Assembly (NCBI GenBank): GCA_964016885.1
Contig: OZ024742.1
Span: 62,806,001 to 62,870,000 of the forward strand
From: Eledone cirrhosa
Taxonomy: Eukaryota
Length of the DNA stretch: 64,000 bases
Direction of reading: 5' to 3'
Shown one piece after another: positions 1 through 64,000 of the stretch. Made by a program: the position numbers and the translations under genes. A model generated the notes under the pieces. That model made no database searches. It was given only the letters and a program-made list of their open reading frames with translations, and was not told the origin of the DNA. Positions within the stretch are counted from its first letter, which is position 1; each line of letters starts with the position of its first letter.

Positions 1-328
1 ACATATACATACATATATATATATACATATATACATATATATATATACATATATACATATATATATATATACATATATACATATATATATATATATACAT
101 ATATACATATATATATATACATATATATATATACATATATACATACATATATATACATATATACATATATATATATACATATATACATACATATATATAC
201 ATATATACATATATATATATACATATATACATACATATATATACATATATACATACATATATATACATATATACATACATATATATACATATATATATAT
301 ATATACATACATACATATATATATATAC

Positions 329-399
<71 letters not shown>

Positions 400-462
400 C
401 ATATATACATACATATATATACATATATATATATATATACATACATACATATATATATATAC

Positions 463-500
<38 letters not shown>

Positions 501-504
501 ATAC

Positions 505-541
<37 letters not shown>

Positions 542-542
542 C

Positions 543-607
<65 letters not shown>

Positions 608-898
608 CATACATATATATATATATATATACATACATACATATATATATATATACATACATACATATATATATATATATACATACATACATATATATAT
701 ATATATACATATATACATATATATATATATACATATATACATATATATATATATACATACATACATACATATATACACATATATACACATATATACATAT
801 ATATATATATACATACATATATATACATATATATATACATATATACATACATATATATATATACATACATATATATATATACATACATATATATACGT

Positions 899-942
<44 letters not shown>

Positions 943-992
943 ATATATATATACATACATATATATACATATATATATACATATATACATAC

Positions 993-1023
<31 letters not shown>

Positions 1024-1040
1024 CATACATATATACATAC

Positions 1041-1071
<31 letters not shown>

Positions 1072-1133
1072 CATACATATATATATATACATACATATAT
1101 ATATATACATACATATATATATATACATACATA

Positions 1134-1174
<41 letters not shown>

Positions 1175-1211
1175 ACATACATATATATATACATATATAT
1201 ATATACATACA

Positions 1212-1252
<41 letters not shown>

Positions 1253-1277
1253 ACATACATATATATATATACATACA

Positions 1278-1318
<41 letters not shown>

Positions 1319-1353
1319 ACATACATATATATATATACATACATATATATACA

Positions 1354-1394
<41 letters not shown>

Positions 1395-1619
1395 ACATAC
1401 ATATATATATATACATACATATATATACATATATATATACATACATATATATATATATACATACATATATATATACATACATATATATATATACATACAT
1501 ATATACATACATATATATATATATACATACATATATATACATATATATATACATACATATATATACATATATATATACATACATATATATATATATACAT
1601 ACATATATATATATATACA

Positions 1620-1653
<34 letters not shown>

Positions 1654-1682
1654 TACACATACATACATACATACATACATAT

Positions 1683-1725
<43 letters not shown>

Positions 1726-1788
1726 CATACATATATACATACATATATATATATATACATACATATATACATACATACATATATATAT

Positions 1789-1821
<33 letters not shown>

Positions 1822-2298
1822 TATACATACATACATATATATATATGCATACATATATATACATACATACATATATATATATACATACATATATACATAT
1901 ATATATATATACATACATATATACATATATATATATATACATACATATATACATATATATATATATACATACATATATACATATATATATATATACATAC
2001 ATATATACATATATATATACATATATACATATATATATATACATACATATATACATATATATATATATACATACATATATACATATATATATATATACAT
2101 ACATATATACATATATATATATATACATACATATATACATATATACATACATATATACATATATATATACATACATATATACATATATATATATATACAT
2201 ATATACATATATATATATATACATACATACATACATACATATATATATACATACATACATACATACATATACATACATACATATATATATATATATAC

Positions 2299-2331
<33 letters not shown>

Positions 2332-2332
2332 C

Positions 2333-2363
<31 letters not shown>

Positions 2364-2364
2364 C

Positions 2365-2397
<33 letters not shown>

Positions 2398-2398
2398 C

Positions 2399-2431
<33 letters not shown>

Positions 2432-2460
2432 CATACATACATACATATATATATACATAC

Positions 2461-2491
<31 letters not shown>

Positions 2492-2492
2492 C

Positions 2493-2523
<31 letters not shown>

Positions 2524-2766
2524 CATACATACATACATACATATATATATATACATACATACATACATACATATATATATATATATACATACATACATAT
2601 ATATATATACATACATACATATATATATATATATACATACATACATATATATATATACATACATACATATATATATATATACATACATACATACATATAT
2701 ATATATATACATACATACATACATACATATATATATATATATACATACATACATATATATATATAT

Positions 2767-2797
<31 letters not shown>

Positions 2798-2834
2798 CAT
2801 ACATACATACATACATATATATATATATACATAC

Positions 2835-2865
<31 letters not shown>

Positions 2866-3097
2866 CATACATACATACATACATATATATATATATACAT
2901 ACATACATATATATATATATATACATACATACATATATATATATATACATACATACATACATATATACATACATATATACATATATACATACATATATAT
3001 ATACATACATATATATATACATATATATATACATACATATATATATACATACATATATATATACATACATATACATACACATATATATATACATACA

Positions 3098-3130
<33 letters not shown>

Positions 3131-3152
3131 TCATATATATATATATACATAC

Positions 3153-3183
<31 letters not shown>

Positions 3184-3237
3184 CATACATATATATATAT
3201 ATACATACATATACATACACATATATATATACATACA

Positions 3238-3270
<33 letters not shown>

Positions 3271-3272
3271 TC

Positions 3273-3305
<33 letters not shown>

Positions 3306-3311
3306 CATACA

Positions 3312-3343
<32 letters not shown>

Positions 3344-3366
3344 CATACATATATATATATACATAC

Positions 3367-3397
<31 letters not shown>

Positions 3398-3401
3398 CAT
3401 A

Positions 3402-3474
<73 letters not shown>

Positions 3475-3658
3475 ACATACATATATATATATACATACAT
3501 ATATATATATACATACATATATATATACATACATACATATATACATACATACATACATATATATATACATACATATATACATACATATATATATACATAC
3601 ATACATATATATACACATACATACATATATATATACACATACATACATATATATATAC

Positions 3659-3705
<47 letters not shown>

Positions 3706-3815
3706 CATATATATATACATACATATATATATACATACACATATATATATACATACATACATATATATATATATACATATACATACATATATACATATAC
3801 ATACATATACATACA

Positions 3816-3850
<35 letters not shown>

Positions 3851-4108
3851 TTATACATACATATATTTATACATACATATATTTATACATACATATATAT
3901 ATACATACATATAGTTATACATACATATATTTATACATACATATATTTATACATACATATATTTATACATACATATATTTATACATACATATATTTATAC
4001 ATACATATATTTATACATACATATATTTATACATACATATATATATACATACATATATATATACATACATATATATATTTATACATACATAGACATATAT
4101 ACATACAT

Positions 4109-4139
<31 letters not shown>

Positions 4140-4140
4140 T
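1..4140. repeat. Very long compound (TA)n/(TACA)n microsatellite
   Basis: Almost only TA/TACA/CA units for more than 4.1 kb, running off the window edge. A 16-bp TACATACATATATTTA period appears at about 3841-4080. Confidence 0.98.
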
Positions 4141-4650
4141 ACATGGTGGCTGCCAACTCGTTTTCGAGTACGGCCACTACTTTATATTCATGTAGGAAAA
4201 CCCCTACGAGTGTGACTTTTTAGTCTAGCCATTGACTTGAAAACTCTGGTACAAACACTACACTTGTGACAATTATTGACACACAGTGCTGGGCTCATGG
4301 TACCATGTGGCGCAAAGTAAAGGGAGATCTCCAGATATAAAGCAATGCCTGTGCCGTGAAGCTTTTATAGTCAGCAAAGGCACTGCGCAAAGCCAGTCCC
4401 ACTCTCTTAACCAAGATGATATTTACCAAAAAGAAGAACAAGTCAACATCATTGGATACCATCAGGGTTGCATGTGTTATATCAGAATTTTCCTTCTAGA
4501 ATTCTGCCTTGACAAAGGCTAAGGGGTCATCTCTCCCGGACATATATATATACAGCCATACATACATACATATATACATACATACAGGTATATACATACA
4601 TATACATATACATAAATATACATACATACACATATATATATGTATACTTT

Positions 4651-4684
<34 letters not shown>

Positions 4685-4687
<3 letters not shown>

Positions 4688-6549
4688 GTTAACTGTTATA
4701 AGGGTAAAGGAGATGCCCTAGATAGGAGTAACTATAGAGGCATTAAATTAATCGACCAGGTCATGAAGGTCACGGAAAAAGTAATAGCGCAACTAATCAG
4801 AGAGAGAATTGACCTAGATGAAATGCAGTTCGGGTTTGTGTCAGGCAAAACTACCACAGACGCTCTTTTCATTGTACGACAACTACAGGAGTAGTACCTA
4901 GCTAAAGGTAAACCCCTCTACTTAGCTTTTGTCGACTTGGAGAAAGCCTTCGACAGAGTCTCCCGTTCCATTATCTGGTGGGCCCTTAGAAAACTAGGTG
5001 TCGACGAATGGCTTGTGAGAGCTATACAAGCCATGTATAAAGAAACAGTCAGCAAGGTTAGAATTAACAACGAATATAGTGAAGAGTTTAGCGTAAAAGT
5101 TGGCGTCCATCAGGGCTCTGTTCTCAGCCCCCTACTATTTATTATTGCCCTTCAGGCTATAACAGAGGAGTTCAAGACCGGCTGCCCATGGGAACTCCTA
5201 TACGCAGACGACCTGACACTCATAGCTGAATCAATGGCCGAGCTAGAGAAGAAATTCCAAACATGGAAGCACGGCCTAGAGTCAAAAGGCCTTAACATTA
5301 ACCTGGCTAAGACTAAAGTTCTAGTTTGCAGGAAAGAAAATAAGACGGCGGTCCCTTCCGGGAAATGGCCATGCTCAGTGTGTAGGAAAGGCGTAGGTAG
5401 AAACTCCATTTTATGTCCCAAATGCAAAGTATGGGTGCATAAAAGATGGAGTGGGATCACAGGTAAGCTAACTAAGAATATAGATTTTATATGTGGCCGG
5501 TGCTCTGGTGCAATAAGTAGCAACAAGTGCCCATCAAATACTAGCTCTTACAACTGCGCAGAGGGCTCTATAGAAATAGTGGACAGCTTCCGTTACCTGG
5601 GTGACAAAATCAGCAGTGGGGGAGGGTGCTCTGAAAGTACAGTAGCTAGAGTCAGAACTGGATGGAAAAAGTTCAGAGAGCTTATACCACTATTAGCCGC
5701 TAAAGGGTTCTCCCTAAAAATGAAAGGCAGGTTGTATGATGCCTGCATACGAACAGCAATGTTGCATGGCAGTGAGACCTGGGCATTGTGTGCAGAGGAT
5801 ATACGCAGACTAGAGAGGAACGAAGCTTGCATGCTCCGCTGGATGTGTAATAGTAATATACGTGAACGGCAAAGCATAAACGAACTAAGGAAAAAATTAG
5901 AAATAAGAGGGATCAGATGTTGTTTACTCGAGAGAAGGCTACGTTGGTATGGACACGTGATGCGCATGAAAGTCGATAGCTGTATAACAAAGTGCAGGGC
6001 AATAAAGATAGACGGTAGCCACGGAATAGGCAGACCTAGAAAAACCTGGGACGAGCTGATAAACTCCGACCTCACACACTTACACCTCTCCAAGACAATG
6101 TCACTGGACCGAGACCTTTGGCGGTACTCAGTAATAGAGAAGACCCGCCTTACCTAAATACATAGTAAAACCTACTACAGCCAGTAGGCACCTCTAACAA
6201 AATACACCCCCGTCCCACCACCCCCACCCCATCCACACCCTTCTATGTAAAGTTATGTTGGTGCCACACCATCCAGGCCGAAACAAATGAGATCGTGTAG
6301 GTGTCACGACAAAAAAACAGTCCACGCTGTAATGTGGCCGTGTAGGCAACACGGTAAAAACCTCCCAGACCCACACTGTAAATGTGGTTGGTGTTAGGAA
6401 GGGCATCCAACTGTAGAAAACCTGCCAGACAGTCCTATGCGAGCAAGACAATCACTCTTGCCTCAAGTGGGACTACCCCCGTCCAAACCCATGCAAGCGT
6501 GGAACACGGACGTTAAACGTTGATGATGATGATGATGATGATGATGATA
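4685..6549 (+). mobile_element. 5'-truncated RTE-clade LINE (RT with PHD-like insert, 3' UTR, (GAT)n tail)
   Basis: NYRGIKL, QFGF, FVDLEKAFDRV, GVHQGSVLSPLLF, LLYADDL, FRYLG, RRLRWYGHV, GRPRKTW. One in-frame stop at about 4892, ORF ends 6157, (GAT)n tail at about 6522-6549. Confidence 0.93.
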
Positions 6550-6792
6550 CATATATATACATATAAATATTATATATACAGAATTTACACAAAGGCTTTG
6601 CAATCTAATAAATACTGCTTCTACAGGTAATAAAAGTGTATACATTTTTGGGGGACACCCTGTATATATATATATATGTGTGTGTGCGTCCGTATGTGGT
6701 TGACAGCTGAAAGAAATGAGTACTCAATATCGAAGTAGAGTTAATATTAATTTTATTAAGGCTAAATAGCAAGTCTTGTTATAAGAAAACAT

Positions 6793-6894
6793 GAGGTTAA
6801 CTTTGCCTTTCATCCTTACGGGGGTCGATAAAATAAAGTACCAGTAATGTACTGAGTTATTGCTGGCCTTGTGCCTAAAATAGAAACAATTATT
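6793..6894 (+). mobile_element. Dominant tRNA-derived SINE (family A), 5'-truncated
   Basis: GAGGTTAACTTTGCCTTTCATCCTTACGGGGTCGATAAAATAAAGTACCAG...GGCCTTGTGCC...AGAAACAATTATT, near-identical to many other copies in the window. Confidence 0.88.
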
Positions 6895-8033
6895 TAGCCT
6901 TAATAAAATGTGTATGTATGTATATACATACACATTATTATCTGACAAAGGCCATTCCCTATATATATATATATACACACATTCTCCAAATAAAAGCAGG
7001 TCCTTTTTGTTTTGTCTTTCAGGATATGTGCAATGGTTTAGAATAGGTGGAATTTGTGCCCGAAATCAAAGTACACAGGTTCAATTTACAGCTGGGACAG
7101 CAACAATAAGTACAGAAGCAACAATTGCTAAAACTGATTGGTCTAGACAAAGGTTTTTGTAGATGACTGCTGATATGACAGTAGCGGGGTGGGGGTGATT
7201 GTTGGACTATTGATAGAGGTGGTGGCGTAGTATTGTGGTGGTAATGTTCGAATATTTGATGGTAGTGTAATGTTGTGGTGGTGACAGATTGCGTAGTAGT
7301 ACAGTAGTGGTGGTGGTATAGTGGTAGTGGTGACTGATGGACTATGTTGGTGATGACGCTATTATTGTTGATATTTTGGTATCGCATGGCGGTGGAGAAC
7401 GATAGAGAGAATGAGATTCAGGCAGTGTTATGTTTAGTTTGTGCGGAGAAGTGTGTGAAGACAGAATAGTATACCGTGTATATGTATATTAATGCGCTAT
7501 TGTGTGTGTGTGTGTGTGTTAATTAAACCTATTGTTAATGTGTGTATATTAATGCTTCCATTGTGAATATGTGATTGTGTATATATGTATTTTAATGCCT
7601 CTATTGTGAATGTGTGTATATATAAATGCCAAGAAGAATGTGTAAAATATATATAGCTGTGTGTACGTGCGCGCGCGAGAGTGAACTAAGACAAAGAAAA
7701 TTTGTGCAAGACGTTTTTACATAATGTGCGTGTATAATTACATATAATATACATACAAGACATAATTAGCGGAAATCTGAACATACACAAAGCGATTGTT
7801 TTGTCCGATATTAATAAATTTTATTGAAAAATGCATACATAGAATACACAGGATTACACAAACATTAATATACACGTTTTGAATGTTTGTGACACACCGT
7901 TCTTATATACATATATACGCAAATTATGTAGACACAGACGTTAGTGTGTCTGCTTAGAAAGAGAAACAAAAGATATACGGTAAACGACATATATACGCGT
8001 GTTTATGAATAGAGAGAAACGTTAACAGGTAAA

Positions 8034-8119
<86 letters not shown>

Positions 8120-8921
8120 GTGTGTACTGAGAATGAAATAAATAAACGAGATCAATTTACTGCACCAAGAAATGTCAAGTCTATTGAAGAGACACTTATC
8201 AAAGTCGCTCGAGGCAACGAATCGGTCGATCGACCTGCCAAAAAAGGTAGCCATCACACTACCATGTATACCACCACCACATCATCATCATCGTTGTGTA
8301 ATCCAAACCAACAATACTACACACTACCACCACCATTAAAAGGACTAGCACACAACCCATTGTACAGATGTTGCAGTAGAGGTGGTAGTTGTGAAGCTTA
8401 GAAATAGCACTAATGGGGGAGGGGGCGTCGTGACGACGGTGCCGATAGTACAGGTGAATAAGGATAGAATACTATGTGAGTAATGGTAACAGTTTATTAA
8501 CAAAAAGGTGAATATAGGCAACGAGGACTACCCAAGGTGCACTACAATTATTATAGTCGGTTACCCAAAGGACGACAGCTGAAAGTGTAGGAGGTAGGGG
8601 CAGAACTGTTCATGAACGACAGCTGTGGAAGAGTCGGTTACACCAAAGACAACCACAAGTGTTTGGAGCAACAGATATTGTCATTGTTAGTGTGTACTCA
8701 ACCTCCATATTGCGTCTTGATTGCTCTTTTTTTTCGTTTGTACCCATATGTATGTACGTATATATATATTAAATGTTTTAAGAACTTTTGTTATATACAT
8801 ATTTTTTATTAAGTGATGAGTTTTGTTACTCTGGAGCTTTCACCTGCGTAGTCACAGCTATATATATATATATATATACACACACACAGCTATATATATC
8901 AATCTACACATACACACACAG

Positions 8922-9058
8922 TGGCGCAGGCATGGCAGAGTATTTAAGGAGTTATTTCTGGGGATTCAGTCCCACTGCGTGATACCATGAGTAAGTGTCA
9001 TCTATGGTCTCCGGTTGAACAATGCCTTTTGTGTGGAATTTGGTAGAGAAATTGTGTA
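8922..9058 (+). mobile_element. Degenerate tRNA-derived SINE of a second family (CORE-like)
   Basis: GGCGCAGGCATGGC head, B-box-like GATTCAGTCCC, CORE-like CCATGAGTAAGTGTC. A related head lies on the minus strand at about 24478-24547. Confidence 0.55.
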
Positions 9059-9066
9059 CGTATATG

Positions 9067-9335
9067 TGTGAGGGTCGGTGACTGGTAAAGCAGTGGGAAA
9101 TTTGAAAATATAGTCGCCCCAATAGAAGATGATTGAAATAATTGTTTCTACTTTTGGCACAAGGCCAGCAATGTGAGGGTTGGTGACTGGTAAAGCAGTG
9201 GGAAATTTGAAAATATAGTCGCCCCCAATAGATGATTGAAATAATTTTCTACCTTTGGCACAAGGCCAGCAATTACTCAGTGCATTACTGGTACTTTACT
9301 GGGTAATTGCTGGCCTTGTGCCAAAAGTAGAAACT
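9067..9335. repeat. About 105-bp tandem duplication containing SINE A 3' ends, followed by an inverted SINE A end
   Basis: 9067-9172 is repeated at 9173-9273. A minus-strand SINE tail (9240-9297) abuts a plus-strand tail (9297-9334). Confidence 0.85.
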
Positions 9336-9469
9336 TGAAATAATGATTGATAATTGTAAATAATAATTGAAATGGAAAATAGTGGACAGAGATAACTGTG
9401 TATATGCGTTTTGAACTTCCCTCAATAGCCCTCTGAAACGTAAAATAATTTATTTTGCTGACGGACAAC

Positions 9470-9537
9470 TCGCAGCCAGGAATCGAACTCACGGCTTTAT
9501 GATCAAGAGCCGAACACCCCAGCCATTAAGCCACGCA
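9470..9537 (-). mobile_element. tRNA-like SINE head (third family)
   Basis: Minus strand reads GCGTGGCTTAATGG...GTGAGTTCGATTCC (A and B boxes). Related to 21505-21780. Confidence 0.6.
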
Positions 9538-10393
9538 GGCACACACACACACGAACGTTAGTCTGTGTGATGATTAACGCTAAAATTCAAAAGATTCAAG
9601 GGCACACACACACACGCTCACTAATGTCAAAACATGTTATTATCAGAGAGCTGTGTTCAGCATACTGTATGCATGCGAGTCCGTGGACTCTAGCTTAAAT
9701 ATTAATACACACACACACACATTCCCTCTCTCTCTAAAGGTATAGCGAACACTCACTTTGCTGAAACAAATATAACTATGTTGTACAAAAAATGAATGAA
9801 TAAATAACAGAAAGAGAGAGATTTGTCTATAGACAGATACATTATTTATTAATATAAAAGTTTACGTATATAAACCTGATTTTCCTAACTACTTAATATA
9901 TGTATATGACGAGACTTGATATGTGTAAATGTATATATGACAAGACGGTAAGACAAAGAAATACCTGTGTTATGTTAAATACCCTACAACACAGTTGTTC
10001 GCCTCGTATCAGTACATACACGTGTAAGTCTATATATGACAAGGTCACATATGTGCATACATGTTTGTATGACCTTAGTTTATGTATGTGTCGGTGGGAA
10101 TAGGTACACGTGTGTGTGTGTGTAAATGTCTTTGAATAAACAAAATGTCAAAACTATAGAACTTACTGGAAATATACACACATGCATTTATAAAGGGCAC
10201 TATGATAAATAAAAGGCACAAACAGACGTGTGTGTATGTATGTATATATATATATATGTATATATATAAACAAAACTAGAAAGTCATACACTTGCGTGTA
10301 TTTTCATACTTCGATACGCACAATAAGACATGTTCGTTACTTCTGACAGATTATACATAAATGTGCGTGTATGTGTGTAAAACGATAAACACA

Positions 10394-10438
<45 letters not shown>

Positions 10439-10969
10439 AGATTCATTTCCTGCAGGCGGTTCTGCCACATATCCCATGTATAAAAATAGTTTATCAAACA
10501 AAATCTAAGCCGTTCTATATATGCTTGTTTTCGAATACAAATGTTCAATATATACATATATTGAATATTGATATACGAGAACAAGCCACACAAATAGGCC
10601 CGTGTAAAATCAGCAGCATCCATATACAGTTAACGAACAAAAGGATGTAAAAAAAATTTCAAATGATAACGAATTTAAAATATATCTTCAAATAAGATAA
10701 AGAAACGATAACGAGAAATATACGAGCGTGTATATAATATATACAACTAAATACATTATATATATATATATATATATATATAAAGAGAGAGAGATAGTTA
10801 AGTGTTTGTATGTGTGTGCAAGTGGAGAAAGCTTAGCTGTCACAACTGTCTACACACATGTTGCAATATCTGTCTAGAGCTAAACCACGTGCTGCAAGCT
10901 AAGACATTTCACAAACGATCACTCGCTTTCGTCGTTTCTTTTTTAGCTAATACGACAAACACAAATTTG

Positions 10970-11033
10970 TGTATGTGTATATATATATATATATAATATA
11001 TATATATAATATATATATGTATGTATGTATATG

Positions 11034-11066
<33 letters not shown>

Positions 11067-11545
11067 ATATATACATATATATATATGTGTGTGTGTGTGT
11101 GTATATATACATATATATATGTGTGTGTGTGTGTATATATACATATGTGTGTGTGTGTATATATACATATATGTGTGTGTATATATATATACATATATGT
11201 GTGTATATATACATGTGTGTGTATATATACATATATGTGTGTGTGTATATATACATATATGTGTGTGTATATATACATATATGTGTGTGTATATATACAT
11301 ATATGTGTGTGTATATATATACATATGTGTGTGTATATATACATATATGTGTGTGTGTGTGTATATATACATATGTGTGTATATATATACATATATGTGT
11401 GTATATATACACATATATGTGTGTATATATACATGTGCGTGTGTATATATACATATGTGCGTGTGTATATATACATATGTGCGTGTATATATATACATAT
11501 GTGCGTGTATATATAGATATATATATATATATACACACACACATA
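10970..11545. repeat. Compound (TG)n(TA)n minisatellite with a 20-22 bp unit
   Basis: Repeating TGTGTGTATATATACATATA-type units. Confidence 0.95.
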
Positions 11546-12047
11546 AAATCAAAGTGGGAGAGGGAGGAAAATGAAACAAAGGCTTTTCTTAATTAAAAAC
11601 TTTCATACTCATTGTTAACCTCAACCATATCACACATGCGTATGAAATTACATACGCGTGCAATTTATATATATATATATAATGTGTGTGTGTGTGTGTG
11701 CACATATGCGTGTAGAACTAACAAAGAATTTACTGTTATATAAAAATACATAGAAAGATATACTGACACACACGTATTTACTTACACACAACTCACACAA
11801 AGAAATGTAATAATTACAAACTTACATAATACACACATATATACATAAATCGATATGAACAATTGTATAGTTACACTAACATGATTCTACACAATAATTG
11901 TACATATATATATTTCAACATATTAAAACATTTTTTAAAACTCCCTCCAAAATACATATAGATGCACCATATTTTAAAATTAAAACTTTTCTTTCGCTTC
12001 TGACCACATGTGGTCTAGTAGAATGACAAAGCTATATCACACACACA

Positions 12048-12082
<35 letters not shown>

Positions 12083-12444
12083 ACTCACGTGCGTATGAAA
12101 GTATTCTAAGAGAAGTACCTGTATTTTTTTAAACTTTGTCCAAAGATCACAAATCAAGACAAAAGGCTAAACTAGGTAATCGCATACATACGTATGAATG
12201 TGTGTTTAATACACAAAAATCCATGGAATATTAAAATAAATATTTATACACGTGTCCATAATTTCTTTTTTTTTTAAGTTTTACCTTTAACACACATGGA
12301 ACACAAACATTACATAAGTTAAACAAAATATAGTATGTAAGCATTATATATATATATATATATATATATATACTAAATAAAGATATAGATAGATAAATTA
12401 TAAATATATATATATATATATATATACATATTTGTTCATCTTAC

Positions 12445-12511
12445 CTTCACAAGGAATTTGGTATTGAAGTGATAGCAAAGCTAAAATAGCGCTTTGCTCG
12501 TCCTTATCCAT
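12445..12511 (-). CDS. Candidate first coding exon of an unidentified host gene (MDKDEQSAILALLSLQYQIPCE, phase-1 donor)
   Basis: Non-repetitive island. AACAAAATGG start context, 22 open codons plus 1 nt, ending at AAG|GTAAGA donor. No homologue recognised. Confidence 0.4.
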
Positions 12512-12854
12512 TTTGTTATTGTGGCAAGTGAGGAACAGTTGTCAAATGAACGAAGGCGAGAATGAGGGAGGGGGAAACACAGCTAAAATGAGAGTGGGGT
12601 TTGAGAGAGTGATAGAGAGACAAAACAGATAGATTGACAGAGAGGGAGACAAACTGATAGACAGATCGAGAAGGATGTGATATAGAGATTGAGAGAAGAA
12701 TGAAACAACTCCACGGTGAGCGAACACACAAACTGACAAACTGTCTTGGCTGACTGTTCCGAGTTCAAATAACCATGATACCTCTCAAACACTCGTGCTC
12801 GTGTTGTTTTCTTTTCTTTTTGAAACTCCTTTGTTTGTTTCTCTTTCTCTCTCA

Positions 12855-12914
<60 letters not shown>

Positions 12915-13644
12915 TTTCTTCTAGTTACTACTTATTGTCATTAGTATGTCAAGTCTGTCGTTGTTTTGAAAGTTGTTTGTTGCTGTTGATGGAGTTGAGT
13001 AGTGGGGGTGGTAGTAGTAGTAGTGGTGGTGGTGGTAATGGCGGAGTTGTTGGTATTAGTGGTAAAAATGGTGGTGGAGTTGTTGATAGTAGTAGTGATG
13101 TTAATGCTTATCAAGATGTTGGTGATGGGGGAAGTGGTGTTGGTACTGCTACTGTTGTTGCTTCTACTTCTTCGCCTCACTCACACACTCACTCAACTGA
13201 TTGACATTGAGGTGAAGAAGTAAATGCTTGACAACACTACATGACACTTCACCACACCATACCACGCTACACTATTATATTATTCCGAGAAGGCATCTAC
13301 ATGGTCACTCCACATGCTAGAAATAGTAGCCAAATCTTCCTCAAATGACGCCATACCGGTTTATATAAGAAGAGGTTACATTAACGAATGTAGTCCTGCA
13401 TAAGGCTAAACATAAGGGATGGTCATGGTTGGAAAGCTTTTTTTCATGCGTCAACCGAATCACACACGATCTAGGGCTAAAAAGGGACACTTCTTTCTGG
13501 CCTCACTATCAAAATAGCTCAAACCACAGCGATGGTCACGGCTTGAACGCCTCAAACTTTAGTCGACTCAAGAGTCTGACAGGTTAGTCACACCGTCAGA
13601 CTGAGTGAAGGCAATTGATGAGAAAGGAAAGAAAGAGAAGTATG

Positions 13645-13720
13645 TTTGTGAGTGAAACGCACGTGGAGTGGAGTGGAGTGTGGCTATAAGCTCCGCCCAG
13701 TTTAAATTGATGACAGACAC
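13645..13720 (-). promoter_or_regulatory. Candidate promoter/enhancer motif cluster
   Basis: On the minus strand: CTGTCA (TGACAG, TALE-type site), GGGCGG GC box, weak TATA-like CTTATAG, CACGTG E-box and Inr-like TCACTC, about 1.1 kb upstream of the candidate ATG. Motif evidence only. Confidence 0.3.
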
Positions 13721-14436
13721 ATAAAGAGCGGGAGGAAGATAGCTAGAAAGACAGGCTAAATAGGAAGGAATATTTATATAGTTAGAGAGAGAGAGAGAGA
13801 GTATAAGGTAGATAGATAGGTAGGTCGTGAAAGAAGTAAGGTTAAAAACAAAGACAATATTAAACAGATATATTTGAGTATTGGCAATGCCGTGTCACCG
13901 AAGACTGGGTCTTTGGACTCGTTCGTGTCATATTCCCGGCGCTAGCATATATTGATATATCCGTTTGTCTATGTATCTATCTATCTCTCTATATATGTAA
14001 CTTGTTTATCCACTTATAAGTTAGTTAAGCCACGTACGTTAAACAAGGAAGGAATATTGATGAAATAACAGATTGTTAGATTTGTTTATTTTTTTTCATA
14101 TATGAAAACTCGTAAGTAAGAAGTGAGAACTGTCTAAGTCTAAACCAACATGTAGGGAGGAGGAGATGGGGTTTAGGGATAACTATATAGGTAAGTAGAT
14201 AGATAGGTAGAGATAAAAAGTGTAGAGATATGTAGATATGGAGGGGGAGAAAGAGCGAGATAAATATAGATTGACGGATAGATAGTTTAGACAAAAGACA
14301 GATAATTGTATGTGTGTGTTGGGTGGGGGACACACATAGGTAGATAGATATGAATGGATTGCAGATAAATGCAGGCGGGTTGATAGAGAGAAACAAGAGT
14401 CAAATACACATAAACATATATATATATATATATCAT

Positions 14437-14535
14437 TAAACTTTGCCTTTCATCCTTATGGGGTCGATAAAATAAAGTACCAGTAATACACTGAGATAAT
14501 TGCTGGCCTTGTGCCGAAAGTAGAAACAATTATTA
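14437..14535 (+). mobile_element. SINE A, 5'-truncated
   Basis: Same core and AGAAACAATTATTAT tail. Confidence 0.88.
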
Positions 14536-14696
14536 TGGCCAGTTACTACAACGGCGCCATACCAGGTACGTACGTTTCGTTAGTCCTGAGGACCAGCTTG
14601 TTCTACCTGTGCCGCTGAAAATTAACCGGTTGATTTTCATCCAAGTTAGATGGAAATATCCAAGGGTATGAGCTCTCTCTCTCTCTCTCTCTCTCG

Positions 14697-14746
<50 letters not shown>

Positions 14747-15107
14747 CGAGAGAGAGAGAAAGAGAGATAAATAAAGACTAGCAAATAAAATAATAAATTT
14801 AAGTTTAAAATCAACCCACCTAACCCTCTTTATCTCCCTTATACACTTTCTCTTTTCTTAAACTCCTCTCTCTATGTCTTTTACTCTCGTTTTCTCTATC
14901 TCTTAAATTTTCCTATATCTCTCTTACACCCCTTTGTCTATCTCTATCTACCAATTCCTCTCTAATTTTATCCTACTCTATCTCGCTTCTTTTCTTCTTC
15001 TATCCCTCCGCCTCTCTCTCACTCTCCTATTTAATTTCCACTCCTTCTCTAGTACTACTCCTACACACTCCCTCCCTCTCTCTCTCTTTCTCCCTCTCTC
15101 TTTCTCC

Positions 15108-15307
15108 NNNNNNNNNNNNNNNNNNNNNNNNNNNNNNNNNNNNNNNNNNNNNNNNNNNNNNNNNNNNNNNNNNNNNNNNNNNNNNNNNNNNNNNNNNNNN
15201 NNNNNNNNNNNNNNNNNNNNNNNNNNNNNNNNNNNNNNNNNNNNNNNNNNNNNNNNNNNNNNNNNNNNNNNNNNNNNNNNNNNNNNNNNNNNNNNNNNNN
15301 NNNNNNN
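15108..15307. other. Assembly gap (200 N) in CT-rich low-complexity sequence
   Basis: Run of N. Confidence 0.99.
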
Positions 15308-16189
15308 CACTCTCACTCTTTCTCTCACTATCACTCTTTTTCTCTCTCAAACAATCGTCTGCTATTCTGTATATCTCTCTCCCTCTCTATTCCTCTCACT
15401 AACTCTATCACTGTATTTCTTTCAAACAACTTTGTTATCTAATCTATCTCTTTCCCCTCTCTCGTTCCATTTCTCACTAACTTCATTTTATCTCTCTCAA
15501 ACAACCGTCTGCTATCTAATTCATCTCTCTCCATCCCCCTCTCCTCCTCTATCTCTAATCCTATCGTTGTATCTCTTCAGCCTATCTCTCTCACTCCCTC
15601 TCGTTCTCACTCTAATTCTAACACTATACCTCTCTCAAACAACCTGATTGCTTTTCAGTCTATCTCTCTACCTATCTTTCTTTTTCTCACTCCCTCTAAC
15701 TACCATCTACTACTCAGTCTCCTTTTCTTTTTCTCTGTCTTGCCCTTGTCATCTCCCTCTCTCTCTAACTCTATTATTGTATAGCTCTCAGGCTACTGTT
15801 TGCTATCCAGTCTATCTCTCACAAACTCAATTACCGTATCTTTCTTAAGCTACCTTCTCTCACGGTAACTCTTTATACTGCACATCTGTTAGCCTGTCGT
15901 TCTCACATACTCTCACTGCTTCCTTTCATCTCCCACTTCATCTCATTCACTTATTCTCTCCCTTATCTTAGTTTTATTCTGCCCCCCCCCCCCCTCCCCG
16001 CCTTCTGTATTTCCCCCAACTTCCTCCGTCTTAAACTGCTCTTCTAGCCTAGGCTTGAGCAACCATTTTTGAGCTGTGAGCCACAGTTTGTCCATGACTG
16101 TTCTAGCCATACACTGCTCTCTCATAGGCTTATTAAAAATTTCTAGTTTACATGTGCTTATTTAAAGGTATTCAACACAATTGATCATC

Positions 16190-16690
16190 GTTGCTTGGCT
16201 TCGTTAACAAAGACTTATTAAGGACCAGATCACGTTTGTTGCAGGTTCATTGGCAACTGACGACTCGTTTTTACCTTAACATCATCCTTGGGAGCATTCT
16301 CAAATGAGGAAATTGACTGCTGGATGGTATGTCACCAAGTCACGCGATTTGAAAGCCACAGCAGACCACAGGTGACAGTGAAGGTGACATGCTTGAAGGG
16401 ATTATTTCAGAGAAACCTTGTAAATGTTTTCAGTTCACCTCTGTTGCAATGGCCAATGAATACTTCGCATAACAGCGCAGTCTTTGGCAGGCTATGAATC
16501 TCCGTTCGGGAAAATACCCTGCTTAGCACATATGCGTCTTTAATGGCATGGATTCGATACTGGTGACGTTGTTGGTGACAAAATTACTGGGGAAATCTAA
16601 AGCTTCAAACGTCACAGTGTTAAACAAAATCACAATGTATGAACCCGTAACTCCTAGTGGATTCGTAAGAGCATGCCATGGGCATTTTAA
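16190..16690 (-). mobile_element. Decayed RTE/BovB-like LINE C-terminal fragment
   Basis: Manual minus-strand translation: VTSIESM...LPKTALLCEV..HCNRG...SLK*SLQAC...WSAVASNRVTW*HTIQQSISSFEN. This parallels the C-terminus of the 41-44 kb element. Confidence 0.7.
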
Positions 16691-16774
16691 CTATAGCGGA
16701 GCCCATCCTCTCTACTAGACGAAACACAACTAATTTCTTTCAGGGGTGGTGAAAAAAAGATAAAGAGGAAAAAT

Positions 16775-17500
16775 CTACCTCAGTACTGGACTGGTACTTT
16801 TTTTTTATCCACTTCGAAAGGATGAAAAGCAAAGTTGACCTCGGTCGAAAGGAATACCTCAGAGCATTCTATCTGACGTTCTAACAACTCTGCTAGTTCG
16901 CCGCATTACAAAACCACAAACATACATCTAGAGCACACAGGATCTGAGGGAATTGCCTCACTAACTAACATGTACATCTACTTGTATAAACTCTCACAAA
17001 TTCTCCAATTAGGGTAAAATTATAGCAATTCTTAAATCAAATATATACGCAATGATTATGATATCCTGCAGACTCTTCACCAGGGCCTATGGGAGGAGGG
17101 TTCAGTCGGTACTTCGTTCCGAGGCCCAAAAGCTAAGAAGGCCCCACAGTCACCATGCGACATCTATTTTGAGAAAAATCTGTTCCTGCTTCAGGCCCCA
17201 AAGGGGTCTTGTACCGCCTTGCAAAATTTCTTTTGGATGTCCTACCCATCACACTCCTATGAACTCACTTGACGTACGACGTGTGATGGGCATTCAAATC
17301 TGGTGAATTTAAGCAGAGGGAGAGACGTAGGATAGAATCGACTCCAGTACTGAAGTAATACTCTAATATCCAACTGCGAAGTAATGAAAGGCAAAGTTGA
17401 GCTTTGCAGGATTTAAATTCGGAGGGCAGAAAGCCGGAACAAATATCGCAAAGCATTTTATCCGACCTTCTAGCGAGTCTGCCACTCCTGTGCCTTCAAC
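16775..17500 (-). mobile_element. Two diverged older SINE A-like copies (about 16775-16905 and 17330-17497)
   Basis: Degenerate GATGAAAGGCAAAGTTGACCTCGG cores. Confidence 0.65.
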
Positions 17501-17774
17501 CTACCCTGCACACCCTCAAAAATTCTAAAATGACTAAGTCTTGATGCTAATATTGCATACATTTCTCTTTCCAAATCACAAGACGGAATCAGACTATTGC
17601 ACTCAACTACCATACTACACATAATGCTAACATAAAACACTTATCTTGATTAATTGAATACGGTACGCGTACAATTCTAACTACCATTAAACACACACAC
17701 ACACACACACTCTCTCTCTCTCTCACACACACACACACATACACACATATATATATACATACATATATATATAT

Positions 17775-18060
17775 GAAGATCACCTGCTCCGTAGAAAGCT
17801 TGACCACTTCTTGCATTTTATGTCTGTTCCTTCCTGACATGAGATCTTAAATGGCTTTTGCATCCTGAAAGCCTGTGAAAGACCCGTCAACAAATGATAC
17901 AATGATGTTACATTTCCACTTTGAGTTTGCCTATTATGTATGTTCAGATGTCGCTTCAATCCACCACCTGATTTGCACATTTTCTGACTGACATGATACT
18001 TGAACTGATTCTCTGCAACGAAGTTTGAATAGTCAACTTGGACTTTACCATTATGGGCTC
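17775..18060 (-). mobile_element. RTE-clade LINE 3' end with two degenerate C2H2 fingers
   Basis: YHVSQKMCKSGGGLKRHLNIH and CIIC*RVFHRLSGCKSHLRSH, then a short 3' UTR running into (TA)n. Same layout as the 41.2 kb end. Confidence 0.65.
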
Positions 18061-18195
18061 GTTGGTGAGACCCCCACACACACATGACGCTGGACCACAA
18101 ATACCCGATGCGTGTAACTCACTCTCTTTCTTTTAAGCCTGAAACTAATACGGGTTATTGCATCCTAGTGTTTGTTCGTTTCTTGTTTTCTTTAT

Positions 18196-18299
<104 letters not shown>

Positions 18300-18318
18300 T
18301 TATATATATATATATAAT

Positions 18319-18565
18319 CATCTCTGGACAGGAGCCGACAGAAAAAAACAATTTTGATATCACTATGGGATCATCTGACTCGGCGCAACTTACAGACCTC
18401 ATTAGATTAGTTATTAATAATGTACTGCATAGGAAAATGTCAGAGATGACCGGAGGTTTATATCGTGACGATATGTTGCTTTTAACTGAAAACCATAGCA
18501 ATAGTGAAATTAATAGGAAAAGAAAATCCATAATAACTTATCATAATTATTTAAATTTTCCATAG
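18319..18565 (+). mobile_element. Penelope-like element (PLE) reverse transcriptase fragment
   Basis: FDITMGSSDSAQLTDLI and GLYRDDML match the PLE RT motifs FDxTMGSxDGA and GLYRDD. Confidence 0.8.
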
Positions 18566-18841
18566 CGTCTAAAATAACGTTTTTTTCGTACCTTTTACAT
18601 AAACCTCATTTGCATACTCATCTTAATAATTTGAAATATCTGACTTTTCTTCTCTTTTCCTTTCACTATCCAAGCATAACTTGAACCGTTAAGGTATATT
18701 CTCCTTGGTTATGTCAAAATTTATAAAACATACTTCGTATTTTATCTGATGATAGCGTACCAAAATGTTTGGTACCCTTGAAATATATATATAATAGAAT
18801 AAATATGGTATTATAAATATAGTTTCCATTTATTTAATATC

Positions 18842-18933
<92 letters not shown>

Positions 18934-19157
18934 TGTGTGTGCGTGCACGGGCGAGTGTGTGTGTGGAGCAAGAAAGAGAGAATTTTCGGCTTTTGAAGCG
19001 CCGAGAATATATATATATAAATATATATATATATGTAGAAGCCATTTCTATATTAAATATTTATTCTCTGCTATGTATTGAGTACCTTACTTACTGTGGT
19101 TACCCCCGATTGAACCCGTGATAAACATATATATACCACCATATTACTTGGACAGTC

Positions 19158-19200
19158 GGCTTCTTGATGATTTCTCCCGAATGAAAGAGTTCTAGAAGCC
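19158..19200 (+). ncRNA. Minimal type-I hammerhead ribozyme motif (C3U variant)
   Basis: GGCTTC-TTGATGA-TTTCTCCCGAAT-GAAA-GAGTTC-TA-GAAGCC. Perfect 6-bp stem I, core boxes, near-palindromic stem III. Confidence 0.6.
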
Positions 19201-19692
19201 CTTTCTATATTAAATATACTAGCAGAAAAACTACCCTTCGCGTGGTTTTCTGCTAGCATGTGTAGTGTCCATATTGATATTATACGCAAGTATATATGCA
19301 TGTAGATATACATTAAATAAAATCGTAAATATACACAGAAATTGAACAAAGACTGCGTTACACTCCCTTATGTAATCAGTAACGGAATCCATGGTAAATT
19401 AAAAAAAGACGATATTATATATAAACTGCATGAGGAGAAAATTATTAATGTTTATTTAAGCGATCGCTAACCGGATGAGTTAAAAATTTTAAAGAAGTGA
19501 ATCTTTAAATAAGTAATAAAATATATTTAACAAACAGCCACGAAATTTAGTAGATAAATTATGTAATATTCATTCATTATTTATTCAAAGTAATCCAACT
19601 TATTTTACAAACGGGATAAAAAAAATATATATTCTGGATGCAGCCCGCACTCCTTTCTTTATTATATATATATATATATATATTATTATTAT

Positions 19693-19749
19693 TAAGGTTA
19701 ACTTTGCCTTTCATCCTTACGGGGTCGATAAAATAAAGTACCAGTAATG

Positions 19750-19751
<2 letters not shown>
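19693..19751 (+). mobile_element. SINE A internal fragment
   Basis: Identical core between (ATT)n and (CA)n. Confidence 0.85.
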
Positions 19752-19837
<86 letters not shown>

Positions 19838-19886
19838 AGTATTGTGAAAATGCTAAAGTGCAGAAATATATATATATATATATATG

Positions 19887-20078
19887 AGCCCCGGGTTTAA
19901 CCGGAGTTAACCAGAGTAAGTATGGTACTCAAAACATTAGTACAGTGTAAAAATCAAGATTAATACAGAATCGGCTTCTACTGAACTGGAATTGTTTCAT
20001 TCAAAAGAAATCCTCAGAAAGGGCTTTTCTGATGATTTCTTTTGAATGAAACAGTTCTAGTCCTGTAGAAGCCATTTC
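19887..20078. mobile_element. PLE pLTR-like fold-back element with inverted hammerhead motifs
   Basis: Arms 19973-20019 and 20025-20073 are inverted. The plus arm reads CTGATGA..GAAACAG-ttctagtc-CTGTA-GAAGCC. The body is homologous to 19035-19120 and 27287-27420. Confidence 0.65.
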
Positions 20079-20094
20079 TTTCTTTCTTTCTCTT

Positions 20095-20125
<31 letters not shown>

Positions 20126-20154
20126 GTGTGTGCGCGTGCGTGCGTCTGTGTATG

Positions 20155-20190
<36 letters not shown>

Positions 20191-20383
20191 TATAAACAAA
20201 TGGAGACAGTGTTTGTGTACATGTGTGTATATAGTTAAAACAGTGCCAAAACCATGTCAAATTACAGTAGCAATAATGTGTGACAAGAAGACAATAACCC
20301 GGAAGTTTTGGGGATTTCCCCCCACCATGCGTGTGTGTATATATATATGCGTGTGTGTGTGTATATATATAAACGAGAGAGAG

Positions 20384-20425
<42 letters not shown>

Positions 20426-20652
20426 GACTAAGTTGAATCAAAGTCAGTATTGCGGCATATTGACATATTACAATTGTTTTGATATCTATCAGCTCATGGA
20501 GCAATCATCATGACCGAGGCCCGACGCTTCTTCGACATCTCCTCAGATATGCGAGTTTATATGTGCAAAGACCCATTTAAACTATTCACATTCTGCACAC
20601 CAACACCACAACCGCCTTAACTCTGAAATACAACCAAACTTTTACATTTTAG

Positions 20653-20846
<194 letters not shown>

Positions 20847-21075
20847 CAGGGGCTTCGGAAGTATTCTGAATTGGGAGAGGGGCAAATTTGGTCAATAAGT
20901 TGTAGTGATTAGTTTAGCTGTTATTATCAAATATCCGCCAAAATATAAAAAAAACTTGGATATGCGATAAACATAATATGTACATAAATTGCAGCACATA
21001 TACAAATAGATGTGTGTTTTGGTAGATTGGGGAGTAGAATATAATTCAACCGCCAGTTCAACCATTTATTAATGT

Positions 21076-21201
<126 letters not shown>

Positions 21202-21504
21202 ACATTAATAAAGATGCCGATGTTACATAAATTATTCATTATAATTATTTCGACGGTTCTCCCATGCAATCAAGATGTAATCCATGCATTTGTTGTTGTT
21301 ATGAGAACGGTATCTTCAGATGAAATTCGATTTTGTGATATTCCACCGGCAGGGTAAAATACATGTCCTTTTGCTCGTGCGTCCAGCAATACATACACAT
21401 GTACCTACATTTCTGCTTCCTTCTTCATACTTGCATACGCCTGGTTGGCTGCCTTAATACTACTTTTTAATAAATTTTCTTGTATAAATATGTATGTATT
21501 TGTG

Positions 21505-21780
21505 TGAAGGTGCGCGAGATCGATTCCTGGACTGGGCGACGAGTTATATCTTTGAACAAGGCCTTTTATATTATGTTGCTTTCACTCAGCTAGCAAAAAT
21601 GAGTTGTACCTGTAATTCAAGGTGCAAGCATTGTCACACAATGTGTCATGGAAAATATCCCTGAGAACTACGTGTCTATTTAATGCTCAATCACAAGTTC
21701 ATTTCTGTCCATCTTAGTAAATAACTGGGATTGTGAAGTTGCTTCGCTTAGTGGTTAGAATATTCGGCTCATGACCGTCG
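21505..21780 (+). mobile_element. Degenerate CORE-like tRNA-derived SINE (third family) plus a second head fragment
   Basis: GATCGATTCC B-box-like, CTTTGAACAAGGC core-like, CACTCAGCTAGCAAAAATGAG. A-box-like GCTTAGTGGTTAG at about 21747. Confidence 0.5.
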
Positions 21781-23012
21781 CAAAAATAAATTTTACCAGT
21801 AATCTAAATGGCCTTGTGTCGCGTTGAATATCCTTGATAACTATTTTAAGTACACGTGTGTACTTTATCAGATAAAATGCTTTGCGGTATTCGTTTCAGT
21901 TCTCTGTTCAAAACTCGCCGAGGTCAACTTTGCCTTTCAGTATTGTAGTCAATTCCTTCTCTATGTCTCTTTCTCACACCCACCCACTCTCATTTTTCCT
22001 GGAAGAAAGCAGCTGTGTTAAAACCTGGCGAAGGGATGGGTCCCGCCAAGTTTTCAAAATGCCCAAGACACGTTGTATGTCACTACAGCGCTACTGCGGC
22101 TGCATCATGAGTTACATATATTAGAATATGTGTTCAAAATACCTTAGTATTTAAAACATTTATTTACTGAATGACTACTCAATACTGGTAGAGAGAGTGA
22201 AAAATGTATTTTTAAATCGAAAAATAGCAGTGACTTCGAAGTTTTAGCTTGTTGCCGTGTTCTTTTGGTCGAGGTGAAAATCATATATAGCCGTATGCCA
22301 GGAGGGTTAGAGTATATATTTGTTTGAGATTGTCTGCCACATGAATATGTATGCTTGCGTGTTGTGTGTATGAGTTGATAAGTTTGATGGTTGTTTAATC
22401 TAAATTGAGTGTTTTGAATGCATGCGGTTGTGTGTGTGTGTGTGTATACGGTTAAATTTAGTTTATAGAGCCTGTATATCTAAGAGGGTTGGAGGAATGA
22501 TTGTAAAAGGGAGGAGGAATTTATGTATATAGGAAGCATTTATTGTTTAGGAAAAATCAGTTTTGGGAGTTTGGCATTAGTCAAAGAATTTAATTGTATT
22601 CTGGTAGGGGTCAAGCATGACTGGTTAAATTAGAAAGTGTGTTTATGGTAGCTAGTTGGATTTAGACCACTTCAACTACAACAACAATACTCACTACTAC
22701 AACAGTGAAATCAACAAATGCCACCACCTCAACATCATCAAATGCCACTACCACCACCACCACCACCACAACATCAAAACAACAACAGCGACAACAATTA
22801 CCGCTTCAATGACGTTGTTTTCAAATATAGGCTGTCGATGTCAGCAACTTCCGGGTTTGCTGACGGTGGGAATCTCGTTTTTTTTTATTAGTCCCCTGTG
22901 ATCAGACAATACATTAAACGAAGTTAAACAGAACATTGCTTTGTTCAAGCCAGGAGTGGATTAAGCTTTCATAGAGCCCTGAGTGAAAATTTCATCGATG
23001 TCCTTATTATTT

Positions 23013-23181
23013 AAGGTGGTGGATTGTAGCATAGAGTTACGGTCCTTTACGGTCTGAGTTCAAATCCCGCCGAGGTTAACTTTGCCTTTCATCCTTACAG
23101 GGTCGATAAAATAAAGTACCAGTTACACACTGGTGTCGATTTAATCGACTTCCCCCTCTCCCTATATAAGAAACAATTATT
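23013..23181 (+). mobile_element. SINE A copy with internal head deletion
   Basis: GAGTTCAAATCCC B box plus core. TTATTTAAGGT occurs at both ends (TSD-like). Confidence 0.85.
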
Positions 23182-23469
23182 TAAGGTAAAAAAAAAAAAA
23201 AATTAACTTAAGGCCTTTAAATATTGCAAGGCCCAGTCAGCTCCCCACCTCAGCCATTACCTTAATCTGTCACTAGTTTACACTACAATCTTGCATAAAA
23301 GTCCCAATATCCAGCGTGGATTGCTTTGAGATAGTCTTATGGAGTTCACATGACTATTCAAATTTTTTTCTTGGGTATGGTTATGTTGAACATTTCGTTT
23401 CGAAACCAAATAGAATCTGGTTCATCCCACAAGGGGGCACTTTTCTCAAAGTGCCTTTTACCATTATAT

Positions 23470-24115
23470 CCGGTTGAACAAAACACTAGATGGTGATCGG
23501 TTGACAGCTGAGCCCCTCGCTTAACACGAACCTCCAGCCCCAAATCGAAGAGATCAGAGACAACAAAAATATCGGTTACTGACCTCTGTCCTTGATTTTC
23601 CTTATGTCATATATATTTATAGATATCTTTGTGCTTGAAGGAGGTGTTCATAATAGAGAACTCATTAGTAGAACGGATGTCTAATAAAGCTCTTTCGTTC
23701 GCATTTAGATCGGTGTCGCCGTTTCTCCCAGCCACTCCGTTCCATGTCAAGTCTTCAGTGCCAACGTGTGCATTGGAGTCTCCCATTAGGATATATGACT
23801 CAGTCTTAACTACATCTAATACTGCAGTAACTTCATCAATATTCCGACTCTGTTTGCCGCATGAACTAGCATCATCCATGACAATGGCATCAATTCCATA
23901 ACACATTCCGACAACCAGAGACTTGTCGTTTCTAGCACCACACCTGAATAGTTGTGATTGCATTCTACATCCAAATCTACGGTACCCAAGCCACAGGACT
24001 TTGGTGAGGAAACCCCGAATATATCTACCCGGTAACATATAGCCCCCTCCATTAATTCCCGCTCCTTACCTGTAAGGGTTGTAATGTTCCAGTTGCCAAT
24101 TTTTAATATCTGCTC
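23470..24115 (-). mobile_element. RTE-clade LINE APE endonuclease fragment (pseudogenised)
   Basis: [35 protein letters not shown], with frameshifts and stops. Confidence 0.88.
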
Positions 24116-24173
24116 TGTTCTGGGCCCTCTTTGGGGTCGCGTTATGTGTAACCTTTATGCCTCTAAAAGTAAA

Positions 24174-24311
<138 letters not shown>

Positions 24312-25329
24312 GTATGTATGTATATTGAAACTTCTTTGGTATTGAATACTCATTCTCACGCTCATCAATAACACACATATACCAATATATATATATATAT
24401 ACTGGTTTTGGTGAACCAAATTATATTCACCAATCATTGGTGAATTCGATGCTGTGGTAGGCAAATGCCAAATGTGCTGCGCGGTGAGATTGAACCCTGG
24501 ACTACATAGTTGCTAAATAAGCGCTTTAACTACAGGAATAATGCCTGGATTTATAATACAGTATAGATAGATATAAGAGAATATTTTATTATCGTAATTA
24601 ATTAGTTGCCAGGTAAAAGTGCTGACCTTTTTACCGCGAGTTCAAAGTTCAACAACAAAGTTGGTCAAAAATAATGTCTTCTGTTGATTTTCCTTTGGTG
24701 TGGGTTGTGTTTAACACTAATTTTCGTCAGTTCAATAAATACCCCGCGGCAATGTCTTCGCCATATTTTCCGTGTGATGTCGCTGAAATATACCGCCCAA
24801 CCTAGGGTGTAGTGTTCACCTCCTTTCTATTTAGATCTCAACCTTTTTTTTATTATTTCTTTAATTTTCAGCTACCCACTCCAACTTATTTCTTTTTCCT
24901 CTGTTCCTAATGAAAATATAAGACTGCATTTTGGTGAACAATGTATTAAGAATACGAATTCATTGTAGTAGATATAGTAGACGTCAAGTAGAGTTTAAAT
25001 TCCTCCCGTCTTAATTATTTTTACCGTAACTTTTAACATTCTGCAATGATTTAGTAGTATTTTCACTGAGATTTACAAACTTAATACAAAGAAAGAGACG
25101 TTTCTTATTTTCCACTAGAAAGAGGGTGACAGGTAGCCACCTGGCATGATCAGAGGGGCTTGTTGAACAAAAGTAACAAAGAAGCGATGTTACTTCTGAA
25201 CTCTGAAGTTAGGGAGGGGACCGATTCCTCCTTAACCACAGAGATACTGAGCGCGAGTGTTGCAAAACAGAACAGACGGTTCCAATCTTGCGGACTGTTA
25301 AAACAATGTCCAAACGGATAAAATATATC

Positions 25330-25545
25330 ACCATCTCAATCTTTCTTCTACTGTCTTTGTTCATAGATTTATTGTAAGTTTGTCCTATTCTTAATACCAT
25401 CCATTCGCGTAATTCTTGGTTGCTTTCTTCTTCTTTTCTCTGTCATTTATCTTTCCATTTAACAATTTCTGTAAATCATTATATTCTTATACTTAAATTA
25501 TGTCTTAGTTTTGTGTATTCTTAGTATGTTATCATTGGTTTTATC
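25330..25545 (-). mobile_element. Highly decayed RTE C-terminal fragment
   Basis: Manual translation LLNGKI...RRRKQPRITRMDGIK...KTVEERLRW resembles GKIEGKRRRGRPRxxWMDxIK. Confidence 0.5.
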
Positions 25546-25881
25546 CATGGTTTTCTCTATTTTCCCACATCTTAAAATGCAAACATGCAAAGTATACAGG
25601 TCAAATTATTTCGAGAACCATTTTTAAGCAGGAAAAACCTCAGTCGAAAGGTCGAAGCCGACTCGAGAAGACATGGTTCTCTGATAGACCAAAACACGTT
25701 TCTTTATGTCGGTTTGAGTTTTTAAAAATGATGAAAGTTTTCTCCTAAGCATGAAATATCGATTTCCTGTGATATTAAATTCTAGAAATTACCTCTGTAT
25801 TTCGTTGATAGTAGCGGTATCTTTCTCACTCCAACGAAATAGTGAATTTCATTTAGAATGTCGTGTGTGAATATGTGTTTG

Positions 25882-25955
<74 letters not shown>

Positions 25956-26184
25956 CCTATTCTTGAATATATATTTTTTTTTTTTTCACCCGCTCCGATG
26001 AAACAGACTGGTTATAAACAAAGTATTGGAGATCGATTGGCGCAAAATCAGGCGTATAGCGAACTCTAGACCTGCCAGATCAAAGAAACAATTGTCAGCA
26101 ATGTGAATAAAGCCCTTATTGTATAGCGAACCATGTCAATCTTCTTTCTTGAATTTTATATATATATATATATATATTTAATAT

Positions 26185-26405
26185 TATACTGGTATCTGCT
26201 GGGCAGCTGAGTTCCACTACTGTGCATGCCTTCTTTTTCCTGTCCCATATCATTATATCTGGTCAGTTATGTCTGCATTTTATTGGAATCTTGACAGGAA
26301 CATTTCACTAGTACACTTTCGTATTATGTATATGTATTACACATTGCTGTAACTTTTAATACGTTTATTATCGGTGCAATATTTTCTACGGATTGCATCG
26401 GATAG
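26185..26405 (-). mobile_element. R4/Dong-like LINE fragment (RLE domain)
   Basis: NVPVKIPIKCRHN*PDIMIWDRKKKACTVVELSCPAD, homologous to 49020-49150. Confidence 0.85.
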
Positions 26406-26769
26406 TGTGTATGTATGTATGTATGTATGTATGTGTATGTGTGTGGGTATATATATATATATATATATAAATAAATGTATGTATGATTGCATGGATGTGT
26501 GTGTTTTTGTGTGTGCGTGTTTATTATATTTATCATGAAGAAAACAAAACAGCATGGTAGCTGTTGTATGCATTGTCGAAATGTTGAAATGTGTGGACAC
26601 TGGGGCGAAATCTGGAAGACAAGGCGACATCTATCCCAAGGAGACATATCAGGTTGACAACTGAAGAATAAGCAAGAAGTGACCTGTGGAATTTTGACAG
26701 AAAGGTCAACTCCTATGAGATTGAAGGTCACTCCTTGACGATGTTTGTATCTATCTTTGAATATGGTTT

Positions 26770-26805
<36 letters not shown>

Positions 26806-26894
26806 ATTTACATGTATGTGTATAGACACACACACACACACATATCTATCTATATATACATATATACATATCTATATATATATATATATCTATA

Positions 26895-26940
<46 letters not shown>

Positions 26941-27192
26941 ATATACATACATATATATATATACATACATATATATATATATACATACATATATATATAT
27001 ATATATATTTCTTATATATATATATATATATATATATTTCTTATATATATATATATATATATATATATTTACATATATATATATACATATATATAAATAT
27101 ATATATACATATATTTATATATATATATACATATATTTTTATATATATATATATATATATATACATACATACACACACACACACGCACACGC

Positions 27193-27285
<93 letters not shown>

Positions 27286-27286
27286 T

Positions 27287-27420
27287 GGCTACTACCGGAC
27301 TAGAACTGTTTCATTCAGGAAATCATCCTGTAGAAGCATTTCTGTGTTAAGTTTGTTGTTTATACTCTACTAATGTATTGAGTAGCTTACTTACGGTGGT
27401 TACCTCTGATTGAACCCGGC
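27287..27420. mobile_element. PLE pLTR-like element, same family as 19887-20078
   Basis: Inverted partial hammerhead (minus strand GATGATTTCCTGAATGAAACAGTTCTAGTCCGGTAG) joined to the plus-strand body ending GGTTACC..GATTGAACCCGG. Microsatellites on both sides. Confidence 0.65.
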
Positions 27421-27425
27421 ACTCA

Positions 27426-27499
<74 letters not shown>

Positions 27500-27579
27500 C
27501 ATACATACATATATGTGTGTTTGGGGCAATATCTAAGAAAAACAAAACACTTTTAAAGGAGACAGAATAGGAAAAATGA

Positions 27580-27610
<31 letters not shown>

Positions 27611-27686
27611 ATATGTGAGTGTGCGCGTTTGTGTGTTAATGTCTGATTATATTTCTATGTGATCCTATATATGTCAGTGTAAGTGA

Positions 27687-27723
<37 letters not shown>

Positions 27724-28439
27724 TGTGTGTGTGTATGTGTGTGTGTGTATGTGTGTGTCCGTGTCCGTGTGGTCGTATATGTGCTGTGTTCACATACTTG
27801 ACCATTAACACAACTGACCTTTCATTTAACAATTGCAATACGTATCGAATGGCTGGGTGAGGTGGGTGAAAGGAAGAGAGAGAGAGAGAGAAATAGAGAG
27901 TGGGGGAGGGAGAGAAAGAAAAAAGAATGCAGTGGTTGACCTTGAGTTAGCTAGGGAAATAGAATGTCTTTTAACTGAAATCCTTATTGATAATCAAAAT
28001 TTGTAAAGAATTATTTTTATTGACTCAAAAGTTACTATTAAGTTTAAGGAAAGAAACAAAAAAAAAGAGAAACATTGTGGGTGTGAGGAGAAATGATAAA
28101 TGGTGGCAAACGCTATACCTTAGCTAGTCCTTACATCACAGTCGTGCCCAGTGAACAAAATGGCGAATGCATTGCTAGGGAGAACTGTCAGCAATAATTG
28201 CCGCATCAGCCATTTCACCCCACGGGGCTCTTTTCTCAAGCAAGATGTCTTCCTTCCTATTTCACTTAAGAAAGCGGCAGTCCGCGGCCTGAGGATAATG
28301 GTCTCGATTGCAACAGAATTTATATAATTAATATGTTTTAGAAAAGAATTAATAAAAACGAGTCAGAGAGAGAGGGGGGGGGGGGGGGGGGTAAGGGAAG
28401 AAAGAGAGAGAGGGAGAGAGAGAAAGAGCGGTAAGGGAG

Positions 28440-28472
<33 letters not shown>

Positions 28473-28557
28473 CGGTAAGGGAAGAAAGAGAGAGAGAGAG
28501 AGAGAGAAGTTATATACACCCCTAAAAAAGGAGATGATTGTCGGATCGGACCAAGGA

Positions 28558-28665
28558 AATAATTGTTTTTACTTTTGGCACAAGGCCAGCAATTAATCCA
28601 GTGTATTACTGGTACTTTATTTTATCGACCCTATAAGGATGAAAGGCAAAGTTAACCTCGGTGGG
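28558..28665 (-). mobile_element. SINE A, 5'-truncated
   Basis: Reverse-complement core and tail. Confidence 0.88.
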
Positions 28666-29025
28666 CTTTAGGAAATAATGCTTCTTCTGGTCTTTCCATT
28701 TGCTTTATTTATATGAGTTGCCATTGAGAGACTTGTTTCACTGCTATCTTCAGCTTTTATTAATGACCAGTACTGTAATATTTTCCCTTCTGTAAGACGT
28801 TAACACCACGCGGGTTTTATTCAATCATCTTATTTGGACAGATAACTAGTTAATGTACAGAGTGAGATATTTATAGGCACGACCTTAACCACTTTAACTG
28901 ATTCTTTCTTTAGCTCTTTTTTCTCTATCTTTTCCAATTTTACATTCCATTCTTCAGAATCTAAATTTTCTTTTTCTATTAAACTGTATTTACATGATAT
29001 ATTCTATAAATATAATCATATTGCA

Positions 29026-41186: not shown

Positions 41187-44100
41187 ATACATGATGGCTG
41201 CAAACTCTGCCAAGAGTATTGCAATCGCTTGTCATTCAGATGTGTGACGCTCGGATATGGCTTTTCAAGCCTGCTAGAGTCTTGCACTCCTTCACACACT
41301 GACGACAACTATGGATCTCTCTGGCTTGAGGTCCTGCATCAGGTTGGCCGTGAACCCTCACAACACCGTGGAGATCATAGTTCACTGGTTCTCTTTAAAC
41401 ATGGCTGCGACTGTGGCTCCTGAGACCTATTTGCTCAAACAAATCTTTCCACACTCAGGGCACTTCAATTCAATGGAGACACCGATCGTTTCGAGAGATA
41501 CACCAGGGCATTGCTTACGCACATCCCGTTTGATCTTCTCGTTCTCTATGCGTCTGTCCTCAAAATTATGGACCCCATCATTCACCATTCCACGCCAAGT
41601 TTCTCTTTCAAGAGCTTCTATCTTCCAGTCAGCCATCATCAAACCAGTCTTTTTCAATGAGTCCTTTACACAATCCTTGAATTGGAGCCTTGGCTTGTGA
41701 GGTGGTCTCTTACCCTCACAAAGCTCGCCATACAAGAGTTGTTTTGGGATTCGATCATCCTCCATTCTGCAGAGGTGTCCGCTCCATCTCAAACGCTTTT
41801 GGTAGATGATACTCTCAATGTTCCGACACTCACTTCTCTCAAGGACCTCAACATCACTCACATGAATCTTCTACTTGATACCGAACATCTTTCTGAGACA
41901 CTGCTGGTGAAACCGTTCCAGTCTGTGGATATACCGTTTGTAGGCAACCCATGTCTCACATGCATACAGAAAAGCTGACAGTACACATGCAGCATACATT
42001 CTCACCTTGGTCCCCATTGTGATTCCTCGCCTGCATCAAAGACGGTCGTTGAGCCTTTCAAATGACTCACGTGCCTTACTAACACGCAGACCAACTTCTG
42101 CATACAGAGAGCAGGCCACACTCAGAGTACTCCCCAAATACACAAATGTGTCAGTAGCCTTCAGCTTTTGACCGTATATGGAGGGTTCATTGAAAACTTT
42201 ATCCAGAGCAGGTTGGTACATGACGACAGTCTTCTTCAGACTGATTGTCAGTCCCAAAGCACTGCACGCATGGAAAAAGAATTCATAAGGTGTTGCATGT
42301 CACTCTGGGAGTGTGCAAAGAGATCACAATCATCTGCATATAAAAATTCTCTGATCAAGGTACTCAGTACCTTAGTGTTGGCAGTGAGACGCCTGAGGTT
42401 AAACAACTTGCCGGAAGTGCGATATCTGAGATAGATACCGTGTTGACAATCCTTGAAGGCCATGAAGAATATCATTGCGAAATACAAGGCAAATCAAGTC
42501 GGTGCAGGTATATCACGCTGCTTGACACCTGTGTTGACACCATTTTCAACCGAGAGTGGCTCAGACAGTTTACCTCCAGCATTCACCCATGCCTGCATGT
42601 CATCGTGGAAGAGTTTCAGAATGTTCACAAACTTTTCAGGACAGCCCAATCTGTCCAAAATAACCCACAAAGCCTTCCGATTAACGGTGTCAAATGCCTT
42701 GGTCAGATCGACAAAAACTTGGTATAAGTCCATGCGCTGCTCAATGTATTTCTCTTGAAGTTGTTTGGCCAAGAAGATCATGTCAACAGTGCCTCTGCCA
42801 TTTCTAAAACCACATTGGGACTCAGGAAGTACTTCAACAGCAATGTGTTGTATCAATCTGTCCAACAAAATCCCGCACAAGATCTTCCCAGCCATAGATA
42901 GCAGTGAGATACCTCTGTCACAGTCATCTTTGGCTCCCTTTCCTTTGTAAAGTACCACCATCAATGCATCTTTCCAGTCCTGTGGCACATCTTCTTCATT
43001 CCAAACATTCACAAAGAGATCAGTGAGGCGGTTTAAAAAGTTATCACCAGCACACTTGAAAATCTCGACACTCAGTCCATCCATTCCAGGTGACTTGCCG
43101 CTGTTTAATTTGGCAATTGCCTTCGCCACCTCATCAAATGAAGCAGGATCAGCCATTGCCAGCTTTGTAGGTCTGGATGGAATCGACCGGATGAACTCAT
43201 CATCAATTTCTGATAGTCTGTTGAGAAGCTCATCAAAGTGGTCATGCCACCTGATCAGGATTTCCTTCGGATCTCTGAGCAATTCCTTGCCGTCCCTGGA
43301 GCGAAGTGGTGATATTTGTGGACCGGTCGGACCATACACCTCACTGAGCAGACTATAAGAGCTTTGTATCATGTCTATCTGAGGCCTTCTGGATTTCATC
43401 AGCATTTTTGGCTCCACCAGGTATCCTGCATGGCTCTCAATCGATGTTGCACACGTGCCTTAACCTGCCTGAAGGTCCGGTCACTCCTGTCAGAACGTGT
43501 CTCACACAACAATGATGTCAGCATTTTTTGTTTCTCTTCAAGCAAGGTCTGGATCACTGGATCATTTTCATCGAACCAGTCTTTATGCTTTCTATTGGTA
43601 TGACCTAGAACTCCAGCACTAACATCATAGACGGTTTTCTTCAATGATTCTCACGTGTTTTCACATTCCATGGACTGCAGGGACTTCAACAGCTCAGCTT
43701 TGACCTTCTCTGTTTTCAGACGAGCCACTTTGGGCTTCACAACAAATTGAAGCTTGGCGCGCACCAGACGATGGTCTGTCCAACATTCCACGCCTCGCAA
43801 TACACGAACCAATGTGATATCCCTGATATCACGTTTCCTCGTTAAAACAAAGTCAATAAGGTGCCACTTCATGGAACCTGGATGCATCAAAGTTGTCTTA
43901 TATTTGTCTTTCTGCTGAAAGAGCGTGTTCCCAACAACAAGATCCATCTCAGTGCACATCTGCCACAGAAGTAGGCCATTGTTATTCCACTTACCTACTC
44001 CATGCCTGCCCATCACACTCCAAGCTTCCCAGTCATTACCAACACGTGCATTAAAATCACGAAGGATGACAATCTTGTCTGCATAAGGTATACCATGGAA
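41187..44100 (-). mobile_element. Near-complete RTE/BovB-like LINE (APE, RT, C-terminal C2H2 fingers), pseudogenised
   Basis: DFNARVG, WHLIDFV, TDHRLV, RGISLLS, LPESQCGFR, DLTKAFDTV, FLYADD, RLRWSGHL, CPECGKIC, CRQCVKECKTLAGLKSH. Several frameshifts. Confidence 0.94.
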
Positions 44101-44117
44101 ACATACATACATACATT

Positions 44118-44208
<91 letters not shown>

Positions 44209-44242
44209 ACATTTAATTTAATTTTGTATATATATATATATA

Positions 44243-44497
44243 GGGCGGGTAAAATTCCCGAGATCCATGGACGAGTTCTCTCCAGCGGTCCCTCATTATC
44301 GCTGCCATGTCCTGCCATGTCCTGCGTCTCCAACAGACCAGTGTCTGTCCTTAGGGCATCAACATACGTTAACCTTGGTCTTCTTCTTCCAGTGAGTCCA
44401 TGTAGGAGCACTGAGTGCAATGTCAACTCTGGATGTCGGTGAGCATGTCCAGCTAACCTCAATCTCCTCTGTGTCACTTTTGAGCTGACTTTTGGCA
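44243..44497 (-). mobile_element. 3' fragment of a different RTE-like LINE
   Basis: LPKVSSKVTQRRLRLAGHAHRHPE...GRRRPRLTYVDALRTDTGL. Confidence 0.75.
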
Positions 44498-44519
44498 AGA
44501 ATAAACGAAACAAACACAG

Positions 44520-45650
44520 AAATGCAAAAACAAAGTTTTATTATGTTTACTGTTGGGAATGAAGATAAAGGAAAGGGAGCAGGAAGTAAATGAATGTCTC
44601 AACGTATCGGAAGTAAGTCCTTCTTCAAGAAATAAAAAAGGTTCGGAGTGAAAAAAGGCTGGAACAATAACATATGTATGTATGTTATCTCTTCCTCTTA
44701 ATTATGAGTATATTTTTTTGACCGGCCACCTTCCTGGTGGCAAGGTTGTAAAAGAAAAGAAATTGTCATCCCTTGAATCGGAAGAATGTTTTGCAAATTT
44801 TGAAGGTGCCAGCTATCGCAACCATTTGTAGACTATGAATTAGGGAGCTGCGCTTTTTGTCCGCAAATCCAAGTTCAGTCATACTTTGGTCCAAGCGGGT
44901 TGGTATATAACCCGTATCTCCAATAATGATGGGTATGAAGCTAAAGGTGTATCTTGGATACTGGATTTGTAAACTCCTCATCAATGGTCCGTAGATGTCC
45001 TCCTTCTCCTGTATTTTTCTGACAACGTTTACATCAAGTGGGCAGCTGATCTCCACAACAGAACACGTTTTCTATGTGTGGTCCCAAACAACAATATCAG
45101 GCCGGTTGTGCTTTAATTTGGTGGAAGTTTTTATTTTCAGGTTCCACCAGTATTCCTTAGTGCCATCTGTCTCAATATATTCTTCCTCGTTTGTTGTTAA
45201 TTTTGTTTTCCGAAGTGCGTTCCAGATGATTCTAGCTATCCCATCGTGTCTCATGGGGAGGTAGTAGCGAGATGACATTCTTTCGCAGCTGGCAACAATG
45301 TGGCTTACATCCTTGATCTTTGTTTTACATAGCCTACATTTACTGTCAGCTGATGGCCCTCCCCTTTTGTGCAGCAGATATTTGGTAGGGAGTTCTTGTT
45401 CCTGTATTGCATAGAGATATCCCTCAAGGTGTGATGTCATAAACTTGTCGGAACTCCATGCCAGGCTTTTTGAGTGGTTTATCTCCTCTATGGTCTGTGT
45501 TTTACGTCTCAAGTATCCATGCACAACTTTTTCTGTAAATTGGTCAATTTTTTTTTCATCTTGTTTGAACATTGAATAGGATCTTCCGATTTCTCTGGGT
45601 GAGAGATTTATAGCAGGCTTTATTCCATATCTCTCCTCCAGATCAGTGGT
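44520..45650 (-). mobile_element. R4/Dong-like LINE 3' part (CCHC plus PD-(D/E)xK RLE)
   Basis: VHGY, EGYLYAIQEQE, CRLC...HIVASC, RHD, NRPDIVVWD, EISCP, KEDIY, PIIIG. The extent of the 3' UTR is approximate. Confidence 0.9.
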
Positions 45651-45893
45651 TATTCTAATGATATTTTTTTTTATGTTTATAGATATGTATGTATGTATTC
45701 ATGTATGCATTCATGTATGTATATATATATATATATATATGTATGTATGCATGTATGTATTTATGTATGTATGTATTAAAACATTCAAACATGAACTGAA
45801 TGTGCACTAAAAAATGTAATTTCAATTCGTAATGAAATATTGTGTATTGTGGTGTGTATGAAATGGTGTGGGTGTGTTGCTTGTGTATAGAAT

Positions 45894-45942
<49 letters not shown>

Positions 45943-46142
45943 TGCTTGTGTAAGTAATAGTGTGTTTGTTGTGCTATGTGACAATGGTGTCTGTTCATAT
46001 GGCTTGAGTTGTGTTTAAATGTGTGTGTCTGCAAGTTGTTTATATATAACCATACATATAGAATAACTTATGCAACGGGTGTATTTAGTGACAAATAACC
46101 TTCTGTATGATATATATAAATATATATGTATATATATATATA

Positions 46143-46262
<120 letters not shown>

Positions 46263-46789
46263 CTGTGTGTGTGTCTGTGTGTCTGTGTGTGTGTCTGTGT
46301 GCGTGAGTGAAAGTGTGTGCATACATTTGTGGTAGAAAGTTTATATAAGAAAAACCATAGTAATACAGGGCTTCATCTATCATGTCAGGCGATTCCCCTT
46401 TAAATAATTTTTAAGAGAAATTTGTTGTCATGTCAACTGGCCGATATGAGTTTGGAAAATGATTTAGGATCAAGGCTAGAGTAGAGCGGCGTGTTACTAT
46501 ATGAGGTTTCTTTGCGATGCTAAGATCACATTTCTTAAACACATTATTTAATTAATTTTTATGGCTTAGTCAAAGACGGAAGAGCAACGCTGACGACCTT
46601 TTTATTCAAGACCTCGGAGATTAGTGGGAGAAAATGTGGATGTCGACCCGAATGCTTGCAGCAAAGCAGACTCTGTTAAAGGCACCCACGAGCCAGCCAG
46701 TGATGTTAAACCGGTCGGGAGATTTATAAATAAAATAACAGGATATAAGATCGATCATGTCAAGGTTTACTTGGTTTCTCATATCATGT

Positions 46790-47785
46790 GACTTGTGTGG
46801 GACGATATGAGACGTTGATTGAGTTAGGTGTGTCTGAGTAGAGGCAGGATTGCCTGAGTGACAATGGTACGGAGAGAGACAAGTTAGTCGGTAGTGACTG
46901 AGTGGAGACGGGCGTGTCTGAGTGAAGGCACAAGTGCCTGTGTAGCAATGGTACGGAGATAGACGAGTGTGTCAGTAGTGCTTGAGTGGAGGCGGGATCG
47001 TTTGAGTGGTGATGGTACGGGGAGAGACGGGAGGACCTGAGTTGAGGTGATTGGAGGATAGATGAGTGAGTGGGGAGTGCCCGAGTAGAGATGGTACGAT
47101 CCCACCATTGGGACAGTGATGCTACTATAAACACTAACATCTCAGACTACATACACAGATGTACTACACGTCTGACTGGTATGAAGTCACTCACCAATAC
47201 ACACCAATCTTTCATCTGTCTCATCTGCCATTTCTACTTATACTATGGTGGCCTTTCTACCTAGTACCTCCTCTCTTCAGACAATTCCGATTCACTCATC
47301 TCTCCTCATACCACCTTCACTCAGTCACTCATCTCTCCTCATACCACCTCCACTCAGGCACGCTCGACTCACTCATCTCTCCTCATACCACCCTTACTCA
47401 GTCACTCTCGACTCACTCATCTCTCCTCATACCACCCCCACTCAGTCACTCTCGACTCATTCATCTCTCCTCATACCACCTCCTCTCAGTCACTCCCGAC
47501 TCACTCATCTCTCCTCAAACCACCCCCACTCAGTCACTCTCGACTCACTCATCTCTCCTCATACTGCCTCCACTCAGTCATTCTCGACTCACTCATCTCT
47601 CTTCATACCACCTCCACTCAGTCAATCCTGACTCACTCATCTTTTGTCATACCACCTCCTCTCAAACACTCCCGACTGATTCATCTTTCCTCATACCACC
47701 TCCACTCAATCACTCCTGACTCACTCATCTCTTATCATATCATCTCCACTCAGTCACTCTTGATTCACTCATCGCTCCTACTCAT
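46790..47785. repeat. 42-bp minisatellite in two oppositely oriented blocks
   Basis: About 12 units of CACTCATCTCTCCTCATACCACCTCCACTCAGTCACTCTCGACT-type at 47290-47785. A diverged reverse-complement block lies at 46790-47110. Confidence 0.85.
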
Positions 47786-48163
47786 CATAACTGGCTCCAC
47801 CCAGGCAGTATGCTCGACCAAAAGAGAAGGGCCAGGTTTTGTGATGCAATCTTTACTGATAAGTATGTGTGTTGAATAGGTGGCGATTTGGCAGAGAAGT
47901 TAGAACGTCGGATAGAATGTTTGCGGTATTCGTTCCGGCTCATTGCTCTCTGCCGGGGTTAAATTTGCCTTTCATACATTTGAGGTTGACAAGTCGAGTA
48001 CTGGGATCGATTCTTCCTCCCTCTCATTTGTACATACTACGAATGTTGAGAGCGTTCTCCTGTTTACTCCTGTTTTTTACCAAAACAACTTTTTTTTTAC
48101 TGAATATATATATATATAAATATACATACATACATACATACACTAGTATCTGACGAGGACTGC

Positions 48164-49414
48164 TGCAGATACCTAGGGATAGATGATAATATATCCTATG
48201 ATGGTATCAGTAACAAGCAACGCGTAACCATGCAATATTACATCAGATTAAGAAAAATATGTTCATCTGAAATCTCTGCGCACAATAAAACAGTAGCACA
48301 CAATGTGTTGGCTGTGTCTGTCCTAACACCAACGTTTCGAATACTCGATTGGACGATAGCCGAAATCCGAGCTATTGGTGTTAAAACTCGAAAAATTCTA
48401 AACAACACCGAAAATTTCCATATCAACTGTGACATAGACCGCCTCTACTTGAAAGCTGGGAGGCAGAGGCCTAACACCAGTCCAGACAGCATTTTATTGT
48501 CGTATCATATCCCTCCGACAACATCTACTAACCTCCAAGCGTAGAAGCCTATTTATTGAGCAATTCTGTCTACATGAGACAGATAAGATCATGAGAGTTG
48601 GGAAGGAACTCCTTGAAAGATACTCCCTGCATGATAATCAAAAACTCACACCCAGGGAAATTGCCCAGCAATACCCCACTGAATCCATGGGTAAAAACTG
48701 TGTGCTTATCAGCAAAAAATCACGCATGGGTATGTTGCCAGGAGGCTCCAGACTGAGAGTAATATAGATAAGCAAAATAGTCTATCCTGGGCCAACAACC
48801 GCGATATTGGCTCTCACTTTGAAGGATATGCTTTTGCAATCCAAGAACAAGAAATCAACACAAAATACCTGATTCACAAAAGAGATAGGGATGCAGGCAA
48901 AACACCTAGATGTGACAAGTGCAGACTCTGCAGAATTGACATCGAAGATGTCACCCATGTCATAAGCAATAAATACATTAAAAGTTACAGCAACGTGGAA
49001 GACATACACATACATAATATGAAAGAGTACTGGTGGAATATTCCAGTAAAAACCCCAATAAAATGCAGGCATAACAGACCAGATGTAATGGTATGGGACA
49101 GGGAAAAGAGGGCATGCACAGTGGTGAAAGTTAGCTGCCCAGCAGATGCCAATATGATATTAAAGATTAGCGAAAAGGAGAATATCTATGCAGAACTAAT
49201 GAGGAGTTTGCAGATATTCCACCCTGACTATACCTCCAGATTTATACCTGTGATTATTGGGGCACTGGAATATGTTAGTAACTGCCTCGGTACAAATCTT
49301 GAAAAACTGGGCTTCGCAGAACTAGAAAGAACACGACTACTTAGGAAATTACAAGTACAATCCATTAATGGAACAGTAAAGATATGTTAAACATTCCAAA
49401 AATTCAGCATGTAG
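48164..49414 (+). mobile_element. R4/Dong-like LINE, 5'-truncated, pseudogenised
   Basis: RYLGIDD, DIDRLYL, FEGYAFAIQEQE, CRLC, YWWNIPVK, NRPDVMVWD, KENIY, PVIIGAL. Confidence 0.9.
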
Positions 49415-49872
49415 TAACTGCATGTACACATGTACAGATACAAAACATATGCACATGTTCGTTGGCGAGAAGTGATCCGCATAAGAAGTGGCATTAAGAG
49501 TCCCAGTGGGAACATGTATCCAGTTGACCAACCGAACGAAACAGCCATTTAGATTATATACTTTATATACTGTCTGTTTATTTATCATAAAATAACAAGA
49601 CACTACATAAGGTTGTATCGAGCATTTTATACTTTTAAACAACAAAAACAAATATTACTTTTTCTCTTTCTTTCTCTCTTTTTTCTTCCTTTCTTTCTCT
49701 CTTTCTCACTCTCTCCCTCTCACATATATATGTGTGTGTGTATGTCTGTGCGCGCGTGTGTGTGTATATGTTTGTGTGTGTGCATATGTTTGTGTGTGTG
49801 TTTATATGTTTGTGTTTGTGTATGTATATGTATGTTTGTATACATAAATATATAGTCACGCATGATCAATTA

Positions 49873-49909
<37 letters not shown>

Positions 49910-50226
49910 GCGCGCACACACAGATCACATGGTTGCATTTAACGTTAGGAAAAAAACACGTTATATTTATTAGACACGTAATATGTATTCTTCACTCTCT
50001 GTCATTGGAATGTGGCCAAGCCGGGGCACTCCTTTGATGTTTTGTCATCGATTATATCGATCCCAGTAATTATTCTATTCTAGACTGGTATCTATATTAT
50101 CTATCGTTATTGGATCGTTAAATTATGCTCTGACATAAAGGGACACAAATTGACATATCCTTTTACAATGTGTATCTGTGTTGTGTTGTGTGTGTGTGTT
50201 GTGTGTGTGTGTTGTGTGTGTGTGTG

Positions 50227-50283
<57 letters not shown>

Positions 50284-51135
50284 CCCCCTCAAGCCTCCAT
50301 TTTATGGGTAATTCATGACCCCCATCAACCTCACATACACCCACACAGCCCTGGACTGCACTGGACTGATCTGGAACGATCTGGAAACGTTCTCTTGACT
50401 CATCAAATTTATCATTCGATTTCCGGTTTCTAGTATTAATCATGCTTGTAACCAATCAGAACAGCTTCCGCCTTCCACTCTCCCTATTTACTTCATTACT
50501 TCCTTCTCTTTCATTCTTCTTCTTCTTCTTATTCTTCTTCTTCTTCTTCTTCTTCTTCTTGTCCTCCCCATGCATGCTGCAATCTGCCAAAAAGGAAATC
50601 AACAACAGTAATTCTAGAGGGAAGCAACGAGAATGATGGTGGCGGTGGCGGTGGTCGTGATGGTTATTGTGGTGGTGATGGTGTTGGTGGTAGTTGTGCG
50701 GTAATGATGGCGATCGTCATGATGGTGTGAGGTATGGCGGTTATGGTGGGAGGTATAGTGGTGATGGTTGAAGGGTTGTAGAGATGGCAGGAATGGCGGT
50801 GATGATGGTAGTCTGAGATTTGCAACAGAATCAATAAGGAGAGACTGGGGGATTAAAAAAACAACAAAAGAACAAGACAAAAACAAAAACATGAACTGAA
50901 CATTGAATATGTTGGAGTGGGAGGCGTGGGTGGAGGAGCAGCTCAATGGGAGAGGGGAGAGGTAGTTAAATAATGTATAGACAGAGGGAGGGAGTTTTAG
51001 AATATGGGAAGACAACGATGTTGAACTGTTTATTAACTTTCAGTTGAGATACATGTAGAGGTCAGGTTTAACTCGGAGCACATTACATCTAATCACATGT
51101 AGGTCAGATTTGATCCCATGTAGTCATATGTAGAG

Positions 51136-51305
51136 GCAATGAATTGACAGAGACGTTAGAATGTCGGATAGAATGCTTTGTGATATTCGTTCCGGCCTTC
51201 TACTCTCTGAGTTCAAATCCAGCCGAGGTCAACTTTGCCTTTCATCCATTCGAGGTTGATAAAATAAGTACCAGTGTAGTACTGGAGTCAATTCTTCCTC
51301 TATAT
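51136..51305 (+). mobile_element. Older SINE A-like copy (similar old copies at about 47876-48020, 53540-53900, 58495-58695, 59220-59330)
   Basis: GAGTTCAAATCC B box plus GAGGTCAACTTTGCCTTTCATCC core. Confidence 0.78.
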
Positions 51306-51316
51306 CCCTTTCTCAC

Positions 51317-51400
<84 letters not shown>

Positions 51401-51529
51401 TCTCTCTCTCTCTCTATCCTTTTTTTGGAAGAAATCTGCTGTGCTCAGGTTTTTAAATGCCCAAGAAACGATGTATGTCACTACGGCGCCCCCAAGACTC
51501 CATCACCAGTTTCGGGTAATACCATACCT

Positions 51530-52260
51530 GTCATATGTAGGTTAGATTTAGGCATATATACGTTAGATTTGATCATATGCATTGGTCACATGCAAGTTAG
51601 ATTTGGTCACGTGTAGGTCACATTTAAACACATGTAGGTTAGATGTAAACACAAGACGGCTAAATATGGTCAAACATCGGTACTATTTGGTCACAAGTAA
51701 ATCAGGATCACATGTTTGTTTGATTTCACCACATGTAGATTAGATTAGATCAGTTGTATGACAGATTTGCTCACATATAGGGGACATTTTATTTCATTTT
51801 TGTTAAATTTCATGTTTGATAACATGTAGGTTAGATATGATCCGATGTAAGTCAAATTTCATCACATGTAGGTCAGATTTTAGTAGTTGTACGTTAGATT
51901 TGATCGCATGTAGGTTAAATTCAATTACATGTAGGTCAAATTCGATCACATGTAGGTTAAATCTGATCACATGTGGGTTAAATTTAGTCATATGTAGTTT
52001 AAATTTGATCGCATGTACGTTAAATTTAGTCCTATGTAGTTTAAATTTGATCACACGTAACGTCGGATTTGATCAGATGTAGATAAGATTTGATCAGATA
52101 TCGATTATATTTAATTACATTTAGGTTAAATTCATTCCCAAGTAGATTAAATTTAATCAGATGTTTGTTGGATTTAATCCGATGTAAGATATATTTGATC
52201 ATATGTAGCTTAAATTTGATGACATGTAGGCTCAATTTGATCACATGATGTTTAGATTTG
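51530..52260. repeat. Degenerate 21-bp tandem repeat (consensus about TTTGATCACATGTAGGTTAAA)
   Basis: Roughly 30 units. More units at about 51050-51135, upstream of the SINE and (CT)n insertion. Confidence 0.88.
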
Positions 52261-52881
52261 AATGATTGGTGAGAAATATATATTTATCCGTGAGAAGAAA
52301 AAGGGATAGATCTAATTAGTTTCTAGTCATGTTAAACCTTCATCAGGGAAAGATAAGCCCATATTCTGTCGACAGCGGGTTAGGAGTTTATTGTTATTTA
52401 TTGTAGATACAATTTCGGATAGAGCAAAACTGGTCTAATTTATATAAGACTGCATGCGCAGTCAGCATCAATTAATCAATAGTGTACCACACAATTCTTT
52501 TTTTTGATAATTTATAATGTAAGGTATGTTGTTGAACCTCCGTCGGTTTCAACGATAAGTATTCCAGTTGTTCCAGCAATGGAACATCTTTCTCGTGAAA
52601 TTAACGAGCAAGTGACAGGACGTTTCACTGACAACCGTACATATAACGCAATTCTCAGGGAGATTCAGCGGGACTACAAAAATGAGATGTACCTGTGGTT
52701 TTTGAACTACAGGTACATCTCATTTTTGCCAGCTAAGAGAACTAGAGTTACGGGAAATAAAATGTATTGGTCAAGGACACAATACCGCAGCGGAAATCTT
52801 ACGATCGTGAGCTGAACTACTTATCCACCAATCCACCCGCCTTCAATATACATAGAATCGTCACCGTGTGAACTAATATAT

Positions 52882-52915
<34 letters not shown>

Positions 52916-53307
52916 TATATGTCAAGCATTAAAGTTATATATATCTCTTCATAGTACTGTATTGTTTGCTTTATTGTTTCCCGTTTACTTTTCGCGTGTG
53001 TGTGTACATAAAGAGAAAGAGAGAGGTGGGGGCTTGGTGTAGCAAAGAAATGTTGGGTTGTAGATTAACAGAATACATAACAAGATTCTCATCAAAGTTG
53101 TGAATAAAGGAATGACCTGTTTTATGTTCGTCACTCTCCTTTTGCCTGACTCCACCTCAATCGACCATTCCACCTACACTGTGTTCGCAAACTATACTTA
53201 TATAAGAGGAGAAATATATCATTTCTTATAGTTGGCTAAACTAATTCATATTTTCATGTGGGTTGTACAACCATTCACAACTGCTCTATGCACCACACAC
53301 ACACACA

Positions 53308-53420
53308 TATGAAGGATGGGGACCCCGATGGTTGAGCTCCTGCCGTTTCAACAGCGATTTCCTTCATATTACCACACTCTACTACCATAAGTATCGAGTA
53401 CTCTGGTGAGTAATGGTTTA
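53308..53420. mobile_element. PLE pLTR-like element, same family as 54656-54820
   Basis: Shares ACTCTACTACC.TAAGTAT.GAGTACTCTGGTG and an inverted GAAACGG..GAGCTC..TCGGGGTC segment. Confidence 0.6.
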
Positions 53421-53445
53421 ACAAATTTTTACTGCATCCATTCTG

Positions 53446-53506
<61 letters not shown>

Positions 53507-54618
53507 CAGTGTGTGTGTACATGTATGTGTGCGCGTATGTTTCTAATATTGGCACAAAGGCAACATATTTGGGGTAAGGATAAAGTTCATTATATTAACC
53601 TCAGTACTTAACTGGTACTAAATTTTATTGACCCATGGAAGGATGAACTTCAAAGTTGACTTGAATCCATAACGTAGAAAGTAGTAACTAAATGCTCCTT
53701 CATGATTTGAACTCAGAACGTAAAGTGTCGTAACAATATGCCACAAAACATGTTGTCCGACGCTCTACCGCTACCGCCAATCCACCGAACAATAATAATG
53801 GTTTCTGATTTAAGAACAAGACCATCAATTTGGTGGGGTGAGGGGTGTCGACTACGTTGACCCAGTACTTAACTATTACATATATCAACGACCCTTGAAT
53901 TCTCGCTTTAGACCAAAGAAGCAATGTTTCTATTAGTCTTTCTGTTGCTGATATCTCTTCGCGTATATCTATCTCGGCGTATTGAATGCTGTGTAAGTGT
54001 AAATGGATGATGCGAAACAATTTGAAAGCAAAGTCGGTTGTACTGTATTTGTAATTCAGAAGGCCAGTCTTAGCACACACTGTGTCACGCCGAATCTTCC
54101 CAAGAATTACATCAAGACTACGCATGTCTATGGAATGTTCAGTCACACGTTAATTTCATAAGCAAGCTGTTTGAACGAGAACACTTATATCACACACACA
54201 CATTATATATATATATAATAATAATAATAATAAAGAGTTGACGGACCCGGCATATTTATCAATGCCAGGACCGGTTGTATCTCAGTGTACTCAATAGGTA
54301 ATGTAGAATACATTCCCAGAGTATACACATAGTTATTCACTTCAATACAACACACGTAAAACGGGTGCCTATAATAGTTCACGAACTCGAGCTTCGGCCA
54401 CACTTAATGCAGCAGTAGGGTGCACTGCACCCTCTGTCTGCATATATTATGCAACAATGCATAATCGGTGCATGTGGTTTCATCAGTGGGTATCGCCTAA
54501 TCAATAACCAATCGATCGACAGAATCCAAACTCCAGCCCATGCCGGCTATAACTGTTTGTGACGGGTGACCCAGTAAAGTGATTAGCAACTGGAATCTGA
54601 TACAATTCTGTCCCCCGA

Positions 54619-54655
<37 letters not shown>

Positions 54656-54659
<4 letters not shown>

Positions 54660-54820
54660 AAAATGTATGACCCGTCGGCAGAGCTCAAGCCGTTTCTACG
54701 GATATTTCCAGGAATAGCCGTCGAAACGGCTTGAGCTCTGCCGTCGGGGTCATACATTTTCCTATTACCCACTCTACTACCCTAAGTATTGAGTACTCTG
54801 GTGCGTTATGGTCCATCTGG
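54656..54820. mobile_element. Fold-back PLE pLTR-like element with hammerhead 3' half
   Basis: Inverted arms at about 54656-54702 and 54718-54764. GAAA-CGGC-ttGAGCTCt-GCCG-TC gives stem III plus a GUC triplet. Abuts (TA)n. Confidence 0.62.
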
Positions 54821-55299
54821 CTCCTTACCACAACTCCTTCGTTATATATGTATATATATATGATGAAATCGCTTTGGTCTTGCATCATATTCTGATGATG
54901 AAACCGGCCTATTGAAATATGTATAGTGTTTTCGCAGGATTCATTATTTTCATGAACAGGATTGACATGCGTAGCCGGGCCGGAAGTGGTATCACTAGTT
55001 CTACATATGTTTCAATATAGAGCGGCGGGCCACGATACATTGAAACATATGTAGAATTAAATTAGGTTTTAAACATAAATTGGTTATCCACATCCCTCTC
55101 TCTCTCTTTACACACACACATATATACATGGGGGTACGTAAGCATCCGTAACTATAATAATCCCCAAAAGACCGCCGATAAGCGGGGATTGTTCATGTAC
55201 TTGTCTCCCGCCTTTTCGGTTTCCTTTATATGTCCCATGTGTTTTTTTATATATTATAATTGTAACCCACACAGCCTAATTATGAAATCAAAATAGCGG

Positions 55300-55317
55300 T
55301 GATGGTGGTGGTAGCAA

Positions 55318-55368
<51 letters not shown>

Positions 55369-64000: not shown

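What the first reader, a model, noticed from the sequence alone, without database searches (positions are those of the whole stretch)
19035..20078. Hammerhead-ribozyme-bearing short element family in inverted arrangement beside a Penelope RT fragment
Seen: several related copies (19035-19200, 19887-20078, 27287-27420) give the consensus GGCTTC-CTGATGA-T TTC nnnn GAA T-GAAA-CAG..CTG-TA-GAAGCC. This is a type-I hammerhead with a 6-bp stem I and an NUA cleavage triplet. The copies differ in stem II loop and stem III but keep the topology. All have an unusual U.U at the base of stem II instead of the canonical G10.1-C11.1. Established: PLE pseudo-LTRs carry minimal hammerheads and often occur as inverted partial copies. 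Inference: a non-autonomous, microsatellite-associated PLE/retrozyme-like family, possibly with a variant ribozyme core. The link to the RT fragment at 18319-18565 rests on proximity only.
Basis: partly seen in the sequence, partly recalled or inferred. Interest (0 to 1): 0.75.

Follow-up and report, generated by a model that had tools for sequence, protein, structure and literature searches.

The report
Hammerhead ends of Hydra-clade Penelope retrotransposon
These short repeats are the clipped, mirror-image ends of a very abundant Penelope-like jumping gene whose intact 6-kb form, carrying kilobases of TA/TG repeat, lies elsewhere in the genome; their predicted self-cutting RNA has an odd U-U pair that is already known, and the neighbouring enzyme fragment belongs to a different family.

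Summary
The hammerhead core matches exactly 16,802 times in this genome (control 0); U.U closes stem II in 174 of 179 copies; two stem I pairs change on both sides between subfamilies. The interpretation needs three corrections. (1) U10.1.U11.1 is not new: it is in 14 of 25 Hydra-clade families tabulated by Craig 2021, in Perreault 2011, and in a self-cleaving axolotl ribozyme. (2) The family has an autonomous parent: locus L359 holds hammerhead, tail, an open 713-aa Hydra-type RT-endonuclease frame, about 3 kb of inherited TA/TG tract and a second hammerhead. Whether older 440-600-nt forms are non-autonomous stays open. Inverted pairs carry one long and one short end (16 of 17), and 62 of 131 5' ends fall 25-40 nt below a TATA box against 7 at the cleavage site, which suggests copying of uncut RNA from two start sites. 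Earlier scan notes report two-ended pairs and the tail hairpin on other DNA of this genome. Cleavage and expression are untested.

The parts
18314..18535 (+). RT fragment (MGSxDxA...GLYRDD) of a second Hydra-clade family (family 2); not the parent of the flagged repeats
   Evidence: 94-95% identical to L226/L227; only 51% over 43 aa to the family-1 ORF
18532..18845 (+). 3' end of family 2, joined to the RT fragment by an internal deletion of about 2.0 kb with 4-nt overlap; ends at its short end site in (TG)n
18738..18801 (+).
19035..19126 (+). Family-1 piece A1: begins 3 nt before the cleavage site, carries the full tail (long end) and the tail hairpin
19134..19217 (+). Family-1 piece A2: decayed hammerhead (C3U, 8-nt loss in stem III), ends at the short end site
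19885..20020 (-). Inverted pair B, minus arm: damaged hammerhead plus full tail (long end) in (TA)n
20021..20079 (+). Inverted pair B, plus arm: intact hammerhead, short end
20029..20067 (+). Hammerhead core C3 to A17: CUGAUGA, U.U-closed 3-bp stem II, GAAA, 4-bp stem III with palindromic loop, UA triplet; predicted cut 20067/20068
27281..27327 (-). Inverted pair C, minus arm: core start lost, short end
27329..27426 (+). Inverted pair C, plus arm: begins just before the cleavage site, full tail (long end)

Best explanation
The flagged repeats are 5'-truncated, mostly head-to-head copies of the hammerhead-bearing end of a Hydra-clade Penelope-like retrotransposon whose intact 6-kb form exists elsewhere in this genome, and they likely arise when the element's own protein nicks (TA)n DNA and copies uncut element RNA from two start sites. 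Shown: the layout of the parent (hammerhead, 88-nt end region, ATG, 713-aa RT plus GIY-YIG frame, 1.5-5 kb TA/TG tract, 550-nt body with TATA box, second hammerhead); two fixed 3' end sites 65-70 nt apart; one long and one short end per inverted pair; 5' ends clustered at the stem I 5' strand. Inferred: transcription starts about 30 nt below the TATA box, at the edge of stem I; each nicked DNA strand primes at one of the two sites; the short cDNAs run off the RNA 5' end and are joined back to back; the ribozyme cuts weakly, probably best as a dimer or with protein help, and is not needed for insertion.
For: Parent: L359 intact with both hammerheads 5,966 nt apart; L356 holds two further ORF-tract-hammerhead arms; ORF-end and body landmarks pair on one strand, in order, within 6 kb for 22 of 80 ORF ends on contig 1, spacing 1.5-5.2 kb, chance 0.06, wrong order 1; the tract keeps ordered landmarks in three copies. 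Older ORF-linked bodies: L261, L378, L380, L381, L384, L404. Hydra motifs RWR, DKT, CxCx5C, YIG, CxxC, CxH read in P0002 against Craig 2021 section 11. Ends: microsatellite begins 15-29 nt (29 of 85) or 85-94 nt (24 of 85) after the cut site; 16 of 17 pairs chosen by core only are long+short, none long+long, p 1.4e-4, and the 17th has a long arm with an internal deletion; 68 of 76 in the wider, partly tail-selected set. 5' ends: 62 of 131 at -10 to +4, mode -4, against 7 at +35 to +41; TATAAATA at the same offset (about 36 nt before C3) in three diverged subfamilies. Two RT start sites, both strands extended, ribozyme dispensable and protein-assisted are shown for an anole PLE (PMC11167929).
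Against: The intact parent belongs to the youngest subfamily (stem I AGAUUC/GAAUCU); the window copies belong to older ones, for which no intact ORF was seen. Only 1 of 20 full-looking subfamily-1a copies had the ORF upstream on the same strand within 6 kb, and most had under 160 nt of TA/TG upstream. Only 6 of 20 older ORF ends had any family-1 sequence downstream on the same strand within 5 kb, 4 with 190 nt or more. 58 of 80 ORF-end landmarks had no exact body landmark within 6 kb. 5' end calls are BLAST alignment ends and can shift by microhomology; two window pieces (19035, 27329) start near the cut site. The hammerhead fold is not the minimum-energy fold (1.0-1.3 kcal/mol above it in 3 copies). 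Stems II and III show no two-sided change within the family.
Confidence: 0.75

Rival explanations
1. The older subfamilies (those in the window) spread mainly as non-autonomous 440-600-nt elements, derived from the parent's end and mobilised in trans by Hydra proteins.
For: Subfamily 1a copies share a sharp 5' edge next to short (TA)n with unrelated flanks (part of that output was cut); 19 of 20 lack the ORF upstream on the same strand within 6 kb; subfamily B reaches about 600 nt with no same-strand ORF remnant upstream in 30 loci; a tail hairpin is shared with other Hydra families.
Against: The query defined that edge; a TA tract inside the parent would give the same edge by truncation with microhomology to the target; 1a-type bodies are linked to the ORF in L261, L380 and L404. 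The window copies are too short to tell.
Confidence: 0.2
2. A non-LTR retrozyme: tandem units are cut by the hammerhead into monomers or circles that are reverse-transcribed.
For: A1 and A2 lie in direct order, cut site to cut site about 157 nt; stem III can self-pair as a dimer at -12.8 kcal/mol; 7 of 131 5' ends lie near the cut site.
Against: No tandem array of this family in the window; among the first 100 listed core matches the close neighbours are mostly divergent pairs; A2 lacks the body and is decayed; most 5' ends lie upstream of the core.
Confidence: 0.04
3. The hammerhead is a dead relic; U.U is decay and the motif rides along.
For: Only 62 of 112 spanning copies keep an intact core; weak stem II; no Rfam match.
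Against: The core is fixed across subfamilies while loop II and stem I change, with two compensatory pairs; U.U recurs in five unrelated families here and in 14 of 25 published Hydra families; an axolotl U.U hammerhead cleaves.
Confidence: 0.1

Closest known systems
Hydra clade of C-terminal-endonuclease PLEs (Craig et al. 2021, PMC8557442; passages, section 11, File S1 Hydra sheet, File S2 and snippets of File S4 read)
   Same: Single RT plus C-terminal GIY-YIG frame, DKT, RWK-like RWR, CxCx5C linker, CxxC and CxH motifs, GLYRDD, (TA)n target, hammerhead near the end, inverted 5'-truncated partner, tail at one end only; U.U at the base of stem II in 14 of 25 tabulated families (my count).
   Different: About 6 kb rather than under 3 kb, owing to a 1.5-5 kb inherited TA/TG tract; tail 65-70 nt rather than the 30-40 bp given for other PLEs; stem III has an 8-nt loop; its hammerhead differs from that listed for Hydra-1_Obim.
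PAc Poseidon element of Anolis (Frangieh et al. 2024, PMC11167929; parts 1-2 of 4 read)
   Same: Two RT start sites bounding a tail at the pLTR-ORF junction, AT-rich target, uncut RNA as template.
   Different: Other clade; no strand preference for start site was seen in vitro, whereas the pairs here are almost always one long plus one short.
PLE minimal hammerheads (Cervera and de la Pena 2014, PMC4209133; parts 1-2 of 4 read)
   Same: Type I motif in PLE terminal repeats, palindromic stem III region, dual motifs on opposite strands.
   Different: Those have a conserved G10.1-C11.1 pair, an extra base after A9 and almost no stem III; family 1 has U.U and a 4-bp stem III.
U10.1.U11.1 hammerheads: Perreault et al. 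2011 (PMC3088659, passages and section 8 read) and axolotl HHR_Amex2 (PMC7229834, passages and section 15 read)
   Same: U.U mismatch closing stem II; in the axolotl also with a more stable stem III; 22% cleavage in 1 h as monomer, more as dimer.
   Different: Amex2 sits in 350-bp tandem retrozyme repeats; here the motif is the end of an ORF-bearing PLE.
Metazoan non-LTR retrozymes (PMC7229834; Li et al. 2026 bioRxiv 10.64898/2026.07.22.740005, part 1 of 5 read)
   Same: Short non-coding repeats with type I hammerheads, related to PLE terminal repeats.
   Different: Retrozymes are head-to-tail arrays with a ribozyme in each unit; these copies are dispersed, truncated and head-to-head.

Membership tests
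Hydra-clade PLE (parent L359) | Single ORF with RT and C-terminal GIY-YIG endonuclease | tested here: met
   713 aa from Met, YIG motif, weak Pfam GIY-YIG E 0.012 below cut-off; 1,403 unnamed homologs, best 120 at 38-54% identity
Hydra-clade PLE (parent L359) | DKT and RWK motifs | tested here: met
   SDKT and RWR (K to R) in P0002
Hydra-clade PLE (parent L359) | CxCx5C linker; CxxC and CxH near the C-terminus | tested here: met
   CNCLNKEAC, CDLC, CMH in P0002
Hydra-clade PLE (parent L359) | No CCHH finger, no insertion-in-fingers domain | not tested
   No alignment to the published proteins was made
Hydra-clade PLE (parent L359) | Hammerhead in the terminal repeat; insertion in (TA)n | tested here: met
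Hydra-clade PLE (parent L359) | Generally shorter than 3 kb (descriptive, not defining) | tested here: not met
   About 6 kb
Hydra-clade PLE (parent L359) | Phylogenetic placement with the published Hydra proteins | not tested
   Published proteins were visible only as cut snippets
Type I hammerhead ribozyme | CUGANGA, GAAA, NUH core in a three-way junction | tested here: met
Type I hammerhead ribozyme | Stems supported by covariation | tested here: inconclusive
   90% of cells paired; 2 stem I pairs change on both sides (probably two events; pair-count measure not above shuffles, 474/500); none in stems II and III. Unrelated families keep the three stems with different letters.
Type I hammerhead ribozyme | G10.1-C11.1 pair (usual, with known natural exceptions) | tested here: not met
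   U.U in 174 of 179; known exception
Type I hammerhead ribozyme | Self-cleavage | not testable with these tools
   needs a bench assay
Non-LTR retrozyme | Head-to-tail units of 150-450 bp, each with a hammerhead | tested here: not met
Non-LTR retrozyme | Abundant circular RNA | not testable with these tools
   no RNA holder listed
Naiad PLE (considered for the RT fragment) | N-terminal endonuclease, no canonical hammerhead | tested here: not met
   Family 2 has a C-terminal endonuclease and a hammerhead

The most novel reading that the evidence does not exclude
This family records the Penelope insertion reaction in its copies: the ribozyme is the very first thing transcribed, stays uncut on the template, and both nicked strands of a (TA)n target prime at different fixed sites flanking a tail hairpin shared by at least six Hydra-type families, so that run-off cDNAs join into mirror pairs. 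The parent also carries 1.5-5 kb of TA/TG repeat in its own RNA, so every long insertion plants new target DNA for itself and its relatives: a self-feeding route to microsatellite-rich genomes, with an intact protein in hand to test it.
Probability: 0.4. Interest if true: 0.65.

Novelty: new member of a known kind. Interest (0 to 1): 0.4.

Why it matters
The headline claim, a variant ribozyme core in a non-autonomous family, is not new. What remains of value: an intact, young Hydra-clade element, for which I found no biochemistry in the papers searched; genomic rules (one long plus one short end, 5' ends at a predicted start site, not at the cut site) that make the open question of how PLEs form inverted insertions and what their hammerheads do directly testable; and a PLE that carries kilobases of its own target repeat, which would also make repeat annotators split it into an ORF without ribozyme and a short orphan repeat, as happened here. 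The youngest subfamily accounts for only about 500-600 tract-bearing copies, so a large share of the genome's microsatellites is not shown.

Tried and rejected
Rfam scans gave no hammerhead match, only hairpin look-alikes. Pfam found nothing in the 81-aa RT fragment or the family-2 ORF. I first read the RT fragment as Naiad from recalled motifs; rejected. I first took family 1 as a purely non-autonomous element (the 415-nt slice used there lacks the last 22 nt, true length about 440) and its parent ORF as a Hydra family without a hammerhead; both were overturned when longer stretches crossed the TA/TG tract. A search with the sequence upstream of one young copy led to an unrelated young repeat. 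A 72% match of the 1a 5' end to L222 was TG-rich noise. RNA evidence: no RNA holder listed, no evidence either way. Contigs of two runs of unknown kind, possibly the source sample, show loose ends piling at L359 314-316, which fits the 5' end cluster but is not independent. The +6.5 kcal/mol for the family-2 fold came from an incompletely drawn stem II; redrawn it is -7.3 against an MFE of -10.2. The window's 1-4141 TA/CA array has the strand bias of the parent's tract but none of its landmarks; not assigned. Lunse et al. 2017 (small PLE hammerhead variants) was not held and may bear on U.U frequency; the source and rate of Perreault's U.U example (Fig. S6) could not be found in the supplement text; bioRxiv supplements were not seen. 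Literature searches for a PLE with an internal microsatellite tract or for octopus PLE hammerheads listed no such description; subscription journals, Repbase and Dfam were not searched.

Full report
Observation. The three flagged sites are one repeat family. Two window copies pass a type I descriptor: 20029-20067 is intact; 19164-19194 has C3U and an 8-nt loss in stem III. The minus arms at 20017 and 27327 are damaged. Searches of the 3.0-Gb own genome returned 2,201 and 892 candidates for two window copies. The exact 42-nt core pattern matches 16,802 times, control 0. Eight of 40 unselected 10-kb stretches hold the family, about 11 insertion sites by my count, which extrapolates roughly to 80,000 sites. 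Rfam models do not detect it. The host looks like an octopod from its repeat make-up; that is recalled and echoed in earlier scan notes, not tested.

Ribozyme. Over 257 aligned pieces (some may be counted twice through overlapping loci) the core is the majority at 90-97%, and only loop II and the outer stem I vary by subfamily; 62 of 112 spanning copies keep an intact core, as expected for decay after insertion. U.U closes stem II in 174 of 179 copies. Two stem I pairs switch G-C to A-U and C-G to A-U between subfamilies; stems II and III never change on both sides, so covariation is real but thin. The fold lies 1.0-1.3 kcal/mol above the minimum in three copies, and stem III can also self-pair between two molecules at -12.8 kcal/mol. 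In the unselected 400 kb, 10 of 20 descriptor hits have U.U, from three unrelated families; two more families show it in the other loci.

U.U is known. Perreault 2011 reports natural U10.1-U11.1 hammerheads and notes that U-U is the best tolerated mismatch (section 8). The axolotl HHR_Amex2 has it and cleaves 22% in 1 h as a monomer, more as a dimer (section 15). In Craig 2021 File S2, 14 of 25 Hydra-clade families have U after CUGANGA and U before GAA, listed as canonical (my count). Cervera 2014 describes G10.1-C11.1 as highly conserved in other PLE hammerheads, which is why it looked odd.

The RT fragment. The 81-aa piece carries the motif of Hydra-1_Amil. In 18 of 20 RT-anchored loci the sequence found at window 18532-18845 lies 1.8-2.7 kb downstream on the same strand; in none does the family-1 end lie there. 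The window copy is this family 2 with about 2.0 kb deleted. Family 2 has its own hammerhead at 18746, with A-U at the base of stem II in most subfamilies and U.U in the one found here. Its protein is 38% identical to the family-1 protein.

The parent of family 1. Walking upstream first ended in microsatellite after about 440 nt (subfamily 1a) or 600 nt (subfamily B). Stretches upstream of 40 young core matches then showed a Hydra ORF end 2.9 kb upstream across a TA/TG tract (part of that output was cut). L359 (G000:C1:14205000-14212500, minus) is complete: hammerhead, tail, ATG 136 nt after the cut site, 713 open codons with RWR, DKT, GLYRDD, CxCx5C, YIG, CxxC and CxH, a 2.9-kb tract with 40 C in 2,905 nt, a body with TATA box, and a second hammerhead 5,966 nt from the first. 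The tract keeps ordered landmarks in three copies of 2.0-3.1 kb. Its two borders match exactly 493 and 635 times; on contig 1, 22 of 80 ORF-side borders pair with a body-side border within 6 kb against 0.06 expected, while 58 do not. Against a simple picture: of 20 older ORF ends only 6 have family-1 sequence downstream within 5 kb, and of 20 full-looking 1a copies only 1 has the ORF upstream. The window copies belong to these older subfamilies, so a non-autonomous route for them is not excluded.

Ends. Copies stop at two sites, about 20 and 88 nt past the cut site; the region between them runs on into the ORF start in L359, as the tail does in the anole element. Of 17 divergent pairs chosen by core sequence alone, 16 are long+short and none long+long; the last has a long arm with a deletion. 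Window pairs B and C obey the rule. Craig 2021 already notes that the tail is often at one end only. Of 131 copies not selected for their 5' end, 62 begin at -10 to +4 relative to C3 and 7 at +35 to +41; a TATAAATA box sits about 36 nt before C3 in three diverged subfamilies. A hairpin of the form ACTC...GAGT (GCTC...GAGC in two families) opens the tail in families 1, 2 and at least four others; the strict motif occurs 20 times in the 400 kb against 0-3 in shuffles, and several families carry only looser forms.

Mechanism. Shown: layout, end rules, copy number. Inferred: a TATA promoter in the terminal repeat starts RNA at the edge of stem I; the protein nicks both strands of (TA)n; each end primes at one of the two tail sites; cDNA from the 5' repeat runs off the RNA end after 60-140 nt and the two products join back to back, while priming in the 3' repeat gives longer and, rarely, full copies. 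Ends at the 5' edge of the ribozyme rather than at the cut site point to uncut template, as found in vitro for the anole element. Stalling at the structure would be expected to leave ends on the 3' side of stem I (inference). Cleavage is likely weak and dimer- or protein-assisted, by analogy.

Earlier scan notes, seen only after this analysis, report Hydra-clade ends, two-ended pairs and the tail hairpin on other DNA of this genome; sequence look-ups for the window pair and the L359 protein returned nothing. I did not see the 6-kb tract-bearing parent in the notes shown.

Verdict. Real feature, known kind: a new Hydra-clade PLE family with a known hammerhead variant. Interest 0.4, carried by the intact parent, its microsatellite tract and the testable end rules.

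Noticed in passing
window 18738-18801: Second, unrelated U.U hammerhead in the 3' end of the RT fragment's own family; A-U in older subfamilies, U.U in this one.
   Followed up: yes
window 54696 (-) and 54723 (+): Inverted pair of another (TA)n family with GAAA, a 5-bp stem III and a GUC triplet; in the copies seen the CUGANGA half is missing; same tail hairpin and two end sites.
   Followed up: partly
window 1-4141: 4.1-kb TA/CA array with G almost absent on the plus strand, the same strand bias as the parent's internal tract, but without its landmarks.
   Followed up: partly
window 19216-19256: Small hairpin directly behind piece A2 (arms CTAGCAGAAAA), not part of family 1.
   Followed up: no
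L171-L210 (unselected 400 kb): 20 type I hammerhead hits from at least seven families, which extrapolates to the order of 150,000 intact-looking motifs in the genome.
   Followed up: partly
L184:3700-9040: Three copies of another Hydra endonuclease end, followed by a compact U.U hammerhead with palindromic stem III.
   Followed up: partly
L380, L381, L384: The parent's TA/TG tract is itself packed with insertions of other (TA)n-targeting hammerhead families.
   Followed up: no
L178:7480-7752: Very young unrelated repeat, 99-100% identical at 39 other places scored, into which a family-1 copy appears to be inserted.
   Followed up: no
L216, L220, L225: Family 2 also shows partial tandems: a hammerhead-bearing end directly upstream of the ORF.
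   Followed up: partly
L363:3120-4283 (-): Open 388-aa frame that reads like alpha-tubulin (recalled), without introns over this stretch.
   Followed up: no
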